Positions 1 through 64,000 of a stretch of 64,000 bases of DNA are shown here, in pieces; position 1 is the stretch's first letter, and each line of letters opens with the position of its first letter. The notes under the pieces are model-generated. The model saw nothing but the letters and a program-made list of their open reading frames with translations, was not told the origin of the DNA and made no database searches. The position numbers and the translations under genes were made by a program. The stretch lies in contig OZ244145.1 in the NCBI GenBank assembly GCA_965216245.1, forward strand, positions 820,943 through 884,942. The letters are read 5' to 3'. The DNA comes from Chloroflexota bacterium. Lineage in GTDB: Bacteria > Chloroflexota > UBA11872 > VXOZ01.

Positions 1-864
1 ATGGGTGTGCAGGTCGCCAAAGAAGATGCGGTCGCTGCTTGCCTCTACTACGTCAATCGGGTTGCTAACGCCGGATAAGCCAGATTCCCACGCCGCAGCC
101 GTAACCGTGACCGGGCCTACCGCATTCCTGGCAACGATGAATGGCCCAATCCGCGCCGTGCCGCCTTCACTCGCCGCAATGGCGAAAGGTGCAGGTCCGC
201 TGATGCCGCCCGGCTTCGCACCGAGAGCGACTTCCCCTTTAAAGTCCGTACAGACATTGCCATACGCATCCTCCACCCGCACCAGCACGGAAAATGCTTC
301 ACCAGTAGTAACCGTGGCAGGGGCAACCACGCCCAGGCGGGCGGGCGACCCGGCTACCACATCCACAATCGGCAATTCCGGCAACAACCGATAGCCTTTC
401 GGGTCGCCGCCGGGATAGCGCGGATTGCTGTAGCTGGCATTGCCCTGCACGTCGACCAAGACCTGGAAGTACATCTCAGTCATCGCGACTTCCTGGGCAC
501 GCGCGCGTTCGTAGAAACCGGCTACGTACGAGCCGGCATCACCGATGGTTACGGCGATTTCTTCGCCCGGTTGCAGCGCAGCACCCTCAACCGTGACAAA
601 GACACAAGGAAACTGCGCATGGTGGTATTTGAGCGGGTAGTCGTTCCGTACCTGCACGGAGACGCCACAGCTACCGCTCGTCGTGGCAATTACGTGGCCG
701 AGCCGCCACCGCACGCTATGCACACAGGGCGGAACCACGGCAATACCGCCGCCGGGAACGATACCGGCACTCCCCGCCGTATAGGTAAGCGTCCACGTGC
801 CAAATGCACCCGCAACGACCGGGCCCGCCGGATCAAGCGTGCAAGAGCCAAGTTCGGCTCGCAT
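1..864 (-). CDS. Hypothetical protein, C-terminally truncated by the window edge. It has a beta-rich N-terminal region followed by an FGDLHTH motif typical of the start of a PHP-type metal-dependent phosphoesterase domain. The start is an ATG at 864, or alternatively a GTG at about 957.
   Basis: Manual translation of the minus strand gives one uninterrupted frame from about 990 down to position 1 (..DRIFFGDLHTH at the edge). The ORF track does not list it because it has no in-window stop. The plus-strand ORFs 5-394 and 571-939 are low-complexity antisense artefacts. Confidence 0.45.
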   Translation of the reverse strand, partial: MRAELGSCTLDPAGPVVAGAFGTWTLTYTAGSAGIVPGGGIAVVPPCVHSVRWRLGHVIATTSGSCGVSVQVRNDYPLKYHHAQFPCVFVTVEGAALQPGEEIAVTIGDAGSYVAGFYERARAQEVAMTEMYFQVLVDVQGNASYSNPRYPGGDPKGYRLLPELPIVDVVAGSPARLGVVAPATVTTGEAFSVLVRVEDAYGNVCTDFKGEVALGAKPGGISGPAPFAIAASEGGTARIGPFIVARNAVGPVTVTAAAWESGLSGVSNPIDVVEASSDRIFFGDLHTH

Positions 865-1107
865 TGCAGCGTCTGTTGCTTCTGCAGTGACCTGCACGCC
901 ATGGGTAACACCCTGTTCTACTGGCGTTGGTGGTGCTGATTTCTTGCTTTCGCTCACTAGTGCGCTCCTCTGTAAGGAATGTAGCGCGATGACCTATCCG
1001 CTTTCCAATGCGCAGAGATTTGCCCCCCCCCCTCTTTGCCGTCCACTATGCCAGACGATCAACTCTAGACTTTGGGGCTATCTCACAACTCCCCATTTGT
1101 AAGGAGG

Positions 1108-1134
1108 GCGCAGGTTACAAACCTGCGCTACCGG
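1108..1134 (-). repeat. 26-nt hairpin repeat, reverse orientation (reverse complement is CCGGTAGCGCAGGTTTGTAACCTGCGC).
   Basis: Exact-match family with the copies at 19931 and 41751. Confidence 0.55.
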
Positions 1135-1295
1135 ACTACTCTCCCTTACTAAGACATTTCCGCGAACCGGTCCGCGAACCGGGACAGGCGAGAATACTCC
1201 TTCTCCCTGGGGAGAGGGCCGGGATGAGGGGAAATTCTCACCGTTTCAGCCAATTTCCGCGCGCTCGTCAGTTTTGCGCAAAGGTCTTCTTACGG

Positions 1296-2066
1296 CTACG
1301 CGCCAAATAGACGCGCCGCATTCTCTTTGAATAACTTCTGTTTGTACGCGTCCGCTATCTGCGTCTCGGTCTCGATGCTGAGCAACGCTGATTCATGGTA
1401 GTGCAGCGGAGAGTTGGAGCCAAACAGCACGTGGTCCGGCCCGATGGTCTTGCAGAGCTTTGCAACGTCGTGGATTGGCCCCTGCACGCGGCTGTTCTCT
1501 ACATACAGGTTATCGCGCTTATCCACGCCCTGCCAGATGCTCGTAACCTCTCGAAAACGCCCAGCAGTGACAAGAAAGCGCACCTGCGGGAAAGCGTTTA
1601 CCGTCTGGGCAATATCGCCAGCCGCAACATCCGGGACTATCACTAGACGGTGGTGATGCCGCACGTCTTCCAGGCCGATGGCAATGAGGATGAGCAGACC
1701 ATGCTCCTGCGCCATCTCCAGCAAGCGCAAGTTCTCTTGCCCAAGCAACTCATACTGGTGGTAATTGGGATGCAGGCGCAGATTCTGTACGCCAAGTTCT
1801 TCTAAGCAGATTTCCAAGTCTTCGTCCCAGCCCGGATACGCCGGATTGACGGTATACGCCGGAATGAAGCGGTCCGGATGTGTTTGCACGATCTTGTGCA
1901 GTTCGCGGTTGCCGACGAGCAGGTCTTTGAAGAAGACATTCTCCAGACGTGAAACCACAGCCTTTTCTATGCCGAGGGCATCCATCTTGCGCAGCAGGGC
2001 ATCAGGCTGAGAGCAGGGCAAGCGGCGAAACGGCCACTCGCCGACATAGGCATTACTATCGATCAT
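1296..2066 (-). CDS. Amidohydrolase-2 family (PF04909) paralog with degenerate metal ligands (MIDSNAY instead of IDVHVH; GSN instead of GTD). It is a probable non-metal or pseudoenzyme variant. The start was moved to the internal Met that aligns with the paralog N-termini.
   Basis: Fold-level similarity to the two downstream paralogs. The N-terminus MIDSNAY aligns with MKGDLVAIIDVHVHT and MNAVIIDVHVHPH. Using M16 removes the 28-bp overlap with the upstream gene. Confidence 0.6.
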   Translation of the reverse strand: MIDSNAYVGEWPFRRLPCSQPDALLRKMDALGIEKAVVSRLENVFFKDLLVGNRELHKIVQTHPDRFIPAYTVNPAYPGWDEDLEICLEELGVQNLRLHPNYHQYELLGQENLRLLEMAQEHGLLILIAIGLEDVRHHHRLVIVPDVAAGDIAQTVNAFPQVRFLVTAGRFREVTSIWQGVDKRDNLYVENSRVQGPIHDVAKLCKTIGPDHVLFGSNSPLHYHESALLSIETETQIADAYKQKLFKENAARLFGA

Positions 2067-2083
2067 GAAATCCTGCCCTTCTT

Positions 2084-2884
2084 TCAAGCCTGGTGCTGGG
2101 CCGACTTGCACGCCGCCAGCACGCGCGCCATGTTTCTGTAGAGAATCTTCTCTTTATCTTCATTCTGCAGGTCCGTGCCAAGTACTTTCGCAAGCTGTGA
2201 GGGGAACGAGCGGCCCGGCATGTCGGTGCCAAAGATTACGCGGTCAGCTCCAACATGGTCAACGAGTATGTGCACGCCAGCCGCATTGCATTCGTTACCG
2301 GCGATATCCAGCAAAACATTGGGACAACTACGGAAGACCTTAGCGCCGTATTCGTAATCACCGCCGGCATGCGCCGCAATGATGGTGGCGTTCGGATGGC
2401 GGCGCGCCATATCCGCCACTATCTCCGGCGACGATTCCCCGTAGCCTAGTCCATCTGCCTTCAGCCACGTGTGCTGCAAGGCCGGCACGCGGTAGTGCGC
2501 ACAGATTTCCAGCAAGCGGTCCACGCGTGGATCGGAGCACGGCAGCGCGTGCCACAGCTTGAGACCGACAAAGTGCTGCTCCGTCAAGCGTCTCTCTAGC
2601 TCCGCCGCCGCGGCGTCAGCATGGTAGGGGTTCACGTAGCAGAAACCGCGCACGCGCTCGGGATAGCGCTGCATGAGCGCGTACGTCTCGTCATTGGAGC
2701 GCCGGCAGAATTCCGGCGTTGGGAATGAGTAGCGAGAAGCATCAGCCACCGGCCGGATGGCGTACGTCACAAGCACCGCGTCGAATTGCTCCGCTATTTC
2801 GATCTGTTCCGCGAAGTCGTCCAACGATTTCCCTACGTCGGTATGGACGTGGACGTCAATAATCGCCACCAAATCGCCTTTCAA
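2084..2884 (-). CDS. Amidohydrolase-2 family metal-dependent hydrolase/decarboxylase (the superfamily includes ACMSD, LigW and LigI).
   Basis: IDVHVHT HxH motif, a later AHAGG His and a GTDMP Asp, with TIM-barrel amidohydrolase_2 spacing. It is a close paralog of 3027-3836. Confidence 0.75.
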   Translation of the reverse strand: MKGDLVAIIDVHVHTDVGKSLDDFAEQIEIAEQFDAVLVTYAIRPVADASRYSFPTPEFCRRSNDETYALMQRYPERVRGFCYVNPYHADAAAAELERRLTEQHFVGLKLWHALPCSDPRVDRLLEICAHYRVPALQHTWLKADGLGYGESSPEIVADMARRHPNATIIAAHAGGDYEYGAKVFRSCPNVLLDIAGNECNAAGVHILVDHVGADRVIFGTDMPGRSFPSQLAKVLGTDLQNEDKEKILYRNMARVLAACKSAQHQA

Positions 2885-2908
2885 GTCTCAAGTGGGATAG
2901 TTCGCGAT

Positions 2909-2936
2909 GTCATTCCGAGCGCAGCGAGGAATCTAG
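2909..2936. repeat. Solo terminal-repeat unit of the same family (GTCATTCCGAGCGCAGCGAGGAATCTAG) between the two amidohydrolase paralogs.
   Basis: Exact match of the 18-nt core to the 22859 and 23244 copies. Confidence 0.5.
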
Positions 2937-3026
2937 GGCCTCGGTTTGCCATCCCTCGCCAGTTCTCTGCCCAAAATGACGGCACAACGGACCTGAATTC
3001 AATAGGAGCGCATTGCGCCCAAGATT

Positions 3027-3836
3027 TCAACACTGTGTAGCAAAGATCAACGGATTCTTGATGGTCTTGGTCCCGGCCAGTACTCGCGCCATATTCCCAT
3101 AGAGAATGTTGTCTTTATCGTCTGTACTTAAGTCCGCGCCCAGCACCTTTGCCAGTTGCGATGGAAAGGAACGGCCCGGCATGTCTGTGCCGAAGATTAC
3201 ACGGTCCGCCCCCACGTGATCCACGAGTATTTCCACATAGCCGGCGTTGCACTCGTTGCCGCCAATGTCGAGCAACACGTTGTCACACGAACGAAAGACC
3301 TTCGCACCATACTCGTAGTCGCCGCCGGCGTGGGCGGCAATGATTGTGGTGCGCGGATGGCGTTTTGCCAGCGCGGCGACCATCGCCGGCGGCGATTCGC
3401 CGGTCTTCTGTCCATTCGCCTTAATCCACGTGTGCTGAAGTGCGGGCACGCGGTAGTGGGCGCAAATCTCCATGAGCGCATCGAGCCGTACATCAACGCA
3501 CGGCACCGCCACCCAGAGCTTGAGGCCGACGAAGTGCTGCTGCCCCAAACGAAAATCAAGTTCGTCACACGCCTCCCGCGCATGGCCGGGGTTCACGTAG
3601 GCGAATCCCTGCACGCGCTCAGGGTAACGCTCCATCAACACGTGAGTCTGATCGTTGCAGGCGCGGATGTTCTCCGGTGTAGGGTATTCGTGGTTGTTCC
3701 CGACCTCTACCGGCCGCACTGAGTAGGTGACAAGGTGGGCATCAAACTGCTCAGCAATAGCGATCAACTCAGCGAAGTCATCTAATTTGCGTGAAACGTG
3801 TGGGTGCACGTGTACGTCTATAATCACCGCATTCAC
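3027..3836 (-). CDS. Amidohydrolase-2 family metal-dependent hydrolase/decarboxylase (tandem paralog).
   Basis: IIDVHVHPH, AHAGGDYEYGAKVF and GTDMPGRSFPSQLAKVLG are conserved with 2084-2884. I estimate about 75-80% nucleotide identity from eyeballing aligned stretches. Confidence 0.75.
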   Translation of the reverse strand: MNAVIIDVHVHPHVSRKLDDFAELIAIAEQFDAHLVTYSVRPVEVGNNHEYPTPENIRACNDQTHVLMERYPERVQGFAYVNPGHAREACDELDFRLGQQHFVGLKLWVAVPCVDVRLDALMEICAHYRVPALQHTWIKANGQKTGESPPAMVAALAKRHPRTTIIAAHAGGDYEYGAKVFRSCDNVLLDIGGNECNAGYVEILVDHVGADRVIFGTDMPGRSFPSQLAKVLGADLSTDDKDNILYGNMARVLAGTKTIKNPLIFATQC

Positions 3837-4021
3837 GCTCTTCTTTGGTTACACTGGGTTGAACTGCGAAGTTTCAAATTGCAATAGGAAACCAATCGCC
3901 AGCATAAGAACCACTAATCACTACACCGCGCACCCGCTGGCAACTGCATAAACTCAATGACTCCATGCGTAGAACACGCTGGCTTAGCAGCAAATGCCGC
4001 TAAGCCAGCGCAGCACGTCTT

Positions 4022-5467
4022 CTACCAACCGCCCACAAGCTCCTGCCACTTCTCGATGATAATGTTCCACTCCTGTTCGACGTTTGCGAGACCTTCTTGA
4101 ATCGTGATGTTCCCCGCCATGACATCGGGCAGGAATCTACTCAACGACGTCCGCATCTCGTCAGCGCCGGGAATCGGCAGCGAATGCGACGCTCGGAACG
4201 GGATCTGATAGCTCTGGTGTTCGAGGAACGGATCACCCTCGGTGAAATCGGGCGAATTGGCGACGGAGAGTCGAATGGGCACGCGGTCCCAGGCCTTTGC
4301 CCAGCGAATGTTATTCTCCGGGCGTGACACGAACTCAATCCAAGCAAACGCCTCTTCGGGCACCGTCGTCCACGACGCCATGATCCAGATGTGATGACCG
4401 CTCCAACTCGCTTGGCGCACGGCGTTGGGCGGCTTCGGGTGCTCGATGATACTAAACCCGAAGTCCGGGTCAATTGGATAGATTTCCGCCTTGCGCGTGG
4501 AGTACGTTGCATACATTGAGGCGGTAAAGTCGTTGACAAGCGCAGCCCCACGCGGAGATCCAGAAGGACGAGCCGTCTTGTGCAGTGTAGCCAGCGCATC
4601 CCAGCCGCCCTGCATATCGTTTAGCTTCTTGACCCACGTCAGTGCCTCAACGGCTTCGGGGCTATTGATGGCCGCTTTGGTCAGGTCGTCACTGACCCGC
4701 TGGCCGCCGAGCTGTAAGAACGGCGTAATCCATTGGAACCGTCCGCCGCTGCCCCATTCGGGCGGGAAGCCCGCTACCACTACATTGCCAGCAGAATCTT
4801 TCCGCAGGGTCTTCTGAATGACCGATTCAAGCTCATCCCACGTTGCAGGACCATTTTCCGGGTCCAATCCATTTTCCAGAAAGATGCTATTGTGCATATA
4901 GATAACGCGCAGATCCGGGCCGTAAGGAAAGCCATAGAGCTGACCGTCTTTGCTCCAGACCATATTCTCGGTCAGGCTATCCCAAATGTCCTCCATATCG
5001 ATGTTGGAGCTCTTGACGAGGTCATTCAAACCGCGCGCCTGGCCGAGCGCACCGTGCTCAATGGCGTGCCACTCGCCCCAGGAACTAATGTCGTGAGGAG
5101 TGTTGGCAGCGAACGCCGTTCTGAATGCGGCATAGCGTTCGCCTGAATTACTGGACGGCGGATTGACATCAAAGTCGATATCGGGATGCTCTGCGCGAAA
5201 CTCCGCCACAAGCTCCGCAGATACACCCTCTTCATCCTGGAACTTGAAGTACGGATGCGTTGCAAACAGCACGTATACGGACTCTTTTTCGGGGGCAGCA
5301 GCCTCTGCTTGCGGTGCTTCCGCTTGCTCTTCTGTAGCCGCGGTCTGAACAGGCACGGCACCGCAAGCTGCAAGTGCGAGGACACCTAATGCGCCTCCTG
5401 AACCTACCAGAACGTTGCGGCGTGAAATTCGCTTTGCGTGAAAATCCATTGGTCTGCCTTTCTCCAC
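4022..5467 (-). CDS. ABC transporter extracellular solute-binding protein, family 1 (carbohydrate-type). It is a Tat-signal lipoprotein (SRRNVLVGSGGALGVLALAAC). An alternative start is MDFHAKR at 5449.
   Basis: RR motif followed by a lipobox Cys. A Glu/Ala/Pro-rich linker is followed by a periplasmic-binding-protein type fold. It is paralogous to 13056-14432 (shared DPENGPATWDE block). Confidence 0.75.
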   Translation of the reverse strand: MEKGRPMDFHAKRISRRNVLVGSGGALGVLALAACGAVPVQTAATEEQAEAPQAEAAAPEKESVYVLFATHPYFKFQDEEGVSAELVAEFRAEHPDIDFDVNPPSSNSGERYAAFRTAFAANTPHDISSWGEWHAIEHGALGQARGLNDLVKSSNIDMEDIWDSLTENMVWSKDGQLYGFPYGPDLRVIYMHNSIFLENGLDPENGPATWDELESVIQKTLRKDSAGNVVVAGFPPEWGSGGRFQWITPFLQLGGQRVSDDLTKAAINSPEAVEALTWVKKLNDMQGGWDALATLHKTARPSGSPRGAALVNDFTASMYATYSTRKAEIYPIDPDFGFSIIEHPKPPNAVRQASWSGHHIWIMASWTTVPEEAFAWIEFVSRPENNIRWAKAWDRVPIRLSVANSPDFTEGDPFLEHQSYQIPFRASHSLPIPGADEMRTSLSRFLPDVMAGNITIQEGLANVEQEWNIIIEKWQELVGGW

Positions 5468-5741
5468 ACTTCTACTTAGCTTTCCGGTCGCACAAACGCG
5501 CTACCTTGAGCGCTTTGCGCAGCCGCTCTTAGCCATCCATCGGCAAAAAGAACTTACGCGCCCGTACCTCCTTTCCGCTTAATTCGACAGTCCACTTTCG
5601 CCTGAGAGTAGCGGCCGTCGGCGGTATTCGGCTTGCTTAAGTTTTCGTTATTCTGCGCTGAGTCCGAACGGCGTCGCCCAAGGATTCTCTGCTCGATATC
5701 CTGCCAGGTGTTGGATTTCCAAACCGATCGCAGGGCAGTTG

Positions 5742-6518
5742 CTAGAGAATCTGCGACAAGAAACGGCGCACCCGCTCGTGGCGCGGATTATTGAAGAACT
5801 CAGCAGGCGGCAGGTCTTCGACGATCTGGCCTTCGTCGAACATAACGATGCGGTCGGCCACTTCGCGGGCAAAACCCAACTCGTGGGTGATAGCCACGAT
5901 GGTCATCTGCTGTGAAGAAGCCAGTTCTTTCATTACTTCCAGCACTTCCTTGATCATCTCCGGGTCCAGAGCCGACGTGGGCTCGTCGAAGAGCATGATC
6001 TTGGGTTGCATCGCCAGCGCACGGGCGATAGCGACACGCTGCTGCTGACCGCCCGAGAGTTCGCCTGGATATTTGTCAGCCTGTTCCGGTATGCCCACAC
6101 GCTCCAGGAGCTCCCGCGCACTGTTCTCCGCATCGGCCAAGGGCGTTTTGCGCACCTTGGTTGGAGCCAGCGTGATGTTACGCAGTACCGTTAGATGGGG
6201 AAAGAGGTTGAACGATTGGAACACCATGCCTACCTCTCGGCGAATGGCGTCTATGTTGCGCACATCATCGGTCATCTCGACCCCATCAACGATGATATCG
6301 CCGCGCTGATGTTGCTCCAAGCGGTTGATGGCGCGGATAAACGTAGACTTACCCGAGCCGGAGGGGCCGATAACCACCACCACCTCGCTGCGGCGCACAG
6401 AGGTGGTGACGCCACGCAGGGCATGGAAGTCACCGAACCACTTGTGTACGTCACGGGCCACTATGATGTTGTCTGCTTCAGGAGCCTGTTCCGACGCTAC
6501 TGCTGCTTCTGCTGCCAC
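5742..6518 (-). CDS. Polar amino-acid ABC transporter ATP-binding protein (AapP/GlnQ-like).
   Basis: Walker A GPSGSGKST, signature LSGGQQQRVAIARAL and Walker B MLFDEPTSALD. Confidence 0.85.
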   Translation of the reverse strand: MAAEAAVASEQAPEADNIIVARDVHKWFGDFHALRGVTTSVRRSEVVVVIGPSGSGKSTFIRAINRLEQHQRGDIIVDGVEMTDDVRNIDAIRREVGMVFQSFNLFPHLTVLRNITLAPTKVRKTPLADAENSARELLERVGIPEQADKYPGELSGGQQQRVAIARALAMQPKIMLFDEPTSALDPEMIKEVLEVMKELASSQQMTIVAITHELGFAREVADRIVMFDEGQIVEDLPPAEFFNNPRHERVRRFLSQIL

Positions 6519-6589
6519 GTTAACCTCCGAGTGTTTCGACGCCCCATCGCAACCCTTGCGTGGGACTCATCCTTTGAAATCACTACGCA

Positions 6590-7879
6590 TTACCGTTGGC
6601 CAACGCCAAGATGCCGTTCCACCCGACGACTGACAAATGACATTGTGTACGTAAAGATCCAGAACACCACCGCCACGAATATGAAGAGCTCCCGTGCGTT
6701 GTCCGCGAATTGGACGTTGCCCTGCACGATGGAGCGTCCCATCTCCAAAATATCCAGCATGCCGACAATGTAAACCAGACTCGTGTCCTTGAACAGCGAA
6801 ATGAACTGCCCCACGATTGCGGGTATCACATTGCGGATAGCCTGAGGCAATTGTATCAGCATGGTGACCTGCCAGCCCGGCAGACCCAGGGCACGTGCCG
6901 CCTCGGCTTGACCCGGATGCAGTCCCTGCAGTCCCCCACGAATATTCTCGGCCGTGTACGCCGCCGAGAAGAGCGTAATCACAATAGCCGCCCGCGTCAC
7001 GGAGTCGACGGGAAAGTTCGACGGCAAGGCGAGCGGTACCAGCACTTGCGACATGAAAAGCAGCGTAATCAGCGGTACGCCGCGAAAAACCTCGATGAAT
7101 ACCACGCAGAGAACCTTGACCACCGGCAGATTGCTCCGCCGTCCGAGCGCCAGCAGCACACCAATTGGAAAAGCAAAGAAGATACCCGATACTGCCAGAA
7201 TCAGGTTGAGCATCAGGCCGCCCCACTTACGCGGCGCCACCTCTTCCATGCCGGGAAAACCCGGTAATCCGTTGAGCAACAGTAGCAGGAACACGTAGAT
7301 CGCAATGCCGCCGAGCACGAACGTGCGTGGTTGCCCGGTTCTAGGATGGCTACCCAAGCCGTAGCCTAGGCCGATGGTCAACACGTTAGCCAGAATAAGA
7401 GCACGCACCCACCAGGGCATTACCACGCCCTCGTGGAAGAGGCCGTAGGGCAGCACTCCTAGCAACACCGTAACGACGCTATAGCCGATGGCAATGCGCC
7501 GGGCAGCTCCACCCCACATGGCGGCAGCCATGCCGAAGAGGATTGAGACCAGCAGCCAACCTACTAACGGCCGCCATGCGAGTTCTGTTGGGTACAGGCC
7601 GATGAGATACTGTTGCGGTCGGCTCGCGATGAGCGTCCAGTCAGCGGTGCCGAAAACCCAGCGTATAATGCTCCAGATCAACCATAGGAGCATCGGTACA
7701 GTGACCACGGTCACAATGCCGCTAAGCCAGTTGCCAAATAAGTTGGTCCTAGCCCAACCAATCCAACCTGTTTCTGTGAGTGGCGGAGGCAGTGAGGGCG
7801 CCGGTTGCCACGATTCCGCAGTAGCCATAAAGCAGCTAGCCTTAATTGAACTGGATGTGCCGGTTATAAAGATTGCCAA
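6590..7879 (-). CDS. Amino-acid ABC transporter permease (AapM/BztC-like large permease). The likely true start is the internal Met at about 7828, which removes the 38-bp overlap.
   Basis: Multiple TM segments and the EAA loop motif GQAEAARALGLPGWQVTMLIQLPQAIRNVIP. Confidence 0.8.
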   Translation of the reverse strand: MAIFITGTSSSIKASCFMATAESWQPAPSLPPPLTETGWIGWARTNLFGNWLSGIVTVVTVPMLLWLIWSIIRWVFGTADWTLIASRPQQYLIGLYPTELAWRPLVGWLLVSILFGMAAAMWGGAARRIAIGYSVVTVLLGVLPYGLFHEGVVMPWWVRALILANVLTIGLGYGLGSHPRTGQPRTFVLGGIAIYVFLLLLLNGLPGFPGMEEVAPRKWGGLMLNLILAVSGIFFAFPIGVLLALGRRSNLPVVKVLCVVFIEVFRGVPLITLLFMSQVLVPLALPSNFPVDSVTRAAIVITLFSAAYTAENIRGGLQGLHPGQAEAARALGLPGWQVTMLIQLPQAIRNVIPAIVGQFISLFKDTSLVYIVGMLDILEMGRSIVQGNVQFADNARELFIFVAVVFWIFTYTMSFVSRRVERHLGVGQR

Positions 7880-9038
7880 TCAGGGAGTATGTGAGACTGA
7901 AAAGCAAGTAAACGCCCATGATAATGAGAAATATGGTAACCGCTGGGGCCGTCTGAGTCATGGTCTTAGCCACACTGGTCAAGTCCGCGTAGCCGATGGC
8001 CAAAGCCAGACTACTGTTCTTAGTTAAGTTTAGGTACTGACTGATAAGAGGCGGGACGATGACACGCAGCGCCTGTGGGAAAGTAACGAAGCGCAACGTC
8101 TGCATGGTACCCAAGCCCAAAGAGCGGGATGCCTCGCTCTGTCCCCGCAATACGGATTGCAACCCACCGCGCACTATCTCGGCAATAAAGGCTGAGGTAT
8201 AGATGATCAATCCTAGCAACAACGCTGTCAGTTCGATAGATACGGCGTAGCCGCCTACCGGATGACCGAAGCGACCCTCCGGATGCGGGACACTCATGAT
8301 GAACGGGGCATCACCAATGATCACCCACACCACCCACGCAATCAAAGAACCCACTAACGCCACGCCAATCGCCCCCAACCAGGGATAGGACGAGCGGCCG
8401 GTTCGCAGTTCGCGCCGATCCAGATACAGGTGTGCGACGAACCCCAACGCGATAGCCGCTACAACGCATAGAAGCCACAACCCCGGCCGCTGTTGACCCT
8501 CAGGCCATGGAAACGACAACCCCGCGTTATTGTTCAGGTAGACAGCATCAAACCAGACAAATCCACCCTGTTGTACCGATGGCAGTCCCAGCAGCAAGAT
8601 GTACCAGAAGAAGAGTTGCACTAACAGGGGAACATTGCGAAAGATCTCCACGTAAACAGTAGCTACTTTGCTAATCACCCAGTTGCCGGAAAGCTGTACC
8701 GCGCCCACGATGATGCCTAGAGTAGTAGCGAGTATCACACCCACTATAGACACCATCAGCGTGTTGGTGGCGGCTACGAGGAAGGCATAGCCAAAGCTAT
8801 CGCTCTCTTCGTAGGGCAGCAGGTGTTCACTTATAGGCGTGGAGTACTCTCGGTTCAGAAACGACCAGCCGAAGGGAATGTCTCGTTGATCCATCGCAGA
8901 CGCAATGTTGGAGATGAAGAACGCCACAGCCGCCACCACAAGGATCCCCGACACGATCTGCGTGGTCCAGCTAAGGATACGAGAGTGTCGCCAAAGAGGA
9001 ATTCCCTGGTACGTTAGCGAAAGTCGCATTTCGTGCAA
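7842..9038 (-). CDS. Amino-acid ABC transporter permease (AapQ/BztB-like).
   Basis: EAA loop GQSEASRSLGLGTMQTLRFVTFPQALRVIVPP and polytopic membrane topology. Confidence 0.8.
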   Translation of the reverse strand: MHEMRLSLTYQGIPLWRHSRILSWTTQIVSGILVVAAVAFFISNIASAMDQRDIPFGWSFLNREYSTPISEHLLPYEESDSFGYAFLVAATNTLMVSIVGVILATTLGIIVGAVQLSGNWVISKVATVYVEIFRNVPLLVQLFFWYILLLGLPSVQQGGFVWFDAVYLNNNAGLSFPWPEGQQRPGLWLLCVVAAIALGFVAHLYLDRRELRTGRSSYPWLGAIGVALVGSLIAWVVWVIIGDAPFIMSVPHPEGRFGHPVGGYAVSIELTALLLGLIIYTSAFIAEIVRGGLQSVLRGQSEASRSLGLGTMQTLRFVTFPQALRVIVPPLISQYLNLTKNSSLALAIGYADLTSVAKTMTQTAPAVTIFLIIMGVYLLFSLTYSLIGNLYNRHIQFN

Positions 9039-9101
9039 CTCCTAGCAATTCTGCCGCGTCATTACGGGCGACGGTTCTCCAAGTGACCCGACGCCCTTTG
9101 G

Positions 9102-10238
9102 CTAGCGCAGTGGCGCCGCATATATCTGACCGCCCTTGGGGCAGTCCGAGCACGGGGCATTCGACCACAACGCGTTGCGGGATCCTTCCCGCGGTAGATC
9201 GATGTCTGTCTCCGGACCCAAGTTCCGCGCATAGATCTCGCCGTAGTTCCCAACCATCTTGATTACGGTCTGCCCTACGATTTTATCGAGGCCCAATTCA
9301 TCTTGCCCGAACGAACCCTCTGTGCCAAGCAAGCGCTTTGCCTTCACGTTGTCCCCAACGGCCATCTCGTCAACGTTGGTCGAGTTGATACCGTACGCCT
9401 CGGCGTAAATCAAGATGCTCATTACCGTCTTTACAATGTCGAACCACTGCTCGTCGCCGTGAGGCACCAGCGGTCCCAGCGGCTCCTCGGAAATCGTCTC
9501 CGGCAGGATGACGTGTTCATCCGGATTAGTCAAAGAACTCCGCAGCGCCGTAAGCGCCGAGCGGTCGGTCGTGAACACTTCACAGGCGCCGCTCTTATAG
9601 GCCGCGAAGGCCACTTGCGCCTCTTCGAATGTCTTTGGATTATACTCCATATTGTTCTGGCGGAAGAAGTCGGCCATGTTCAGCTCAGAAGTGGTGCCGG
9701 TATTTACGCAGACCGCCGCGCCTGCCAACTCGTACGCGCTCGCCACTCCCAGGTTCCTAGGTACCATGAAGCCCTGGCCGTCATAGAACATCGTTTGCAC
9801 GAAATTTCCCCAAGCGGCGTCGCGGGACGTCGTCCACGTTGTCACGTACACGAGTAAATCCACTTCGCCCGACTGCATCACAGGCCCGCGCTCGGCAGCC
9901 GAAATCAGACGAATCTCAACGGCATCAGGATCACCTAACACGCCCGCAGCCACGGCCCGGCAGAGATCGATGTCAAAACCGACACTATTACCGGTTTCGT
10001 CCACGTAGCCAAACCCCGGCGTGTCGTTGAGGCTGGCACAGATGAGACGACCCCGAGCGCGCACTGCCTCAAGACGCGAGGTCTCAGCCTGCGCCACTAC
10101 AGCCTCGGTCTCAGGTTTTTCGGCAGAATTTTCCATCTCCGGCTCGGTAGTCGTGGCGCAGGCCGCGCTCAGCGCGAACATGAGCGCCATTCCCAAGACA
10201 GCCAAACACTTTCCCGTCTGATTCAAGCAAGTCCTCAT
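9102..10238 (-). CDS. General L-amino-acid ABC transporter substrate-binding lipoprotein (AapJ-like), copy 1.
   Basis: Signal peptide plus lipobox LSAAC. It has a family-3 SBP-like fold and shares most of its length with 10495-11622. Confidence 0.8.
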   Translation of the reverse strand: MRTCLNQTGKCLAVLGMALMFALSAACATTTEPEMENSAEKPETEAVVAQAETSRLEAVRARGRLICASLNDTPGFGYVDETGNSVGFDIDLCRAVAAGVLGDPDAVEIRLISAAERGPVMQSGEVDLLVYVTTWTTSRDAAWGNFVQTMFYDGQGFMVPRNLGVASAYELAGAAVCVNTGTTSELNMADFFRQNNMEYNPKTFEEAQVAFAAYKSGACEVFTTDRSALTALRSSLTNPDEHVILPETISEEPLGPLVPHGDEQWFDIVKTVMSILIYAEAYGINSTNVDEMAVGDNVKAKRLLGTEGSFGQDELGLDKIVGQTVIKMVGNYGEIYARNLGPETDIDLPREGSRNALWSNAPCSDCPKGGQIYAAPLR

Positions 10239-10439
10239 GGCATTCCCAGCCTCTTTGCTAAAGGCACCCTAAGACTCCACATCAATCAGAGCATACACCC
10301 ATTGCCGCAGCAGGGAAACCATTCGCAGTGCGGCACGCTGCGTAAGCTAGTCTATCTTGAACCTTGACCCAGCCCCTCATAACTACAGCGCAACACTGCT
10401 CCAGCATCCAGCAGCGCAGCGAGGTGGTAATACCAAAAG

Positions 10440-10475
10440 TCGCGTCGACCCGGAAGAGGTCCAGGCCGACGCGAC
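10440..10475. terminator. Hairpin GTCGCGTCG-N18-CGACGCGAC between the two aapJ paralogs.
   Basis: 9-bp stem read directly from the sequence. Confidence 0.35.
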
Positions 10476-10494
10476 GATTATCAGCGACTACGAA

Positions 10495-11622
10495 CTAGCG
10501 CAGCGGCGCAGCATAGATCTGTCCGCCCTTCGGGCAGTCAGTGCAAGGCGCATTCGACCACAGCGCATTGCGCGAACCCTCACGCGGCAGATTGACGTCC
10601 GTCTCCGGACCCAAGTTCCGCGCATAGATCTCGCCATAGTTGCCTACTGCCTTGATAACGTTCTGGCCCACTAGCTTATCAAGTCCCAACTGTTCTTGAC
10701 CAAATCCGCCTTCCGTGCCCAGCAAGCGCTTCGCCTTCACATTATCGCCAACGGCCATCGCGTCAACGTTGGTCGAGTTGATGCCGTAGGCTTCGCCGTA
10801 GATCAGGATGCTCATCACGGTCTTCACAATGTCGAACCACTGCTCGTCACCGTGGGGCACCACCGGTCCCAGCGGCTCCTCGGAAATCGTCTCCGGTAGA
10901 ATGATGTGTTCATCCGGATTAGGCAGAGCCGTCCTCAGCGCGGCAAGCTGCGAGCGGTCGTTAGTAAAGACTTCGCACGCGCCACTCTTGTAGGCTTCAA
11001 GCACCACGTCTGTATCTTCATAGACCTTCGGGTTGTACTCCAAGCCGTTCTGGCGGAAGTAGTCGGCCATGTTCAACTCGGTGGTCGTACCGCTGGTCAC
11101 ACAGACCGCGGCGCCAGCCAACTCAAGTGCGCTACTCACACCCAGGCTCTTCGGAACCATGAAGCCCTGGCCGTCGTAGAACATTGTCTGCGCGTAGTTA
11201 CCCCATGCAGCATCGCGCGAGGTCGTCCATGTGACGGTGCGTACGAGCAAGTCCACCTCGCCCGACTGGACGGTAGGTCCGCGCTCGGCAGCCGTAATCA
11301 AGCGGATTTCAAATGCATCCGGGTCGTTCAGCACGGCCGCTGCCACGGCGCGGCAAAGGTCGATGTCGAAGCCCACGCTATTGCCGGCCTCGTCTATGGA
11401 ACCGTAGCCCGGCACATCGTTGCGGCTAGCGCAAATGACGTGTCCCCGTTCCTTCACGGTTTCCAAGCGTGAAGTCTTAGCCGTTTCCACCACCACGGGC
11501 TTGGGTTCGCCATCTTTTTCCATCTCTCCCGAATCCGCCTCGTCATCACCGCACGCCACACTGAAAAGCAGCGCGAGCATGACGCCCAAAACGACCAGGA
11601 GCTTACAAAGATTTCTCATCAT
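10495..11622 (-). CDS. General L-amino-acid ABC transporter substrate-binding lipoprotein (AapJ-like), copy 2 (tandem paralog).
   Basis: Signal peptide plus lipobox FSVAC. Long near-identical blocks are shared with copy 1 (e.g. GNSVGFDIDLCRAVAA, LPETISEEPLGP). Confidence 0.8.
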   Translation of the reverse strand: MMRNLCKLLVVLGVMLALLFSVACGDDEADSGEMEKDGEPKPVVVETAKTSRLETVKERGHVICASRNDVPGYGSIDEAGNSVGFDIDLCRAVAAAVLNDPDAFEIRLITAAERGPTVQSGEVDLLVRTVTWTTSRDAAWGNYAQTMFYDGQGFMVPKSLGVSSALELAGAAVCVTSGTTTELNMADYFRQNGLEYNPKVYEDTDVVLEAYKSGACEVFTNDRSQLAALRTALPNPDEHIILPETISEEPLGPVVPHGDEQWFDIVKTVMSILIYGEAYGINSTNVDAMAVGDNVKAKRLLGTEGGFGQEQLGLDKLVGQNVIKAVGNYGEIYARNLGPETDVNLPREGSRNALWSNAPCTDCPKGGQIYAAPLR

Positions 11623-11849
11623 TTCCCCTCCCTCATAGCACCTCTTCGTGCTTCGATATTGCGATCCATTATATTGACTACACTATCCCGTTGCAACTAA
11701 GAAAACTGCCCTATCAACATCGACTTGCCACCGGCATCTAGCCTCGTTGCCAAGCACAGCTTGACTTGCGGGCACATAGAGATGTCTCCTAGGCCTCCTT
11801 TCAATCGCAAATCACTAAACTGCGGTGCCGGAATAACTTGAATCTAGGG

Positions 11850-12791
11850 CTAACCAACCACCACGGACTGCTGCGCAAGCACACGTTCCGCTTCACGAGT
11901 TGAACGATCGTGGTATTCCACCCAATTCTCAAGACCGTACTCGCTCTTGATGCGTGACATCGGCCACGCGTCGTCGTTGGATTCCACCATGAATACGCCG
12001 TCGTCCCGTGTACCTATTATAGTTACCCTGTGCCCGAGATCCGTCTGCATCTGGCGAATCTGCTCGTATTGCATGTCGTAGTGGAAAACTTCAGCTTCAA
12101 GATCAACCGTACTGTGAGCCACGTGCACGCCCAAGCCACTGGCGGCAACCTCGTCTCCGAGTTTGTTGATAATGCGCGAGCGTCCGCCGCTCACCGAAGA
12201 GACGATGATGTAACTGTGCAGCCAGGCATACGCTCGCAACCGCAAGCCGCCGTCGCACATGCTTGGGAAGACTACAAGCTCGGCCCCTGCCGCGCCGAGC
12301 CGCGCCCACTCTTCCGGATAGTCAACGTCGAAGCAGATGAGCATTCCTACCCTGCCAAAATCCGTCTCGAAAACCGGCAATTCGGAATAGACTCCGGGAA
12401 CCGTCCCTGCCTCGAGCTCTCCCAGCGTAGGATGGACCTTGTCATATTGACCGACGATTTCGCCCTGACGATCAAAGAGGACGCTGGTATTGAGCCGCAC
12501 GTTACCGCGCACCTCACACATGCCGGCAACGACATACATGCCATGCTGACGGGCCTTTTCCGCATAGACGTCTGAGGTCGGACCGGGAATGGGCTCCCAT
12601 GCTTTCTCACGTTCCTCCGCGTCGCCCGACAGGCCCAAAATAGTGAATTCTTCCGGCAAGCACGCAAGATCAGCGCCCAAGCCTCCCATCCGATCCAGCA
12701 GTTCCGCCGCCAATTCGTGGTTCGCGGCAATCGAAGCGCGGCTACTCATGTGGCCGACGCACGCAGTGGCTACCAACGCTTTGCGCGGCAT
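11850..12791 (-). CDS. Carbon-nitrogen hydrolase family protein (nitrilase/amidase superfamily).
   Basis: CN-hydrolase layout with catalytic Glu, Lys and Cys. The Cys lies in the GMLICFD context. Confidence 0.75.
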   Translation of the reverse strand: MPRKALVATACVGHMSSRASIAANHELAAELLDRMGGLGADLACLPEEFTILGLSGDAEEREKAWEPIPGPTSDVYAEKARQHGMYVVAGMCEVRGNVRLNTSVLFDRQGEIVGQYDKVHPTLGELEAGTVPGVYSELPVFETDFGRVGMLICFDVDYPEEWARLGAAGAELVVFPSMCDGGLRLRAYAWLHSYIIVSSVSGGRSRIINKLGDEVAASGLGVHVAHSTVDLEAEVFHYDMQYEQIRQMQTDLGHRVTIIGTRDDGVFMVESNDDAWPMSRIKSEYGLENWVEYHDRSTREAERVLAQQSVVVG

Positions 12792-12962
12792 GCTCTTTGC
12801 TCCTCATTGAAAGAGAATAAACTCAAGGAAAAGCGTGTGTTCATTCACTAGAGTATACTCTAATTGCGGCAAAGTCAAACTAGCCTTTTTGTCAGATAGA
12901 GCCTCTTCTTGCGGGCTATGGCTTTCACCCGGTCTCGACCGATATCCGCGAAGAGCAAGAGA

Positions 12963-12996
12963 GGCTGCAGGGTCCACACAGTAGAGTCCTGCAGCC
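12963..12996. terminator. Hairpin GGCTGCAGG-N16-CCTGCAGCC downstream of the SBP gene at 13056.
   Basis: 9-bp stem read directly from the sequence. Confidence 0.35.
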
Positions 12997-13055
12997 AAAC
13001 TTCTCGAGCGTCCTAAAGACGCCGGATATTGCTCCTCAGTCTACTTGGACAGTCT

Positions 13056-14432
13056 TTACAGTCCTAGTCGTTCTGCCCACTCGTCCAGCGAATCCTGCCC
13101 GGCCTTCTCATACTGGGCGAGCGCTTCGGGAATAGTAGTCTTGCCGTCTTTGAGATCATTCAGCATCGTGTTGACCTCTCTGCGAATTACGGCAATCCCC
13201 GGCACGCCAAGCCAGAAATGAGCGCCCTCCATCTGGGCGATGACAAACTCCTTGAACGGGTCGCCTTCGGTGTAGTCCGCACTCTGTGCAGTGGCCTTCT
13301 GCACAGGGATGCGATCCATCGCAATCGACCACTTCAAATCAATATCGGGGCGGTACATGAAGTCCAGGAAGGCAAAACCTCCATCAGGATTCTCGCTGCC
13401 GCTCGGCAGGCAGAGCGCCCAGTCGCCTGTGTACGTGGCCAATTCGCCGCCTTCTGACGGCAAACCATAGCTTGCGTAGACCCAACTGAGCCCTTCGAAC
13501 CCGTTAATAGTGGGACGAGACGCATTCGTCGCGTATAGGTGCGACATAATCCCGTTACCGAATTGCTGGTTGAAGTTGGTGCCCTCATGGAAAGCCTTGA
13601 TCGCCGGCCAACCGCCCTGGGCCGCAAATTGCTTCATATGCCACTGCAGCGCCCGCACCGCCTTCTCATTGTTAACGGTGAATTTGGAGCGGTCGTCGCT
13701 GAAAATCGACCCGCCCTGCTGCCAGTAAGGCACCATCCATTGCGCCGAACCGCCGGAGCCACGGTATGGGTCCCAGGATAATCGCGCAACCTTGTCCCCT
13801 TCCGCTTTGAAAGTCTTGAGCACCACGGAATCCATCTCGTCCCAGGTTGCGGGCGGGTTCTCGGGGTCAAGCCCGGCTTCTAAGTAGTGCTCCGCATTGA
13901 TGTAAAGGAGCCGCGTATCTATGCTATAGGGCAACGCGGACCGTTGACCGCGGTAAGTGGTCTGCTTATCGGCATCCGGCCACATCTTTTCGGGCGCCAC
14001 GTTCTCGGAGGTCTTCTGGTACGAATCGAGCCAGCGAGTCACTTCTAGCAGAGCCCACTCATTCTGAATCCACGACTGGGTCTTCACCACGTCGGGAGCG
14101 GTGCCCGCGGCGACTACGGTAGCCACGTCATTGAAACCGCCATTTGGCTGTGGATTGGAAACCATGGTGTAGCCGCTGGTGGCATCGAATTCCCCTTTGA
14201 TCTCCTGAGGAACGGGTGCCTGCCCGAAGTCCCAATTGTTAAAGCCGTGGTGCCACACAATGACATCTTTGACTTCCGGTTCCGGTTGAGCTTCCGGTTG
14301 CTTGGCTTCAGGCTGGGCCTCTGCCTCCCCAGCACTCGGAGCAGTCACCGCCTGCCCACAAGAGCCAAGTAGCATAGCGCCGCCAATTAGCGGTGTGGCT
14401 CCCAAAATTGTACGCCGTGAAAAACGGGACAT
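13056..14432 (-). CDS. ABC transporter family-1 solute-binding lipoprotein with Tat-type signal (orphan; no permease nearby).
   Basis: MSRFSRRTILGA..LLGSCG RR motif plus lipobox, followed by an EAQPEAKQPE linker. It is paralogous to 4022-5467. Confidence 0.75.
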   Translation of the reverse strand: MSRFSRRTILGATPLIGGAMLLGSCGQAVTAPSAGEAEAQPEAKQPEAQPEPEVKDVIVWHHGFNNWDFGQAPVPQEIKGEFDATSGYTMVSNPQPNGGFNDVATVVAAGTAPDVVKTQSWIQNEWALLEVTRWLDSYQKTSENVAPEKMWPDADKQTTYRGQRSALPYSIDTRLLYINAEHYLEAGLDPENPPATWDEMDSVVLKTFKAEGDKVARLSWDPYRGSGGSAQWMVPYWQQGGSIFSDDRSKFTVNNEKAVRALQWHMKQFAAQGGWPAIKAFHEGTNFNQQFGNGIMSHLYATNASRPTINGFEGLSWVYASYGLPSEGGELATYTGDWALCLPSGSENPDGGFAFLDFMYRPDIDLKWSIAMDRIPVQKATAQSADYTEGDPFKEFVIAQMEGAHFWLGVPGIAVIRREVNTMLNDLKDGKTTIPEALAQYEKAGQDSLDEWAERLGL

Positions 14433-14971
14433 ACTGCAACCCCTTTACCTACCAACCTTAGGAACCACCGTTCTCCTGCCCAAACCAGTAGTTCCTGTAA
14501 GAACACTCAAGCGCAGACTTACAGCAAGGTTATCACAATCAATTCAATTGCAATAGCCAATTCTGCAAGCCATCATTCATGTCAAATCCCGCTACAAAAA
14601 CGCAAAAGAGATGTGGGGGTTGAAATACGGGCTGGGGGTTATTGCAGTATCCCACGCGTTGGCCTGCAAGACCGGGCAGCAGTTTTCATGTGCTTGCCGG
14701 ATTTAGAAATGCGATTTGGCCCGTTCGCGCCTGCTCGAATTCATCTGAATGCGGTACGGTGACCATGCGTCAATGAATCTCGGTATCAATGGCCGACCAC
14801 GCAAGGCGGTCTCGAAGAGATCACCCGGGTCGTTACAAAGAGCTCTGTGCTTGGATTGGGAAACATTGTGAATCATGCTTGCCGTCTAGTATGGTAGGAA
14901 TTAGAGGGCAACCGATCGCATCCACCGCCCCTTTCACCCGCCTCTACATGCAATAGGCACATTGACCACAC

Positions 14972-16438
14972 GTGGGCATCAGGATCTTACATACCAACGA
15001 CTTGCATGGCTTCGTGCGCGCGGCGCCGCGCCTGGCGCAGCGCGTGCAAGCAGAGCGCGCACAACACGACACTGTGCTCTTCATAGACGTTGGTGACTTC
15101 TTTCGACTAAATCGCCACCGCCGTCCGCAAGATGATGACCATGTGACGGCCTGGACTCTGCGCTCGCTTAGGTACGACATCGTAACGCCCGGGAATTCGG
15201 AACTCTCGCGCTTCGATCCTTGGCATCTGGACTTCTTGATCGCTCAGAACTGCGGCGCCATGCTCTGCACCAGCGGGTTCAACGCGCGCCTGCCGGCGTC
15301 GTGCCGACCCTACCGCTTGTTCACGCTGGACGGCTATCGGGTGTTGTTCATCGGCATCTGCACGGAAGACAACCACTGGGACTTGGCAGCGCCCACCAAC
15401 AACTTCTACGCTTCTGCGCGCCGTTCGGCGGCGAAGACCGCGAGCTTGGTGAACGCCTACCGCGATCGCGTAGATATGGTCGTTGTGCTCTCCCACTCCG
15501 GCATGGCGCAGGACATCCTGCTTGCCGAACAGATTCCAGAGATAGATCTCATTCTCAGCGGCCATTGCCACCATCCAACACTAAGGCCGATCTGCATTGG
15601 TAAGACGAAAATCGTCCAGGCCGGCCTCAACGGCATGTTTATGGGTCAGGTGGATATTACATCCTCAGATGGGAAACCTGTGATTGAGTCTAAGCTGCAT
15701 TCCATAGACGCGGAATCCCCTGAGGACCCGGTGATGGAGCGCCTTCTGCGCCTGCAGGGCCGACGGAAAGACCCCGAAATGCTGCGAACCATCGGCACTG
15801 CCGGGGAGAACGTGGGACAGGGCTACCTTTCGAGCAATGGGCTAGGCAACACCGTCACGGACATTTGGCGCAAGGCGACAGGAGCCGATATTGCTTGGAC
15901 GAAAGCGACCTTCATCACGCCGCTCTTTGCCCCAGGTCATGCCCTTACGGCCTGGGATATCCAACTCTGCATCAGAGGGTTCCCTCTCTCAAAATTGCTG
16001 ACGCTGACAGGCAATCAAGTCCGGCAAGCGCTCGAACACAGTGTCGCAGACCAATCGTATGCCTTCTTGCCACCCGATCGGCGTGACGAACTCGTGGGGC
16101 ATCTGGAATCCGCGTCGGCCCAGCCAGGCTGTAATTTCCTCCACCAATCCGGCATGCAGGTTCACGTCGACTTGACGCAACCGTTCGGCGAACGAGTGCA
16201 AGAGATTCGAGTGGGTGACAAGCCGCTGCAGCCAGAGGCTACCTACCGTGTGGCGATGGACGCATTCCACGCCAGAGGCGGATCGGCGTTTACGATGCTT
16301 GCCGATGCCCAAAGCCGAGAGGATCTAAGCATGGAAAACCCGATTGAGGCGTACGTGCGCGAGAATGGGACTCTCGAGGGTACGCTCGATGAGCGCTACA
16401 GCATCGTTGGGGCCACAGAGCTTGCCGCGCCGGCATGA
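14972..16438 (+). CDS. 5'-nucleotidase/UshA-like bifunctional metallophosphatase (calcineurin-like phosphoesterase domain plus 5'-nucleotidase C-terminal domain). There is no signal peptide.
   Basis: N-terminal ILHTNDLHG motif, a GNSE (GNHE-like) block and a long C-terminal substrate-binding domain. Confidence 0.75.
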   Translation: MGIRILHTNDLHGFVRAAPRLAQRVQAERAQHDTVLFIDVGDFFRLNRHRRPQDDDHVTAWTLRSLRYDIVTPGNSELSRFDPWHLDFLIAQNCGAMLCTSGFNARLPASCRPYRLFTLDGYRVLFIGICTEDNHWDLAAPTNNFYASARRSAAKTASLVNAYRDRVDMVVVLSHSGMAQDILLAEQIPEIDLILSGHCHHPTLRPICIGKTKIVQAGLNGMFMGQVDITSSDGKPVIESKLHSIDAESPEDPVMERLLRLQGRRKDPEMLRTIGTAGENVGQGYLSSNGLGNTVTDIWRKATGADIAWTKATFITPLFAPGHALTAWDIQLCIRGFPLSKLLTLTGNQVRQALEHSVADQSYAFLPPDRRDELVGHLESASAQPGCNFLHQSGMQVHVDLTQPFGERVQEIRVGDKPLQPEATYRVAMDAFHARGGSAFTMLADAQSREDLSMENPIEAYVRENGTLEGTLDERYSIVGATELAAPA

Positions 16439-16462
16439 CCGCAGAATGAACGTCGAGTACAC

Positions 16463-17359
16463 GTGATTCGCACGCTGCTTTCACTCACTGCTATCGGGGC
16501 CCTTGGCGTGGGGGCTTACGGAGCCTTCATTGAGCCATACCGCCTGGGCGTGCGGCGCGTCCGCGTGCCTGTATCGTCCCTCCGCGCACCCAATATCGCT
16601 ATTCGCATTCTCCATATTACCGATTTGCACTTTCGCGCTGGGGATTCACGGCGGGTGCGCATGCTGCAGCAGCTTTCCGAGTTGAAACCCGATCTCCTGC
16701 TCCTGACGGGCGACCTCATCCACGGCGGTCGTGATCCTGACGCCGAACTGCAGACGGTTCTTGAGGCGCTTGCGCCAATCCGCGCCAATTATGGCGCTTA
16801 TGCCGTGCTTGGAAATCACGACCACGTGCGCCGCCACCGCATAAGAAGTTGGTTCGGGCACCCGTTGCACTTTCACGATACGAGCAAACTGGTACGGACG
16901 CTGGAGTCCCACCAAATTCGCGTTCTAACCAACACGCATGCAAACGTTACTATTCACGGACAGCCCCTCACACTCTTTGGCGTGGACGATCCTTTCTACT
17001 GGCTTGACGACATTCAGCGTGCAACGGCGGGAGCGCCAAAGGATACCACACGCTTGCTGCTCGCGCACACGCCCGACATCATTCGCACCTTGGGCGATGA
17101 ACGGTTTGATCTCATACTTTCCGGCCACACGCACGGCGGGCAAATACGCTTGTCGGAGAGCATCGTTTGGCATACAAACACGCGCATCAAGCTGCCGCGC
17201 AACGCCGGCTTGATGCGGGTCGGCGACCACCTCGTCTATTGCTCCGGCGGAGTTGGGGTTTCCATGCTGCCAATCCGCCTCAATTGTCCGCCCGAAGTGG
17301 GATGGATCGAACTCGTGGCGGCACGGCCTGCAGAGCCGCAGCGCTCTGCAACAGCGTAG
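16463..17359 (+). CDS. Membrane-anchored calcineurin-like metallophosphoesterase (YkuE/CpdA-like).
   Basis: N-terminal TM helix, then the ILHITDLH, GDLIHGG, GNHD and GHTHGGQ phosphoesterase motifs. Confidence 0.7.
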   Translation: MIRTLLSLTAIGALGVGAYGAFIEPYRLGVRRVRVPVSSLRAPNIAIRILHITDLHFRAGDSRRVRMLQQLSELKPDLLLLTGDLIHGGRDPDAELQTVLEALAPIRANYGAYAVLGNHDHVRRHRIRSWFGHPLHFHDTSKLVRTLESHQIRVLTNTHANVTIHGQPLTLFGVDDPFYWLDDIQRATAGAPKDTTRLLLAHTPDIIRTLGDERFDLILSGHTHGGQIRLSESIVWHTNTRIKLPRNAGLMRVGDHLVYCSGGVGVSMLPIRLNCPPEVGWIELVAARPAEPQRSATA

Positions 17360-17367
17360 CAGCACAG

Positions 17368-18027
17368 ATGCTAGGCCCTATCTTACGTCTCCTCTTTTCC
17401 TTCATCCTGCTGCCGCTGCTCTTAGTCCTTCTCCACGTGCAAGCAGTCTCGCTGGCATTCTCCAACCTGGGTCTGTCACCCACGCTTGTGATCATAATCT
17501 TCTACCTCTCTCTGCTGGGGAGCTTCGTGAACATCCCGATTTCGCGCCGCAGAATTCGAGTAGAACGGAAGTCGCTGCTGCCCTTTCCCTTTTTCCTGCC
17601 GCTCTTCTACTACCCGCCGCGCGTACAAGAGCAAGTGGTCGCGGTGAACGTGGGCGGCGCGGTGGTCCCTCTATTGCTATCGCTCTACGTCTTGCCAAAT
17701 GCGCCAATCGGCAGTGTGCTCTTGGCTACTTCGGTAGTGGCTGCCGTATGCTTCGCGCTGGCGCGTCCGGTAAAGGGCGTAGGCATCACCATGCCCGCGC
17801 TAATACCGCCAATCATCGCAGCCGTACTGGCGTATCTGCTCGTCTCCGACCCCGCAGGGCGCACCGCCCTGGCTTACACTTCCGGGGTACTGGGCACCCT
17901 AATCGGTGCTGACGTTCTCAACTTGCCGCGCATCCACCGACTCGGCGCTCATGTCGTCAGCATTGGCGGGGCAGGGGTCTTTGATGGTATCTTCCTGGTA
18001 GGTATCTTGGCAGCAATTCTCACGTGA
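17368..18027 (+). CDS. Integral membrane protein, DUF1614-like. The start was moved to the MLGPIL Met; the upstream part of ORF 17167-18027 overlaps the previous gene in another frame.
   Basis: Several hydrophobic helices and a Gly-rich SIGGAGVFDGIF segment. It lies 8 bp after the preceding stop. Confidence 0.5.
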   Translation: MLGPILRLLFSFILLPLLLVLLHVQAVSLAFSNLGLSPTLVIIIFYLSLLGSFVNIPISRRRIRVERKSLLPFPFFLPLFYYPPRVQEQVVAVNVGGAVVPLLLSLYVLPNAPIGSVLLATSVVAAVCFALARPVKGVGITMPALIPPIIAAVLAYLLVSDPAGRTALAYTSGVLGTLIGADVLNLPRIHRLGAHVVSIGGAGVFDGIFLVGILAAILT

Positions 18028-18034
18028 GGAAGCA

Positions 18035-19252
18035 ATGAGCACAGCAGAAGTACAAACACGAGTCCGCGCACTGCAACCGGAACTCGTGGCCATACGCAGA
18101 AAAATCCACCAACACCCCGAAGTAGCCTTTGAACTGGATAGAACGACGCGCATTGTCGCCGACCGCCTCGCGGCATCAGGCTGGGAGGTGGAAACGGACG
18201 TGGGCGGGCAGGGCGTGGTCGGCATCTTGCACGGCAGCCGCCCCGGCAAAGTGCTCGCTATTCGTCCCGACATGGACGCACTGCCTTTCCCAGACTGGAA
18301 GCAAGTGCCCTACGCCTCGCAAACCCCAGACGTGATGCACGCCTGCGGACACGACGCCCACACGGCTATTGGGATCGGCATCGCCGATATCCTCGCGAAC
18401 ATGCGCGACCAGTTCCAAGGGACGGTCAAGCTGCTTTTCGATCCGGCAGAGGAGACGGGCGGGGCATCTGAAGCCCTGGGCGGCCCGCCGTGCGGACCCA
18501 AAGCGCTCCGCGCCGCCGGCGTGCTCGAGAATCCCAAGGTGGACGCCCTGATGGGGTTTCACAACCTGCCGGAAATTCCCGTCGGACAGGTCTGGGTGCG
18601 CTCCGGCGTTATCTTCACCGGCTACGATACGTTTGCAATGGAAGTTACGGGAAAAGAGACCCACGCCGCGCGCCGCCATCAGGGCAAGGACGCGATTCTA
18701 GCAGCGAGCAACGTCATCCAAACGCTCTATGGGGCCGGTTCCCGCATGGCGCCGGCAAACCAGGTCTACTCCCTGAACATCGGCCTCATCGAGGGCGGCA
18801 AGGACTACAACCTGATTCCATCTACGGTTAGAATGCGGGGCACCGTGCGCTGCGGCGACCTCCCTACCCGCACGAACCTCGGCAAGCGCTTGGAAGCCCT
18901 CGTGCATCCCGCGGCGGAGAGCGCGGACTGCACCGTGGATTTCAAATTTACCCCCGGCAATCCACCAGTGGTCAACGAGCCCGCCTTGACCTCGCTCGTG
19001 CATGAAACTGCAGCTTCAGTACTTGGCTCGGACAACGCCGTGCTCATGGACGCCCCGCTGCTCATTGGCGATACCTTCTGCTTCCTGGCAGAAGGAGTGC
19101 CCAGCATCTACTGGCTGTTCGGATCCGGCAATGCCGAACGCGGAATCACCCATCCGCTCCACCACAGCCTCTACGATCTAGACGAAGCTTCGATTGGGCA
19201 CGCGCTGCAAGTAGCGGTTGAAGCCAGTCTGGCGTATCTCAACGGCAGCTAG
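18035..19252 (+). CDS. M20D family amidohydrolase (aminoacylase/hippurate hydrolase-like).
   Basis: HACGHDAHTAIGIGIA metal-binding block and an N-terminal IHQHPEVAFEL motif. Confidence 0.8.
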   Translation: MSTAEVQTRVRALQPELVAIRRKIHQHPEVAFELDRTTRIVADRLAASGWEVETDVGGQGVVGILHGSRPGKVLAIRPDMDALPFPDWKQVPYASQTPDVMHACGHDAHTAIGIGIADILANMRDQFQGTVKLLFDPAEETGGASEALGGPPCGPKALRAAGVLENPKVDALMGFHNLPEIPVGQVWVRSGVIFTGYDTFAMEVTGKETHAARRHQGKDAILAASNVIQTLYGAGSRMAPANQVYSLNIGLIEGGKDYNLIPSTVRMRGTVRCGDLPTRTNLGKRLEALVHPAAESADCTVDFKFTPGNPPVVNEPALTSLVHETAASVLGSDNAVLMDAPLLIGDTFCFLAEGVPSIYWLFGSGNAERGITHPLHHSLYDLDEASIGHALQVAVEASLAYLNGS

Positions 19253-19366
19253 GTCTATTCCAGATCAGACAACGCTGGCAATTCACATCTTGAGTTCAGC
19301 ACCTGGATGAGTTTCAGCAACGCTGCAGAAAGTATCATTGCATGGGTTCCCGCTGCTAGGCCGAGG

Positions 19367-19810
19367 TTATTGTTGCCCTTCGTGTGGCAGGTACGCGAGC
19401 AACTCCGGCTCGATCTCCTCCAACGGAAGGGCTTCATGGCAGATTGTGACGTCCGGCGGCGATCCGCCGGGAAGCCAAACAATGCGCCCAACCACCAGAT
19501 TATTTACAACGAAGAGCACCAGTATGCGCGCGTGCGGATAGCGGGCATGGAGGAATTCCGCAAACGGCAGCATGCGCTCCCGGCGTTGGGCGTCATCGAA
19601 GCCATGCCACGTCGCTACCGAAGGCTCATCCAGCGGCATGACGATTAGATTGGCGGCGTTCACCGCGGTCCGATACTCATCTTCCGTGCCGACGCAATCC
19701 ATGCTTTCCGGATTGAGCGAGAGGAAGGCGTCGCAGTTCCAATGCTCGCGCTTCTCCTGTCGGGAAATGAGGTCCGCGGCGGAGCGCGCTTCTCGGTTAT
19801 TGCCTGCCAT
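19367..19810 (-). CDS. Hypothetical protein (147 aa), same strand as and downstream of mutL.
   Basis: GC-rich third codon positions across the frame and non-repetitive composition. I recognise no family. Confidence 0.45.
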   Translation of the reverse strand: MAGNNREARSAADLISRQEKREHWNCDAFLSLNPESMDCVGTEDEYRTAVNAANLIVMPLDEPSVATWHGFDDAQRRERMLPFAEFLHARYPHARILVLFVVNNLVVGRIVWLPGGSPPDVTICHEALPLEEIEPELLAYLPHEGQQ

Positions 19811-19930
19811 GATTGTCGTTAGCCCCTGTTTGGGAAAACTGAGTCTTCGTTTTTAAAGCGGAGGACAAGCCCTAATATTGTCGCATTAACTTTTCTGGCA
19901 AGGAACATGGCGCTTTCATTGCCCCACATC

Positions 19931-19956
19931 TCCGGTAGCGCAGGTTTGCAACCTGC
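19931..19956 (+). repeat. 26-nt hairpin repeat CCGGTAGCGCAGGTTTGCAACCTGCG in the mutL downstream intergenic region.
   Basis: 6- to 7-bp stem CGCAGG(T)/(A)CCTGCG with a 7-nt loop TTTGCAA (anticodon-loop-like). Confidence 0.55.
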
Positions 19957-20136
19957 GTCTGTTGTAGGGTCAATCCCTTGCGCACCCGTTTCTCTCAGCG
20001 AAAATGCTAAAGACGCGCCCTGTGCTGCTGACGTGGCCGCAGTTCCGCGTGCTCTGGCGGGGGACAAGCCCCCGCGCTACATTTCATCTTTCATCTGGGC
20101 AAACATACCCACTACACTATGGAATTTTATTCTTGG

Positions 20137-21846
20137 TCACGTGCGTCCGAATTCCCGCGCCAATTGCGAGTGCGAGAGGCGCACCATCGTGGGCCGGCCG
20201 TGGGGACACGTGCGCGCAAGGTCGCAGCGCTCCAGCGCGCCCAACAGCGCCTCGATCTGCTCGTGCGAAAGCACGTCTCCGGCCTTTACTGCTCCGTGGC
20301 ATGCAATTATCCATCGGAGCCGCTCTAGGGGGTCGCCGCGATAGTCGGGGTTATCCTTTTGCTCGATCACCGTCGCCACAAATTGCCCCCAGTCATAACC
20401 TTTCTCCGCAAGGAAAACGGGAACCGCCCGCAAGAGCCATGCGCCACTGCCAAATGGCTCCAGTTTAAACCCCATACGCTGGATTTCCTCCACGTGCGCC
20501 TCCAGCCATTGCAGGTGCGTCGGCGCGAGTGAAAGCGGCTGCGGCTGGAGTAACTGCTGGCTCAGTGCTTCGGGCAATCGCTTGAGCACGGCTTCGTAGA
20601 GGACACGCTCGTGCGCTGAATGCTGGTCGATCAGATACATGCCGTCGAATCCCTCGGCTATCACGTACATCGCGCTGAGCTGCCCCACGACGCGCAACTC
20701 TGAGGGCGCAACTGGAGCGGCAGGCACCGAACCGTTGTCCGGTGCGACTGATGCGCCATCCGCCGGACGAAAGAGGTCTACTGCCTGCGCTGATCGGCCC
20801 GAGTCCACGGACACTTCGGTTCCGCGCCACGAATCCATGGACTGAAAGTGCTGGCGCATTGGCTGCACTGCAACGTGCTGCGCTAATTCCGACCGCATCA
20901 CGTGGCGCATCTGCCGCATGACACGGCCGCTATCTTTAAGCCGAATATCCGACTTTTGCGGGTGGACGTTTACGTCGACTTCCTCCCAAGGGAGCGAGAC
21001 GTCCAAGGCTGCCAAAGGGTACCGTCCGTCAGGCATGAGCTCTGCGTATACATCCGTGACAGCGTAGGCTAGGGCCCGCTGCTGCACCCAGCGGCTGTTT
21101 ACGAAAAGAGAAACTCCCGTCCGGTTGCCGCGATTCACGGTGGGCTGAACGAGCACGCCGTGCATTAGCGGATCGTCCACCGGAATCAATTGCTCGGCAA
21201 TCTCGTGGCCGTACATTGAGATAAAGACGTCCTCCATCCGTCCGCTGCCACTTGAAGAAAAGACCTCTCGCCCATTGACGCTAAGTTCAAAGCGCACCGC
21301 GGGATGGCTCAGAGCAAGATGCTGCACGCACTGGACGATACGCTGCGTTTCTGCCTGAGGGCTCTTACAAAAGGCGAGCCGCGCCGGTATGTTGAAGAAG
21401 AGGTGCCGCACGTCCACGGCAGTGCCTACCGACCCGGCCGTCGCCGCCATCTCGGTCTGCTCGCCGCCAACGGCTGTCAGCACGTGCGCCGAGCGGTCCT
21501 GTGCTGTACGGGATCGGATATCCAAATGGGAAACCGCCGCTATTGAAGCCAGCGCTTCACCCCGAAACCCCAGCGTACGTATGGCCGCAAGATCATCCAC
21601 GCTGCTGATCTTGCTAGTGGCGTAACGGCGCACCGCGAGCGGAAGATCCTCCGCTACAATCCCAACACCGTTATCTTCAATACCGATCCGGCGCAATCCG
21701 CCCTGCTCGATTCCAACGGTGATGGCAGTGGCCTGGGCATCGAGGGCGTTCTCACAGAGTTCCTTCACCACCGATGCCGGACGTTCGACTACTTCCCCCG
21801 CCGCAATCTTCGCCGCGAGTGCTGCAGACAATACTTGGACGGCCAT
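20137..21846 (-). CDS. mutL: DNA mismatch repair protein MutL. The start was moved to the internal Met (MAVQVLSAALAAKIAAGEVVERP); the ORF extension to 22038 is upstream read-through.
   Basis: GHKL ATPase N-terminal motifs (ELCENALDA, GIEDNGVGI) and a C-terminal dimerisation domain. Confidence 0.85.
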   Translation of the reverse strand: MAVQVLSAALAAKIAAGEVVERPASVVKELCENALDAQATAITVGIEQGGLRRIGIEDNGVGIVAEDLPLAVRRYATSKISSVDDLAAIRTLGFRGEALASIAAVSHLDIRSRTAQDRSAHVLTAVGGEQTEMAATAGSVGTAVDVRHLFFNIPARLAFCKSPQAETQRIVQCVQHLALSHPAVRFELSVNGREVFSSSGSGRMEDVFISMYGHEIAEQLIPVDDPLMHGVLVQPTVNRGNRTGVSLFVNSRWVQQRALAYAVTDVYAELMPDGRYPLAALDVSLPWEEVDVNVHPQKSDIRLKDSGRVMRQMRHVMRSELAQHVAVQPMRQHFQSMDSWRGTEVSVDSGRSAQAVDLFRPADGASVAPDNGSVPAAPVAPSELRVVGQLSAMYVIAEGFDGMYLIDQHSAHERVLYEAVLKRLPEALSQQLLQPQPLSLAPTHLQWLEAHVEEIQRMGFKLEPFGSGAWLLRAVPVFLAEKGYDWGQFVATVIEQKDNPDYRGDPLERLRWIIACHGAVKAGDVLSHEQIEALLGALERCDLARTCPHGRPTMVRLSHSQLAREFGRT

Positions 21847-22157
21847 GCTTAGTTCCTCTCCACGTTCTCCCTGATAGCAGGATAGCAATCGCAACCGTTG
21901 GGGGTCAAAAGCCCACGCCGACCGTGCGCACATTGACGGGAAGAGTCTGGATGGTGATGCAAGCCCCTGCAACGGCCCTGCCGGATGGAAACACAGTTCC
22001 GCTCGTTCCTTTGACCCGCATAGAATCGCTAGGCTCACGTCCGGAGTGCGGACAAAGTCAAAGACTTACCCTCTGCCACTGCATACAAAATCCGAGAGCA
22101 ACTCATGTATATATATCTCTAGACACTATATTATCTAAACTATATTCATAAAGATAC

Positions 22158-22186
22158 TTGACAGAGTGCGACGCATATTTTAGAAT
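22158..22186 (+). promoter_or_regulatory. Sigma-70-type promoter for hsp20: TTGACA, a 17-nt spacer, then TAGAAT, in an AT-rich block. The RBS GGAGG lies 7 nt before the ATG.
   Basis: Both hexamers were read directly from the sequence. Confidence 0.55.
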
Positions 22187-22233
22187 GCTACTAGAGGCTT
22201 GGTTCAAAACAAACAGCAATTGGAGGTAATACC

Positions 22234-22683
22234 ATGGCTGAACTCAAACGCTACGAGCCCCACACGTTCGCAACCGCACAGGACGTCTTCGATCGACTAT
22301 TCGATCGGTCCCTCTTTGGCCCGGGACTCTTCGCCAATGGGACCACGCCGCATGCAAGCCGAGGCTTCCCTTCCAACCTATGGGAAACCGACGAGGCATA
22401 CGTGCTGGAGTTGGCGATACCGGGTGTCAACCCCGACGACGTCGAGATGACCCTGAGCAAAGGCAGCTTGATCATCAAGGGCCGGTACGATCAATCTGGG
22501 GCCACCACAGGAACGCGCATCTGGCACAATCTGCCTGAGGGCAAATTCGAGATTGCGTACACATTGCCGAGCGCTGTCTACGCCGATGAGGCTGCGGTCT
22601 CCTGGGCGAACGGCATCTTCAAGGTGCACCTGCCCAAGGAGGAGAAAGCCAAGTCGAAGCGGCTAAAGATCAACGTCGGCTAG
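22234..22683 (+). CDS. Hsp20/alpha-crystallin family small heat-shock protein.
   Basis: Alpha-crystallin domain (AYVLELAIPGV..KGSLIIKG..HNLPEGKFEIAYTLP) with a C-terminal I/V-x-I/V-like tail. Confidence 0.9.
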   Translation: MAELKRYEPHTFATAQDVFDRLFDRSLFGPGLFANGTTPHASRGFPSNLWETDEAYVLELAIPGVNPDDVEMTLSKGSLIIKGRYDQSGATTGTRIWHNLPEGKFEIAYTLPSAVYADEAAVSWANGIFKVHLPKEEKAKSKRLKINVG

Positions 22684-22728
22684 TGGGAATCTCTCTGTAG
22701 GTACCTGCCCATTAGTAAACCAACGCCC

Positions 22729-22750
22729 ACGGAGCTTGCACGAGCTCCGT
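22729..22750 (+). terminator. Hairpin ACGGAGCT-tgcacg-AGCTCCGT immediately after the hsp20 stop.
   Basis: 8-bp perfect stem read from the sequence. No strong U-tract. Confidence 0.4.
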
Positions 22751-22808
22751 AGGCGTCTTGGTATTCTAGGCTGGATCGCTAAATTGCCGTCATTCCTGTA
22801 AATGTTGA

Positions 22809-23058
22809 GTAATTCGTTGACAGAATTCGCTTTCCACCAGGCAGCGTTGACCGATTATGTCATTCCGAGCGCAGCGTCGAACAGTGTTCGCTGACTTCGT
22901 CAAAGACGCGGAATCTGGAGTCCATGTCGCACCTAGTCCAATAGGCTCAGCACTTTAGATTCCTCTCTGCGCTGCGCTCCGTTCGGAATGACATGTGTAC
23001 AAGGCATGCACGACGCGTCGCTTATCTTCTCTTTATTGAAAATCTGTCAACGAATTAC
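22809..23058. mobile_element. Composite MITE-like element, consistent with nesting. Outer inverted repeats GTAATTCGTTGACAGA (22809-22828 and 23043-23058). They enclose an inner 135-bp element (22859-22993) bounded by GTCATTCCGAGCGCAGCG...CGCTGCGCTCCGTTCGGAATGAC inverted repeats.
   Basis: The inverted repeats were read directly. There is no ORF encoding a transposase, so it is non-autonomous. Confidence 0.55.
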
Positions 23059-23243
23059 CTGACACCTACAATTCCCGTGCAAACGGGAATCCATCTTCTC
23101 CGCACTGCGCACGTAGCCATTGGCGGAGGACAAGCCTCCGTGCTTCAGTTTCTTGCAATCAAATTCCGAAACGGAATTAGTAGACCTAGGCTTGAAGCCT
23201 TTGCGAGGCAGCGGTTCTTGTCATTTGCATATTGCCTTTTGGT

Positions 23244-23357
23244 GTCATTCCGAGCGCAGCGTCGAACAGGGTTCGCGGAATCTAGAATGCCCCCGACTCT
23301 AGATTCTTCGTCGCGGAGTTTATCCTGAGCTTGCCGAAGGGCTCCTCAGAGAATGAC
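23244..23357. mobile_element. Second MITE-like copy of the same family (GTCATTCCGAGCGCAGCGTCGAACAGGGTTCGCGGAATCTAGA ... GAGAATGAC) with an internal GAATCTAGA/TCTAGATTC palindrome.
   Basis: The left end is nearly identical over about 30 nt to the copy at 22859. The right end is degenerate. Confidence 0.5.
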
Positions 23358-23533
23358 AGTTTGAGGACCTGGCTTAGGCCCGGGTACGACCACGTGTCTT
23401 GCATGTGACTCATCTAAGCCCAAGACTGCTAATTCCGTTCCGAAATTCAGGCTTACTTGTGTCAGAGCTACTCTTCGTAATTGAACACAACCCATACATG
23501 GCCCCGCAGAGATGTCCACCGTCTTCACGCCCC

Positions 23534-25294
23534 TCACCGCTCGACGAGCGCGCTCCCTTGTTCCACTTTCCAACGTTGTGCCCGGTCGTAGAGTTCGCGC
23601 GCGCTGCGCTCGGCCGCTGCTCCCGCTGCTCCGCCCATCGCTGCCAACTCATCGATTCGCTCATCCGGTGACAGAGCATGCACGTGCGTAGCCGTGCGGT
23701 TATCCACCGTTTCCTTGTGAATGAAAAAGTGTTGGTCGGCGTACGCCGCCACCTGCGGCAGGTGCGTCACGCAGATCACCTGGTGATTCCGCACAAGGCT
23801 CCACAGCTTCTCACCTAGCACCGCGCCGCTGCGGCCGCCGACGCCAATCTCAATCTCGTCGAAGATGAGCACCGGCGTCTCGTCGACGTGGGCGAGCGCC
23901 GCCTTGAGGGCAAGCAGGAGGCGGGATGCCTCGCCGCCGGAAGCAATAGTCGCCAGTGGCTTCAAGGGTTCGCCGCGATTGGAGCTAATGAGAAACTCCA
24001 CGGTATCGATACCCGTTTGCCCGCATTGCAGCGTCCGCGGCCCTTCCTCAGTTTCCACCAAGAGCCCTTGCGGCACTTCCTCCTGAGTCACGGCCACGTC
24101 AAATTGCATATGCGGCATACCGAGCAATGTTAGTTCGCGGTGCACGGCAGCGACCAAGTCTCCTACGCCGGACTTCCGTTTCGCCGAGAGTTCAACGGCG
24201 CGTGCAGCGAGCTCGCCGGTGAGTCGTTGCAGTTCGCGCGCGATATCTTCTGCGCGGTTCTCGCTGGTTTGAATGCCGGTCAGCTCTGTCGCCGCTTGCT
24301 CCGCATACGCCAATATCTCTGCGATGCTATCCCCGTACTTGCTTTTCAAGCTTTCGATTATGTCCAGCCGGGCCTCTACCTCCAGCAGTCTCGTCGGCTC
24401 ACATTCCAGACTGCCGGCATAGCGCCGCATGTCAGCGACCAACTCCTCCAACTGAGCCGAAAGCTCTTGACCGACCTGGAGATACGGCTCTGCCTCGGGA
24501 TCGAGTTCCACCAATTGTTGCAGAGCCTTTACGGCCTCTCCCACCCAATCGTTTGCAGGCCGCGCGGGTTCGGCGGCATCGCTGAGCGCTTCGAGAATCT
24601 GACCCGAGAGATCCACAAGCTCCGCACTGTGACGCAGCCGCCGATACTCGCCCCGCAGCGCATATTCTTCGCCGGGGGAAAGGCTTGCCTCGACGATTTC
24701 CTGGATTTGAAAAATAAGCAAGTCGGAGCGCTGCGCAAGCTCCCGTCCATCCTGCTGGAGATGCCGCATTTCAGTCTGCACGGCATTTGACACACGATAC
24801 GCGTGCGTAACTTGCTGCCGCACTTCATCCAGGCCGGCAAAGCGATCGAGAAACTCCAATTGCAGCTTGGAACGAAGCAGTGAGAGATTCTCGCCCTGAC
24901 CGTGAATGTCGACAATGAGGCCGGTCACCTGCTGCAATGCACTTACGGGCATTGCTCGGCCTTGAATGCGGGCAGTGGTGCGCCCGGAAGCCGCGATCTC
25001 CCGCGAGAGCAGCAAACGACCGCCATCATCTAGGGTAACACCGACCTCATCCAATGCTTCTGCGAGGGCCGGGCAAACCGTCTCCAGCACGAAAGTACCT
25101 TCAACCCGCGCCGTACGAGCGCCGCTGCGCACGTCGGCAGCGCCTACACGATTGCCGAGCAGAGCGCCGATAGCATCGATGACGATCGACTTGCCGGCGC
25201 CGGTCTCACCGGTAAGGACATTGAACCCAGCGCCAAGCTCGACCTGCACTTCGTCAATCAGCGCGAAGTCATGAATTTCCAAGTGCTCCAACAT
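23534..25294 (-). CDS. recN: DNA repair protein RecN.
   Basis: N-terminal MLEHLEIHDFALID..LTGETGAGKS Walker A, a long coiled-coil middle and a C-terminal ABC signature/Walker B (LLALKAAL..LIFDEIEIGVGG). Confidence 0.9.
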   Translation of the reverse strand: MLEHLEIHDFALIDEVQVELGAGFNVLTGETGAGKSIVIDAIGALLGNRVGAADVRSGARTARVEGTFVLETVCPALAEALDEVGVTLDDGGRLLLSREIAASGRTTARIQGRAMPVSALQQVTGLIVDIHGQGENLSLLRSKLQLEFLDRFAGLDEVRQQVTHAYRVSNAVQTEMRHLQQDGRELAQRSDLLIFQIQEIVEASLSPGEEYALRGEYRRLRHSAELVDLSGQILEALSDAAEPARPANDWVGEAVKALQQLVELDPEAEPYLQVGQELSAQLEELVADMRRYAGSLECEPTRLLEVEARLDIIESLKSKYGDSIAEILAYAEQAATELTGIQTSENRAEDIARELQRLTGELAARAVELSAKRKSGVGDLVAAVHRELTLLGMPHMQFDVAVTQEEVPQGLLVETEEGPRTLQCGQTGIDTVEFLISSNRGEPLKPLATIASGGEASRLLLALKAALAHVDETPVLIFDEIEIGVGGRSGAVLGEKLWSLVRNHQVICVTHLPQVAAYADQHFFIHKETVDNRTATHVHALSPDERIDELAAMGGAAGAAAERSARELYDRAQRWKVEQGSALVER

Positions 25295-25302
25295 GGGGCA
25301 TC

Positions 25303-26130
25303 CTAGGAGCTGTCGAGGGGGATTCGGAGCTTGCGCACCAGCGTCTCGTAGAAGTAGGTACGTTCCTGCACGCGAGCGAATTTGCAGGTTTGAGTCGCGG
25401 TAGTCAGATGCATCATGCCTTCGTTGGGAAGATCACCTACCAGCAGCCCGTCAATTGTGACCACCGCCTCATGCTGGTGAAATACCTGCAAACGTAACCG
25501 CGCCGATTGGCGCAAGACAAACGGAGTCGTCGGCCCCCGCAGAGAGTACATCGGTGTGATGAGCAAATTCCGGACCTCTGGATGCAAAATCGGCCCGCCG
25601 GCCACCATAGAATAGGCCGTTGACCCGGTTGCGGTAGAAATCATTAGACCGTCCGCCACGTAGTCGGCGAGAAAGGCATCGTCAATCCATACCTTTATGT
25701 CTAGCACGCGCCGCACGTGCCCCTGACTAATCACCGCCTCATTGAGCGCTACCGTCTCTTGCATTTCGCCCTCAATTTGGCAGTCAAGCATAGAGCGTTC
25801 TTCAATCCAGTAGTCCTCATTCAAGAAGCGCGGCAACGTCTGGATCGCTTCTGTGGGCAAGAGTTCCGAGAGAAACCCGAGCCGTCCAAACTTCACTCCA
25901 ACAATAGGTACGTCATGCTGCGCGCAGAGCGGCGCCGCTCGCAAAATGCTGCCGTCACCACCGAGAGTATAGAGCAGGTCTGTGGCAGGGATTCGCTCTT
26001 GCCATTCCGCCTCGGCTTCCACCGGCACGTGCCAGGCGCCGTGTCCTTCTTTCTCGATGAGAGAGTGCAGAACGGTAGCAAGCGATTGTGCCTGCGGACG
26101 TCCGGGGTGGTAGAGCAATCCTACTGTCAC
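25303..26130 (-). CDS. nadK: NAD+ kinase. It sits 8 bp upstream of recN, the conserved nadK-recN arrangement.
   Basis: GGDGSILRAA motif and an NAD-kinase C-terminal domain. Confidence 0.9.
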   Translation of the reverse strand: MTVGLLYHPGRPQAQSLATVLHSLIEKEGHGAWHVPVEAEAEWQERIPATDLLYTLGGDGSILRAAPLCAQHDVPIVGVKFGRLGFLSELLPTEAIQTLPRFLNEDYWIEERSMLDCQIEGEMQETVALNEAVISQGHVRRVLDIKVWIDDAFLADYVADGLMISTATGSTAYSMVAGGPILHPEVRNLLITPMYSLRGPTTPFVLRQSARLRLQVFHQHEAVVTIDGLLVGDLPNEGMMHLTTATQTCKFARVQERTYFYETLVRKLRIPLDSS

Positions 26131-26480
26131 AGCTCTTCGCCTATCTCTTGTTCCAGACTAGACCAACAATTGTGCTTTGGTAGAAGCTTGTCATACCACC
26201 GGCACTTAAACCCAGGACTTAGGTGGCAGTGAACAGCGGGCCTTGCTGAGACGCCATCTTCACTTCTGCTGCGCAGTAACCAATAGCGGTTTGATTATAC
26301 CGCAGGGGTAGCGGGGAAAGTACGTGCAGCACTGCGCAACGGGGAGAGTCCCGCGTCCTCTCTTGCCACGACATGGCTGCGCGATAGCACGCTTCGGCAG
26401 CATCTCCCTCAGCGTCTTGGCGTGGAAGCAGCTCTTGCGAGAAGCGCCCTTGGCCCATGTCCCAGCACTGCCGTATATTG

Positions 26481-27641
26481 CTAGAGGTCGGTCGTCTGCC
26501 GCTGCGCGCCATACAGCAAACCGTGGGTTAGTTGGCGATACATGAGCACCGTTCTCGCCGCAATGCGTTCTTGTGTAAACTCACTGAGAACCCGCTCTCG
26601 CCCTTGTGCGCCAAGTTTGCGCCGCAGCGACGGATCTTTGTGAAGCTTGGTCAATGTCTCCGCCAGCGCCTCTGCATCACCCTCCGGGAACGTCATGCCG
26701 CCCCGTTCCGCATCGGTGCTACCGACAATTTCAGGGATTTCTCCGGATTCCGATCCCACCACAGACACCCCACACGCCATTGCCTCGATGAGCACGCGAC
26801 CGAACTGCTCTTTCCAATTCGGCATGGTGAGAGAGGGCAAGACGCAGACGTGCATTGCCTGGTAGTGTGCCGGCATTGAATTGCTGGGCACGTGGCCGAT
26901 GAACTCAACTTTATCCTGAATTCCCAAGGATTCAGCCTGCGACCGCAGCATCGGCTCTGCCGGGCCGGTCCCAATGAGCTTCACCTGGTAGGGGAATGCG
27001 AGACGTGACGCCGCGTTGAGCAGCACGTGAATACCCTTTGCCCGGACCAACCGACCCACGTAGCCGATTCTAAAGACTTCGTCGGAATCGTCCGGCTGGG
27101 AGACCGGAGAGAAGAGGGCAGCGTCTACGCCGAATTGCGGAAAGACCGCAGACGGGCACGAGTAGCGCTTTCGGCGCAGCACCTCTTGAGCCTGCCGCGT
27201 GCCGGCCTGTGCCGCATGTGACCGCAGCAGCGAGTAAAGTTCGATGAAGTAGAATGGCGGCGGTAAAACCCGGTAGATATTTTGCCAGGCAAAGAAGATC
27301 GCCTTGGCCCCGACTCGCCTTGCCTGCCAAATCGCATGTGCCGTGGCGAAGTTGTAGGGCTCTTCATCAACGTGCACCACGTCGGGCTGCCACTCGACGA
27401 GATGACGCCGCAGGCCGGGATAGTAGTGCATGTGGTAGTGCCCATTGAAGCGCATGTGCGCAGGAACCAGCTCATAGCCGGTGGTGTAGCGAGGTTCCAA
27501 CACCTGGCGATAATCACCTTCCCGCCAATAGGGAGGCACAATTGCGCGAAGCTCGACATCCGGAAACTTGGCGATCTCTTCCATCTTGCGTTGGTACGTG
27601 GCCACTACAAGCGCCTTGGAAATGTAAAGCACGCGCATCAT
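26481..27641 (-). CDS. Glycosyltransferase family 4 (GT-B fold, group-1 glycosyl transferase).
   Basis: EAMACGVSVVGSESGEIPEIVG E-x7-E motif. Confidence 0.8.
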   Translation of the reverse strand: MMRVLYISKALVVATYQRKMEEIAKFPDVELRAIVPPYWREGDYRQVLEPRYTTGYELVPAHMRFNGHYHMHYYPGLRRHLVEWQPDVVHVDEEPYNFATAHAIWQARRVGAKAIFFAWQNIYRVLPPPFYFIELYSLLRSHAAQAGTRQAQEVLRRKRYSCPSAVFPQFGVDAALFSPVSQPDDSDEVFRIGYVGRLVRAKGIHVLLNAASRLAFPYQVKLIGTGPAEPMLRSQAESLGIQDKVEFIGHVPSNSMPAHYQAMHVCVLPSLTMPNWKEQFGRVLIEAMACGVSVVGSESGEIPEIVGSTDAERGGMTFPEGDAEALAETLTKLHKDPSLRRKLGAQGRERVLSEFTQERIAARTVLMYRQLTHGLLYGAQRQTTDL

Positions 27642-28768
27642 TTCACCTGCTTGTAGACCGCAATGGTCTGTGCGGCCGTACGCTCCCAGGAGAACGCCTG
27701 GGCTTGCGCAATCGCCCGTTCAGCGTATTGCGCTCGTTCCTGGCCGGATTCCCAAAGACGACCGATGGCTGCCGCCCAGGCTTTGGCGTCGTCTGGCGGG
27801 ACTAAGATGCCGCCTTCGCCTACCACCTCCGGCAACGACGTGGCATCGCTGCATACGACCGGTGTGCCGCAAGCCATGGCTTCTAACGGATCGAGGCCGA
27901 ATCCTTCATAGCGCGAAGGGAACACGAAGACCGTCGCGGCACGATACAAGAGCGGCTTATCCGCTTCCGGTACGCCGCCCAGAAAACGCACGCGGTGCCC
28001 TATCTCCGATTCAGTGGCTTGGCGCACCCAGTCGGGAAAGAGAGCGGCCTTTCCATGTCGCGTTCGGCCCGCAATAACAAGCGAGACATCTTCCGGTAAC
28101 TTCTCGAGCGCCGTAAAAAGTATCCCAAGGTTCTTGCGCACGTCCAGGCCGCCGAGATAGAAGAGGAATCGTTCCGGCAGATCGTAGCGCCGCCGTGCAG
28201 CCTTGACATCCTCATCTCGTAAGTCTGGCGAAAATCGTGCATCCGCGGCCAGATGCACAACGTGCACATCGTCTTCGCTAAGGTTAAGCCGCTCGATCAC
28301 GTCGCGCTTGGCGGCTTCAGAATCCGTAATGATGGCATCCGCTTTGTGCGCCGCCGCCATTACAAGGCTCGTATAGAGTCGCACGAGGGGGTTGCCGCGA
28401 TACTCAGGCAGCACAACCGGAATCAAGTCGTGAATAGTAGCTACCAGCGGAAAGCTATGGTAATGCGATGGGGCGAAGTAAGGCACGTGGCCCACTACGT
28501 CCTGGCCCGACTTAGCAGCCAGCCGGGGCCACGTTACTTGCTCCCACCACAGTTTTGCCAGGTTGCCTCGGCGCAGCAAGCCGCCCATTGGGGCGTGCGC
28601 CCGGATACCGCCGACCGGACGCATCGTATCGCGCATGAAGTAGGGCAGTTGCACAGAGACCTGAACTTCGTCGCTGCGCTTTTGCAACGCCCGCAGTAAA
28701 TGGTAGGTGTACTGCGCGCTTCCGGTGTGGAGCACATTAAGGAAATACCCATTTACGGCAATTTCCAT
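27638..28768 (-). CDS. Glycosyltransferase family 4. It overlaps the downstream GT4 by 4 bp, indicating translational coupling.
   Basis: EAMACGTPVVCSDATSLPEVVGEGG motif. Confidence 0.8.
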   Translation of the reverse strand: MEIAVNGYFLNVLHTGSAQYTYHLLRALQKRSDEVQVSVQLPYFMRDTMRPVGGIRAHAPMGGLLRRGNLAKLWWEQVTWPRLAAKSGQDVVGHVPYFAPSHYHSFPLVATIHDLIPVVLPEYRGNPLVRLYTSLVMAAAHKADAIITDSEAAKRDVIERLNLSEDDVHVVHLAADARFSPDLRDEDVKAARRRYDLPERFLFYLGGLDVRKNLGILFTALEKLPEDVSLVIAGRTRHGKAALFPDWVRQATESEIGHRVRFLGGVPEADKPLLYRAATVFVFPSRYEGFGLDPLEAMACGTPVVCSDATSLPEVVGEGGILVPPDDAKAWAAAIGRLWESGQERAQYAERAIAQAQAFSWERTAAQTIAVYKQVK

Positions 28769-28779
28769 AGTGGCGCGGG

Positions 28780-30507
28780 CTATTTCGGAAGTGCTTGTAA
28801 CGCCAGGTATGCAGGTCTCGGGTTCAAGTGTTCGTCGAGAATCCCGAAGGAATAAGCGCTGTCAGTCGGTTCGATTTGATTGGCAAAGTTCAAATTGAAA
28901 ACTACCAGTCCGGTGACATACGGAAACCTATGCTTCGCCAGTAGATAGGATTCGGCCAGATACCGCCCCTGGTCTTCGTCGGAAACCTCTACCCCATAGG
29001 GAAATTCAGGATGCAAGTTGTGCGTGGTCCATCCCATCTCCGTCAACCAGATACTCTTACCCGTGTCACCGTACTTTTGCAGCACGTCCCAGTGATTCTC
29101 AAAGCGGCGGAAGTAGAACGACCAGTGGTGTTTGTACGTGGTACCGGACGTCGAGTAGTTATCGGGCGTATCGCCCGGCGCATTATTGAAGCCATATGAG
29201 TGCAACCCGAGCACATCGAAATAGTTGCGGATTATGCCATCGCGGTACTGGTACATAGCCTCCAGGTATGCCACGTCGTCCATGGCAACTCCCTCGCGAT
29301 TGACTCCTGTGGGCGACAAGCCGCCGCTGACGACAATAGCGTTCGGATTCCCGCGCTTCACTCCCCGATAGCCCGCGCCCATGAGCTCAACGAATTCCCA
29401 TGGCGCGACCGTACCATCCCAGTTTCCGGCCAAGTTAGGCTCATTCCAGAGTTCATAGGATTGCACCTGATCGCCGTAACGCGACGCGATGATGGCCAAG
29501 AAGTTTTCAAAGTCGCCGAAATTCGCCGGCGGGCCGTTGTGGAAACTTCCAAACTGCGCCCACCACTCCTCGACGGAGCCAGCAGCGGAGCCTTGCTGTA
29601 CGGCGATTTGATTCCCTGTGGGTCGTACACGGCGCATCCAATAGGGCGATGCATAGATGCCCAGCATCACTTCCAAGCCGTGCCGGTTTGCCGCCTCTAC
29701 AATGCGGTCTACCTGGTCCCACATATACCCGCCGGGATGGAGTTCTACCGCCTTCCACTCTACTTGCTGCTTGATGCCGGTAAAGCCCGCGGCCTTTGCT
29801 AACGCGAGCACGTGCTCGATATTAGGGTCGTAGAAAAGCGAGACTTGCGCGATGAGCTTCAGTTGCGAATCTCGTGCAGGCTGGTCCACTATTGTTTGCA
29901 ACGTGCCACGCAACGAGAGGAAGGCTCGACCTAGCGGCGCCAGTTGTACCTCGTCGGGGGTGCCGGACTTGGTTGGATCATAGCGAAATACGGCTCGTTC
30001 GAAGTATTGGACCGCATGCTGCCAATCGTCATCAGCCGGTAACTCTCCGGAAATCGGCAGCCCAAACACTTGCACACCGCCGTGCTCTTGGAAAAAACGG
30101 AGGAATGCAAAGCGCACGGCATGGCCTGTCTCCGGGAAAAACCGCTGCGCAGACGTCTCTGCTACCGGTTCTTCCTGGGAGAAGAAGCGCCAGTGCGGAT
30201 AAAGCAAGCGACCCAACGGGCTGAACCGCACCTGGCCGCGCTGCGGCCACCACTCCAGCCGCGCATTCTCGAAATATTGGACGACGTGACCGTCTTCGCT
30301 TTGCTCATTAGTCAGCGGCTGTCCTAGAACGCTTTCGCCTCCCATTTGCTCGAAGTAGTCGAGCATAGCCCCATGCACAATAGTATTCGTGGCCTGAAAA
30401 TGCCTCGGCTCCGAATTGGCGAAAACCGGAGTCGGTAGGAGCATGAAGCAGGTAAAGAATAGTAGCAATCGAACATACCAACGCCGTGGGCCAATACCTT
30501 TCATCAT
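28780..30507 (-). CDS. Secreted glycoside hydrolase, clan GH-A (GH5/GH39-like). Its N-terminus carries LGFP-type repeats.
   Basis: Signal peptide. Repeated GQPL/GLPI..QYFE.A blocks match the LGFP repeat. The catalytic acid/base lies in ELWNEPN and the nucleophile in LTEMGW. Confidence 0.7.
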   Translation of the reverse strand: MMKGIGPRRWYVRLLLFFTCFMLLPTPVFANSEPRHFQATNTIVHGAMLDYFEQMGGESVLGQPLTNEQSEDGHVVQYFENARLEWWPQRGQVRFSPLGRLLYPHWRFFSQEEPVAETSAQRFFPETGHAVRFAFLRFFQEHGGVQVFGLPISGELPADDDWQHAVQYFERAVFRYDPTKSGTPDEVQLAPLGRAFLSLRGTLQTIVDQPARDSQLKLIAQVSLFYDPNIEHVLALAKAAGFTGIKQQVEWKAVELHPGGYMWDQVDRIVEAANRHGLEVMLGIYASPYWMRRVRPTGNQIAVQQGSAAGSVEEWWAQFGSFHNGPPANFGDFENFLAIIASRYGDQVQSYELWNEPNLAGNWDGTVAPWEFVELMGAGYRGVKRGNPNAIVVSGGLSPTGVNREGVAMDDVAYLEAMYQYRDGIIRNYFDVLGLHSYGFNNAPGDTPDNYSTSGTTYKHHWSFYFRRFENHWDVLQKYGDTGKSIWLTEMGWTTHNLHPEFPYGVEVSDEDQGRYLAESYLLAKHRFPYVTGLVVFNLNFANQIEPTDSAYSFGILDEHLNPRPAYLALQALPK

Positions 30508-30776
30508 GCTCTGTCTACCTCCCTAATTGCACCGCATTCTCTGCTAGGAGCGCTCAATTCCGTGTCCCGGCCATCGGCAATAGTAATCTCGCGGTATTGC
30601 CATCAACTGGGCACCGCAGAGTAACCCAATGTGGCGAGGACACAAAGCAAGCACTTTGCCACATTATAGCAGATACGGACGCCACTCCACGCTACCGATC
30701 TGTCTTCATTTCGCGAACATACTTTTAGGCGTCGCGCCGCTCTCTCGGACGCTAGACTGCCGTCCTCAATTCACTT

Positions 30777-31910
30777 TCAGCCACCGCGAACAGCACGCAC
30801 CAAATGTGCACGAAGTTCGCTCGCTGCCCGCTCCCACGTGAATCCAGCAGCGCGTTCTCTTCCCGCGGCAATGAGTTGCGCACGCTTGACTTCATCTGTA
30901 GCAAGCACCAAGAGCGCCCCGCCAATGGCATCAACGTCGTTGGGATCTACGAGGATGGCCGCCTCACCCGAGACCTCGGGCAGGGATGACGTATTCGAAG
31001 TGACTACCGGTGTGCCGCACGCCATGGCTTCGAGCACGGGCAGCCCAAAACCCTCGTACAGGCTGGGAAACACAAGAGCGCTCGCGCTGCTGTAAAGGAC
31101 CGCAAGATCCTCATCGGAATCGACGGTAGTCAGGAAGTGCACCCGCTCGGAAACGCCGTGTTCCTGCGGGGCGGCGAGTATCTGCTCGTAGAGCCAGCCC
31201 GGACGCCCCACGTGCACGAGGTGATGGGGCAGCCCAGCATCAACAACCGAGCGCATGGCCGCGATCACGCGGGCAATGTTCTTTCTTGGCTGAATTGTGC
31301 CTACTGTAAGAAAGTAGGAATACGCTATGCCATGTCGCTGAAGCACTGCCGCACGTAAGGCTGGGTTATTGCGGGAACGGAATACCCCGTCAACGCCGCA
31401 ATGAAGCACTTCAATACGGGCGGGCTCGACGTGATATGCGCCTATCAAGTCTTGCCGGGTAGCTTCCGAGTCCGCGAGCACCAATTGAGCGCGCGCGACA
31501 CTGCGCGGAACGACAGATTCCAAGTACGAACGCAAGGAATTCGGGTAGGAGTCTGGAAAGTGAAGGTATGAAAGATCGTGGACGGTGATGACGCCGGGTG
31601 CGCGCCACAGCGGCGGCAAGACGAAATCCGGCGCGTAGAAGACATCGACCCCGCCCGCGAGCAGATCGGCATAGAGAGGCAGCCGCAGCCGATGCCAGAT
31701 GCGCGTCAGCGCGCGCTCGGATAGCGGCAGATACCGATACCTCAATTTAGGAGATACGAGGCGTCGCCAATGCCCTTCTGAGAATCGTGGCATTAAGAGT
31801 GTGATTTGGTCGACGAAGGGCTGTGCTATGAGCGCACTGACAAGCGACCACGTATACCTGCCAATGCCGGCCGGTTGGGTGGCTGCGGTAAAGTCAATTC
31901 CTATTCTCAT
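30777..31910 (-). CDS. Glycosyltransferase family 4. An ATG start at 31910 (MRIGIDF) is preferred over the TTG at 31934.
   Basis: EAMACGTPVVTSNTSSLPEVSGEAA motif. Confidence 0.8.
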   Translation of the reverse strand: MRIGIDFTAATQPAGIGRYTWSLVSALIAQPFVDQITLLMPRFSEGHWRRLVSPKLRYRYLPLSERALTRIWHRLRLPLYADLLAGGVDVFYAPDFVLPPLWRAPGVITVHDLSYLHFPDSYPNSLRSYLESVVPRSVARAQLVLADSEATRQDLIGAYHVEPARIEVLHCGVDGVFRSRNNPALRAAVLQRHGIAYSYFLTVGTIQPRKNIARVIAAMRSVVDAGLPHHLVHVGRPGWLYEQILAAPQEHGVSERVHFLTTVDSDEDLAVLYSSASALVFPSLYEGFGLPVLEAMACGTPVVTSNTSSLPEVSGEAAILVDPNDVDAIGGALLVLATDEVKRAQLIAAGRERAAGFTWERAASELRAHLVRAVRGG

Positions 31911-31983
31911 GACACTAGGAACACCAAACGGCAACTCTGCTTGGAGCCTGTCGTGGCCAACCTATCCATTAGAGCTATGCCGC

Positions 31984-32397
31984 CTATATTGCACAGTCGG
32001 CGAGCCTCGCTAGCAGTTTTTTCGAGGGCTTTGGGCTACTGTAAATGCCCTTAGTCTCCCAAGACTTGGTGTGAAGCCAATCGGTCACCTCTCCTACTAT
32101 GGCAACCAGTTCGTCGTGAAGGATCAAGTACCACTTTCCTCGAACCGGAAACGTCATGTATAAGCCCTTGCACAAGTAGCTTCGGTTGATGGTTAGACGG
32201 GCCTTGAGTTGCACTTTGAGCGTCTGGGTTCCGTCTTTGTGGTATGCAAGAAAGTCTGCACCTTGCCAGTCATCGGACAACTTGAGGCAATTATACCCAT
32301 ACTCCGCAAGCAACCCAGCAACTTTCTGAAAATTGTAGATTTCCTTTTGCTTTGCATTCAGCTCATCATACTTTGCACGCTGTAATCTCACCGCCAC
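31984..32397 (-). CDS. Hypothetical 137-aa protein in a low-GC (about 48%) patch. It may have a PD-(D/E)xK nuclease-like fold (GADFLAYHKDG...LKVQLK).
   Basis: Compositional drop relative to the ~60% flanks. The ORF is intact and on the same strand as the surrounding operon. The fold call is motif-level only. Confidence 0.45.
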   Translation of the reverse strand: MAVRLQRAKYDELNAKQKEIYNFQKVAGLLAEYGYNCLKLSDDWQGADFLAYHKDGTQTLKVQLKARLTINRSYLCKGLYMTFPVRGKWYLILHDELVAIVGEVTDWLHTKSWETKGIYSSPKPSKKLLARLADCAI

Positions 32398-32409
32398 ACT
32401 ACCCCCTTC

Positions 32410-33372
32410 TCAGTGTTGCGAAGCTACTTCCGCGCGATTGCGACCCCAGAGCCGTAGGCGCGCGTGCGTGAAGTAGTAGGCTGCACCGGGAATCAGGACC
32501 AGCCAGTAACTAATGAACCGGTCGAGGATTGCCACTGCCGCTGCCATGTCCACCGGCACGCCAAGCAGCAACATTACCCCTACCATACCCCCTTCCACCG
32601 CGCCCAGGCCCCCGGGGGTGGGTGCGGCGAGCAAGAGCGCGCCTGCCGCAAAGACAAACAGCAGTTGCGGCGCCTCAAGCGAGACACCCATCGCGTTTGC
32701 CACCAGGAAGAAGCGTCCGGCTTCAGCAGCCCATGCCAGCGCAGTAAGTACAATCATGAGCCACAGTGGCTTTGTCGACGCAAAGATACCGCGCTGAAAG
32801 CGCTCGAACCGTTCGCCCAACTTATGGGGCAGCCGTGATAGGAGAGTGCTGTCCAAGCGCCAGAATAGAAACAAGCCGCCCGCCATGAGCACCGCCAAAA
32901 TTCCAACGCTCAGGAGGACTCCTCGCATCTCGCTCAGCAACTCGCCGCGCACAAAGAAGAGTGCAGCAGTTACTGCAATTGCTAGCAGAGCGAGCATATC
33001 AATCACACGCTCCGCAAGTACGCTACCCGTGGTAAGCGCGAATGAAATCCGTTCTCTGCGGCGTAGGATTAGCCCCCGGTAGAGGTCTCCCATCTTGGCG
33101 GGAATCAGATGATTAACGAACCAAGAGAGGAAAATGACCTCTCCCAATAGGCGCGTCGGGACCGTGTGGCCTAGATTTTGCAACATCCTGCGCCACCGCA
33201 CCGCCCGCGGCAGCAACGTTGTGTAGTAAACCATCAACGCAAGCAAATAGAGCCGTATGTCTATTTGCCTGATTTCGGCCCAAATTCCCCGCCAATCGAG
33301 CCCACCCAGGCGCCAAAGCGCGACCAAGAGCGCCGCCGCAACGAGAAAGGAGAAGATCGTCTGCGGACTCAA
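32410..33372 (-). CDS. Flippase-like / lysylphosphatidylglycerol-synthase-TM-domain (UPF0104, PF03706) membrane protein.
   Basis: About 8 TM helices with a conserved Gly-rich C-terminal segment (APTPGGLGAVEGGMVGV), typical of this family. It is commonly linked to GT operons. Confidence 0.65.
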   Translation of the reverse strand: MSPQTIFSFLVAAALLVALWRLGGLDWRGIWAEIRQIDIRLYLLALMVYYTTLLPRAVRWRRMLQNLGHTVPTRLLGEVIFLSWFVNHLIPAKMGDLYRGLILRRRERISFALTTGSVLAERVIDMLALLAIAVTAALFFVRGELLSEMRGVLLSVGILAVLMAGGLFLFWRLDSTLLSRLPHKLGERFERFQRGIFASTKPLWLMIVLTALAWAAEAGRFFLVANAMGVSLEAPQLLFVFAAGALLLAAPTPGGLGAVEGGMVGVMLLLGVPVDMAAAVAILDRFISYWLVLIPGAAYYFTHARLRLWGRNRAEVASQH

Positions 33373-33770
33373 GAAGCGCTGCTTGAAAGTTGCAGGCGCG
33401 CCTTCTGCTGCGTCGTTAGGCTCAATCTGGGAGGAAGTCGTGGGCTCGATGACGTTGTCTCACGTTTCTAGGATGAATTACCTTCTCATAATACCGAATG
33501 CCCTGCAGTCGCCGCTAACCGCCAGGCGATTCTGCGCGCTGCCGCCCCTCATCGCTCTCAAGGGCGGAATCACCGATTGTAGGCCGGCAAACTCCGGCTA
33601 CGCACTCAATGGTTCCCACTACTGGCACACTTGCCTCCCTCATGTGCTAGAGTTCTTCCCTATTAGCCCCGAAACGATGCACCTAGCAGCAAGCTTTGAA
33701 CACCGTTACACTACAAAGATGCATAGAAACAACTCAGCCACCTCCATGGTTAAGGCAAGGAGCAAGAGAA

Positions 33771-34808
33771 ATGGACCTTTTGAAGCGGCTATGTGAAACA
33801 CCAGGCATTCCCAGTCGCGAAGAGGCGATACGAAGTGTAATCTGCGAGGAGTTGGAACCGCTCGTTACAACGACCAGGGTCGACGCCCTGGGCAGCGTGA
33901 TTGCCTACCGCAAGGGGCAGGGCGGACCCAAAGTCATGATCGCTGCCCACATGGACCAGATTGGTTTCATGGCGCGCCACGTGGACGAGAATGGCTTCAT
34001 CCGTTTGCAACCCGTAGGCGGCTTCGATCCCCGCACGCTCGTAGCGCAGCGGGTGCGCGTACACGGCAAGGAAGAACTGACGGGCGTACTCATGCCCGCC
34101 ACCAAACCGACGCACCTGCTGGACGATTCCGAGCGGGGCAAGGCGCTGAAATTGGATGACCTCTTCGTTGACGTGGGGCTCTCCGGCGAACGCACGAAAG
34201 AGCTCGTTCCCCTCGGCACTCCCATTACGTTCGACCGCACGTGCATTGATCTTGGTGACGTGCTCGTGTCGCCGGCCATGGACGACCGCGTCAGCGTTTA
34301 CGTTATGATCGAGGCCATTCGCGGCCTGACCGATCATGTCGCAGAGGTCTACGCCGTTGCTTCCTCCCAGGAAGAGGTCGGTCTGCGCGGCGCGACGGTC
34401 GCGGCCTTTGGCGTCGAACCCGACGTCGGCTTGGCGCTTGACTCAACATTGGCCGTAGACATACCCGGTAGCACGGAAGCGGATCGCGTCTCGAAACTCG
34501 GCGACGGCACGGCAATCAAGATCATGGATTCTTCGCTCATCTGCGACCCGCGCCTCGTGGAACACTCCCGCAAGATCTGTGAGGCAGACGACATCCCGTT
34601 CCAGATGGAGATCTTGCCGCGGGGCGGCACCGACGGCGGCGCTATTCAGCGCACGCGCGACGGCGTGCCGGCGATTACGATCTCAACCCCGACGCGCTAC
34701 GTGCACACAGTCAACGAAATGGTAAACAAAAAGGACGTAGCGGCTACGGTTGACCTGGTGCGGCGCTTCATCGAAACCGCCCATGAAATCGATCTCTCTT
34801 GGGACTAG
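33771..34808 (+). CDS. M42 family metallopeptidase (FrvX/CelM glutamyl-aminopeptidase-like). The start is at MDLLKRL, with an AGGAG RBS 8 nt upstream.
   Basis: VMIAAHMDQIGFM motif and overall M42 layout. Confidence 0.8.
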   Translation: MDLLKRLCETPGIPSREEAIRSVICEELEPLVTTTRVDALGSVIAYRKGQGGPKVMIAAHMDQIGFMARHVDENGFIRLQPVGGFDPRTLVAQRVRVHGKEELTGVLMPATKPTHLLDDSERGKALKLDDLFVDVGLSGERTKELVPLGTPITFDRTCIDLGDVLVSPAMDDRVSVYVMIEAIRGLTDHVAEVYAVASSQEEVGLRGATVAAFGVEPDVGLALDSTLAVDIPGSTEADRVSKLGDGTAIKIMDSSLICDPRLVEHSRKICEADDIPFQMEILPRGGTDGGAIQRTRDGVPAITISTPTRYVHTVNEMVNKKDVAATVDLVRRFIETAHEIDLSWD

Positions 34809-34980
34809 TCCCGCCATTCGCTCCGCAAGCATGAGTGTACAAGAGGGGCCAAGCTCCCGGTTCCGATCCACGATGCGCTCCGGGGGTGATCGCACAGCCT
34901 TCATCCCGGCGCGGAACCCGCCTGGTACTTGATGCGGAACCGGAATCCGATTGTACCAAGCCCCCCATGCACGGGCACAC

Positions 34981-35025
34981 AAAACGTTACGCCTGTGGGT
35001 GGAAGGCCCACAGGCGTAACGTTTT
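34981..35025. terminator. Bidirectional terminator between convergent M42 and CxxCH genes. It has 19-bp perfect inverted repeats (AAAACGTTACGCCTGTGGG / CCCACAGGCGTAACGTTTT), an A-run on one side and a T-run on the other.
   Basis: Palindrome read directly from the sequence. Confidence 0.65.
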
Positions 35026-35062
35026 CTTTCTCACTAGGTAAGACGCTGCGAGCGCCGCGCGC

Positions 35063-35560
35063 CTACTTCACGTCCGCAGAAAAGAGAAAGTCATTGTCGC
35101 GCACGTCGCCGTGGCACTCAGTACAGCCCTCGACTTTGCCCTCGGCCTCTATCATGCCGTCGGCCGCATATTTCAGGAAGAACCACCCGTTCGCATCCGC
35201 ATTCTCGTAGCCGGCAGGCTTATACATCACTGTAACTGCGGCCAGCGTACCGTCGGGCTTGTAGTTCTCTTTGACGACCATACCGCCAACGGGAATACTC
35301 CCCGCCTTGTCTTCAATCGCCTGCATAGCGATCGCGTTGAAGTACGTGCTCAGCAAAGCGCCGTGCGGGTCCTGCCCGGTATACAAGGGCTCCGCTCCCG
35401 GCAAATGCTGCCAGGCGTTCTGATAATCGGCTGCCCCGAGATATTCTATGATGGCGGCTCCGTCGGCAGCCGGGGCCTCAGCACCCATATCCTCGGATTC
35501 TTCGGCGACTGCGCATCCCGCCAACAGCACCATCGCTCCCAAGAGCACGACACTGAGCAT
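35063..35560 (-). CDS. Haem-binding lipoprotein of the cytochrome P460 / cytochrome c'-beta family (166 aa). The start was moved to MLSVVLLGAMVLLAGC; the longer ORF to 36046 runs antisense through the crp gene.
   Basis: Signal peptide plus lipobox LAGC. A single C-terminal CTECH (CxxCH) motif and a size of 160-170 aa, as in P460 and c'-beta proteins. Confidence 0.5.
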   Translation of the reverse strand: MLSVVLLGAMVLLAGCAVAEESEDMGAEAPAADGAAIIEYLGAADYQNAWQHLPGAEPLYTGQDPHGALLSTYFNAIAMQAIEDKAGSIPVGGMVVKENYKPDGTLAAVTVMYKPAGYENADANGWFFLKYAADGMIEAEGKVEGCTECHGDVRDNDFLFSADVK

Positions 35561-35704
35561 CACGAAATTCCTGCGCAGAAGAGAAAATCTACAACGCACA
35601 CTAGCCTCCTTTTTAAACTGCGAATACAGAGAGTTGTGTATGATGATACGTAGTTGCATAGGGCAATTCTGTTGGCTGGACGACATTGACGAAAGGAGAA
35701 TTAC

Positions 35705-36436
35705 GTGAGCGCGCTGAGCAATCTGCTCCCGACCAAGAAACGCAGCCCTATCCTCAGCAAGGACGAGCGCACGGCCCTCCTCATGCGGCATCTCATTCAC
35801 GTAGAACTCTTTCGTGATCTGACGAAAGCAGAGATGGAGCGCCTCTTCGGCCACTTGCCCATGTACTCCTTTCCCAAAGACACACTTGTCTATGCTCCCG
35901 ATGACCGCAGCGAGAACCTCTACATTCTCAAGATGGGGGCCGTAGACATCTACCGTCTTAGCGAAGAAGGCAAACGCCTGAGCATCCGCCGTGTGTTCAT
36001 GGGTAGTGTGTTCGGCGAAATGGGACTGCTGGGGCAGTCGATGCACGGCTGCTTTGCCGAGACGGTCGCGCCCAGCCTCGTGTGCGTGATGACGCGTGTT
36101 GAAATGGAAAGCCTCTTAAGCCAACGACCCGATGTCGGCTTGCGCTTCTTCAAGGTAATTGGGGACCGGCTCAAGGCGCTCGAGGACCAATTGGCGCGAC
36201 TTGCGTTCAGTCCGGTGCGCGCTCGTGTGGCGACCTTTCTCCTCACACACGTAGACCCTGCCAACAAGGAAGTGCGCGGGTTCACACACGAGGAGATTGG
36301 CGATAGTATTGGGGCATTGCGCTCCACGGTCACACAAACCCTGGGCGATATGGCCCGAGTCGGTGTGTTGGAGGTAAGACACAAGTGCATCCACGTGCGT
36401 GACTTGCAAGAACTTGCTGTTTTCGTAAGGGAGTAA
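35705..36436 (+). CDS. Crp/Fnr family transcriptional regulator (cNMP-binding domain plus C-terminal HTH). It has a GTG start with an AGGAGA RBS.
   Basis: C-terminal HTH ([26 protein letters not shown]) and an N-terminal beta-roll region. Confidence 0.75.
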
Positions 36437-37179
36437 TGCAGATGTCTGAGTCGGTCGGCGTCACCGTATGGAACGAATTCCGCCACGAGAAGACAGACGA
36501 GCACATCAGGCGGGTATATCCCCGAGGTATTCACGGCGCCATAGCCGAATACCTAGAGCAACAACCGGGTCTATCGGCGCACACCGCGACCCTGGACGAA
36601 CCGGAGCACGGTCTGACAGAAGAGGTGCTCGCCGAGACCGACGTGCTCATCTGGTGGGGACATCAAGCGCACGGCGCCGTGGAAGATGCAATCGTGGACC
36701 GCGTGCATGCGCGCGTGCTGGACGGCATGGGGCTGATCTGCTTGCACTCCAGCCACTTCTCGAAAATCTTCAGGAAGCTCATGGGCACAACCTGCAACCT
36801 CAAGTGGCGCGAAATTGGCGAAAACGAGCGCCTTTGGGTCGTGGACCCCAGCCACCCCATTGCGGCGGGCGTGGGACAATACATCGACATTCCCCATGAA
36901 GAAATGTACGGCGAGTTCTTCGATATCCCTCAGCCGGATAGGCTGGTCTTCGTAAGCTGGTTTCCAGGTGGCGAGGTCTTCCGCAGCGGCTGCTGCTACC
37001 ACCGCGGCCGCGGCAAGGTATTCTATTTTCGTCCCGGACACGAGACTTTCCCCACGTTCTATCAAGCGGAAGTGCGCCAAGTGATCGAAAACGCCGTGCG
37101 CTGGGCAGCGCCCTCGGACGGTCCCGCTCCCGTATTCGGCAACGTGCAGCCGCTGGAAGAAGTGACCGTGCAGGAATGA
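36436..37179 (+). CDS. ThuA-like (trehalose-utilisation, class-I glutamine-amidotransferase-like fold) protein. Its start overlaps the crp stop (TAATG).
   Basis: Size, the VWNEFRHE N-terminus and the LIWWGH/ICLHS blocks are typical of PF06283. Confidence 0.6.
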
Positions 37180-37219
37180 CCGTTCGGTGGTATGAGGCTC
37201 GGTGCGTTTGAATACTAAA

Positions 37220-37247
37220 GTAGGGGCGGTTCGCGAACCGCCCCTAC
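37220..37247. terminator. Bidirectional terminator: perfect 14-bp inverted repeat GTAGGGGCGGTTCG/CGAACCGCCCCTAC, flanked by AAA and TTT.
   Basis: Read directly. It lies between the convergent ThuA (+) and SBP (-) genes. Confidence 0.7.
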
Positions 37248-37304
37248 TGTTTAACGTGTCAAAGCGAAAATTGCTCCTCACGCCGCATCCGTACAAACAC
37301 GCAC

Positions 37305-38777
37305 TTACTGGCGCAGCATTTCCTGCATTGCTACCGACACTTGCTGAGCCGCGTCAGCCACGCTACTCTCGCCACTCAAGATCGGCGTCATGAGATGCTG
37401 CTGGAACAAAGACTGCAAGTGAGGCGCAAGGAGAGGCGGCACGCCGCGACTATAGTCGAGGGCATTTGAGATTATCGTTGCATCTTCAATCGTCAAGCTC
37501 GGCCTCACCTGTTTGATGCGCTCGCCGGAGACGTTATACACCGGATAGCCGAAGAACGTAACGGGAAGCTGGGAGAGTTCCCGTGCCAGCACCACTGCCG
37601 CCTGCGCTGCTAGGCCGGTATCTTTTGCTTGCGTGCCCACGCCCAATCCCGCGACCGGCGATACCCACGTGGCCTGGCGCGTATCGACCGGCAGTGCGGC
37701 AGCGCGGATCTGTTCCGCGCCCAGTCCCTGTCCGCCGCCGGAACGTACGGCGGTCGCCAAGCGCGCCGTATCGCTGGGCTGTCCACCACCGCGGCCTTGG
37801 CCCGGCATTTGGTCGAACGAAACCACTTGCATGCCGTTGCGGTTCGAGCGCACGAAGGAAAAGGTGCCTGCGGGCGGATTCGGGGCAATTTGGTGAAACG
37901 TTATCATGTCGCGCCATAGCTCAATGCCCCTAATTGCCTCCGGTTCGGAGAGACGCACGGCACCATTCTCAGCACTGAAAACCTCACCGCCGTGACTCCA
38001 AATCAAGCTCAGCAGCATCGGCACAGAGGCATGCGCATACGTGCCCCACTGCGTTCCCGAATCGTCGGTATAGGTCAAGCGTTTTCCCGCTTCAATCATT
38101 TCGGTCCAGCTCCACGATTCGCTGGGCGCGGCAACACCGGCATTCGCAAAGAGATCGGTGTCATAAGTAAGCGTGTTGATGGAACTAGAAAGAGGCAACA
38201 CGAGAACTTGACCCTGCCACGTCACCGCCTCCAACGCGCCGGGGGCAAAAGCGGAGAGATCGATGCTGCCGTCTACACGAGTAGCCTGCTCGAAAGGCTC
38301 GATGATGCCCTCAGCGTAGAGCAGTGGGAGTTCGTTCATATTGCTGATCATCAAAATGTCTGGCAGCGGGTCGCCGCTTGCCAACTGTCCGCTTGCCGCC
38401 GCCTCGTTCAGCGTGTCGGCTATCGGACTGAAAGGGGTTGGCGTGGGCTCCGCGTTTGCGTTGGCTGTGCCGAAGAAAGCAGCAAAATTGAAGGCGGGCC
38501 CCGGCGGCACGACGGTTAGGTTCACCTCCACCCGGAAGCCAAGACTCTGATCGTTTATTTCATTTGCGGCGGTCTGGAGGCTGGCAAGGATGTTGCCGGC
38601 CTGTGCTGCTTGAAAATTGGCCCCTTCCCCTTGTGGGAGGAAAACCGCTACGTTAACCGTCTTGTCACCGGAATCACCGCCGACCAGGTCGCTAAAAAAA
38701 CCACAACCGGATGCGAGACTTGCCGCTAGCGGCACGCCCCCGATCAACCCTAGAAACGAACGACGCGTCATTCCCAT
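37305..38777 (-). CDS. ABC transporter family-1 solute-binding lipoprotein with Tat signal (MGMTRRSFLGLIGGVPLAASLASGCG). It is an orphan.
   Basis: RR motif plus lipobox, then a PBP-like alpha/beta domain. The start was chosen at the Met preceding the signal. Confidence 0.7.
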   Translation of the reverse strand: MGMTRRSFLGLIGGVPLAASLASGCGFFSDLVGGDSGDKTVNVAVFLPQGEGANFQAAQAGNILASLQTAANEINDQSLGFRVEVNLTVVPPGPAFNFAAFFGTANANAEPTPTPFSPIADTLNEAAASGQLASGDPLPDILMISNMNELPLLYAEGIIEPFEQATRVDGSIDLSAFAPGALEAVTWQGQVLVLPLSSSINTLTYDTDLFANAGVAAPSESWSWTEMIEAGKRLTYTDDSGTQWGTYAHASVPMLLSLIWSHGGEVFSAENGAVRLSEPEAIRGIELWRDMITFHQIAPNPPAGTFSFVRSNRNGMQVVSFDQMPGQGRGGGQPSDTARLATAVRSGGGQGLGAEQIRAAALPVDTRQATWVSPVAGLGVGTQAKDTGLAAQAAVVLARELSQLPVTFFGYPVYNVSGERIKQVRPSLTIEDATIISNALDYSRGVPPLLAPHLQSLFQQHLMTPILSGESSVADAAQQVSVAMQEMLRQ

Positions 38778-39432
38778 TGCTAACCTCTCCTTGTGGGCCC
38801 CGCCGGACCCAATCTGAAGTTTGCCACTAACCATTCATTCCTGCGGAATCTGCATGAGTGTTCTTGTCTATATTTGGCGCAAACGCAGTCTCTTTACGTC
38901 TACGCCGAAGATTCCTTAGCACATTATAGACGATTCGGTGTTGACATTCGAGACTTCAGTATCTTCAAGACACTGTTGATGCCGAACATGTAACAAGCTC
39001 AACCGCCAAAGCGGACGGAACTCTCACACTGCCCCATGCTAATGCATGATTTTCAAGAGAATGTGAAGAAATGACAACGAGAGGAAAGTTGGGAACCACT
39101 TATGCAAACAGATAGCTTGCATGAGAAAGCACGCCGCGTTGAGCCGGCTTACGGCTTTGCCGGCGCAGTGACATGCAACCGCCGCGCGAATTACTCCACC
39201 CGCGGCAGAGTGCGCTATTGTTCGGTCAGAGCCTCAGGAGCAGCCTTCGCAGCCTCGCCACAGCACATGTTTCAGCACCATCTCATCCGACCCAGCAGCG
39301 AACGAAAAGCAAATTCCACGCATAGCAAGACCGCTCATGGTTCGACAGAGCCTGCACTGAGCTTGTCGAAGTGCTCACCACGAACGGTCTGCGGGCTGCA
39401 AATCTCTTCACTAGGGCCCCTGGGCCGGAAAT

Positions 39433-40416
39433 CTAAAGGGGCAGAGAGATATCTCCACCTTGCTCGGCCGATTGGAACGTCGCCACACACACTTCCAGGG
39501 CGCGGCGGCCGTCGTGGCCGTCGGGCATGGGCGGCGTGCCGTTGCGCGCAGAATCGTAGAAGGCGGCGAGTTGGTTGCGCATCCCCACACTGTGGCCTTC
39601 AACCTCGATTTCCTCGCGCTTGCCGTCGTGGGTCACTAAGAGCGGCCCGGAGTGCCTGCTGAGGTGAATTGCGCCCTTGGTGCCGGCAATGCCGAAGTTC
39701 GACGCCCCCGCCGGGTAGATCTGGCTGCTGTGCAGTGAACCAATGGCGCCATTCTCATAATTCAACGTCGTAATGAAGGTATCCTCGACGTCGGTATTGG
39801 CAAACGTGCCGAACGTGGCGTTACCGTGCACCGAAGCAACGGGACCGCCCATCCAGAGGAGTAAATCAAGTTCGTGCACGGACGACGACCACGTGCCGCC
39901 GACCGTCTCGCGCTTCAACCGCCACTCGCCGACGCCAAACGGGGGCCGTCCGCTCAATCGCGTCGACCACGCCAGCTTCAGATCACCGATGTCGCCGTTC
40001 TCCAATCGCTTATGCACTTCGACGTAGGTCGGCCAATACCGCATGACGAAGCCAAGCATGAGGGGCACGCCGTTCTTGTCTGTGGCTTCAATCATGGCAT
40101 CGCAATCGTCGAGTTTCAGCGCCATAGGCTTCTCGCAAAATACGGCAATGCCGGCGTTGGCCGCGTCGACGCAGATTTCCCGATGCGTCCACGTGGGTGT
40201 TACAACCAAGACGGCATCCAGTTTCTCGTCCAAGAGATCTCCGTGGTTTGTAAACGCCTTGACGCCAAGTTCATCGGCCACCGCTTGGGCGGACTCGATG
40301 TTCACGTCCACTACGCCGACCAACTCGATGCCTTCCATCTCATGCGAAATCTTCGCTTCGCTCGGCCCAAGGCCTCCACACCCGATTACACCGGTACGCA
40401 ACGTTTTCGCCATGGT
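39433..40416 (-). CDS. Gfo/Idh/MocA family NAD(P)-dependent oxidoreductase. The start is at MAKTLRTGVIGCG with a GGAGG RBS.
   Basis: N-terminal Rossmann GxIGxG and a C-terminal Gfo/Idh/MocA alpha/beta domain. Confidence 0.8.
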   Translation of the reverse strand, partial: TMAKTLRTGVIGCGGLGPSEAKISHEMEGIELVGVVDVNIESAQAVADELGVKAFTNHGDLLDEKLDAVLVVTPTWTHREICVDAANAGIAVFCEKPMALKLDDCDAMIEATDKNGVPLMLGFVMRYWPTYVEVHKRLENGDIGDLKLAWSTRLSGRPPFGVGEWRLKRETVGGTWSSSVHELDLLLWMGGPVASVHGNATFGTFANTDVEDTFITTLNYENGAIGSLHSSQIYPAGASNFGIAGTKGAIHLSRHSGPLLVTHDGKREEIEVEGHSVGMRNQLAAFYDSARNGTPPMPDGHDGRRALEVCVATFQSAEQGGDISLPL

Positions 40417-40615
40417 CGAACCCTCCTCATCGCTCACTAGTCTAAGACACATCCGTTTACATCACGCGGATTTGGACATCATGATAGCAGCTAGCTTGCC
40501 CGATGGGAACTGTGCGGCCGGGCGGGCGCTATCACAGCGTTGGAAGTGCCGCGCGCGTGCAAGTCTGGCTACAATAGAGCCATGGTTGTCTTGGTTATTC
40601 GCATAGGAGAACACA

Positions 40616-41659
40616 ATGGCGGAAAAGTTTCGCGTAGGCATAATCGGTTGCGGCTGGATGGGCAAGTCGCATGCGCAGGCATATGCCGAATTAGATGCCG
40701 TACAGATGGTAGCCGCCTCAGATACCCATCCCACGTCCCTGGCGGAGTTGCAGGAAGAGCACGGCATCCCTAACGGCTATGCCGACTATCACGACATGCT
40801 GGCTAAGGAAGACCTGGATATCGTCAGTGTCTGCTCCTGGCCGGGGCTGCACGCCCCCATGTCGATTGCCGCCGCCGAAGCCAAGGTGCCCGGTATTATC
40901 TGCGAGAAGCCGATGGCGCGCACGCTGGCCGAGGCCGACGCGATGATTGCCGCCGCCGAGCAGCACGGCTCCAAGCTCGTGATCGGACACCAAGGCCGCT
41001 TTCGCAAGCAGACGAACGCCATTCGCAGTCTCATCCAGGACGGCGCGATTGGGCGTGTGGAGATGCTGTACATCCAGCAAAACGGCGGCCTGACGAATAG
41101 TTCTATCCACAACGTGGACTATGCGCGCTTCATTCTCGGCGATCCCAAAGTGAACTGGGTGATGGGCTCGGTTGAACGCCGCACCGACCGCTATGAACGT
41201 GCGCAGCGCATCGAGGACCGCGCCCAAGCCCTCATCGGCTTTGCGGGCGGCGTGCGGGGCGTGTTGGAATCGGACATTGGTGACGACCGGCGGGTGCAAC
41301 CGTGTGTTGTCTATGGTTCCCATGGCAGCATCTTCCCCGTGAGCAACGGCCTACGGGTGCTGGACTCCAATGGGATCAGGGAGATTTCGTTCAATGAGCC
41401 AAACTCTCAGGCCCTTCAAGCGCAAGAGTTGATAGAGTGGATCCAGGGACGGCGCGAGCATCGTGGGCATGCATATAACGGCCGCCAGGCATTGGAAGTG
41501 CTGCTGGCGATATCCGCCTCAACATACACGCGCGGCATTGTCCATCTGCCGCTGGAAATCACGGATTACCCGCTGGGGCTTGCCGTAGAAGAGGGCGTAT
41601 TGCCGGTCGAACAACCCGGCGCCTACGACATCCGGGGCTATCTGGTGCGAAAAGACTGA
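40616..41659 (+). CDS. Gfo/Idh/MocA family oxidoreductase (divergent from 39433-40416).
   Basis: FRVGIIGCGWMGKSHA Rossmann motif and the EKP catalytic block (ICEKPMA). Confidence 0.8.
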   Translation: MAEKFRVGIIGCGWMGKSHAQAYAELDAVQMVAASDTHPTSLAELQEEHGIPNGYADYHDMLAKEDLDIVSVCSWPGLHAPMSIAAAEAKVPGIICEKPMARTLAEADAMIAAAEQHGSKLVIGHQGRFRKQTNAIRSLIQDGAIGRVEMLYIQQNGGLTNSSIHNVDYARFILGDPKVNWVMGSVERRTDRYERAQRIEDRAQALIGFAGGVRGVLESDIGDDRRVQPCVVYGSHGSIFPVSNGLRVLDSNGIREISFNEPNSQALQAQELIEWIQGRREHRGHAYNGRQALEVLLAISASTYTRGIVHLPLEITDYPLGLAVEEGVLPVEQPGAYDIRGYLVRKD

Positions 41660-41750
41660 GCGGAGTACACTGTGAGAAAGGCGCAGACCCATAGACTGGA
41701 TCTCCCACCAATTGTGGTCCATTGCCGTCTTACTTAAGAATGCCGACAGA

Positions 41751-41776
41751 CCGGTAGCGCAGGTTTGTAACCTGCG
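41751..41776 (+). repeat. 26-nt hairpin repeat CCGGTAGCGCAGGTTTGTAACCTGCG upstream of the dcyD-like gene.
   Basis: Same core. The loop is TTTGTAA. Confidence 0.55.
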
Positions 41777-41874
41777 GCTCTTGGCGGCACCTCAAAAAGA
41801 GGTATGAGACCACACACCTAGGCACAACTGCCCGGTCGTTCATGACCTTGGGCGCAAAACAAGGAGCAATCAAT

Positions 41875-42921
41875 ATGGCGGTACAGAGCGCGCAGATACT
41901 GTCGCAGGACGAGTTGGCGGCAAAACTGGCAGAGCAGCCTCGCGTTGAGCTAGGTACCTTTCCTACACCCCTAGACTCTTGTCCCCGGCTCTCCGAGGCC
42001 GTTGGCGGGCCGCCGATCTACATTAAGCGTGACGACCTCACGGGACTGGCCCTTGGAGGCAACAAGACGCGGAATTTAGAGTTTCAAATTGGGTCAGCGC
42101 TGGCGCAAGGCTGCGATAGCGTAGTCGCCGGCGCCGATACCCAGTCGAATCAATGCCGTCAGGCCGCTGCGGCCTGCGCCAAGGTGGGGCTGGACTGTTT
42201 CCTGGTGCTCTCCGGCGGTCTTCACACGGAGGTTCAGGGCAACCTCCTGCTCGACCACATCTTTGGGGCGGACGTTACCGTGCTTGAAGACGCGAACATC
42301 GATAATCTGCAGGAGCAAATCGACCCCATCGAGGCGAATTTGCGCGCCCAGGGACGGAACCCGTACCGGATTACGAGCAAGTATTCGGAACCGGCGCTGC
42401 GGGCAATGTGCGGCTACCTGAGTTGCGCTCTGGAGCTTTCTACACAGCTCCCGTCGCTCCCGCAACCGCCGAGCACTATCTTCATCACCTCCGGTTCCGG
42501 CACGACCCACGCGGGCTTCGCTGCCGGTATCAAGGTGCTGGGTCTGCCCATCAAGGTGATCGGCATCTCCATCAAGGAGCCCGCCGACGAACAGCGCGAA
42601 AACGTAGCGGCACGCTCGCAAACGCTCGCGAAAGAGCTCGACATCCCCTGCGGCCTCTCGGTTGACGAGGTGCACGTATCGGGTGACTTTATCGGTGAGA
42701 AGTACGGCGTAGCGACACAGGATGGTATGGCAGCGCTGCAGCTCACGGCCCAGCAAGAGGGTATTCTGCTCGATCCGGTCTACACCGGCAAGACGATGTC
42801 CGGTCTCATCAGTATGGCGCGCAGCGGCGCAGTCCCCGCCGATCAGCCGGTCATCATGGTGCACACCGGCGGCATTCCGGCACTCTTTGCCTACCACGAA
42901 GAACTGATAGCAGCGCTGTAA
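41875..42921 (+). CDS. PLP-dependent D-cysteine desulfhydrase / ACC deaminase family enzyme. The start is at MAVQSAQ with an AGGAG RBS.
   Basis: KRDDLTGLALGGNKTRNLEF motif containing the PLP lysine, and a Gly-rich TSGSGTTHAG loop. Confidence 0.75.
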   Translation: MAVQSAQILSQDELAAKLAEQPRVELGTFPTPLDSCPRLSEAVGGPPIYIKRDDLTGLALGGNKTRNLEFQIGSALAQGCDSVVAGADTQSNQCRQAAAACAKVGLDCFLVLSGGLHTEVQGNLLLDHIFGADVTVLEDANIDNLQEQIDPIEANLRAQGRNPYRITSKYSEPALRAMCGYLSCALELSTQLPSLPQPPSTIFITSGSGTTHAGFAAGIKVLGLPIKVIGISIKEPADEQRENVAARSQTLAKELDIPCGLSVDEVHVSGDFIGEKYGVATQDGMAALQLTAQQEGILLDPVYTGKTMSGLISMARSGAVPADQPVIMVHTGGIPALFAYHEELIAAL

Positions 42922-43202
42922 GCGGCGCGCATCCGGTTCTCAGGGGTAGCCTTTTGCTATCCACTTAATTAGACCCCTACTCCACGGGTCTATGATAGAG
43001 ACTCAATTTATGATTCTTCCTTCGCCGAACGAAATCGGGATTAAGCACCGATATTGCACTAGGATTGGTTCCTAGTATCTTGACTTTGCAGCCTTGTAGA
43101 TATAGCATCTAGACAGAGTTGCGGCCATAGCGTCTATCGAGAAGTTGGCGGATTGAGCACCGTCTCTTGCTGAAGGCGCGAGACAGAAGGAGATACTCCA
43201 AG

Positions 43203-44615
43203 ATGAATTTTACTCGTACACTGAAGGTCACGCGGCGCACGGCGCTCGCGGGCATGGGGGCAGGTGCCCTTGGCGCGGTGATTGCCGCTGCCTGCGGACA
43301 GGCGACCATGACGCCGGAGGAAGCGCCGAAGGCTGAGATGAAAGAGGAGGCGCCCAAGGCCGAGGCCACGGCAATGCCGGAGGTCGAAACTACGACAATT
43401 TCCATGATCTCGGCGGAGAAGCCCACCACCCGACCCGTACTGGAGCCGATCCTGGCCGACTTCACCGGGCAGATGCCGCACATTGCGGTAGACCTCGTGC
43501 CTTCCGGCGGCTGGGGCGAGGTGAGAACGAAGTTCTACGCGGCACAAGCGGCCGGCGACCCGATCAACATCATGGAGAATGGCTGGAGCGCAGTCCTGAC
43601 CACGTTTGAGACCGGCGTGACGATTGACCTCGCGCCTTTCTTTACGCGGGACAAGATTGACCCGGAGGCTACCTTTGCCGCGCCGGCGATTGGCATGTGG
43701 ACGGTTGAGGGTAAAATCCTCGGGATGCCGATCACCATGTCGGTGGATTCAATGGCCTATAACGTTGATCTCTTCGAGGCGAACGGTATCAATCCGCTGC
43801 CGGTGGACCTGAACGATACCGATTGGAATATGGAAACCTTCTTGGACTTGGCAACCAAGCTCACCAACGACGACCGCACGCAGTTCGGGCACGGCGGCGG
43901 CATTACCTGCTCCAACGGCGGCGGTATTGGCACCGGCACCTATTGGGGGGCGGGCCCGTGGGACTCGGCAGCCGGCCGCGCAACCATAGACACACCGGAG
44001 TTCATCGATGCCCTAGACTGGTGGCGCGATTTCGGCGACAGCCACCGCGTGACGCCAAACGCTGACGAGCGTGCAGGGGCCATGGGCGGCCAGAGCGGCA
44101 ACGTCTTCATGTCCGGCAAAGTGGCGATGCAGCTTACCTGCACCTCCTTCCGCGACGCGCCGTTCCGTTGGGCCATAGGGACAATGCCGTACTCCGGCGA
44201 GGGGCAGAGTCAATCGGGCCGCACGTGGACCCATCCGCTGCAGATGGCTGACGACGGAGTCGATCAAAACGATCGCTCGTGGGACCTCTTCAAGTGGCTC
44301 CTGCAACCGGAGAACGGCGGACGCTATCCGCCGTCCGCGGGCCATGTCGTCTCGCCGCTCCTCGATGACAATGCATCCACGCTCGCGCAGGAAGGCTACA
44401 AGGAGAGCCTGGGCGTCGATCCCAGAGCGTTCTTGCTCCATTCCCGCACCACGAAACCGGCCGGTTGGGGCCTCTGGACGTTTACCGAGTTCGGAGAAAT
44501 TTCCGGCGATCTCAATGCTCGTTACCGCGACGAGTTCAATGCCGGCACGCTCACGGCGGCGGAGTATTCACGCTGGGCCGCTGATCTCATCAATGCGACC
44601 CTTGGTGGTAAGTAG
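43203..44615 (+). CDS. ABC transporter family-1 solute-binding lipoprotein with Tat-type signal (TRRTALAGMGAGALGAVIAAAC). It is an orphan.
   Basis: RR motif plus lipobox, a PEEAPKAEMKEEAPKAEA linker and a PBP fold. Confidence 0.7.
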   Translation: MNFTRTLKVTRRTALAGMGAGALGAVIAAACGQATMTPEEAPKAEMKEEAPKAEATAMPEVETTTISMISAEKPTTRPVLEPILADFTGQMPHIAVDLVPSGGWGEVRTKFYAAQAAGDPINIMENGWSAVLTTFETGVTIDLAPFFTRDKIDPEATFAAPAIGMWTVEGKILGMPITMSVDSMAYNVDLFEANGINPLPVDLNDTDWNMETFLDLATKLTNDDRTQFGHGGGITCSNGGGIGTGTYWGAGPWDSAAGRATIDTPEFIDALDWWRDFGDSHRVTPNADERAGAMGGQSGNVFMSGKVAMQLTCTSFRDAPFRWAIGTMPYSGEGQSQSGRTWTHPLQMADDGVDQNDRSWDLFKWLLQPENGGRYPPSAGHVVSPLLDDNASTLAQEGYKESLGVDPRAFLLHSRTTKPAGWGLWTFTEFGEISGDLNARYRDEFNAGTLTAAEYSRWAADLINATLGGK

Positions 44616-44700
44616 TCGGATTCACCGTTAGCCAGGGCACCGAGTTTGGCTTCTACTAGGGGCAGCTATCGGACGACGACGCGGAAACAAACGTCAAAGG

Positions 44701-44724
44701 GGCGACGCGTAGGGGCACGATATA
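44701..44724. terminator. Perfect 24-nt palindrome AGGGGCACGATAT/ATATCGTGCCCCT downstream of the SBP gene. It is a likely terminator or protein-binding site.
   Basis: Read directly. It sits just upstream of the MITE-like element. Confidence 0.45.
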
Positions 44725-44749
44725 TCGTGCCCCTATGCGATAGTTGGGA

Positions 44750-44936
44750 AGACACTCCCGTCATTCTCGCGGAAGCGGGAATCCATCTTCATGGTGCCAG
44801 GTTGTCTCATAGCGGGGTGCAGCGAGAGTACACACAGGCTCTACAGTTTACGGATCACTTTCCTATCCATGCGAGGAGCCATGCAACAGTGAGCCCCTGC
44901 AACCAATTGAGATTCCTCGCTTCCGCTCGGAATGAC
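44750..44936. mobile_element. MITE-like element of the same family (about 187 bp). The 27-bp terminal inverted repeats are CGTCATTCTCGCGGAAGCGGGAATC and GATTCCTCGCTTCCGCTCGGAATGACG.
   Basis: The inverted repeats were read directly. The internal GGGAATCCATCTTC block is also present at 23085. Confidence 0.55.
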
Positions 44937-44959
44937 GGTACCGCTGAAGGAGAACTGGT

Positions 44960-46429
44960 GTGGCGGATCTCCCACAAAGTGAGCTAAGACTTGGTGTCGG
45001 CGCCGAGCGCATCAACCCGCCTCTCGGCGTGCCGCTGCCGTTAGCCTATTCCGGCGGCGGCTCACCGGTTGCAGTAGAGGGCCGGTACGATGACTGCTGG
45101 GCGCGGGCGCTGGTGCTGCAGCAAGACGATATCCGTCTAGCGCTCGTCTCGGTTGACCTCTGCACCATGCGCGACGACCAGTACCAAGCAATAGTCGACC
45201 GCATCGCCGTCCGCTGCCGGATCCCTGCCAAAAACATTCTTATTGCGTGTACGCACAATCATTCCAATGCGTCGCTCTTAGAGCCGTTCGATGCGCCGCC
45301 CTCGCCATGGCAGGAAACCCTGAATGACCTGATCGTCTCTGCCGTCTATCAAGCATCCCGGAATTTGGAGCCAGTGTCTCGTATCCGCATCGCTACGGCA
45401 AAGTACGGACGCGTCGCGCATAACCGGCGCGTGGTGCTGCCGGATGTCTGCGACGAAGTCGAAGTCGTGTGCATGCTCATCGGCGCTGAACCGAAATGGG
45501 AAGCCATTGTAGAGCGGTTGGCAGTCACGCTAGGAACGACACGGGAACAGTTGGGCATCTCGAGCGAACCCATAAAGCCCCAAGGGATTGTAGACGATGC
45601 CCTAAGACTGTTGACCTTCGAATCCGGCGAGGGCAAGACGCTAGCCAGCATCGTGAGTGCCGCATGTCACCCGGTAACCCACAGCTTCGCCGACCGGCAT
45701 ACGTGCGCCGACTACCCCGGTTATCTTGTAAGGCTAGTGGAGCATGAGTTGGGTGGGATGGGGCTCTTCCTGCAAGGCTGCAGCGGCGACGTGCGCCCGC
45801 GCTATCGCGAATCTGTATATGCGGAAGTAGAACGGGTAGGCCGACAGTTCGGCAGCGCATTGCTCCAAGCGGTGAGCAGGCTGCAGGACGCCGAGGGGCC
45901 GCTCGTTATCGGCGCAGTTAGGCAACAGGTCGAACTGCCGTTGAAGCAGTACCAAACGCGCGAACAGCGGCAGTCCAGACTTGATGAGCTGGAGCTAGCG
46001 CTGGGGAAGATGGCTCAAACTCCGGTGGCTGGCACCGCAGTCATCCGGGAACGTTGGGCCGTATATCAGGAATGCGCGTTTTTACGCTACCAATTGCGGT
46101 GGGGCGATTTGGAAACCCGGCAGACAGACTTGAAACGCCAAAGTGTCGGAGCGATGCTGCAGGCCGTTCGGCTGGGAAACGTACTCTTGCTCACCTCGCC
46201 CGCAGAGGTCTTTGCCACGACGGGCATAGAACTCTCCGCCTGGGCGGCAGAACAGGGCTGGCAAGGCAGTATCGTCTCATCCTGCACGAACGGGTACATC
46301 AACTACATCCCACCCCGCGCAGAGGCGGAGCGGGGCGGCTTCGAGCCAAGCTGTACCATGCTCGCTCCAGGCTCATGCGAACAGATGGTCGTCGCATTGG
46401 AGGCGCTGGGGCAGCAGCTCTCGGACTAG
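44960..46429 (+). CDS. Neutral/alkaline non-lysosomal ceramidase-like hydrolase (PF04734-like). It has a GTG start.
   Basis: The block order WARALV..R.ALVSVDL....NILIACTHNHS matches the conserved N-terminal ceramidase blocks (WARAFV..AFVS.DL..NVLLSATHTHSGP), which I recall rather than searched. Confidence 0.5.
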   Translation: MADLPQSELRLGVGAERINPPLGVPLPLAYSGGGSPVAVEGRYDDCWARALVLQQDDIRLALVSVDLCTMRDDQYQAIVDRIAVRCRIPAKNILIACTHNHSNASLLEPFDAPPSPWQETLNDLIVSAVYQASRNLEPVSRIRIATAKYGRVAHNRRVVLPDVCDEVEVVCMLIGAEPKWEAIVERLAVTLGTTREQLGISSEPIKPQGIVDDALRLLTFESGEGKTLASIVSAACHPVTHSFADRHTCADYPGYLVRLVEHELGGMGLFLQGCSGDVRPRYRESVYAEVERVGRQFGSALLQAVSRLQDAEGPLVIGAVRQQVELPLKQYQTREQRQSRLDELELALGKMAQTPVAGTAVIRERWAVYQECAFLRYQLRWGDLETRQTDLKRQSVGAMLQAVRLGNVLLLTSPAEVFATTGIELSAWAAEQGWQGSIVSSCTNGYINYIPPRAEAERGGFEPSCTMLAPGSCEQMVVALEALGQQLSD

Positions 46430-46538
46430 GCCGATCCCGGCCAGTCCTCCTGAATATTTGCAGTAACAGAGGAACACCGCATTCAGGAGAGACGTTGGGA
46501 AAAGTGCCGCGGAATATCCCTTCAATCCGAATGCAAAA

Positions 46539-46558
46539 GAGCGCCCAAATGGGCGCTC
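46539..46558. terminator. Hairpin GAGCGCCCA-aa-TGGGCGCTC between the convergent ceramidase-like and ftsH genes.
   Basis: 9-bp perfect stem flanked by AAAA and CCTCATT. Confidence 0.5.
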
Positions 46559-46611
46559 CCTCATTCCCGTAGCACTACCGGGACCTGCCATCGGCAAGCC
46601 AAGTAGGAATT

Positions 46612-48573
46612 CTATGTCGCCATACCCGGATAGGGTCGCGTGCGGGGTTTCTGGGCGCTGTCATCGCTGTCTTGCGGCGGTGAGGCCGGCTGTTGGTCTT
46701 CATTGTCCACAAGCGTACTTGCCGCCTGGGTATCCACGTCGTCGGAGGGTTCAGGCTTCTCTTCGAAGAAGGAACTGAAGGCCTTCCCGTCGAATGTCTC
46801 AACCTCTATCAACGTGTCGGCAATCTCCACTAGCTTGTCCTTGTTCTTGGTGAGTAGGCTCGAGGCCCTATCGTGGGCCTCCTGAATCAAGCCTTCGACT
46901 TCGCCATCAATTTCTTGTGCCACGGCCTCGCTGTAGTTGCGCTGCTCTTGAATGTCGCGTCCCAAGAAAATCAACTCTTCCTTACGGCCGAACGCACGGG
47001 GGCCGAGCTTCTCGCTCATGCCGTATTCCATCACCATACGTCGCGCCAAGCTGGTGGCCATCTCGATATCGTTGGAAGCTCCGGTGGTCATCTCGCCAAA
47101 GACCAGCACTTCCGCCACGTATCCACCGAGGGCAAACGCTATCTGCTGCCTAAATTGGGAACGCGTCCAAAGGTGGCGGTCTTCCGGCGGGAGAACCCGC
47201 GTGTACCCACCGGCACGACCCCGTGCCACGATGGAAATCTTGTGTACCGGGTCGACGTCCGGCAGCAATTGCGCCACCAGAGCGTGGCCCACCTCATGGA
47301 AAGCCGTGACTTTCTTCTCGCGAGGGCTGATGATGCGGCTGCGCCGTTCCGGTCCGGCAAGCACGCGCTCGACGGCTTCTTCAACTTCTTCCTGGCTGAT
47401 GGCCTTCTTATTGCGTCTCGCGGCCAGCAACGCCGCCTCATTGAGCAAATTCTTCAGGTCCGCACCGGAAAAGCCTGGCGTTTGTCGCGCAATGGTCTCC
47501 AAATTCAAGTCTTCCGCCAGCGGTTTATCCTTGCCATAGAGTTGCAGAATGTGCTCGCGGCCCCTCACGTCGGGGCGGTCAAGGACCACCTGCCGGTCGA
47601 AGCGGCCAGGGCGCAGGAGGGCAGGGTCCAGCACGTCGGGGCGGTTTGTCGCTGCCAGCACGATCACGTTGACACTGCTCTCGAAGCCATCCAACTCCAC
47701 GAGAATTTGGTTAAGGGTTTGTTCGCGCTCGTCGTGGCTACCGCCCAGCCCGGCGCCGCGTTGCCGACCAACGGCGTCGATTTCGTCAATGAAGACGATG
47801 CAGGGCGCGTTGCGTTTGGCTTGGTCGAAAAGGTCGCGCACCCGCGAGGCACCGACGCCGACGAACATTTCGACGAATTCCGAACCGCTAATACTGAAGA
47901 ACGGCACGCCTGCCTCACCGGCTACGGCCCGGGAAATATGCGTCTTGCCGGTTCCGGGCGGCCCCACGAGCAGTACGCCTTTAGGGATCTGTGCGCCTAA
48001 CGCCTGGAAGCGCTCAGGATACTTGAGGAACGCCACGACTTCCTGAAGCTCTTCTTTGGCCTCCTCCACACCAGCCACTTCCGCAAATGTGATGGTTGGA
48101 TTATTGCTCTTGAAGACTCTGGCTTTGCTCTTGCCAAACGAGAGGGCTTGATTATTCGAGCCCTGCGCCTGGCGCATCATGAGCAGCAGAATTCCGCCAA
48201 AGATGAGAATGGGAAGGAAGGTGCCGATAATGGGAAGGAAATTGCTGAATTGGCTGGGCTCTTGCACCGACACGTCCACTTGATCGTAACCGACGCCGCT
48301 ATTGTGCAGTGCCTCGAGAATGTCAAACTGGTCCCACTTGAGAGTGGTGATCCGCTTATCGTCAATCTCAGCTATGAGTCGATTGTCTGAAATGATGACG
48401 TGCGGGAGCTCGCTGTCTGTCCACGCTGCATCCTGGACAATAGCAATGAATTCGGATAGGGAAACCTTAGTATTTTCGCGCGGCTCCGGAGCAAACAGGG
48501 TAAAGATGATAGCCAGAATCGCTACCGTGATGACCAGGTAGACGAAACCATTCTTCAACCACTTACTATCCAC
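46612..48573 (-). CDS. ftsH: ATP-dependent zinc metalloprotease FtsH.
   Basis: Two N-terminal TM helices, the AAA+ Walker A GPPGTGKT, the SRH region, the Zn-binding HEVGHAL motif and an acidic C-terminal tail. Confidence 0.9.
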
Positions 48574-48972
48574 TACGCTCTCCCTAAATCAGACGCTCTG
48601 TAAAGGACAACGTTCGCTATATTTCATTATGTGGTCGCCACAGTCATTATACCATACCGCTTTGCGCACCAATTCACCTACGTGCCTCTCTTGTTGCGCC
48701 GACCTTCAGTACCTGCCGGGTGGCGGAACTGTCAGTCACGCTCTTTGCTTTTTGTCAGTTCTGTGACACGAAGCTCTGCGCCGCGAGATTCCAATCAATT
48801 GAGAGAAGCCTCACCCCTCTGACTGGAGCCTGCACAACAGCAGATAAAATACCAATTACAAGGCTAGTTTAGAAAGCTGGGAATTTGGCGATGCTTGATT
48901 AAGAGGGTTGCGCGCCCGATGAAAAGCAGACTTGTGGTATCGCATCATCGACGTGACATCACATTAGGACAT

Positions 48973-50877
48973 CTATGTCGACGGTACAGCACTTGGCTTG
49001 CCGGCGGTTTCCTCAACTTCCATGCCTGAGGTGACACCGGTTGTGTAGAGATCGGCATAGAATCCCCTTGCTGCCAGCAAGTCTTCGTGCACACCGCGCT
49101 CAACGATCTTCCCGTCGCGCAGCACGAGGATGTTGTCTGCGTTCTTGATAGTTGAGAGGCGGTGGGCAATGACGAACGCCGTGCGTCCTTGCAGAAGGGT
49201 AGCAAGGGCACGCTGGATGAGGATTTCTGTATGGGCGTCGACACTGCTCGTCGCCTCATCGAGAATCAGGATGTGCGGATCGATGAGCAGCGCGCGGGCA
49301 AAGCAGATCAACTGCCGTTGACCGACGGAGAGTCTTCCGCCTCGCTCCATCACCGCAGTTTCATAACCATCCGGCAGACGTTGGATGAAGCCATTGATCC
49401 CCACGGTTCGCGCCGCTGCCTCAACCTCCTCCATGCTGGCCTCAGGCCGCCCGTAGCGTATATTTTCCAAAATCGAGCCGGAAAACAGGAAACTATCTTG
49501 GAGCACCATACCAACTTGGCGGCGCAGCGAACCAATCTGCACGTCCCGCAAGTCGTGGCCGTCGATCATGATACGCCCTTGCTGCACGTCGTAGAAGCGC
49601 ATCAGAAGGTTGACGATGGACGTCTTGCCCGCGCCGGTGGGGCCTACGAGCGCTATCGTCTCGCCCGGCTTCGCTTCCAAGTTGATCTCTGTGAGCACCG
49701 GTTGTTCGGGATCGTAGCCGAAGGTCACGTCTTCGAAACGCACGTGGCCGTTCACTTCCGTCAGCGCCGACGCGTCCGGTTTGTCGACAATCTCGGGGTC
49801 GGTATCGAGCAAAGCAAAGATACGCTCGCCGCCCGCCATCGCCTGCTGGAGGTTGGTGTACCAGGCCGAAATCTCACGGATGGGATTGAAGAATTGCTGG
49901 ACGTATGAAAGAAACGCCACCAAGACTCCGATACTGATTGCTCCATCCAGCACGCGATATCCGCCATAGACAATCACCAAACCGATAGCCAGCGCAGTGA
50001 CTAGCTCCACAGCCGGCGGGAACGCCGCCATAACCCGCGCCGCCCGTACCGAGGCGTCGAGATTCTCGCGGTTGGTGCCCTGAAACTGGCGGTAGTTGAG
50101 ATCCTCACGCGTAAAGGATTGGGCGACGCGCACACCACTGATGTTCTCTTGCAGATTCGCGTAGACCTTGCCGACTCGGTGCCGTACCTCACGAAACCGG
50201 CTCCGCGCTTGGCCACTGAATATGCGCGTAATCAAAAACATGATCGGCAACACCACGAACGTAGCGAGGGAGAGCAGGGGATCCAAAATCACCATAACAC
50301 CAAGAATGAGGCCAAGACCCAACAGATCGGCCACGAGCGTCATAGTGCCCTGGGAGAAGGCATTGTTGAGGGCGTTCACGTCGCTCGTAACGCGGGCAAT
50401 GATCACGCCGATTTCATTGCTATCGAAGTAACGAAATGAGAGCTTCTGCAGGTGGGTAACGACCTGTACCCGGAGGGCGTGCAGCATACGCTGTGATATC
50501 GCCGCGATCATGGCGCCGTGCGTATAGGAAGCCACACCCATGACTATAAGGCTAAGTAAATAGAAGACTGCCGCAAATGCCAGCATGCGTGTGTCTTTTT
50601 CGACAATGCCGTCGTCGATTGCAATTTTTATTAGGAGTGGCCCAGCCATAGTTGCACACGACGTAACCAGCACGAGAAAGATAGCCACGAAGAGCTGTCC
50701 GCGATGAGGTCCAAGATACGGCAGCATGCGCTTGACGACGTTCTGGTCGTAGAGCTTGGCATCCGGGTCGAGTTCGCCAAAATCGTCGCCGCCGCCGCGC
50801 CAACTGCCGCCTCCCCGCGACCCCATACTGCCGCCGCCGCGCCATCCGCCGCCCATGTCGGAGCCACCGCTTATCAT
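48973..50877 (-). CDS. ABC exporter, fused permease-ATPase (type I exporter, MsbA/ABCB-like), second half of a heterodimer. The ORF begins with a 50-aa Gly/Arg-rich extension. An alternative start is the internal Met at about 50730 (MLPYLGP).
   Basis: Six-TM domain followed by an NBD (GPTGAGKTS, LSVGQRQLICFARAL, ILDEATSSVD). There is an ATGA overlap with the upstream gene. Confidence 0.8.
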   Translation of the reverse strand: MISGGSDMGGGWRGGGSMGSRGGGSWRGGGDDFGELDPDAKLYDQNVVKRMLPYLGPHRGQLFVAIFLVLVTSCATMAGPLLIKIAIDDGIVEKDTRMLAFAAVFYLLSLIVMGVASYTHGAMIAAISQRMLHALRVQVVTHLQKLSFRYFDSNEIGVIIARVTSDVNALNNAFSQGTMTLVADLLGLGLILGVMVILDPLLSLATFVVLPIMFLITRIFSGQARSRFREVRHRVGKVYANLQENISGVRVAQSFTREDLNYRQFQGTNRENLDASVRAARVMAAFPPAVELVTALAIGLVIVYGGYRVLDGAISIGVLVAFLSYVQQFFNPIREISAWYTNLQQAMAGGERIFALLDTDPEIVDKPDASALTEVNGHVRFEDVTFGYDPEQPVLTEINLEAKPGETIALVGPTGAGKTSIVNLLMRFYDVQQGRIMIDGHDLRDVQIGSLRRQVGMVLQDSFLFSGSILENIRYGRPEASMEEVEAAARTVGINGFIQRLPDGYETAVMERGGRLSVGQRQLICFARALLIDPHILILDEATSSVDAHTEILIQRALATLLQGRTAFVIAHRLSTIKNADNILVLRDGKIVERGVHEDLLAARGFYADLYTTGVTSGMEVEETAGKPSAVPST

Positions 50878-52766
50878 ACCGGCCTACCTCGGGGTGTCTC
50901 GGCGCTTTCTGCCACAACGGCTGCCCCATCAAGGCTCAGGCCGTCCGTTTGTGCCGCGCGCTGCCGCTCCATGTGCTCTTCTTGCTCCTGCAATTGGTAC
51001 ACGTACATGTCGCGATAGAGGCCATCCTGTGTCACCAACTCTCCATGTGTACCTCGCTGCACTATCTGCCCTTCGTGTAGAACGACGATCTCCTGTGCCT
51101 CGCGCACACTGGAAATTCGTTGCGCAACGATGAACGTCGTCCGTCCGCGCATGAGCTCCTTAAGTGCCACCTGCAAGGCTGCTTCAGTCCGTGTATCAAC
51201 CGCCGACGTGGACTCATCGAGGACAAGGACGCGTGGGTCAAGCAAGAGTGCGCGCGCTATGGCGATACGCTGCTTCTGACCGCCGGAGAGTGTTACGCCG
51301 CGCTCGCCGACGTGTGTATCATAGCCCTCCGGGATTTGCATGATGAAGTCATGGGCCTGCGCAGCCTTGGCGGCAGCAATAATACCTTCTTCAGTCGCGT
51401 CCGGCCGCCCGTAAGAGATATTCTCTCGAATGGGTGCGGCGAAGAGGAATGTCTCCTGCGCCACCAGGCCGATGTGCTGCCGCAGCGCCCGGAAGGTAAG
51501 GTCGCGGATGTCGTATCCATCCAACGTAATTCGTCCGCCTGTCACGTCATAGAAGCGGGGTAACAGATTGATAATGGTGCTCTTGCCGGAACCGGTGCTG
51601 CCAACGATACCAATTACCTCACCCGCCCTTGCCTCGATTGTAATGTCTTCGAGCACCGGTAAGCCGCTCGCGCCATAAGAGACCGATTCGAACTTGACGT
51701 TTCCAGCTACTGAGGCCATGTCAATGGCATCGGGCTTCTCCTCGATCTCTGATTGGGTATCGAGAATCTCAAAGATGCGCTCGCCGGCCGCGACTGCTCG
51801 CGCGTAGGTATTAATCGTCATACCCAGCATCCGGATCGGGCGCTGGAGCATCATGAGGTAGGCACTGAACTCCACCATGGTGCCGAGCGATATCGTACGA
51901 TCAATGACTTGCAGGCCCCCGTACCAGATCACCGCAGTAGTCCCGATTCCGGCAATGAACTGGAGCAGCGGGTTGCGCATGGCAAAGAGTTCCATGGTCT
52001 TTGACGTAGCAACCGCCAGTCGGTCCGAGCTGTAAAGGAACTTGGCGGTTTCTTGATCTTCCTGGGCGAATGCCCGCACCACCCGCATACCGGAGAGGTC
52101 TTCCTGCAAGACGGTACTGAGCTGCGCCGTCTCCTGTTGCACCCGGCTGAACATCGGCCGCAGTTGGCGCGCAAAAAGCACGGCAATCACGAAGAGCACC
52201 GGCATCGTCGCCAGGGAAAGAAGCGCTAACTTCCAGTTTATCAATAGTAGAACGACAAGCACCGCCACGAACGTCAGCAGCATGAGGGCACCGTTTATAA
52301 GGCCTTGCGAGACGAAGAAGCGGATCTGCTCCACGTCGCTCGTCGCCCGCGACATGAGCTGTCCGGTTTGGGAGCGATCGTGGTACGCAAAGGAGAGGCG
52401 CTGATACTGGTTGAATATGCGGTTGCGCAAGTCGAAGCAAACGCGCTGCGAAAGGTATTCGCCCACGAACACCTGTGAAAACGTAAAAACGCCCTTAACA
52501 AGCGTAGCGGCAAGGATTAGACCAGCGAAGAAGAGGAGCGGCTGGACCTGTTCGAGCACAGGTGTGCTGTCAACGGCCTCAACGATCGAACCGGCGAAAA
52601 TGTAAAAGTCTTTTTCAAGCGCTTCGACAACGACATTAACGACATTGCCGAACAGGCGCGGGATTACGAGACTGAGGAGGGCACTGCCGGCCAGGGCGCC
52701 ATAGGCAAGGAAGGCAAGCTTCCGGTAGCGCCACGTGTAGAAGAAAAGTCGTCGCAGCGTATCCAT
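50874..52766 (-). CDS. ABC exporter, fused permease-ATPase, first half of the heterodimer.
   Basis: TMD plus NBD (GSTGSGKST, LSGGQKQRIAIARAL, LVLDESTSAVD). Confidence 0.85.
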   Translation of the reverse strand: MDTLRRLFFYTWRYRKLAFLAYGALAGSALLSLVIPRLFGNVVNVVVEALEKDFYIFAGSIVEAVDSTPVLEQVQPLLFFAGLILAATLVKGVFTFSQVFVGEYLSQRVCFDLRNRIFNQYQRLSFAYHDRSQTGQLMSRATSDVEQIRFFVSQGLINGALMLLTFVAVLVVLLLINWKLALLSLATMPVLFVIAVLFARQLRPMFSRVQQETAQLSTVLQEDLSGMRVVRAFAQEDQETAKFLYSSDRLAVATSKTMELFAMRNPLLQFIAGIGTTAVIWYGGLQVIDRTISLGTMVEFSAYLMMLQRPIRMLGMTINTYARAVAAGERIFEILDTQSEIEEKPDAIDMASVAGNVKFESVSYGASGLPVLEDITIEARAGEVIGIVGSTGSGKSTIINLLPRFYDVTGGRITLDGYDIRDLTFRALRQHIGLVAQETFLFAAPIRENISYGRPDATEEGIIAAAKAAQAHDFIMQIPEGYDTHVGERGVTLSGGQKQRIAIARALLLDPRVLVLDESTSAVDTRTEAALQVALKELMRGRTTFIVAQRISSVREAQEIVVLHEGQIVQRGTHGELVTQDGLYRDMYVYQLQEQEEHMERQRAAQTDGLSLDGAAVVAESAETPRGRPV

Positions 52767-52806
52767 ATTCGGCTGCCCTACACCTCCTCTTCTCTACGTG
52801 CCATCT

Positions 52807-52870
52807 TCGCGTCTGCGCGCAATTCTCGCGTCTACGCGCCGTTTTCGCGTCTGCGCGCCGTTCTCTCGCG
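52807..52870. promoter_or_regulatory. Three tandem direct repeats of about 20 bp (TCGCGTCTGCGCGCAATTC / TCGCGTCTACGCGCCGTTT / TCGCGTCTGCGCGCCGTTC) upstream of the ABC exporter pair. It is a candidate transcription-factor binding array.
   Basis: Repeats read directly from the sequence. Confidence 0.45.
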
Positions 52871-53110
52871 GTGCTGTACTCCTAGCTGACGGAGAATTGT
52901 AGGCTGTACTCGCACGTTTACGTTAATGTGCATGCTAGCACGCGCAGTATGGCCAGTCAACCGACTTTCTTCGACGGGATTTATCCGCATCCCCCCAGCG
53001 AGTTCTTGCATTTTGGCGATACCAAGAGATCGGGCCGACGCACTCACGTGGTGGCACGCCGGTTGTGGGCCACTTCCGCCAGCGAGCCACAACTAAGAGT
53101 TTCTATACAT

Positions 53111-53926
53111 CTATACCTGGCATCGGGGACAAACATGGGTGCCGCGCTGCGCAACGACGATGCGCTCGATAGGCGCACCGCAATCAAGGCACGGCTCACC
53201 CGTCCGACGGTAGACCGCCAGGTGCTCACGGTGGCGGCCCGGCTTGCCTTCAGCGTCGCTATAGACGGCGTCGAAGGTGGTGCCCCCGTTTGCAATCGCC
53301 GCGCGCAGTATGCGGCGCGTCGTCTCAAGAAGCCCGGTGACCTCATCCCTATTGAGCGAATCGGCCGGACGGCGGGGATGGAGCTTGCAGGCGAAGAGCA
53401 CTTCATCCACGTAGATGTTGCCCAGACCCGCAATGAAGTGCTGATTGAGCAGGAGCGCCTTCAATGCGGTTGTGCGGCTTACAAGGCGTTCCCGCAGGAC
53501 GTCTGCCGTAAGCGACGAATCGAAGGGCTCCGGGCCAAGCGGAGCGAAGAGCTCTGCCAGGCGGGCATCGTCCACCAGCCAAATGCGGCCAAAGCGCCGC
53601 ATGTCAAAGAAGCAAAGCACGTGTCCGGATTCAAGATTCCACTGTGCGCGCAGGTAGCGAATGTCCTCCAACGGTCGCACGAGCCTGAGCCGGCCGCTCA
53701 TACGCAGGTGCACAACCAGATTCAGGCCTTCAAGGGCAAACACCAGGTATTTCGCGCGGCGGTTGACCGCAACGATGCGCCGGCCCGGCAGCAGCGCTAC
53801 GATCGCATCCGGGCCTGGCTCAGCCACGGCATGAGGATCGAGCAGCGGCACCGCGGCAATAACGTCCCCGCAAAGATGGGGCACCAAGCTCCGGCGAATG
53901 GTTTCAACTTCGGGAAGCTCAGGCAT
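53111..53926 (-). CDS. mutM: Formamidopyrimidine-DNA glycosylase (Fpg/MutM).
   Basis: N-terminal MPELPEVETIRR with the catalytic Pro2 and Glu3, an H2TH domain and a C-terminal zinc finger (CxxC...CPRCQ). Confidence 0.85.
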   Translation of the reverse strand: MPELPEVETIRRSLVPHLCGDVIAAVPLLDPHAVAEPGPDAIVALLPGRRIVAVNRRAKYLVFALEGLNLVVHLRMSGRLRLVRPLEDIRYLRAQWNLESGHVLCFFDMRRFGRIWLVDDARLAELFAPLGPEPFDSSLTADVLRERLVSRTTALKALLLNQHFIAGLGNIYVDEVLFACKLHPRRPADSLNRDEVTGLLETTRRILRAAIANGGTTFDAVYSDAEGKPGRHREHLAVYRRTGEPCLDCGAPIERIVVAQRGTHVCPRCQV

Positions 53927-54040
53927 GTTAGGCCCGTCACCTATTCACCTTCTAGTAAACCGCTAAACTCCCCCGGCGACGGGAAGCAGGCGAAACGCGG
54001 CGCGCAAGCTGGCGGCGCAGCGTCACGCTGTGAATAGTTG

Positions 54041-54631
54041 CTAACGCAGGCGTTCGCCGGCAAGGCGTAGCTCTCCCGGCAGGATCTCGACGCTCGTTAC
54101 ACGTATCCCGTACTCCGTCCTGAAATAGGTATCTAGGGATTCATTGACCTCATCGGTGGCCTCCGCCATGTACGATTCCGGCACGGCGATGAAGCCAATC
54201 CTTCCCTTCACCATCTCAGCCTCTACTCTACCGTTGCGCATCACGAGACGTCCGCTCACCTGGATTGTAGTACGGAGAGCACGTTGAAGCGTGCCCCGGA
54301 TAACGAAGGCGTCGCGCTCGAACGTAAGGACAACGTTTGTTACCTGCCCTTCATCGTTTCTTGCCACGATGGCTTCTTCGATCTTAGGGACCAATTCGCG
54401 GTCGGTAATGGTCAACATACACTGTTCCGGCGCTGCGAAGGGGTCTTGAAACTCAACCATTGCCGGCAGCCCCCACTGACGCGGCAGACAAGACACCCGC
54501 GCCCGCGGCGCGGATTGGGATGCTTGAGGTGTTTCTCCGGTTTCCGGCGCTTCTATCTCGCCGCAGTGCACGAGGAACAGCATGCACGCGACGACGGCAA
54601 ACCCTTTCGCTAGTGACCGCATTCGCCCCAT
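54041..54631 (-). CDS. Hypothetical lipoprotein (signal peptide plus LVHC lipobox). It is a paralog of 54924-55646.
   Basis: Shared blocks NVVLTFERDAFVIRGT / NLVVTFERDAFVASGT and a C-terminal ..SVEILPG..GERL. Confidence 0.5.
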   Translation of the reverse strand: MGRMRSLAKGFAVVACMLFLVHCGEIEAPETGETPQASQSAPRARVSCLPRQWGLPAMVEFQDPFAAPEQCMLTITDRELVPKIEEAIVARNDEGQVTNVVLTFERDAFVIRGTLQRALRTTIQVSGRLVMRNGRVEAEMVKGRIGFIAVPESYMAEATDEVNESLDTYFRTEYGIRVTSVEILPGELRLAGERLR

Positions 54632-54923
54632 AGCACAGCACCTCGGTACGCGGCATCACATCCTCATTAATCCATCGTATAGAATCCACCGGCATTCGTG
54701 TTGGAGACGGAGCACCGGCGCATGCTGCTTTACCGGCGCTGGCGGGGCAGAGATCCCCGTGGGGCGCTTCACTCATAGTGCAGACGGCGTGGACGCGCGG
54801 GCTGTGCGTTTGCCGGTAGCGACTTAGAGTGAAAAATCTCATGTCTCGCGCATTCGCGTAGAGGTGCAAAAGCCAATGAATGCACACGGGTTAGAGACCC
54901 TCCCGGCGTTCAGGAATTCGGCG

Positions 54924-55646
54924 CTACTGTGCGAGGCGCTCGCCCGTTACGACAATCTTGCCCGGCAAGATCTCAACACTCTCTATGCGTAGTCCACTTT
55001 CTGCACCGACTTCATCAGCCAGGAACTCGTTTGCCTGCACTGTCAGAGGATCGAGCAATGCTTTCGGCATCACCAATGCGCCCAACCGGGCCTCCGTGAA
55101 CTCGATCTGTACGGTGTCGTCGCTTACAACGAAGTGCCCCGTGGCCTGGATGTTGGCGCGAAACGGCGTCGTAATCGTGCCGCTTGCCACGAACGCGTCC
55201 CGCTCGAACGTGACAACCAAGTTAGATACCGGCGGATTATCGACGGAAGCAATCACCTCGCCTAGCAGCGCGGTGAGATCGCTATCGGTGACCTCTATGG
55301 TGAAGCGGCCGGGCTGATCGGCCTGTTGGATGGCATCTTCCGCTCGCTGTATTGCCGTCGTTTCCTCTATGCTTGCCGCTGAGGTCGGCGTTGCTTCCGG
55401 GACCGGTGTCTCGGACACTATTGCGGAATCTTGCGTAGACTTGTCCGATCCGGTCTCTCTTGCGATGATCACGGTCGGAGTAGGTGTCGGCTCAGCGCCA
55501 AACCCAAAGAGCCTGCTCAGCCCCGGTATCTCCACCGCGCCAATCCCTGCGAGCAAGAACACACCTACAAGGAGAAGCACGAGGAATAGGGTGAAAAACA
55601 GTACGGAAAGGGCCTTATAGACTTGCCACAAACATCCCATAGTCAT
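54924..55646 (-). CDS. Hypothetical membrane-anchored protein (N-terminal TM helix, Thr/Pro linker). It is a paralog of 54041-54631.
   Basis: Same domain blocks as 54041-54631. Confidence 0.5.
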   Translation of the reverse strand: MTMGCLWQVYKALSVLFFTLFLVLLLVGVFLLAGIGAVEIPGLSRLFGFGAEPTPTPTVIIARETGSDKSTQDSAIVSETPVPEATPTSAASIEETTAIQRAEDAIQQADQPGRFTIEVTDSDLTALLGEVIASVDNPPVSNLVVTFERDAFVASGTITTPFRANIQATGHFVVSDDTVQIEFTEARLGALVMPKALLDPLTVQANEFLADEVGAESGLRIESVEILPGKIVVTGERLAQ

Positions 55647-55931
55647 TATCCGGGTTCAGGAGTAACCGCTCTCTCCATGTTACAATACCGGCGACCTAGG
55701 ATAGCGAATTCGTCTACGGCGGCCCTGGCAAGGCGCGAGTGCCTTGTGGGCAGGTATGACGTATCCGCAGCGTCATTCGTAGGCGTGCAAGTGCCGAATC
55801 CCTTTATCCGTCGACCCTTCGACGTGCTCAGGACAGGCACGCTCAGGACGAACGGTAGCTGACTTTGGCCGTCGAATGCCGGCCATGCCAATCGGATACC
55901 GGCCCTTCTGACAAACCCTTGTTTCCTCGCG

Positions 55932-56561
55932 TTGGGTAGCCAGGCCACTCGAGTGCACCACAGGCAAATGCCGGAACAGCTTCGAAACGATGCTGCAGCG
56001 CTGCACCGCAAGGGCTCCCTGACGCTTGAGCGGTTGGAGCATGCGCGGCTAAGTTCGCCGCGAGCCCCAACCTTGACCGCCCCGGAATGGGAACTCCTCG
56101 CAGCATTTCAGCTCAACACGATGGATGCGGTTCGGCAGCGCAAGCATGAGCGCGCCATGCTTGCCGCGTACGATGGCGCTCCCAGTGCGCTCACGGAAAT
56201 GCGAATCGAGCAAGCACCGGCACTAAAGGAAGACAAGGGTGTGCAAAGCCGCCCGCAGAAACTCCCCGACACGGAGAAGGAAGCACTGTTGGAAACCACG
56301 CTTAGCTACGATCCGGATACATTTCGCGCAAGTCTGCGTTACATGGTTACGTGGCGGCAGGTCGAGCAGCTAGCGGACGGTCAACCACTGGAGACTCAAG
56401 AGAGCGCCTTCCATGCAGTATCATTCGATGTGCACACGGGAAGGGTGACGCAGCGCGAGTACGGTACGACTCTCAAGTCTCCCCATCAAGCCACAGCACA
56501 ACATGACGTTGCGCTTGAAATAGTGGACCCGACCCTCTCGCCAACAACTGGGCTACACTAG
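55932..56561 (+). CDS. Hypothetical protein (209 aa, TTG start; the first ATG is at 55968).
   Basis: It is the only long ORF in an otherwise empty 1.15-kb gap. It has a plausible amino-acid composition but no recognisable motifs. Confidence 0.35.
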   Translation: MGSQATRVHHRQMPEQLRNDAAALHRKGSLTLERLEHARLSSPRAPTLTAPEWELLAAFQLNTMDAVRQRKHERAMLAAYDGAPSALTEMRIEQAPALKEDKGVQSRPQKLPDTEKEALLETTLSYDPDTFRASLRYMVTWRQVEQLADGQPLETQESAFHAVSFDVHTGRVTQREYGTTLKSPHQATAQHDVALEIVDPTLSPTTGLH

Positions 56562-56796
56562 ATGCCACGGCCTGCAACGAGTACGCCTCACTGCTGAAGT
56601 CTCATAGGTGGAGATTCCGACGCCAGGAAGTCTTAGCGCCCGGCAAATCGATCCGATCGAGTGTCTTGGTCGATCCGCATGCAGTGAGGTCGATTTGCTG
56701 AATTCGAGTCCACTGAGAACAAGAATGCTCCTACTGGGCGGATAGCCCCTCTCGCTACGTGCCAGCGTTCATTTTAGCCGGTCAAGTCACAGGTTA

Positions 56797-57546
56797 TTGA
56801 GCATGACCGAATTTCAAACGCTTCTCCTCTTTGGGGGCATGGTGACGTTCTTTGCGGCCACCGTTGCCGGCATGACGGGGTTTGGTTACGGTCTCGTCAG
56901 TGTGCCGCTGCTCATGCTCATGCTGCCGCCGCGGATGGTTGTGCCTGCCGTCACAATGCACATCTTCCTAATCTCTCTGCTCATACTCTTGGAGGTCATC
57001 AAGCAGGTTGACGTACGGCGCATTTGGCCGCTGATGGCGACGGGTCTGTTCGGGTTGCCACTTGGTATCTTTGTGCTGCTCGTCCTTAGCGAAGGTGCGC
57101 TCAGGACGATTGTCGGCGTTGTGATCGTGTTATTCGCGCTTGCCTTGCTCCTGGGCCTCAACCTTGAAATCAAGAACGAAAAACTTGCACTTGCGCCGGT
57201 GGGCATTTCGAGTGGATTGCTCGCCTCCGGTATTGCGATGGCTGGGCCGCCGGTAATCCTCTTCTTTACCAACCAAGGCATGCGAAAGCAGGTCTTTCGC
57301 GCAAATCTGGCTGCCTACTTCGTATTTCTCAACACCATTACCATTCCAGCTCACGCCGCGAGCGGGCTCATAACAGGAGAGGTGGTGCGCTATGCGCTGC
57401 TCTTTCTGCCGACACTTGTCGTCGGCAAGGTCCTTGGCAGCTTTCTCTCACGCAAGGTCCCGGAGGCGCTCTTTCACCGCGTGGTGTTGGTTGTTGTGCT
57501 CTTTTCAGGACTGCTCTCCATAACCTCCGGCCTGGGTCTTTTCTAG
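56797..57546 (+). CDS. TauE/SafE family (DUF81) sulfite/anion exporter membrane protein.
   Basis: Two internally repeated 4-TM halves, each with the Gly-rich GMTGFGYGL / GIAMAGPPV motif. Confidence 0.75.
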   Translation: MSMTEFQTLLLFGGMVTFFAATVAGMTGFGYGLVSVPLLMLMLPPRMVVPAVTMHIFLISLLILLEVIKQVDVRRIWPLMATGLFGLPLGIFVLLVLSEGALRTIVGVVIVLFALALLLGLNLEIKNEKLALAPVGISSGLLASGIAMAGPPVILFFTNQGMRKQVFRANLAAYFVFLNTITIPAHAASGLITGEVVRYALLFLPTLVVGKVLGSFLSRKVPEALFHRVVLVVVLFSGLLSITSGLGLF

Positions 57547-58058
57547 CCGAAGCCGGTCTTACGCAATGTCTCCATGACTGCCTCCCAGCGTGCGGGATAG
57601 CTCTCATGGCTCATTAACGGCTTGAAGCCAAGCTTCAGATAGATGTGGACTGCAGTGAGGCGCTCGTCGTCGGTAAGCAGTTGCACAGAGCGAAAGTTGC
57701 GCTCGCGGAAGCGGTACAACACCGCGAGAGAGAGCCAATATCCCAGGCGAAAGCCGCGATGGTCCGGGTGGACGCAAACCATGTGCACCGTGCCGCGATC
57801 AGGCGGGTTCTGCTCATCGTGAAATGCGCAGGCAGTGCCTACTACCTTTTCACCTTTAATGGCGAAGAACATGCCGTCAGGATCGAAACCCGGCGCGGCA
57901 ATGATGTTCTTGCGGCAAGCCTCGACGGTCCAAGAGGAGTTCATCGCCACCCCCACAAGCTCCGTCCAAAGCACCTCGTCGTTGGGCCGATAGGAACGGA
58001 TGCCGTAGGGTTCCGGTACCTGCATTGGGGGCAGATCGTCCAGATGGGGACGTTCCAT
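57543..58058 (-). CDS. GNAT family N-acetyltransferase. The start was moved to MERPHLDD; the upstream ORF extension is Arg/Ser-rich and implausible.
   Basis: Acetyl-CoA-binding motif region (VHPDHRGFRLGYWL). Confidence 0.65.
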   Translation of the reverse strand: MERPHLDDLPPMQVPEPYGIRSYRPNDEVLWTELVGVAMNSSWTVEACRKNIIAAPGFDPDGMFFAIKGEKVVGTACAFHDEQNPPDRGTVHMVCVHPDHRGFRLGYWLSLAVLYRFRERNFRSVQLLTDDERLTAVHIYLKLGFKPLMSHESYPARWEAVMETLRKTGFG

Positions 58059-58089
58059 CTTTAACTGTGGTTTTGAAGCGCTCACTGCG

Positions 58090-59274
58090 CTACTCCTTGC
58101 CATGCGCTGTAGTTGGGTCGTTGAAGATCGTACCGCCCCAGGTGTCCACCGTCGGACGGCTCCAGGGCGTGGGAATGTTTCGGTAGGGATGCTTTCGCAA
58201 TTCCTCTTCATCCAGTTCTATGCCTAGTCCCGGCGCCTCCGGTATGCGTAACGTGCCGTCCGGCTGGAGGACTTCCAGTGAGTCTACAACGATGTCCTGA
58301 CGCCACGGACACCCAAAGAGGAACGACTCGAGAATCAACACGTTTGGGATGCAACCAACCGCCTGGAGAGTCGCGGCCATCGCCACCGGGCCGTACGGGT
58401 TATGGGGAGCCACAGGAATATCGTAGGTCTCGGCCCAGGCCGCAATCTTCTTGGCCTCCAAGATGCCCCCGGTGTGGCTGATGTCCGGCTGGATTACGTC
58501 GAGGAGTTGCTGCTCGATGTACTCGCGAAACCCCCAACGGGTGAAGAATCGTTCGCCCGCCGCGATTGGCATCCCAATTTTCGCCTGCGCCAGCTTGGCG
58601 TAAGCTGCGGGATTGTCCGGTCTGAGCGGTTCTTCGTAGAAGAAGGGCCGGTAGGGACGCAAGGCCTCCGCCGCCGCAATCGCGCTCGTTACATTTAGGC
58701 GACCGTGGACCTCCACGCAGAGGTCGATATCATCGCCTACTGCCTCTCGCACCGCCGCGACGCTGTCTGCCGCTTCTCTAATCTCCTGTTCGGAAGCCGT
58801 AATCCAGGAGGTGAATGGGTCCCACTTCAAGGCCGTGTAGCCCTGCGCAACCACCGCTTGGGCGGCAGTAGCGAATTCGTCCGGTGTGCTCGCGCCCTCG
58901 AACCAGCCATTCGCGTAGACGCGCACGCGCTCACGGCACGGGCCGCCCAGCAGCGCGTGCACCGGCAGTCCGGCGTCTTTGCCTTTGATATCCCAGCACG
59001 CCTGCTCCAAAGCACTGATGGCAGTGTTATACACGGGTCCTGTGCCGCCGTACTCACCCCGGTGCAAGAGTTGTAGATTGGCTTCGATGTGCCGTGGGTC
59101 CTCGTCAATCAGCACCGCGCCAAGCTCTTTGATAGCGGTAGCCGCAGTGTGCTCTTTCCATGCCAGGGGCGCTTCGCCCCAGCCGTGGAGACCGCTATCC
59201 GTGGTGACTTTGGCAAAGACCCAATTCCACCACTGGCCGTCCACTATAAAGGTTTGAATGTCCCTGATTCTCAT
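58090..59274 (-). CDS. Enolase-superfamily enzyme, mandelate racemase/muconate lactonising family (D-galactonate-dehydratase-like). The start is at MRIRDIQTFIV.
   Basis: N-terminal capping domain (..GWGEA), then barrel metal ligands in D..E..D blocks. Confidence 0.75.
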   Translation of the reverse strand: MRIRDIQTFIVDGQWWNWVFAKVTTDSGLHGWGEAPLAWKEHTAATAIKELGAVLIDEDPRHIEANLQLLHRGEYGGTGPVYNTAISALEQACWDIKGKDAGLPVHALLGGPCRERVRVYANGWFEGASTPDEFATAAQAVVAQGYTALKWDPFTSWITASEQEIREAADSVAAVREAVGDDIDLCVEVHGRLNVTSAIAAAEALRPYRPFFYEEPLRPDNPAAYAKLAQAKIGMPIAAGERFFTRWGFREYIEQQLLDVIQPDISHTGGILEAKKIAAWAETYDIPVAPHNPYGPVAMAATLQAVGCIPNVLILESFLFGCPWRQDIVVDSLEVLQPDGTLRIPEAPGLGIELDEEELRKHPYRNIPTPWSRPTVDTWGGTIFNDPTTAHGKE

Positions 59275-59278
59275 ATGT

Positions 59279-60037
59279 CTATGGCATTGGTGTCTTATGG
59301 AACGTGCGGACGAAATCCGCAAGGTTCTTGGTAATCACGTCCAAGATGGCCTTGCCTTTTTCGGCCGTAGCGAGCGTTGGGTCGCCGGCCACGCCCGTTG
59401 TCCCAGGGTCGAAGACCGGCCAAAAGTAGACCGGCCCTCCCGTGGGCAAGCGTGTGGGCGGGATTCTCAGGTCTTTGACTGCCGTGCTCATGTCTACTAG
59501 TTCCTGCCGGAGATAGAGGTATAGTGATGTCTCAATCTCACAGGCGTGGCCGACATTCTTGCGCTCCCCCTCGACCAGTTCCGCAATTTCTGCCGCTGCC
59601 AGGTCCCAATAGGTCACCGCGCCCACTTCGATGCCTTCGGCGCCGAGCTTGAGAGTCGTCGCTTTCATTGTTTGGTCGTTGCCGCCGTGCCCGTTCAGCA
59701 GCAAGATGTGCCGGAATCCATGCCGCCACATGCAGGTTACGATCTCGCGGATCACTTCGGAAAAGGTGTCGACCGAGAGCGTCAGCGTGCCGGTGAAGTG
59801 CATGTGATGCGGCGAAACGCCCGACCATAGCGGCGGCGCAACGAGCACGGGCACGTCCGGCGATAGCGCCTGTGCCGCGGCTAGGGCAACGGTCTGTGCC
59901 ATGAAGATGTCGGTATTCACCGGTAGGTGAGAGCCGTGCTGCTCGATCGACCCTATCGGCAGTATCACGACGGCATCGTGGTCGCGCATCTCCGCAATCT
60001 CGTCCCGCCGCATCTGTTGCCACTCGTATTTTTCCAT
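59279..60037 (-). CDS. Creatininase-family amidohydrolase (creatinine amidohydrolase, PF02633).
   Basis: ILPIGSIEQHGSHLPVNTD motif and a size of about 250 aa. Confidence 0.8.
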   Translation of the reverse strand: MEKYEWQQMRRDEIAEMRDHDAVVILPIGSIEQHGSHLPVNTDIFMAQTVALAAAQALSPDVPVLVAPPLWSGVSPHHMHFTGTLTLSVDTFSEVIREIVTCMWRHGFRHILLLNGHGGNDQTMKATTLKLGAEGIEVGAVTYWDLAAAEIAELVEGERKNVGHACEIETSLYLYLRQELVDMSTAVKDLRIPPTRLPTGGPVYFWPVFDPGTTGVAGDPTLATAEKGKAILDVITKNLADFVRTFHKTPMP

Positions 60038-60321
60038 AGTCCCCTCCTCTTGCGCTTAACCTCACTGCGGGTATAGTACGCAGCTACGCATTATCTTACC
60101 AACAGTTCTGCCCACAGACCGCCCCCGACCGAACAAGACACAATCACCTTTTCAACGGGCTCCGGGGGCAGCAAGAAGCGAATCATACGCCTCTGGCCCG
60201 TATTCTTGATCACATCTGCCGAGAAAGCATGCCGCCCATGAGCATCGGCATACAGTGGCATTCTGTAGGCCGCCCCACTTTAGGACAATGGCATACCAAA
60301 GTATCTTATGTAAAGTATCAA

Positions 60322-61149
60322 TTAGGCATCGGCCTGCGCCGAAGCGGAATACGGCTGAATGAGGCGCGCGGTGCTGAGGGTTTCCAGCACCGCATCACCG
60401 CAATACTCTACCGTCCTCGGACCGATCTTGCTGCAGATGCTCCCGTCAAAATACATGCGGTCGACGAGATCCGTGCTGTTGTAGCGAATACGCACGGTAA
60501 CCGGCGCAGGCACAGCATAGGGCGTAAGTTCCCGTGCTCGCTCCACGGCGCGGCGCGCTTTGGACTTGAGCAGTTCACGCGCCCGCTGGGGCGAGAGCAA
60601 ACGCGCCGCGTGGCGTCCCAGCGCCTGCTTCACTTGCGCCGTCTCGATGTCGCCCAATAAGTGCCGGGCCTCTCCACACGCCTTGTCGTCGCCGGTGACC
60701 AGACCGACCGGCACCCCATGCGCACCGGCAATCGCAGCATCGATCATGATTTCTCCTGCCGGCGCGGCATTGATCCAAATGTCTTGGTACGATGCTGAAC
60801 TCATGGTATGGTCGCGCACGGCATTTGCTGTACCCGACATGGCATGGTAACCCACCAGCATCATGACGTCGGAGTCCTCCAAGAAGGGGAACCGCTGCTG
60901 GTGGGCACCGCCTGAAATGTAATCGGCAGCGGGATGCAACTCCTCGTAAATGAAGTTGAAGCCGGAACTATGGGCATCGATTACGAGCACGTCATCGGCA
61001 CCTCCGGCCAGCGCGCCGGCAATCACCGCGTTGGTGTCATTCACCAACATACGGCGCGCTTCTTGGTAGAAGAGCCGCCCATGCCCAAGTTGCTCCGTGA
61101 TGACGACACCACTGATCCCTTCCATGTCCACGGCAATGTACGCCTTCAT
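60322..61149 (-). CDS. M55 family D-aminopeptidase (DppA-like).
   Basis: MKAYIAVDMEGISGV N-terminus, characteristic of Peptidase_M55. Confidence 0.8.
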   Translation of the reverse strand: MKAYIAVDMEGISGVVITEQLGHGRLFYQEARRMLVNDTNAVIAGALAGGADDVLVIDAHSSGFNFIYEELHPAADYISGGAHQQRFPFLEDSDVMMLVGYHAMSGTANAVRDHTMSSASYQDIWINAAPAGEIMIDAAIAGAHGVPVGLVTGDDKACGEARHLLGDIETAQVKQALGRHAARLLSPQRARELLKSKARRAVERARELTPYAVPAPVTVRIRYNSTDLVDRMYFDGSICSKIGPRTVEYCGDAVLETLSTARLIQPYSASAQADA

Positions 61150-61643
61150 ATTCGCGCATCCTTACTTGGGGAAGTACTGTTCAATCACGTCAAACATGCT
61201 GCCGGCAGGGAGGCAAGTGGAGATTTGGAAAACCGTGTCAGAGCGTATCGTGCCGCCGCCCCTTTCGCACAGGGTCGGAGGGACGATAGACCCAGGATAA
61301 TTCTCAGATGCCACGGGGTCCCTCCTACTGCGGCGGGCCCCGCTTGTCGGTCACGAGGCATAGCGACAATTGGTGCGCAGAATCCCTCCCAAGGCCGGTA
61401 TAAGATAGGCTATTATAGGCATGCGCATCCTATTCCGTAAACGAACGTATCGTTAGCTGACATGCCCTCGAAACTATGGTACTCTCATTTAGTACGCAAT
61501 TTGCGTGAGTCTCTCATATGGGATTCAGCTTTGGAAGAGATCATTCTCCTTAAGTATTCTCAGCGTACAATCTCGGCGCCAACGACTTACTTACGGACAA
61601 TTCTGGCGGTCACGCCCACGATGAAGAGGAGAACTAACCCACC

Positions 61644-63500
61644 ATGCGAAGATTGATTCGATTACGTCACGTACCTGGGGCGCTCGCTCTTATGGTGATG
61701 CTTTTCGCTATGGCCGTGGCGCCAATCAACGCGCAAGAAGGCACCACCTTTTCGTCGGCGGTGGTCACGAACAACCACTACGATCCCACGCTCAGACACA
61801 ACATCCCAAATCTCCAGATTGTGCGTAATGGTGTGACGAATAGCGTAAACTTCCTCGACCACTACAACAATACCGGTGGTCTGACACGGTGGGGATACCC
61901 CACCTCCGAGGTAATTGAGGAGGAGACCGGCAACCTCGCGCAATACTACCAGCGGGGTGTGGTGGACTGGCACTGGCGTCCCGATCTTGGGCGCTACGAG
62001 ATGGAGCGCCGGTTGGCTTGGGACTTCTTTGGAGGCGGCTCCGGCGTCAGCGTCGACCAGGGCGTCGAGCCGGGCCGCACGAACCCAAATCCGGGTACTA
62101 TTCTGGGACCCTGGGGACACAAGGTTTCCGACTTTTCAATTGAGGGCATTTTTACCGGCTTCAAGGGCTTCTTCGAGGCGCTCGGCGGCATTCAGTCGTT
62201 CGGCTTCCCCAAGACCGATGCTCGTATTGACACGAATTCTCCCGGTACGCTGCATATACAAACTGCCAGTCCCGGCTTCACCCGCCAGTACTTCCAGGCG
62301 GCAGTACTTGAACACCACCAGGGCGATCCGGAACCGGTCAAACTGCGTTTGCTTGGCGACGATCTCCGCAACCTAAACTACCCAAGCAATAGTTGGCAGA
62401 CCTATGCAGCGTTCAATGCCTCGGTGGCCCTTACCCCGGGGCAACTGTACACGATTTCGCGCGTTGTTCGGGGGCATACCTCAAGCGGACAACCGGTAGC
62501 ACCCGAAGCGCAGCCCGCGCCAACGACTCCCGCACCGCAACCGGCAGCACCTACTCCCGCGCCGACCGGCCCCACACCCACGCCAGCTCCTGCTGCAACC
62601 AGCACTAGCGTGTGGTTCGGCGCTTTCGGTGGGGGGGCTATACACTATGACGGATCTGTCTGGAGAACGTATCGCGGCTTCAGGAGCCCGCTTCCGAACG
62701 ACCGCGTGAACGATATTTTCGTCGCGAAAAATGGTGCGAAGTGGTTTGCGACTGAGGATGGTTTGGCGCAATTGCGCGGCACCACGTGGTCCCAGTATGA
62801 CACCGGTACCACCGGGTTTCCTGGAAACAACGTTACGGCGGTCCATGTTGTCGGCGATTTGGTTTGGATTGGCACTGCAGAAAACGGCACCGGTATGTAT
62901 GAGATTTCAAAGAACAAGTGGACGAGCTTCCACACCGAGAACTCTGATATTCCCAGCAACTCCATACGAGACGTGCTAATTATCAATGAGGATCTCAAAC
63001 GTGTTTGGCTCGCAACAGCCGAAGGCGCCGCGCTGTACAACAACGGCCAATGGCAGATCTTCAAGACGCCTTCGCTTGCTTTTAACAAAGTCTTGAGTCT
63101 AGGCATTGACACTCATGGCAATGTTTGGGTAGGTCTGGATGGTGCCGGTCTCAGTGCGTTCAACGGCACAACGTGGACCGACTTCCACGTAGGTAACTCC
63201 GGCCTCACGAATGATACTGTGCGCAGTATCACCGTCGGGCCGGATGGGCGCGTCTGGTTCGGTACGAGGGGCGGCGTAAGTGTTTACGATAACGTTAGCG
63301 GGAAGTGGACTAACTACAATGAGTTCACATCTGGCCTAGCATACAATGAGGTCTTCGACATAGCGATAGACTCGAGCGGCCGCGTTTGGATCGCAACGGC
63401 CGACGGCGCCTCTCTCCTGGAAGGCGGTGCTTGGAGGACCTTCCAAACGAATCAGTCAGATATCACTTATGACGCCCTGCGCGCCGTAGCAGTGGAATAG
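61644..63500 (+). CDS. Secreted multi-domain protein: signal peptide, LGFP repeats, a Pro/Thr/Ala linker, and two-component-regulator-propeller (Reg_prop, PF07494-like) beta-propeller repeats.
   Basis: GGLTRWGYP and GIQSFGFP LGFP-type repeats. The linker PAPTTPAPQPAAPTPAPTGPTPTPAPAA. About 8 repeats of the form W.......G/GL..F.G..W. Confidence 0.65.
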   Translation: MRRLIRLRHVPGALALMVMLFAMAVAPINAQEGTTFSSAVVTNNHYDPTLRHNIPNLQIVRNGVTNSVNFLDHYNNTGGLTRWGYPTSEVIEEETGNLAQYYQRGVVDWHWRPDLGRYEMERRLAWDFFGGGSGVSVDQGVEPGRTNPNPGTILGPWGHKVSDFSIEGIFTGFKGFFEALGGIQSFGFPKTDARIDTNSPGTLHIQTASPGFTRQYFQAAVLEHHQGDPEPVKLRLLGDDLRNLNYPSNSWQTYAAFNASVALTPGQLYTISRVVRGHTSSGQPVAPEAQPAPTTPAPQPAAPTPAPTGPTPTPAPAATSTSVWFGAFGGGAIHYDGSVWRTYRGFRSPLPNDRVNDIFVAKNGAKWFATEDGLAQLRGTTWSQYDTGTTGFPGNNVTAVHVVGDLVWIGTAENGTGMYEISKNKWTSFHTENSDIPSNSIRDVLIINEDLKRVWLATAEGAALYNNGQWQIFKTPSLAFNKVLSLGIDTHGNVWVGLDGAGLSAFNGTTWTDFHVGNSGLTNDTVRSITVGPDGRVWFGTRGGVSVYDNVSGKWTNYNEFTSGLAYNEVFDIAIDSSGRVWIATADGASLLEGGAWRTFQTNQSDITYDALRAVAVE

Positions 63501-63757
63501 CCTTGAGCTCCAAAGACACCGTATTGAGTCTCTAGTTAGGCAGCAAGGAGTGACCGCATCAGCGACAATGTGCGCGGGTGCGGTCGCTCGTTGTCGGGCT
63601 AGATCACACTTTTCACTGTCGGAAATCACGGTTAGCTAAACGCCCGAACGGTCAAGCAGGAGTCCAACAGCACCTCATCCGATATTTCATGAATGCAGTG
63701 CATCACGCCGCAGCAGCCGACACTTCACGCAGCACCAAGCCCACCGAGCAATAGATC

Positions 63758-64000
63758 ATGCGAGACCCAATTCGACATCTTAAAGCGCTGGCATTTGCGG
63801 TGACCGTGTTCTTGATCACCTCATTTGCTTTGGCGCAAGTCTATCCGCAGGTCTTTCCTTTCATGCCCTATGTCTGGCCGTACGTAACCGGCGGATCCTT
63901 GACGTACGCCGGCACCGACCTCGAAATCGCCCCGGCGGCGCCATTTGCCCTCCAAGACCAACGTGGGGCAACAGTCTCACTTGCGGACCAACAAGGGAAA
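63758..64000 (+). CDS. Thioredoxin-fold/redoxin-like (TlpA/AhpC-TSA type) protein, truncated by the window end.
   Basis: An N-terminal membrane anchor, then APFALQDQRGATVSLADQQGK. This resembles the canonical start of TlpA/ResA-type redoxins (AP.F.L.D..G..V.L.D..GK). Confidence 0.4.
   Translation, partial: MRDPIRHLKALAFAVTVFLITSFALAQVYPQVFPFMPYVWPYVTGGSLTYAGTDLEIAPAAPFALQDQRGATVSLADQQGK

Follow-up and report, generated by a model that had tools for sequence, protein, structure and literature searches.

A probable NIME-like array of Ssn-type DNA hairpins between hsp20 and recN in a Chloroflexota genome

Known hairpin systems and the parts of the gap

SsnA of Neisseria is a GIY-YIG nuclease of ~95 amino acids, whose target is the NTS/dRS3 repeat in the form of single-stranded DNA (Nat Commun 2025;16:2388, PMC11893778). 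The NTS reads CGTCATTCCCGCGMAVGCGGGAATCYRG, and dRS3 is written ATTCCC-N8-GGGAAT (PMC11893778, PMC1797815). The enzyme binds the hairpin solely as ssDNA, not as RNA, and cuts a few nucleotides upstream (PMC11893778). Mutagenesis of the NTS showed that the 3' C is crucial for binding and the 3 nt upstream of the palindrome for cleavage, and that the loop is dispensable or can be extended (PMC11893778). Rickettsia is listed among the SRM-rich genera, and the published SRM pattern, transcribed here from the text of that paper, is HGTCWYN(0-2)YYVSBRHN(0-5)WNVSBRGN(0-2)RNCYNB (PMC11893778).

In NIME arrays, 20-bp inverted repeats of the form ATTCCC-N8-GGGAAT flank spacers (RS) of 50-150 bp (PMC1797815). 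These arrays are intergenic, vary between strains in their number of units and gather opportunistic insertions, and the Nf prophage uses dRS3 as an integration site (PMC1797815). REP repeats serve as insertion targets for IS (PMC1525189).

The window, the whole 64-kb stretch of DNA that was analysed, contains a gap of 850 bp between the convergent hsp20 and recN genes of a Chloroflexota genome. We read this gap as an intergenic array, mosaic and NIME-like, of Ssn-type DNA hairpins, with a conventional small transposon in one hairpin, and put the probability of this reading at roughly 0.65. Besides canonical, NTS-like hairpins, it holds hairpins of a GA-type, GTCATTCC-GAGCG-N-AGCGA-GGAATC. The parts of the gap are:

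22723-22756: terminator-like hairpin common to the convergent hsp20 and recN, present in strain L001 and in the relative L002
22789-22796, plus strand: GTCATTCC, foot on the 5' side plus half of the stem; the MITE insertion separates it from the rest of a canonical NTS-like hairpin
22797-23070: 274-bp MITE ('I2-type') with TG...CA ends, sequence string TGTAAATGTTGAGTAATTCGTTGACAGA; TIRs at 22797-22827 and 23040-23070, ATTCC duplication on both sides
22859-22992: hairpin doublet A, 134 bp, carried within the 274-bp MITE
22859-22916, plus strand: left hairpin of doublet A, GA-type, with an expanded interior of 33 nt
22958-22992, minus strand: right hairpin of doublet A
23071-23092, plus strand: 3' part of the MITE-split hairpin, ATTCCCGTGCAAACGGGAATC+C, a perfect dRS3 match (ATTCCC-N8-GGGAAT)
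23093-23243: RS-like spacer segment S, from the blastn map and alignment; L001 has it on the opposite side of the MITE
23162-23193, plus strand: left arm, 32 nt, of another inverted pair, the third (81% complementary to 23416-23447)
23244-23357: hairpin doublet B, 114 bp, absent from strain L001
23244-23282, plus strand: left hairpin of doublet B, GTCATTCCGAGCGCAGCG[TCGAACAGGGTTCG]CGGAATC-TAG
23302-23357, minus strand: right hairpin of doublet B
23416-23447, minus strand: right-hand partner of 23162-23193; the pair brackets doublet B

As the original prediction had stated, no transposase is encoded in the gap; its one sizeable ORF (22993-23328) has no Pfam match. An Rfam scan, over the whole window at the gathering threshold and over the gap at E<=10, returned nothing relevant. 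The left arm of the third inverted pair holds the mini-palindrome ATTCCG-AAA-CGGAAT (2 matches vs. 0.01 expected).

The prediction had seen MITE-like units of one lineage-specific family, nested in one another. Its repeats are real and lie near the positions it gave: the core GTCATTCCGAGCGCAGCG has four matches in the window, where shuffles would give 0.11. Three of them are exact (2909, 22859, 23244), and one, on the minus strand at 22975-22992, has two mismatches. A non-coding, multi-copy intergenic repeat family is borne out. The inner unit, given as 135 bp (22859-22993), exists, but measures 134 bp and ends at 22992; its 20-nt arms are 90% complementary, and over its full length the folding energy is -32.4 kcal/mol (z -4.9). 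The second copy, 23244-23357, was confirmed at 114 bp. Three things had been missed: the GTCATTCC at 22789 abutting the outer unit, the third inverted pair, and the fact that each 'terminus' is itself a hairpin.

Hairpins, doublets and the element inserted in one of them

Each 'terminus' folds on itself, with a T-GTC foot, an ATTCC/GGAAT stem, a variable interior and then C-TAG. The interior is tolerant and expandable; here, it often consists of G·A/A·G and GC/GC pairs closed by a GNA triloop. With their ends written GTCATTCCGAGCG...CGCTCGGAATGAC, the window copies read (T)GTCATTCC...GGAATC, followed by TAG, TGG or CAT. Solo hairpins are common, and the doublets are two inverted hairpins around a spacer of 20-130 nt (median doublet, 88 nt). 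The 'MITE-like' units are such inverted hairpin doublets.

Covariation was measured in 44 non-canonical copies, chosen solely by their GTC foot and inner core. Stem pairing reaches 94.8% of cells, compared with 84% in shuffles (0/500 as high) and 11-55% in slid controls, and double-sided changes occur at five pairs, in 49 cells. The hairpin is maintained by selection. The C just 3' of the stem, on which these copies were not selected, is conserved in at least 90% of them. Folding energy speaks convincingly for a hairpin in the canonical type but not in the GA-type: in a nearest-neighbour DNA model, the 25-nt GA-type hairpin folds at -2.7 kcal/mol (z -0.15), in comparison with -8.1 kcal/mol (z -6.2) for the perfect 8-bp hairpin ATTCCCGTGCAAACGGGAAT at 23071-23092.

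The claim that these are terminal inverted repeats of MITEs did not hold: each end is a covarying hairpin matching NTS/dRS3/SRM, and none of 104 doublets has a target-site duplication, direct flank identity being at chance (k=2: 6 vs. 6.5 expected). A T stands at position -1 in 86 of the 104, and the flanks are T-rich on the 5' side and A-rich on the 3' side. A search for filled and empty sites found no clean case of a doublet outside tandem arrays; it gave only copy-number variation of tandem units adjoining ssn, for which recombination accounts.

The motif TGTCATTCC recurs at four positions, 2909, 22859, 23244 and 44760, and at three more on the minus strand (22992, 23357, 44936). The copies outside the gap are:

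2909-2980: isolated doublet between two Amidohydro_2 paralogues; left, the canonical GA-type 25-mer and TAG; right arm decayed
38837-38850, plus strand: minimal hairpin ATTCC-TGC-GGAATC without GTC foot
44760-44936: hybrid doublet, 177 bp, with one arm of each hairpin type
left hairpin of 44760-44936: canonical NTS type, GTCATTCTCGCGGAAGCGGGAATC
right hairpin of 44760-44936, minus strand: GA-type, GTCATTCCGAGCGGAAGCGAGGAATC

All of these had been noticed before, with some differences in extent. At 2909 the core is exact and the copy runs to 2980, but its right arm is decayed; the element described as 44750-44936 (187 bp) is real but starts at 44760. Among the supposed fragments, 23071-23092 is a hairpin and 38837-38850 is a minimal one, probably a remnant, but 11839-11851, which matches the 2909 copy over no more than an 11-mer (GAATCTAGGGC), can be a remnant at most. 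Canonical GTAG-footed REPs also occur in this genome.

The outer unit, given as 250 bp, is a true MITE of 274 bp, unrelated to the hairpin doublets; the nesting seen in the original prediction is real, but not that of one family. Its arms (22797-22827 and 23040-23070) are 31 nt long and 81% complementary, with a perfect 16-mer, GTAATTCGTTGACAGA, at 22809 and 23043. The 5-bp ATTCC duplication that flanks it (22792-22796 and 23071-23075) lies in the hairpin stem, and an ATTCC/GGAAT duplication is found in three of the four complete copies. An empty site exists in strain L001 (RecN 97% identical), where an intact hairpin, GTCATTCCGTGCAAGCGGGGATC, occupies the same place. Copies of the MITE also occur in L001 and in L041; in the latter, a relative, the same type of element is nested three deep, with GGAAT duplications. 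This gives a filled-versus-empty example of a mobile element aimed at a hairpin stem, which parallels the insertion of IS into REPs and of phage into dRS3. The Ssn cut site was considered as the point of entry and rejected, as the SsnA cut lies outside the ATTCC stem, a few nucleotides upstream of the NTS.

In L001, the gap measures 828 bp and is rearranged, and its copy of doublet A is without the 32-nt interior block 22872-22902. Relatives at 78% (L002) and 76% RecN identity have gaps of 133 and 339 bp, from which the elements are absent; the terminator-like hairpin 22723-22756 is the sole part of the gap kept in distant relatives, and the L002 gap contains essentially nothing else. Because the gap is rearranged in the 97% strain and the relatives at 76-78% are without the elements, the array is dynamic and strain-variable, and the state of these relatives makes the absence of an array ancestral. 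The content of the gap changes with time. The doublet at 2909 has an orthologous copy in L150 (adjacent amidohydrolase 97% identical) and a decayed one in L151 and L153 (88% identical). As it is conserved orthologously down to that identity, some copies are old residents, not recent insertions.

Distribution and the link with ssn loci

The exact 25-nt terminus is present in >120 genome stretches from >15 phyla and in 26 viral contigs; hence, the family is not specific to one lineage. In L064, a terminase large-subunit gene contains one doublet in frame. When 4380 ORFs from 146 motif-bearing loci were clustered all against all, no recurrent neighbour family emerged apart from a shared phage block; where inverted termini lie 450-3500 bp apart, the ORFs between them are ordinary genes only. 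No IS or other ORF-bearing version with the same ends was found in ~1.1 Mb of motif-bearing loci. A full-text literature search with GA-type sequence strings returned primers only; the link with the Ssn/NTS literature came through the CCCGCG variant.

The outer parts of the window hairpins equal the NTS/dRS3 repeat, CGTCATTCC…GGAATCYRG. The window copies have the H-GTC foot directly 5' of the palindromic hairpin and, directly 3' of it, the C followed by YRG that is a feature of SRMs. As transcribed, the published SRM pattern matches no window hairpin, and its three matches are unrelated sequences. The GA-type copies deviate from it at the G·A positions; by hand, the 44760 hairpin falls narrowly short, and 23071 fits the stem and tail part, its foot having been lost to the MITE insertion.

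Among 105 loci with ssn homologues, a GTC-foot hairpin lies within 150 nt upstream in 76, downstream in 79 and on both sides in 63 (60%), the usual layout being hairpin(+)-gene-hairpin(-). This independently reproduces the association known from the literature (PMC11893778). The hairpin flanking ssn in L164 is one base from the 44760 hairpin of the window. In L268 and L269, divergent GIY-YIG genes have GA-type doublets on their flanks; these are the only two of the 105 loci where this type directly flanks the gene, and the hairpins at near-consensus ssn genes are of the CCCGCG type. Queried for further GA-type ssn loci, the L268 and L269 proteins returned only themselves. A GIY-YIG regular expression and an Ssn HMM found no ssn-like ORF in the 64-kb window or in 153 GA-motif loci (~1.1 Mb). 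The GA-type is grouped with the canonical type because of the doublets flanking the GIY-YIG genes of L268 and L269 and because 44760-44936 is a hybrid of both. The window hairpins are probably a variant of the known Ssn-target system, not a lineage-specific MITE family.

Explanations and comparison with known systems

In the mosaic-array reading, the genome would encode a cognate Ssn-family nuclease elsewhere, and the hairpins would act when the DNA is single-stranded, during replication, repair or the entry of incoming DNA. The arrays would grow and shrink via recombination or repair at the hairpins, not by cut-and-paste transposition. The MITE inserts into the ATTCC hairpin stem with duplication of 5 bp, and since it carries a hairpin doublet of its own, new copies can land in old ones, which gives rise to the nesting. 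More tentatively, the GA-type hairpin and its doublets could be a distinct pan-bacterial class whose cognate is a divergent or unrecognised nuclease, and the TG...CA MITE a self-nesting 'hairpin-homing' element carrying its own target. An enzyme outside the canonical Ssn clade is suggested by the near-absence of GA-type flanks at near-consensus ssn genes; all in all, we consider this version possible, if doubtful.

The foot-plus-hairpin design, the doublets and the missing target-site duplications would also fit REP/REPIN-type elements served by an HUH Y1 protein (RAYT/TnpA-REP or class 3 TnpAY1), where a hairpin with a 4-nt foot is cut and rejoined as ssDNA and doublets are mobile like REPINs. 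The GTAG-footed REPs of this genome point the same way, as do class 3 TnpAY1 genes of Acidobacteria and Planctomycetes, flanked by high-copy CnGAGCCGCGACCGTAAGGGAGCG hairpins of the same stem-GA/GA-stem-loop design. However, the foot has GTCA in place of GT[AG]G or CnGA, the curated REPtron table of Quentin et al. does not list the hairpin sequence, and no Y1 gene recurs next to the motif in 146 loci. With the outer positions identical to the NTS and hairpins of this design flanking ssn in 60-75% of loci, a Y1-served system is unlikely. A classical MITE family, whose TIRs are bound by a trans-acting DDE transposase from a full-length IS with the same ends, would account for small, non-coding, intergenic units that have inverted ends and vary between strains, and the outer 274-bp unit does fit this description. 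The GTCATTCC doublets do not: in addition to the 104 cases without target-site duplication and the independent covariation of each arm, solo hairpins are common, neither an ORF-bearing version nor a recurrent neighbouring transposase occurs in ~1.1 Mb, and an identical 25-mer across >15 phyla is unlike IS ends. We give this origin of the doublets very little credence.

Hairpins that work at the RNA level once transcribed, whether as terminators, mRNA stabilisers or small RNAs, could be expected from the GNRA/GNA-type loops and the location at gene 3' ends, and compensatory changes cannot separate RNA from ssDNA. Such a role is nevertheless very improbable: the T-rich 5' and A-rich 3' flanks are the reverse of an intrinsic terminator, the motif occurs on both strands and in doublets, and no Rfam match appears even at E<=10. 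Moreover, SsnA binds the homologous hairpin as ssDNA, not RNA, and the real terminator hairpin of the gap is a separate, conserved structure. A conserved orthologous regulatory sequence of hsp20 and recN, a condition named beforehand as speaking against mobility, would agree with the 2909 copy, which is kept at the same site in relatives (adjacent amidohydrolase 88% identical), but not with the gap: the elements are absent from the syntenic gaps at 76-78% RecN identity and rearranged at 97%, and the sequence recurs between genes that are unrelated, as well as across phyla. For the hsp20-recN gap this explanation is already refuted, and its overall probability is negligible.

On the preferred mosaic-array reading, the Ssn/NTS hairpin system is extended to Chloroflexota. 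A GA-type variant that occurs verbatim in >15 phyla and is missed by the published pattern means that surveys may undercount these repeats, and many 'MITE-like' intergenic palindromes, and spurious ORFs derived from them, may be nuclease-target hairpins. If the partner nuclease were found, the GA-type hairpin would offer a new specificity for ssDNA-cutting tools.

Rickettsia palindromic elements are palindromic repeats that can insert in frame within protein genes, and the L064 doublet resembles them in its in-frame position. REP/REPIN/BIME systems with RAYT are closer in their foot-plus-hairpin units, inverted doublets, lack of target-site duplication and single-copy partner gene with its own repeats on the flanks (PMC3116915, PMC6006769). 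They differ in the foot sequence and in the partner, GIY-YIG vs. HUH-Y1, and REPs are species-specific, whereas the 25-mer is common to several phyla. With NIME arrays, the locus shares array architecture and between-strain variability. Here, however, the phylum is another one, most hairpins are ATTCC-N11-GGAAT, some with a longer interior, and the inserted element is a MITE that makes target-site duplications, not a filamentous phage or Correia element; the dRS3 consensus, a name defined for Neisseria, is fitted exactly by 23071-23090 only. In comparison with the Ssn/NTS/SRM system, most copies here have a tandem G·A inner stem and a GNA triloop (GAGCG-N-AGCGA) and stand chiefly in inverted doublets, the host belongs to Chloroflexota whereas the published family is mainly from Pseudomonadati, and no ssn gene was found in the 64-kb window of this genome. 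The two have in common the HGTC foot, the ATTCC...GGAAT palindrome, the C-YRG tail and the tolerant loop; in both, the repeats are multi-copy, intergenic and clustered, and ssn genes have hairpins on their flanks in the manner of IS ends.

The repeat array between hsp20 and recN

The 850-bp gap between hsp20 and recN is best read as an array of Ssn-type hairpin repeats, similar to the Neisseria intergenic mosaic (NIME) arrays, with an inserted hairpin-targeting MITE. The gene pair is flanked by mutL and NAD kinase. The window belongs to a Chloroflexota genome, the named homologues of RecN being from Chloroflexota or Anaerolineae. The 18-mer GTCATTCCGAGCGCAGCG is found exactly at 2909, 22859 and 23244 and, with two mismatches, at 22975-22992 on the minus strand (0.11 matches expected from shuffles). 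The repeats of the original prediction were located at or near the positions given (inner unit, outer pair, second copy, copies at 2909 and 44760), and the absence of a transposase held as well: no recognisable protein is encoded in any part of the hsp20-recN repeat region. Its interpretation, a nested and lineage-specific MITE-like family, was partly right.

Features of the window
22234-22683, plus strand: hsp20, convergent with recN
23534-25294, minus strand: recN, convergent with hsp20
22859-22992: inner unit (doublet A, two inverted hairpins and a spacer)
22797-22827 and 23040-23070: outer inverted pair
23244-23357: second copy (doublet B)
23162-23193 and 23416-23447: third inverted pair, bracketing the second copy
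2909-2980: further copy
44760-44936: further copy, one arm of the GA type, the other canonical
1109-1131 (minus), 19935-19957 (plus) and 41754-41776 (plus): GTAG-foot REP, three copies vs. 0.00 expected

The order nadK-recN-gap-hsp20-mutL is conserved in relatives. At 78% RecN identity (L002), the gap is 133 bp and contains a terminator hairpin alone; at 76% (L003), it measures 339 bp and is unrelated in sequence. In L001, the strain at 97% RecN identity, the gap has 828 bp in another arrangement, where doublet B is absent and the spacer 23093-23243 lies on the opposite side of the outer unit. The 2909 copy, by contrast, is kept in place, progressively decayed, in relatives that share 97% and 88% identity in the amidohydrolase next to it.

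The GTAG-foot repeat is a second, unrelated hairpin of canonical REP design (GTAG foot and CGCAGGTT-TGY-AACCTGCG). Its resemblance to the subclass 2.7 REPs tabulated by Quentin et al. suggests that the genome has a RAYT at another place. The window also contains a 19-nt unit (TCTACGYGCC-TTYTCGCG) four times in tandem at 52793-52868, 76-84% alike, and tandem paralogous genes at 2084-3836 (two Amidohydro_2 genes on either side of the 2909 doublet, with 73% identity over 300 nt) and 9102-11493 (1393 bp apart, 71-82% identity).

Hairpin structure and doublets

Each "terminus" is a hairpin by itself, composed of T-GTC, ATTCC, an interior, GGAAT and C-TAG. The commonest interior, GAGCG-N-AGCGA (GA type), would fit a fold with tandem G·A/A·G pairs, then two G-C pairs, then a GNA triloop with a free middle base; all four bases are seen at N. 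Fully paired interiors occur, for example, at 23071 (ATTCCCGT-GCAA-ACGGGAAT) and 44763 (ATTCTCGC-GGAA-GCGGGAAT). The interior is expandable: it measures 33 nt in the 22859 copy, 32 of which are missing from L001.

The hairpin structure is selected. Copies were gathered by the GTC foot and inner core alone, and those identical to the query were left out. Their five outer pairs vary compensatorily (ATCCC/GGGAT, ATTCT/AGAAT, ATCCT/AGGAT, ATTTC/GAAAT, ACCCT/AGGGT, ATGCC/GGCAT). Paired cells amount to 94.8% vs. 84% in shuffles (0/500 as high), with double-sided changes in 49 cells, and slid controls pair at 11-55%. Conservation is at least 90% for the C that directly follows the stem. By a nearest-neighbour DNA model, folding is good for the canonical hairpin (z -6.2) and for the 134-bp unit as a whole (z -4.9), and poor for the short GA-type hairpin (-2.7 kcal/mol).

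Among 104 distinct doublets, from loci selected independently of ssn, the median length is 88 nt (interquartile range 80-105). Direct flank identity is at chance for k = 2-5, and the flanks are palindromic, with T at -1 in 86/104 and A at +1 in 84/104. In the motif-bearing loci, neither an ORF-bearing version nor a protein family recurring beside the motif was seen. Classical MITEs were therefore rejected as an explanation of the doublets, and no insertion sequence with matching ends emerged in ~1.1 Mb of motif-bearing loci. Doublets would be gained and lost by repair or recombination at hairpins, not by cut-and-paste transposition. Tandem arrays of doublets with a 101-nt period exist in L071 (1-280, 1810-2034), L058 (2101-2291) and L076 (2668-2774); there, 3-6 reiterations of the 5' half-hairpin, which begins GTCATTTCGAGC or GTCATTCCGACT, follow each other with a 20-22-nt period. 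This points to slippage at the foot or to copying that was aborted there repeatedly.

Distribution and relation to the Ssn system

The pattern GTCATTCCGAGCGNAGCG-N(1-31)-GGAATC matches 26 viral contigs and, among the matches listed, more than 120 genome stretches. Hosts among these include Acidobacteriota, Chloroflexota, Planctomycetota, Bacteroidota, Verrucomicrobiota, Gemmatimonadota, Nitrospirota, Desulfobacterota, Proteobacteria, Armatimonadota, CPR groups, Firmicutes and one Nanoarchaeota bin. Contrary to the original prediction, this motif is not confined to one lineage.

In seven motif-carrying IMG/VR contigs (L004, L009, L012, L013, L015, L020, L021), large proteins, including ones of ~910-980 and ~530-580 aa, form a shared syntenic block; hence, a related phage/prophage group carries these hairpins. 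In Acidobacteriota and related viral contigs (L015, L025, L027, L047, L050, L111, L146), a conserved block, GGCTGCGGAAAAA(G)TATTT-ATTTT, lies ~25 nt upstream of the motif, before GTCATTCC in many copies, so the repeated unit may be longer than the doublet in that lineage. In L064, a doublet (6431-6533) lies inside a terminase large-subunit ORF (5539-7212; phrog_2, E 4.6e-36, a single match stretch spanning the insert) and is translated in frame (...CHSERSAAEPRNL...SLNMT...), like the in-frame reading reported for Rickettsia palindromic elements.

Rfam contains no relevant family, and the hairpin sequence is not listed in the REP/RAYT literature. The GA-type hairpin shares the stem-GA/GA-stem-loop design of class 3 TnpAY1 repeats; the high-copy Acidobacteria/Planctomycetes hairpin CnGAGCCGCGACCGTAAGGGAGCG (PMC6006769, Table S1) has the same layout (stem, tandem G·A, 2-bp, loop), but the enzyme class differs. 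The fully paired variant, looked for in published texts, pointed to the Neisseria Transformation Sequence (NTS), CGTCATTCCCGCGMAVGCGGGAATCYRG, within which dRS3 (ATTCCC-N8-GGGAAT) lies (PMC11893778). The 94-aa GIY-YIG protein SsnA binds and cuts it in ssDNA only, a few nucleotides upstream; binding depends crucially on the C after the palindrome and cleavage on the three bases before it, while the loop is dispensable. SsnA homologues are widespread, mostly flanked by their own hairpins (PMC11893778). Exactly these outer positions are also present in the window hairpins. The published degenerate SRM pattern (PMC11893778) rejects the GA type; this interior is a variant outside the published motif.

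An approximate Ssn consensus retrieved a very large family of ~95-aa PF01541 proteins. The flanks of ssn homologues at 105 loci often contain a GTC-foot hairpin within 150 nt of the gene (upstream at 76 loci, downstream at 79, on both sides at 63), usually arranged as hairpin(+)-gene-hairpin(-). Near-consensus genes have CCCGCG-type hairpins, two divergent homologues (L268, L269) are flanked by GA-type doublets, and the hairpin that flanks the gene in a member of Thermoanaerobaculia (L164), GTCATTCCCGCGGAAGCGGGAATC, is one base off that at 44760. The assignment to an Ssn-type family is strong. No ssn gene was found in the 64-kb window or in ~1.1 Mb of motif-bearing loci; a cognate Ssn nuclease would be encoded elsewhere in this genome and would act on the hairpins as ssDNA.

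In anaerobic digester and wastewater contigs (L154-L163), ssn lies in a row of small ORFs of toxin-antitoxin-like character (RHH_1, ORF6N, HicA, YafQ, ParE, DUF1902). Between one ORF and the next are clusters made up of two covarying hairpin types, ATTCCCGC/GCGGGAAT and ATGCCCGA/TCGGGCAT. Near-identical contigs differ in how many 87-nt hairpin-pair units they have, and the layout recalls a cassette array.

The outer unit and parallels in known systems

The inner doublet does lie within the outer unit, as originally claimed, but the latter is a separate 274-bp element of another family, with ends TG...CA and inverted repeats of 28-31 nt. It splits a canonical hairpin (GTCATTCC|TGTAAATG...CCTACA|ATTCCCGTGCAAACGGGAATC) with duplication of ATTCC, and L001 has an uninterrupted hairpin at the corresponding spot. 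A three-level nest of this design occurs in L041: each copy has a doublet at the identical internal position and is inserted in the right arm of the next doublet, within GGAAT, which is duplicated. The outer unit targets hairpin stems and has hairpins of its own, and this accounts for the nesting. The Ssn cut site was rejected as its entry point, as SsnA cuts a few nucleotides upstream.

Insertion in a hairpin stem has parallels in the insertion of IS elements into REPs and the integration of prophages into dRS3. Long-established copies next to rapidly changing arrays, as seen in this lineage, agree with what has been described for Neisseria NIME arrays.

Follow-up and report, generated by a model that had tools for sequence, protein, structure and literature searches.

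A conserved Chloroflexota gene block encoding three GT4 glycosyltransferases, a GH39-like glycanase and a UPF0104 protein as a candidate core of a cell-surface glycoconjugate pathway

Introduction

The Psl locus of Pseudomonas aeruginosa encodes the GH39 hydrolase PslG together with the GT4 glycosyltransferases PslF, PslH and PslI, the Wzy-type protein PslJ and the Wzx-type protein PslK. Membrane proteins of the UPF0104 family also occur beside glycosyltransferases. In the GpgSDF system, a UPF0104 protein, the putative flippase GpgF, works alongside a glycosyltransferase (PMC12713373). Archaeal UPF0104 proteins of the AglD/COG0392 group are predicted to act with glycosyltransferases and have been tied to S-layer N-glycosylation (PMC5898192). 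Fusions of PplT to GT-B and O-antigen-ligase domains have been reported, Chloroflexi included, in a preprint (bioRxiv 10.1101/2022.03.11.483950). The pairing of UPF0104 with glycosyltransferases as such is already documented or predicted in these three sources (PMC5898192, PMC12713373, bioRxiv 10.1101/2022.03.11.483950), and is not atypical, contrary to a preliminary description of the present locus.

Overall organization of the gene block

The block occupies positions 26481-33372 on the minus strand of the window, which denotes the whole 64-kb stretch of DNA analysed, from an uncultivated sponge/coral-associated Chloroflexota bacterium. It encodes three GT4 glycosyltransferases, a secreted 575-residue glycoside hydrolase (GH) and a stand-alone UPF0104/LPG_synthase_TM protein (Table 1). 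All five genes of the preliminary description were recovered in place and on one strand, and each of its domain calls held on testing. The 4-bp overlap it had noted between the first two GT4 genes is the ATGA shared by the stop codon of GT4b and the start codon of GT4a, through which GT4a is, judging from the sequence, translationally coupled to GT4b.

Table 1. Features of the gene block, listed in the order of transcription
Feature	Position	Strand	Length	Description
UPF0104 protein	32410..33372	-	320 aa	stand-alone UPF0104/PplT/MprF-flippase-domain membrane protein; first gene of the block
orf137	31984..32397	-	137 aa	no function by annotation; inserted between UPF0104 and GT4c
GT4c	30777..31934	-		cytoplasmic retaining GT-B
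Extended -10-like promoter motif	30660..30675	-		TATCTGCTATAATGTG; ~150 nt upstream of the GH start
Shine-Dalgarno sequence	30515-30523	-		GGAGGTAG; conserved, upstream of GH
GH	28780..30507	-	575 aa	secreted GH39-like (PslG-like) retaining glycanase
GH signal peptide	30418-30507	-	aa 1-30	one hydrophobic segment at residues 12-30, then VFA/NS
GH LGFP-like repeats	29908-30411	-	aa 33-200	two repeats
GH catalytic domain	28783-29865	-	aa ~215-575	(beta/alpha)8
GT4b	27638..28768	-		cytoplasmic retaining GT-B
GT4a	26481..27641	-		cytoplasmic retaining GT-B, HpsO-like subfamily

The five-gene cluster is real and conserved, its synteny being common to 13 species-level Chloroflexota MAGs in which the GH is 68-98% identical. 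Since these genomes share the same gene order, and distant metagenomic loci again show the series UPF0104-GT4c-GT4b-GT4a, the genes have not come together by chance. Three features had been absent from the preliminary description: a sixth open reading frame (orf137), a promoter-like motif in the GT4c-GH spacer, and a larger parent cluster.

The sixth frame, orf137, is inserted in the window and its closest relatives: only the window and two of the syntenic genomes (L001 and L004) carry it, and it is missing in the 11 others. It has 1433 homologues, of which the best 120 are 59-99% identical; among these listed matches, the sources given by name are Nitrosomonas, Moritella and Nitrospirota, and none has a Pfam match. 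Searches of orf137 itself against Pfam/NCBIfam, PADLOC, PHROGs and the PDB gave no match. It is probably unrelated to the glycan system and lies outside it.

The UPF0104 protein and the GT4 glycosyltransferases

The first gene product matches Pfam LPG_synthase_TM with 167 bits over residues 7-296 and the TIGR00374 ‘flippase-like domain’ with 112 bits against a cut-off of 43, in agreement with the UPF0104 identity originally assigned. It is polytopic, with at least seven hydrophobic segments, and 24 columns are invariant across 27 homologues, many of them charged residues. Its scores as MprF, GpgF or HpnL fall under the cut-offs of the respective models. We regard this protein as a candidate translocase of a lipid-linked glycan.

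The three GT4 enzymes match Pfam Glycos_transf_1 (120 bits for GT4a and GT4b, 110 bits for GT4c) and keep an intact EX7E motif at residues 278, 288 and 294 of GT4a, GT4b and GT4c, respectively, as expected from the earlier claim of three GT4 transferases. Glyco_transf_4 is matched by GT4b (57 bits) and GT4c (56 bits) above its cut-off of 28.5, whereas the N-terminal half of GT4a has sub-threshold matches only (Glyco_trans_4_4, 24.6 versus 29.7 bits; Glyco_transf_4, 18.3 versus 28.5 bits). A topology check of the sequences found no transmembrane segment in any of the three. GT4a aligns over its full length with NCBIfam EPS_HpsO at 226 bits, under the 575-bit cut-off. The true start of GT4c is probably the ATG at 31910 (Met9): alignments with its relatives mostly begin at residues 7-9, three begin at residues 3-4, and those with L001 and L004 begin at residue 1.

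The structures matched by the GT4s are generic GT4 enzymes only, so that neither donor nor acceptor can be assigned. PimA and PimB' are among these matches, which is consistent with a membrane glycolipid pathway, in which the GT4s would glycosylate diacylglycerol, phosphatidylglycerol or phosphatidylinositol directly in the manner of PimA/PimB, Mgs or GpgS, UPF0104 would flip the tri-glycosyl lipid outward with no polymer being made, and the GH would turn over or remodel the head group. The experimentally supported partners of UPF0104 proteins are lipids as well (Lys-PG, GlcN-PG and HexSDF; PMC12713373). However, the window genes score far below the NCBIfam cut-offs for GpgSDF equivalogs (64-76 versus 480 bits for GlcN_PG_synth, 15.5 versus 320 for GlcN_PG_flip), and no deacetylase is present.

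The glycoside hydrolase

The GH matches Pfam Cellulase/GH5 with 33 bits. A profile search of the PDB identified PslG (1e-29) and BcGH39 (4e-25), and Foldseek placed PslG on top with an E-value of 5.6e-17; these two GH39 enzymes are the nearest by single sequence, profile and fold alike. Glu356 in the NEP motif (WNEPN) and Glu490 in the TEMGW motif align with Glu165 and Glu276 of PslG (numbering from PMC11912335), and Asn355, Glu356 and Glu490 are invariant in 36 homologues. The original reading as a PslG-analogous clan GH-A hydrolase with these two motifs is thus upheld, and the GH does not belong to a peptidoglycan-active family, a possibility then considered.

At the N-terminus, the LGFP repeats claimed earlier were correctly assigned, albeit as divergent relatives: the Pfam LGFP score of 21.6 bits is just under the cut-off of 22, and 21 of the 80 proteins that carry the module match Pfam LGFP. 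The assignment is supported by this transitive homology and by the predicted fold: the sole significant matches of the N-terminal model are to the LGFP domain of Corynebacterium glutamicum MytA (PDB 6swz/6sx4), with E-values of 8e-6 to 1.4e-5 and a probability of 1.00. Elsewhere the module is joined to Amidase_3, SpoIID, Peptidase_S11, M23 and LysM proteins, which points to a wall-targeting role. Sponge SAR202 bacteria reportedly have no genes for peptidoglycan (PMC6306507), so that the ligand of the repeats would be in question if the host belonged to them.

The GT4c-GH spacer is 269 bp long in the window. In the window and the 13 syntenic genomes, TATCTGCTATAATGTG is the sole strongly conserved stretch of this otherwise divergent region of 203-310 bp; a generic promoter scan missed it because there is no -35 match. 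With this conserved promoter-like motif of its own, the GH gene looks as if it had been inserted between GT4c and GT4b. This arrangement would suit a nutrient-acquisition enzyme acting on host or dissolved polysaccharide, inserted by chance and independent of the transferases and UPF0104. Several distant homologues (in three loci) lie in unrelated contexts far from any glycosyltransferase gene, and CAZymes for the degradation of dissolved organic matter abound in sponge Chloroflexi (PMC6306507). Nevertheless, we consider such a role improbable. The place of the GH is fixed in 13 genomes, with the GT4b ATG 11 nt past its stop codon, and GH39-like domains recur independently within, or fused to, orthologous clusters. 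Moreover, the homologues bear wall or membrane anchors (LGFP, LysM, Tat-lipobox) instead of substrate-binding CBMs, and one LysM-anchored homologue is located between FtsZ and an LCP ligase. Given the distant homologues without transferases and a GH-less cluster (L047), the GH is an accessory rather than an obligate part.

A larger cluster in distant relatives

Distant UPF0104 orthologues (33-43% identity) keep the order UPF0104-GT4c-GT4b-GT4a. The order UPF0104-GT4c-GT4b(-GT4a) is found at 33-49% identity in seven loci; GT4c orthologues (41-49%) stand directly behind UPF0104 in nine, GT4b orthologues (37-43%) come after GT4c, and GT4a orthologues (45-47%) close the GT4 run in five. Around this core, the extended clusters contain two Wzy_C genes (O-antigen polymerase/ligase family) and an NDP-sugar epimerase/dehydratase, and some also a GT-C (PMT_2) or a methyltransferase. 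They hold GH39-like domains, either free or fused to Wzy_C, that keep both catalytic Glu residues; in three loci, the GH39 domain is fused in frame to the N-terminus of Wzy_C. The carriers are mostly unclassified bacteria, the single classified example also being a member of the Chloroflexota.

Within the 64-kb window, we found no priming transferase, Wzx/Wzy/Wzz or glycan ABC exporter, for which the preliminary description had proposed to inspect the flanks, and no Wzy_C, epimerase or LCP gene. Since the UPF0104-GT4c-GT4b-GT4a core elsewhere adjoins two Wzy_C genes and an epimerase/dehydratase, the lineage of the window would keep a reduced version. By its gene order, the block is a reduced and rearranged variant of the larger cluster, with the GH between GT4c and GT4b. 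The previously considered vicinity to lipopolysaccharide or teichoic-acid genes is partly borne out, in that distant orthologous clusters hold O-antigen-ligase-family genes; instead of a free exopolysaccharide, the product may thus be a glycan linked to the wall or anchored to a lipid.

Neither the window nor the 13 syntenic loci contain a priming phosphoglycosyl transferase or Wzy_C, and the annotated extended clusters (four annotated over the whole locus, and L047 over its main ORFs) have no Wzx-type or priming transferase gene. UPF0104 is therefore the only candidate translocase. The lack of a priming transferase would fit the glycolipid pathway, as would two neighbouring genes: the second gene upstream of the L047 cluster encodes a PlsC-type acyltransferase, and the one directly upstream of the L020 cluster a glycerol-3-phosphate dehydrogenase. 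By contrast, the orthologous cores sit with two Wzy_C and GT-C, enzymes for lipid-linked oligosaccharides or polymers, and the PslG-like GH, which is endo-acting, occurs fused to Wzy_C in relatives. Altogether, we hold a glycolipid product to be unlikely, though a serious contender. The non-canonical export route suggested earlier gains support from these clusters with Wzy_C and GT-C yet without Wzx.

The Wzy_C family includes the PglL/PilO O-oligosaccharyltransferases. Accordingly, the two Wzy_C paralogues and the PMT_2 GT-C of the extended clusters could also point to O-glycosylation of S-layer or other surface proteins, to which PglL-like Wzy_C enzymes encoded elsewhere would transfer the flipped oligosaccharide; the link of archaeal UPF0104 to S-layer N-glycosylation (PMC5898192) agrees with this. 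However, target protein and transferase are both missing from the 64-kb window, and a wall-tethered endo-glycanase is better suited to processing a polymer than the glycans of proteins, which makes this explanation quite doubtful.

Proposed pathway

On balance, we lean towards a cell-surface glycoconjugate pathway with the block as its core, in which a glycan would be assembled on a lipid, flipped by UPF0104 and trimmed outside the cell by the GH39 enzyme. In the presumably monoderm host, the soluble retaining enzymes GT4c, GT4b and GT4a would use nucleotide sugars as donors and extend a membrane lipid at the cytoplasmic face. This acceptor may be a glycerolipid, or a polyprenyl phosphate for which the priming enzyme is encoded elsewhere. 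UPF0104 would move the lipid-linked glycan outward in place of Wzx. The Sec-secreted GH39 enzyme would be held at the wall by its two LGFP repeats. Outside the membrane, it might then cleave or remodel the glycan to control chain length or quality or to release the product, a role also proposed for PslG in the Psl system.

Comparison with known systems

Similar to the Psl locus, the window cluster has several GT4 genes beside a gene for a membrane- or wall-associated retaining GH39 endo-glycanase, whose catalytic Glu pair aligns with that of PslG, and its relatives have Wzy_C. However, it has no PslA-type priming transferase, no Wzx (PslK) and no PCP/OPX, with UPF0104 as the putative translocase. 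The GH lacks the C-terminal β-sandwich of PslG, the alignment stopping at chain residue 328-330 of 416, and has LGFP repeats as its anchor where PslG has an N-terminal transmembrane helix. The hosts differ as well, Psl belonging to a diderm proteobacterium.

The LGFP domain of C. glutamicum mycoloyltransferase A (6swz/6sx4) shares the GG..LG.P...Q.F motif logic, and both modules sit on secreted envelope enzymes. Compared to MytA, the Chloroflexota GH has two repeats of ~75 residues at the N-terminus and not the C-terminus, and the global TM-score is low (0.29-0.37), so that the packing of the repeats differs.

GpgSDF (GlcN-PG of P. aeruginosa) and HexSDF of Clostridioides difficile likewise encode a GT4 together with a stand-alone UPF0104 predicted flippase; synthesis takes place at the cytoplasmic face, and flipping is the proposed next step (PMC12713373). 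The window cluster differs in having three GT4s instead of one, an extracellular GH in addition, no deacetylase, and Wzy_C in orthologous clusters. The accessible parts of PMC5898192 and bioRxiv 10.1101/2022.03.11.483950 do not describe a Wzy_C-GH39 fusion or the gene order of the window. Archaeal AglD/COG0392 and the PplT fusions also couple UPF0104, a predicted flipper of lipid-linked saccharides, to glycosyltransferases and PMT/STT3-like GT-C, whereas the UPF0104 protein of the window is stand-alone and bacterial, with three GT4s and a GH39 enzyme as its partners.

Organization and conservation of the block

Six open reading frames lie on the minus strand within 26481-33372, encoding a candidate translocase (UPF0104), an inserted ORF (orf137), three glycosyltransferases (GT4a, GT4b and GT4c) and a secreted glycoside hydrolase (GH). 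An ATGA overlap joins GT4b and GT4a, and 11 nt separate the GH stop from the GT4b start. The domain assignments of the preliminary description for the glycosyltransferases, GH and UPF0104 are borne out by Pfam and NCBIfam.

Features of the block and of the spacer upstream of GH
Feature	Position	Strand	Description
UPF0104	32410-33372	minus	320 aa, LPG_synthase_TM and TIGR00374 "flippase-like"
orf137	31984-32397	minus	137 aa, without Pfam match
GT4c	30777-31934	minus	Glycos_transf_1 and Glyco_transf_4
Extended -10-like motif TCTG(C/G)TATAAT	30660-30675	minus	near-invariant in spacer upstream of GH, 14 genomes
Shine-Dalgarno sequence, conserved	30515-30523	minus	same spacer upstream of GH, 14 genomes
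GH	28780-30507	minus	575 aa, Cellulase/GH5 33 bits in Pfam
GT4b	27638-28768	minus	Glycos_transf_1 and Glyco_transf_4
GT4a	26481-27641	minus	Glycos_transf_1

A search with GH identified 13 loci in one-genome-per-species Chloroflexota MAGs, including the sponge and coral bins SB0662_bin_44 and Plut_88905, the closest being on chromosome OZ244922.1 with 98% identity. The tblastn analysis of the window proteins revealed the order M42 peptidase, UPF0104-GT4c-GH-GT4b-GT4a, NAD kinase-RecN at all loci of sufficient length. Protein identities across the syntenic loci drop to 68-72%, and the order kept despite this divergence indicates that the block is a stable unit of the lineage.

The spacer 5' of GH varies from 203 to 310 bp (~270 bp in the window) and is divergent among the 14 genomes except for the -10-like motif and the Shine-Dalgarno sequence. 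The conservation of these two elements in a divergent spacer suggests that GH-GT4b-GT4a possess their own promoter internal to the block, implying a 5' leader of ~140 nt. The sequence comparison also suggests that GH was acquired together with its 5' region. A generic promoter and terminator scan of the window gave counts no higher than the shuffle expectation, and an Rfam scan of the whole window returned zero RNA families.

Only the window and the two relatives closest to it (L001 and L004) have orf137 between UPF0104 and GT4c. This ORF belongs to a family with 1433 detected homologues of ~135-145 aa that is highly conserved across phyla in variable gene contexts; the best 120 of the 1433 share 59-99% identity, and the named homologues among the matches listed come from Nitrosomonas, Moritella and Nitrospirota. 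Searches against Pfam/NCBIfam, PADLOC, PHROGs and the PDB gave zero matches for orf137, and its motif GADFLAY...TLKVQLK faintly recalls the PD-(D/E)xK nucleases.

The flanks of the block consist of housekeeping or catabolic genes. The preliminary description noted UPF0104 rather than a Wzx/Wzy or synthase-dependent exporter in the block; the 64-kb window holds no priming transferase, Wzx, Wzy, Wzz or glycan ABC exporter. Elsewhere in the window, a 489-aa ORF (44960-46429, plus strand) matches the neutral/alkaline ceramidase N-terminal domain (PF04734, 36 bits), an uncommon find in a bacterium that may bear on host-associated life. A Cytochrome_P460 ORF (35063-36046, minus strand) overlaps an antiparallel ORF for a Crp-family regulator (35705-36436, plus strand) by ~340 bp; as its P460 domain occupies the C-terminal third only and its relatives align as two pieces, this ORF as listed is probably over-extended at the 5' end. 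Moreover, three tandem Amidohydro_2 paralogues (1296-3836, minus strand) adjoin ABC-transporter solute-binding and permease genes, and enolase-superfamily and GFO/IDH/MocA genes are found further along, a content that resembles that described for DOM-degrading marine Chloroflexota.

The hydrolase resembles the GH39 enzyme PslG

Profile search of GH against the PDB revealed that it most resembles PslG (5bx9, 1e-29) and the Bacteroides GH39 enzyme BcGH39 (5jvk, 4e-25), followed by GH39 xylosidases (1e-10 to 1e-8) and GH10/GH5/GH42 enzymes (1e-7 or weaker). The single sequence matched the same two structures, at 1.9e-13 for 5jvk and 3.9e-10 for PslG. The AlphaFold2 model of GH (pLDDT 84) presents a (beta/alpha)8 barrel, for which the top four Foldseek matches are three entries of PslG and one of BcGH39 (E 5.6e-17 to 7e-16), with GH10 next at 1e-10. 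In the profile alignment, E356 and E490 of GH fall on chain residues 139 and 250 of PslG, which correspond to the acid/base E165 and the nucleophile E276, respectively (PMC11912335). Both residues, together with N355 and H436, are invariant in a 36-sequence alignment, and the acid/base Glu sits in an NEP motif. Based on the profile, single-sequence and fold matches in addition to the aligned catalytic Glu pair, we call GH a predicted GH39-like enzyme of the PslG branch in clan GH-A. The C-terminal beta-sandwich of PslG and GH39 xylosidases is absent from GH, since the barrel ends at residue 575 and the alignment to PslG goes no further than chain residue 328-330 of 416.

Two other assignments were rejected. 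A plain GH5 cellulase, as labeled by Pfam (the GH39 model of which matches only 1 of the 36 homologues, at 0.0046), is outweighed by the far stronger PDB profile and fold matches to GH39. A peptidoglycan hydrolase, which the preliminary description had regarded as contradicting its polysaccharide reading, is the second: PslG and BcGH39 are the best matches by profile, single sequence and fold, no lysozyme or amidase family was seen, and LysM or LGFP anchors indicate location only.

GH has one N-terminal hydrophobic segment followed by VFA|NS, read as a signal peptide. Other GH39-like homologues have different anchors, some with a Tat-like signal and lipobox and some with three LysM domains. 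A large group of shorter homologues (P0056-P0089, ~430 aa) begins with RRRLLAL...AACG, which looks like a Tat signal plus lipobox; these proteins would be lipoproteins, with the catalytic domain anchored in the membrane, in genomes assembled to ~3.5-Mb contigs. One GH39-like enzyme carrying three LysM domains, from an Anaerolineae MAG (L019, 10001-11752 and neighbours), has ftsZ on one side of its gene and a LytR_cpsA_psr (LCP) gene on the other; in a further MAG (L016, 10001-14389), three GH39-like paralogues stand in tandem, with a GT2 and a methyltransferase gene after them.

A divergent LGFP module at the N-terminus

Residues 33-200 of GH form two repeats of ~75 residues each, with the pattern F.ETGH..G.F..yW...GGl..fGyPisE...VQYFERarFE.HPE. 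The LGFP repeats claimed earlier for this region have marginal direct support: GH scores 21.6 bits against the Pfam LGFP (PF08310) gathering cut-off of 22 (E 2.9e-4), and only 4 of the 36 GH homologues match at E<=0.01. A phmmer search with residues 33-200 against 1.84 billion cluster representatives gave 5193 matches (2627 at E<=1e-10), and among 80 of these module-bearing proteins scanned, 21 reach Pfam LGFP, with the best at 3e-15. As the module sequence had zero matches in the PDB, a fold search was required to place it. The module, modeled separately with a pLDDT of 88, has its sole significant fold matches in the PDB in the LGFP domain of Corynebacterium glutamicum mycoloyltransferase A (MytA; 6swz/6sx4), with E 8e-6 to 1.4e-5 and a probability of 1.00 at a low TM-score. 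Taken together, the transitive sequence links and the predicted MytA-like fold identify the module as a divergent LGFP repeat, so that the earlier claim stands by homology.

The partner domains in the 80 scanned proteins include Amidase_3, SpoIID, Peptidase_S11, M23, LysM, PMT_2 and GH113. Indirectly, from these partners in other proteins, the module seems to behave as a general envelope-targeting unit with predicted wall binding.

Glycosyltransferases and UPF0104

All three glycosyltransferases match Glycos_transf_1 at 110-120 bits; Glyco_transf_4 is above threshold in GT4b and GT4c, and the N-terminal half of GT4a is weakly GT4-like. The EX7E motif is located at residues 278, 288 and 294 of GT4a, GT4b and GT4c, respectively, and hydrophobic segments are absent from all of them. 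Their structural matches in the PDB are generic GT4 enzymes, namely MshA, PimA, PimB', GlgM and BshA. By these features they are assigned to the retaining GT-B enzymes of family GT4. More specific identities (MshA, PimA, glycogen synthase and HpsO) were rejected, as all scored under the NCBIfam equivalog cut-offs; a defence-system reading of "GT4-conflict" Pfam matches was also discarded, as PADLOC found none.

UPF0104 matches PF03706 (LPG_synthase_TM) with 167 bits against a cut-off of 33 over 290 residues, and TIGR00374 with 112 bits against 43. It is polytopic, with at least seven hydrophobic segments. It is thus assigned by sequence to the PplT/MprF flippase-domain family (PF03706, TIGR00374, COG0392), with predicted translocation activity; GpgSDF, MprF or HpnL membership was rejected, as the scores are far under the cut-offs. 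Within this family, lipid translocation has been demonstrated for MprF and predicted for GpgF and archaeal members (PMC12713373, PMC5898192).

Distant UPF0104 homologues lie in a larger cluster with Wzy_C

Distant GH homologues (30-40% identity) are not reliably beside glycosyltransferase genes, and distant UPF0104 homologues (33-43%) adjoin them. A GT4c orthologue (41-49%) directly follows UPF0104 in L020, L021 and the metagenomic loci L023, L025, L026, L032, L038, L047 and L081; where the sequence continues, GT4b (37-43%) comes next in seven loci and GT4a (45-47%) in five. In L022, no GT4 is found after UPF0104. Upstream of UPF0104, these extended clusters encode Wzy_C, an NAD-dependent epimerase/dehydratase and a second Wzy_C, as assigned by Pfam. 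L023 comprises 12 co-directional genes with a GH at each end, and a PMT_2 GT-C and a methyltransferase among them. No Wzx-type or priming-transferase gene was found in any annotated extended cluster. Judged from gene content and order, the window block is a reduced and rearranged derivative of the larger cluster: Wzy_C and the epimerase are missing, and GH lies between GT4c and GT4b.

In three of the loci, a GH domain lies in frame ahead of a Wzy_C body of ~10 TM segments, forming proteins of ~1000 aa (L020 3894-7034, L021 2607-5615 and L022 2037-5153); the called ORF opens with a TM anchor in L020 and L022. The fused domain shares 25-27% identity with the window GH and keeps the WNEPN motif and the nucleophile Glu. 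To our knowledge, such a GH39-like/Wzy_C fusion has no known description. That GH is a catabolic enzyme merely co-located with the glycosyltransferase genes is a less likely reading.

A putative surface-glycan pathway

We infer the functions of the block from its sequences, structure models and genomic context. The cytoplasmic GT4a, GT4b and GT4c would build an oligosaccharide from presumed sugars on a presumed acceptor lipid inside the cell; the polytopic UPF0104, with its MprF-flippase domain, may then move this lipid-linked oligosaccharide outward; and the secreted, wall-tethered retaining GH would trim or remodel the glycan outside as its putative substrate. This three-step route is proposed on the grounds of protein topology, of gene linkage that is both tight and deep, of the lack of another translocase in the extended clusters, and of published precedents, namely GpgSDF (PMC12713373), the COG0392 prediction for archaea (PMC5898192) and PplT fused to GT-B and O-antigen-ligase domains, Chloroflexi included (10.1101/2022.03.11.483950). 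Chief among the alternatives is a pathway that makes only a glycolipid and no polymer, in favor of which the window lineage lacks priming and Wzy genes over the 64-kb window; protein O-glycosylation is less likely.

Returning to the three-step route, we put forward a broader proposal tentatively, with clearly less than even confidence. Stand-alone UPF0104/PplT proteins might flip lipid-linked oligosaccharides in a surface-glycan pathway that depends on Wzy_C and has no Wzx, in Chloroflexota and related unclassified metagenomic bacteria, with GH39, wall-anchored or fused to Wzy_C, as a built-in chain-cutting or transglycosylating part. The window lineage would then have been streamlined to three GT4s, the flippase and the LGFP-anchored GH39, and may make a short lipid-anchored surface glycan for sponge or coral symbiosis.

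Chloroflexota are abundant and mostly uncultivated, with envelope glycans almost unknown. The block and its parent cluster provide a specific candidate route to a surface glycan that is conserved widely, with UPF0104 rather than Wzx in the place of the translocase and a GH39 resembling PslG tied to, and in places fused with, Wzy_C. If true, the UPF0104 flippase family, on which experiments are few, would reach from modified phospholipids to bacterial lipid-linked oligosaccharides, as predicted for archaea; GH39-Wzy_C coupling would represent a design principle; and the LGFP repeat would be a general wall-targeting module beyond Actinobacteria. In sponge and coral symbionts, this glycan could plausibly be a surface determinant that faces the host. 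The pathway would fill a gap; current models are not overturned.

Comparison with known systems

In full-text searches confined to Chloroflexi with LGFP or with sponge/glycan, we found no architecture of two Wzy_C, an epimerase, UPF0104 and three GT4s plus GH39, with some GH39 fused to Wzy_C. Nor did they yield a report of the reduced form with an LGFP anchor in symbiont Chloroflexota, or a description of how widespread the LGFP-like module is. By contrast, the coupling of UPF0104 with glycosyltransferases is already published, so that calling this pairing atypical, as the preliminary description did, was overstated.

Compared to a Psl-like, Wzx/Wzy-dependent locus, the block has no priming transferase, Wzx or Wzy in the 64-kb window, with Wzy_C in distant relatives only; it nevertheless resembles Psl-type loci in combining several GT4s with a GH39. 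It differs from GpgSDF in the scores for GlcN_PG_synth (64-76 bits vs 480) and GlcN_PG_flip (15.5 vs 320) and in having no deacetylase gene, whereas the logic of GT4 plus UPF0104 is shared with GpgSDF/HexSDF.

Follow-up and report, generated by a model that had tools for sequence, protein, structure and literature searches.

ORF137, a short gene embedded in a polysaccharide operon of a Chloroflexota bacterium (contig OZ244145.1), is best explained overall as a mobile passenger gene for a stand-alone nuclease with a methylase-independent defence role, a reading to which we assign a probability of roughly 55%. The gene was analysed within a 64,000-nucleotide stretch of this contig (hereafter the window); the coordinates of the relevant features are given in Table 1.

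Table 1. Features of the ORF137 locus (window coordinates)
Feature	Position	Strand	Details or basis
ORF137, stand-alone protein of predicted PD-(D/E)xK nuclease fold	31984..32397	minus	137 aa, GTG start, TAG stop
Putative catalytic core of ORF137, codons E19 to K65	32203..32343	minus	Invariant residues and predicted secondary structure
E19 codon (helix 1)	32341-32343	minus	E of the E / AD / QxK signature
D48 codon (start of strand 2)	32254-32256	minus	AD of the signature
Q63 and K65 codons (both strand 3)	32209-32211 and 32203-32205	minus	QxK of the signature
12-nt spacer with ribosome-binding site GAAGGGGG (32402-32409)	32398..32409	minus	Read from sequence
49-nt spacer, ORF137 stop to TTG start of the downstream glycosyltransferase gene	31935..31983	minus	Sequence
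Upstream gene, LPG_synthase_TM / flippase-like membrane protein; left border of insertion site	32410..33372	minus	Pfam PF03706, E = 1e-48
Downstream gene, GT4 glycosyltransferase; right border of insertion site	30777..31934	minus	Pfam Glycos_transf_1 and Glyco_transf_4
First ~330 nt of the GT4 gene, recombination-prone, two old allelic types	31605-31934	minus	Identity profiles, allele matrix
Approximate recombination breakpoint within ORF137, just past K65	32198..32204	minus	50-nt identity profile against L097

The operon consists of an M42 peptidase gene followed, in divergent orientation, by LPG_synthase_TM, GT4, GH5, GT4 and GT4 genes. The ribosome-binding site GAAGGGGG is situated 4 nt upstream of the ORF137 start and abuts the TGA stop codon (32410-32412) of the upstream gene. 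A signal scan revealed neither a promoter-like site at ORF137 nor a coding-strand terminator between the operon genes, which suggests that ORF137 is co-transcribed with the operon. No attC-like or other recognisable element was found in the 49-nt spacer (attC signature scan), and Rfam gave no credible match around ORF137, nor was there a match to a group I intron.

The initial annotation had placed a drop in GC content to about 48% exactly over this reading frame, against about 60% in both neighbours. This was borne out by our measurements: the GC content of ORF137 is 48.6%, compared with 58.8% for the LPG_synthase_TM gene, 59.2% for the GT4 gene and a window mean of 57.9%. Relative to 42 long reference genes of the window (58.7 ± 1.9%) this corresponds to z = -5.5, and none of the 565 in-frame 137-codon windows taken from these genes was as poor in GC. 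GC3 was also reduced (58.7% versus 68.5%; only 1.1% of the 565 in-frame windows were equally low), and the CAI-like score of 0.631 was below those of all 42 reference genes. The remaining low-GC spots in the window are, without exception, intergenic. The compositional anomaly is real and specific to ORF137. Recoding of the protein with host codon usage still gave a GC content of only 52.8%, and of the dip of about 10 points, about 6 are due to an amino-acid composition rich in K, N, Y and F, and about 4 to atypical codons. Since more than half of the dip reflects amino-acid composition, the anomaly points only in part to a foreign source, and the earlier reading of low GC as a sign of acquisition was right only to that extent. 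In 78 other genomes, the GC3 of family genes tracks that of the host only partly (slope 0.63), with the largest lag in high-GC hosts.

A D...(Q/E)xK arrangement (GADFLAYHKDG..LKVQLK) compatible with a PD-(D/E)xK nuclease fold had also been noticed in the protein. The motif is indeed present, and E19, A47-D48 and Q63-x-K65 are invariant in 73 aligned homologues; E19, D48, Q63 and K65 are also kept in plasmid homologues at 29–45% identity. An AlphaFold model of high confidence (pLDDT 94.5) assigns to ORF137 a restriction-endonuclease-like PD-(D/E)xK fold, in agreement with the original proposal. Mapped on the predicted secondary structure, the motif residues occupy the positions canonical for this superfamily, i.e. 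an Asp where strand 2 begins and a (D/E/Q)xK in strand 3, and are joined by an acidic residue (Glu) in helix 1. In NhoI and Eco15I, members of the BisI family, an E / (W/A)D / Q(V/I)K site has been described and termed the Mrr-like PD-QXK subgroup; mutation of any of these site residues abolishes the activity of Eco15I, and the Asp and Gln bind the metal (PMC11347163). A47-D48 and Q63-L64-K65 of ORF137 have their counterparts in AD and QIK of Eco15I and in WD and QVK of NhoI, while E19 corresponds to Glu50 of NhoI (PMC11347163). The glutamine of the ORF137 QxK can therefore be regarded as a known active variant, the same site having been described in the BisI family (PMC11347163). EcoKMrr reads GIDGV...VQAKR, which is likewise a D...QxK signature.

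Pfam, NCBIfam and PHROGs contained no family matching ORF137, and PADLOC returned one weak candidate (PDC-M02A, E = 0.023), on which we found no literature. Some family members gave sub-threshold matches to DUF4365 and DUF1064, which we take to be PD-(D/E)xK families; these matches suggest a superfamily link only. Sequence and profile searches of the PDB yielded no real match, only repeat artefacts from designed TIM barrels, and the profile search retrieved neither 8q5n nor 8q5m at E ≤ 10. Mrr_cat did not match any of the 73 members at E ≤ 1, and alignment of ORF137 with EcoKMrr by hhalign gave a probability of 0.5%, i.e. no similarity. There was no match to Hjc in Pfam, and ORF137 has neither the sequence-family membership nor the E-D-E-K catalytic set of Hjc; a viral structure library produced only generic weak matches. 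Since the fold and the motif are those of PD-QxK enzymes, but sequence membership of Mrr_cat, the BisI family and Hjc failed, ORF137 should be described as a new, unannotated, PD-QxK restriction-nuclease-like family, outside every named family.

This family is large. We found more than 1,400 homologous protein clusters (at 90% identity), and about 1,000 representatives at 50% identity matched with E ≤ 0.001 (684 of them with E ≤ 1e-10); where these proteins are named at all, the name is 'hypothetical protein'. Among 185,579 genomes (one genome per species) there were 228 matches, with 56–67% identity to the window protein. The hosts belong to about ten phyla; according to their records they include Chloroflexota, Acidobacteriota (Vicinamibacterales), Nitrospirota, Gamma- and Betaproteobacteria, Verrucomicrobiota, Binatia, Rhodothermia, Elusimicrobia and Thermodesulfobacteriota. 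Mean pairwise identity across the family is 80% for the putative catalytic half (residues 12–66) and 50% for the C-terminal half (residues 67–137), and the dN/dS ratio between family copies is about 0.1 (at dS 1.3–1.8). Judging from these sequence comparisons, the family is under purifying selection, and the window copy, which is full length and has kept every invariant residue, appears to be functional; the idea that it might be a remnant, put forward in the initial annotation, does not survive. Restriction enzymes typically diverge fast. The very high conservation of the family (about 60% across phyla) is unusual for such enzymes and counts against a defence role, and it suggests recognition of something invariant (a modified base or a DNA structure) rather than of a variable sequence.

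The same operon was located in related genomes via orthologues of the upstream LPG_synthase_TM gene. The window comes from a Chloroflexota MAG, and its locus shares 96% identity with OZ244922.1 (L009) and 94% with OZ253463.1 (L010); to judge by their circular contigs of megabase scale, the MAGs seem to be long-read assemblies. ORF137 is present at this exact position in both of them and in L095, L096 and L097 (copies 74%, 70% and 82% identical, respectively). In four related genomes (L091–L094), LPG_synthase_TM is directly followed by GT4, with a gap of 4–155 bp and no ORF137. These empty sites bear out two further proposals of the initial annotation, namely that the gene is inserted in the operon and that it was acquired horizontally, and they show it to be an accessory gene. 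Remnants of ORF137 were not detected in the empty spacers (blastn-short; hmmsearch with filters off), and the spacers of about 150 bp are not homologous to each other, so that, judged from the spacers, gain and loss are indistinguishable.

In the phylogeny of the flanks, filled and empty genomes are interleaved. The sister genomes L095 (filled) and L092 (empty) are 99–100% identical across the locus save for one tract, which takes in the final ~22 bp of the upstream gene and the whole insert and reaches 300–400 bp into GT4. The difference between L096 and L091 is a clean swap of 534 bp against 149 bp, with no diverged flanking tract. The window and L097 are about 97–100% identical upstream of the K65 breakpoint and then show a diverged tract of ~490 bp, extending from just past this codon to ~220 bp into the GT4 gene; at the protein level, the N-terminal 66 aa of the two ORF137 copies are identical and the C-terminal halves about 65% identical. 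These alignments indicate that ORF137 segregates at this site, being moved or removed by homologous recombination. The recombination-prone 5' end of GT4 is of type A in the window, L095, L096, L091 and L093, and of type B in L097, L092 and L094. The two allelic types shuffle independently of the presence of ORF137 and of the rest of the locus, and the operon region around ORF137 is a recombination hot spot with segregating alleles.

Comparison of the window with L010 revealed a second swapped tract in the operon, the GH5-like gene (28780-30507), whose DNA identity is only about 85% (75–83% in the central part), compared with 96.5–97.3% for the operon genes that flank it. ORF137 (6001-6414 in L010) and its 49-nt downstream spacer are 99.3% and 100% identical, respectively, against 96.5–97.3% for the neighbouring genes, which hints at either more recent gene exchange or extra constraint.

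Judged by sequence comparison, the ORF137 family moves elsewhere as a unit of about 0.5 kb with a single gene. In several pairs of loci that are otherwise unrelated, similarity is confined to the gene, 20–45 bp upstream and 45–95 bp downstream of it, at 92–97% identity. One such pair comes from a Nitrospirales and a Vicinamibacterales genome (dS 0.24), and another consists of two copies within one genome; two MAGs carry two family copies per genome. Some of the shared leaders contain a -10-like TACAAT box and a GAGG ribosome-binding site. No consistent terminal inverted repeats or target duplications were found at the ends of the units. The copy of Vibrio furnissii CIP 102972 (L085) is an integron cassette, composed of a leader of ~20 nt, the ORF and its own attC of ~120 nt. 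This single-ORF cassette lies inside a chromosomal cassette array (5844-12367 of L085) with at least 11 VCR-type attC repeats. A scan for the attC signature was positive in one of the 86 loci, the same frequency as in the controls; attC sites and cassette arrays were not found outside Vibrio, and the window copy has no R''/R' boxes.

Several other structures were observed in the vicinity of family genes. In L048 (Vicinamibacterales) two 100%-identical 300-nt direct repeats (4005-4304 and 7319-7618) bracket the family gene (6001-6411), an arrangement that could be composite or the product of a duplication. L043 (Nitrospirales, OZ242026.1) has, some 3 kb downstream of its family gene, a dense cluster (8990-12331) of repeated elements of 48–181 nt in up to 12 copies, some of them as 146-nt tandem repeats; these are MITE/REP-like and seemingly unrelated to the family gene. 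In three Vicinamibacterales a convergent ORF of ~86 aa is present just downstream of the family gene (6403-6663 in L038 and L059, 6397-6654 in L052, all on the minus strand). Its 3' end appears, by eye, to overlap the stop codon of the family gene, in which case the shared 94-nt unit tail would belong to this ORF.

The spread of a lone 0.5-kb gene without an integrase or transposase would be explained if ORF137 were a selfish, free-standing endonuclease of the homing type, which cuts genomes devoid of the gene and is copied in during repair. According to this explanation, the minimal, self-sufficient nuclease unit would be of a new kind and would promote its own spread into intergenic sites of bacterial chromosomes across phyla, in the manner of a 'homing' nuclease that is free-standing and has a PD-QxK core like that of Mrr. 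The short flanks shared in unrelated contexts and the two genomes with two copies are consistent with it, as are the lack of a partner gene and the structural match to I-Ssp6803I. The same intergenic site is, moreover, filled and empty in the sister genomes L095 and L092, and their diverged flanking tract resembles co-conversion. However, the diverged GT4 5' end is not evidence of homing, since its two allelic types do not track the presence of ORF137, which points to ordinary recombination at a hot spot, and the L096/L091 swap left no tract at all. Furthermore, the insertion contexts have no common target sequence, the gene lies in neither an intron nor an intein and is all but missing from phages, and both the strong long-term purifying selection across phyla and the occurrence of fusions to Mrr_N, Nmad3 and HEPN domains argue against homing. 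We therefore consider it unlikely, although it is the strongest competitor of a defence nuclease. In a related reading, the nuclease would serve in defence and recognise a new target that is universally conserved.

For the gene neighbourhoods, flanking ORFs were clustered in about 78 non-redundant loci, and the 150 immediate neighbours were scanned with Pfam and PADLOC. No conserved partner emerged from this survey: no neighbour family was present in more than six of the ~78 loci, and these six form one syntenic clade. Methyltransferases accounted for one of the 150 immediate neighbours; the others are mostly unrelated housekeeping genes, with scattered transposases, Fic, PDC-S01, reverse transcriptase and Cas1. 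In most cases the family gene has the same orientation as its neighbours and lies close to them, and, as is typical of BisI- and Mrr-like enzymes, it is solitary, with no cognate methyltransferase. Most family copies are placed between housekeeping genes and not in defence islands, which counts against the defence reading.

Nine distant homologues were found on plasmids, one of them following a type ISP restriction-modification enzyme at a distance of 11 bp. Plasmid p1 of Paracoccus aerodenitrificans (L101) contains a candidate five-gene operon with overlapping start and stop codons (1980-8618), encoding a HigA antitoxin, a 911-aa type IIG-like methyltransferase (PADLOC E = 3e-282), the 137-aa homologue, a DEAD/DEAH helicase and a GIY-YIG nuclease; PADLOC did not recognise this operon as a system. 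Carriage by phages is extremely rare, with no match in 50,697 INPHARED records and three in 2.9 million IMG/VR contigs.

In longer family members the domain is fused to Mrr_N, Nmad3, HEPN_Swt1 or ankyrin repeats, and P0160, in which Mrr_N precedes the nuclease domain, has the architecture of Mrr. P0142 and P0144 share a conserved N-terminal domain of ~250 aa (residues 1–250), fused to the nuclease domain, which had no sequence match in Pfam, NCBIfam or the PDB. In many Dehalococcoidia two copies of the domain are fused in frame and in tandem, the second having lost both D48 and QxK (e.g. VRCPG in place of VQLKA). The loci concerned, mostly from Dehalococcoidia, are L025, L037, L047, L049, L054, L056, L060–L062, L065, L080 and L084 (positions ~6001-6900 in most of them). 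The tandem fusion looks like a single-chain pseudo-dimer with one active site, which in turn suggests that the single-domain form works as a dimer.

These data also bear on three other explanations. A structure-specific nuclease of DNA repair or recombination, similar to Hjc, is slightly less probable than homing. A patchy distribution (228 matches in 185,579 species genomes), presence or absence between sister strains and frequent horizontal transfer speak against it, as do the QxK in place of ExK, the lack of an Hjc match in Pfam and the plasmid linkage to restriction systems. Phages often carry resolvases, and the absence of the family from phages is a further argument against this function.

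A toxin or abortive-infection effector, i.e. a non-specific nuclease that stays inactive until infection, whether through an antitoxin (unlinked, or an RNA) or through self-regulation, appears improbable. Some copies adjoin toxin-antitoxin genes (VapBC, PIN, Fic, HigA, PepG1), several have a conserved 3' tail of 45–95 nt that could encode an RNA, and the weak PADLOC candidate PDC-M02A would fit as well. Against this, clustering of the neighbours in the ~78 loci revealed no conserved adjacent protein partner or antitoxin gene, which disposes of the classical toxin that the initial annotation had offered among its options; the window copy has only an unrelated 49-nt tail and 12 nt upstream, the tails are not conserved family-wide, and Rfam gave no match around the window gene. 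The last of those options, a dedicated accessory factor of the glycosyltransferase/polysaccharide operon, can be dismissed with near certainty: the tight packing (spacers of 12 and 49 nt), the common orientation and the lack of an own promoter would suit it, but four related genomes run the same operon without ORF137, homologues in about 80 other genomes (~78 in the survey) have unrelated neighbours, with no glycosyltransferase among the 25 most frequent neighbour families, and both the predicted fold and the invariant residues point to a nuclease.

ORF137 is a passenger in the operon, outside the polysaccharide pathway, and should therefore not be read as a part of it. The defence option is the best supported of the roles considered, with about an even chance of being correct; it is favoured by the lack of a methylase or other partner, the fusions to domains of conflict systems, the plasmid relatives beside restriction systems, and the absence from phages. 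In the mechanism that we propose, a single-gene unit of about 0.5 kb would have landed between two genes of the polysaccharide operon, and its presence/absence polymorphism would be shuffled among related Chloroflexota by homologous recombination. The gene would be expressed by read-through from the operon, using its own ribosome-binding site. Its product, a small basic protein (pI 9.3), is very probably active as a stand-alone PD-(D/E)xK nuclease and is likely to form a dimer. In the putative PD-QxK site, the Asp and Gln would hold Mg2+, while the Lys would activate water. The enzyme may thus cut foreign DNA as a methylase-independent (type IV-like) defence nuclease, recognising an invariant feature, e.g. 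a base modification, and not a variable sequence. Dependence on modification is suggested by analogy, from the QxK motif, the missing methylase and the fusions to Mrr_N and Nmad3, and is a tentative and rather doubtful part of this proposal.

If this interpretation is correct, the family of ORF137, which carries no annotation and is unusually well conserved, comprises very small nucleases of the restriction type that have no partner and are present in about ten bacterial phyla. It would add a new family to a kind of enzyme that is already familiar, and be moderately interesting for the discovery of defence systems and of enzymes. Small nucleases that depend on modification are valuable reagents for mapping epigenetic marks, and they belong to a part of bacterial immunity that is still poorly charted. 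A further question raised by the family is how a single gene of 0.5 kb moves between phyla and sites without a recombinase.

Among known mobile elements, integron cassettes resemble the ORF137 unit in size (about 0.5 kb) and in layout, with one ORF between a short leader and a tail at the 3' end, and the Vibrio furnissii copy is a true cassette; in contrast, the window copy and 85 of the 86 loci have no attC signature and lie outside cassette arrays. Among nucleases, the archaeal Hjc (PDB 2wcw, 1gef) is a vertically inherited core gene product with an ExK motif, whereas ORF137 has QxK and shows a patchy horizontal spread in bacteria. I-Ssp6803I, a PD-(D/E)xK homing endonuclease (PDB 2ost), differs in that ORF137 is not intron-encoded, has no conserved target site, belongs to a family that is not confined to cyanobacteria, and has no sequence similarity to it. 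The BisI family (NhoI, Eco15I, BisI; PDB 8q5n, 8q5m) comprises small, solitary PD-(D/E)xK enzymes without a cognate methylase, which are dimeric and have, as does ORF137, a helix-1 Glu, a (W/A)D and a Q-x-K site. There is, however, no detectable sequence homology, the N-terminal dimerisation helix alpha0 of NhoI is missing in ORF137, and the structural similarity of ORF137 to this family is weaker than that to Hjc and I-Ssp6803I. BisI enzymes are modification-dependent, and a specificity of ORF137 for modified DNA would be a tentative analogy. Mrr, a methyl-directed type IV enzyme composed of Mrr_N and Mrr_cat, shares with ORF137 the D...QxK signature and the solitary, methylase-independent character, and its architecture recurs within the family itself, in P0160.
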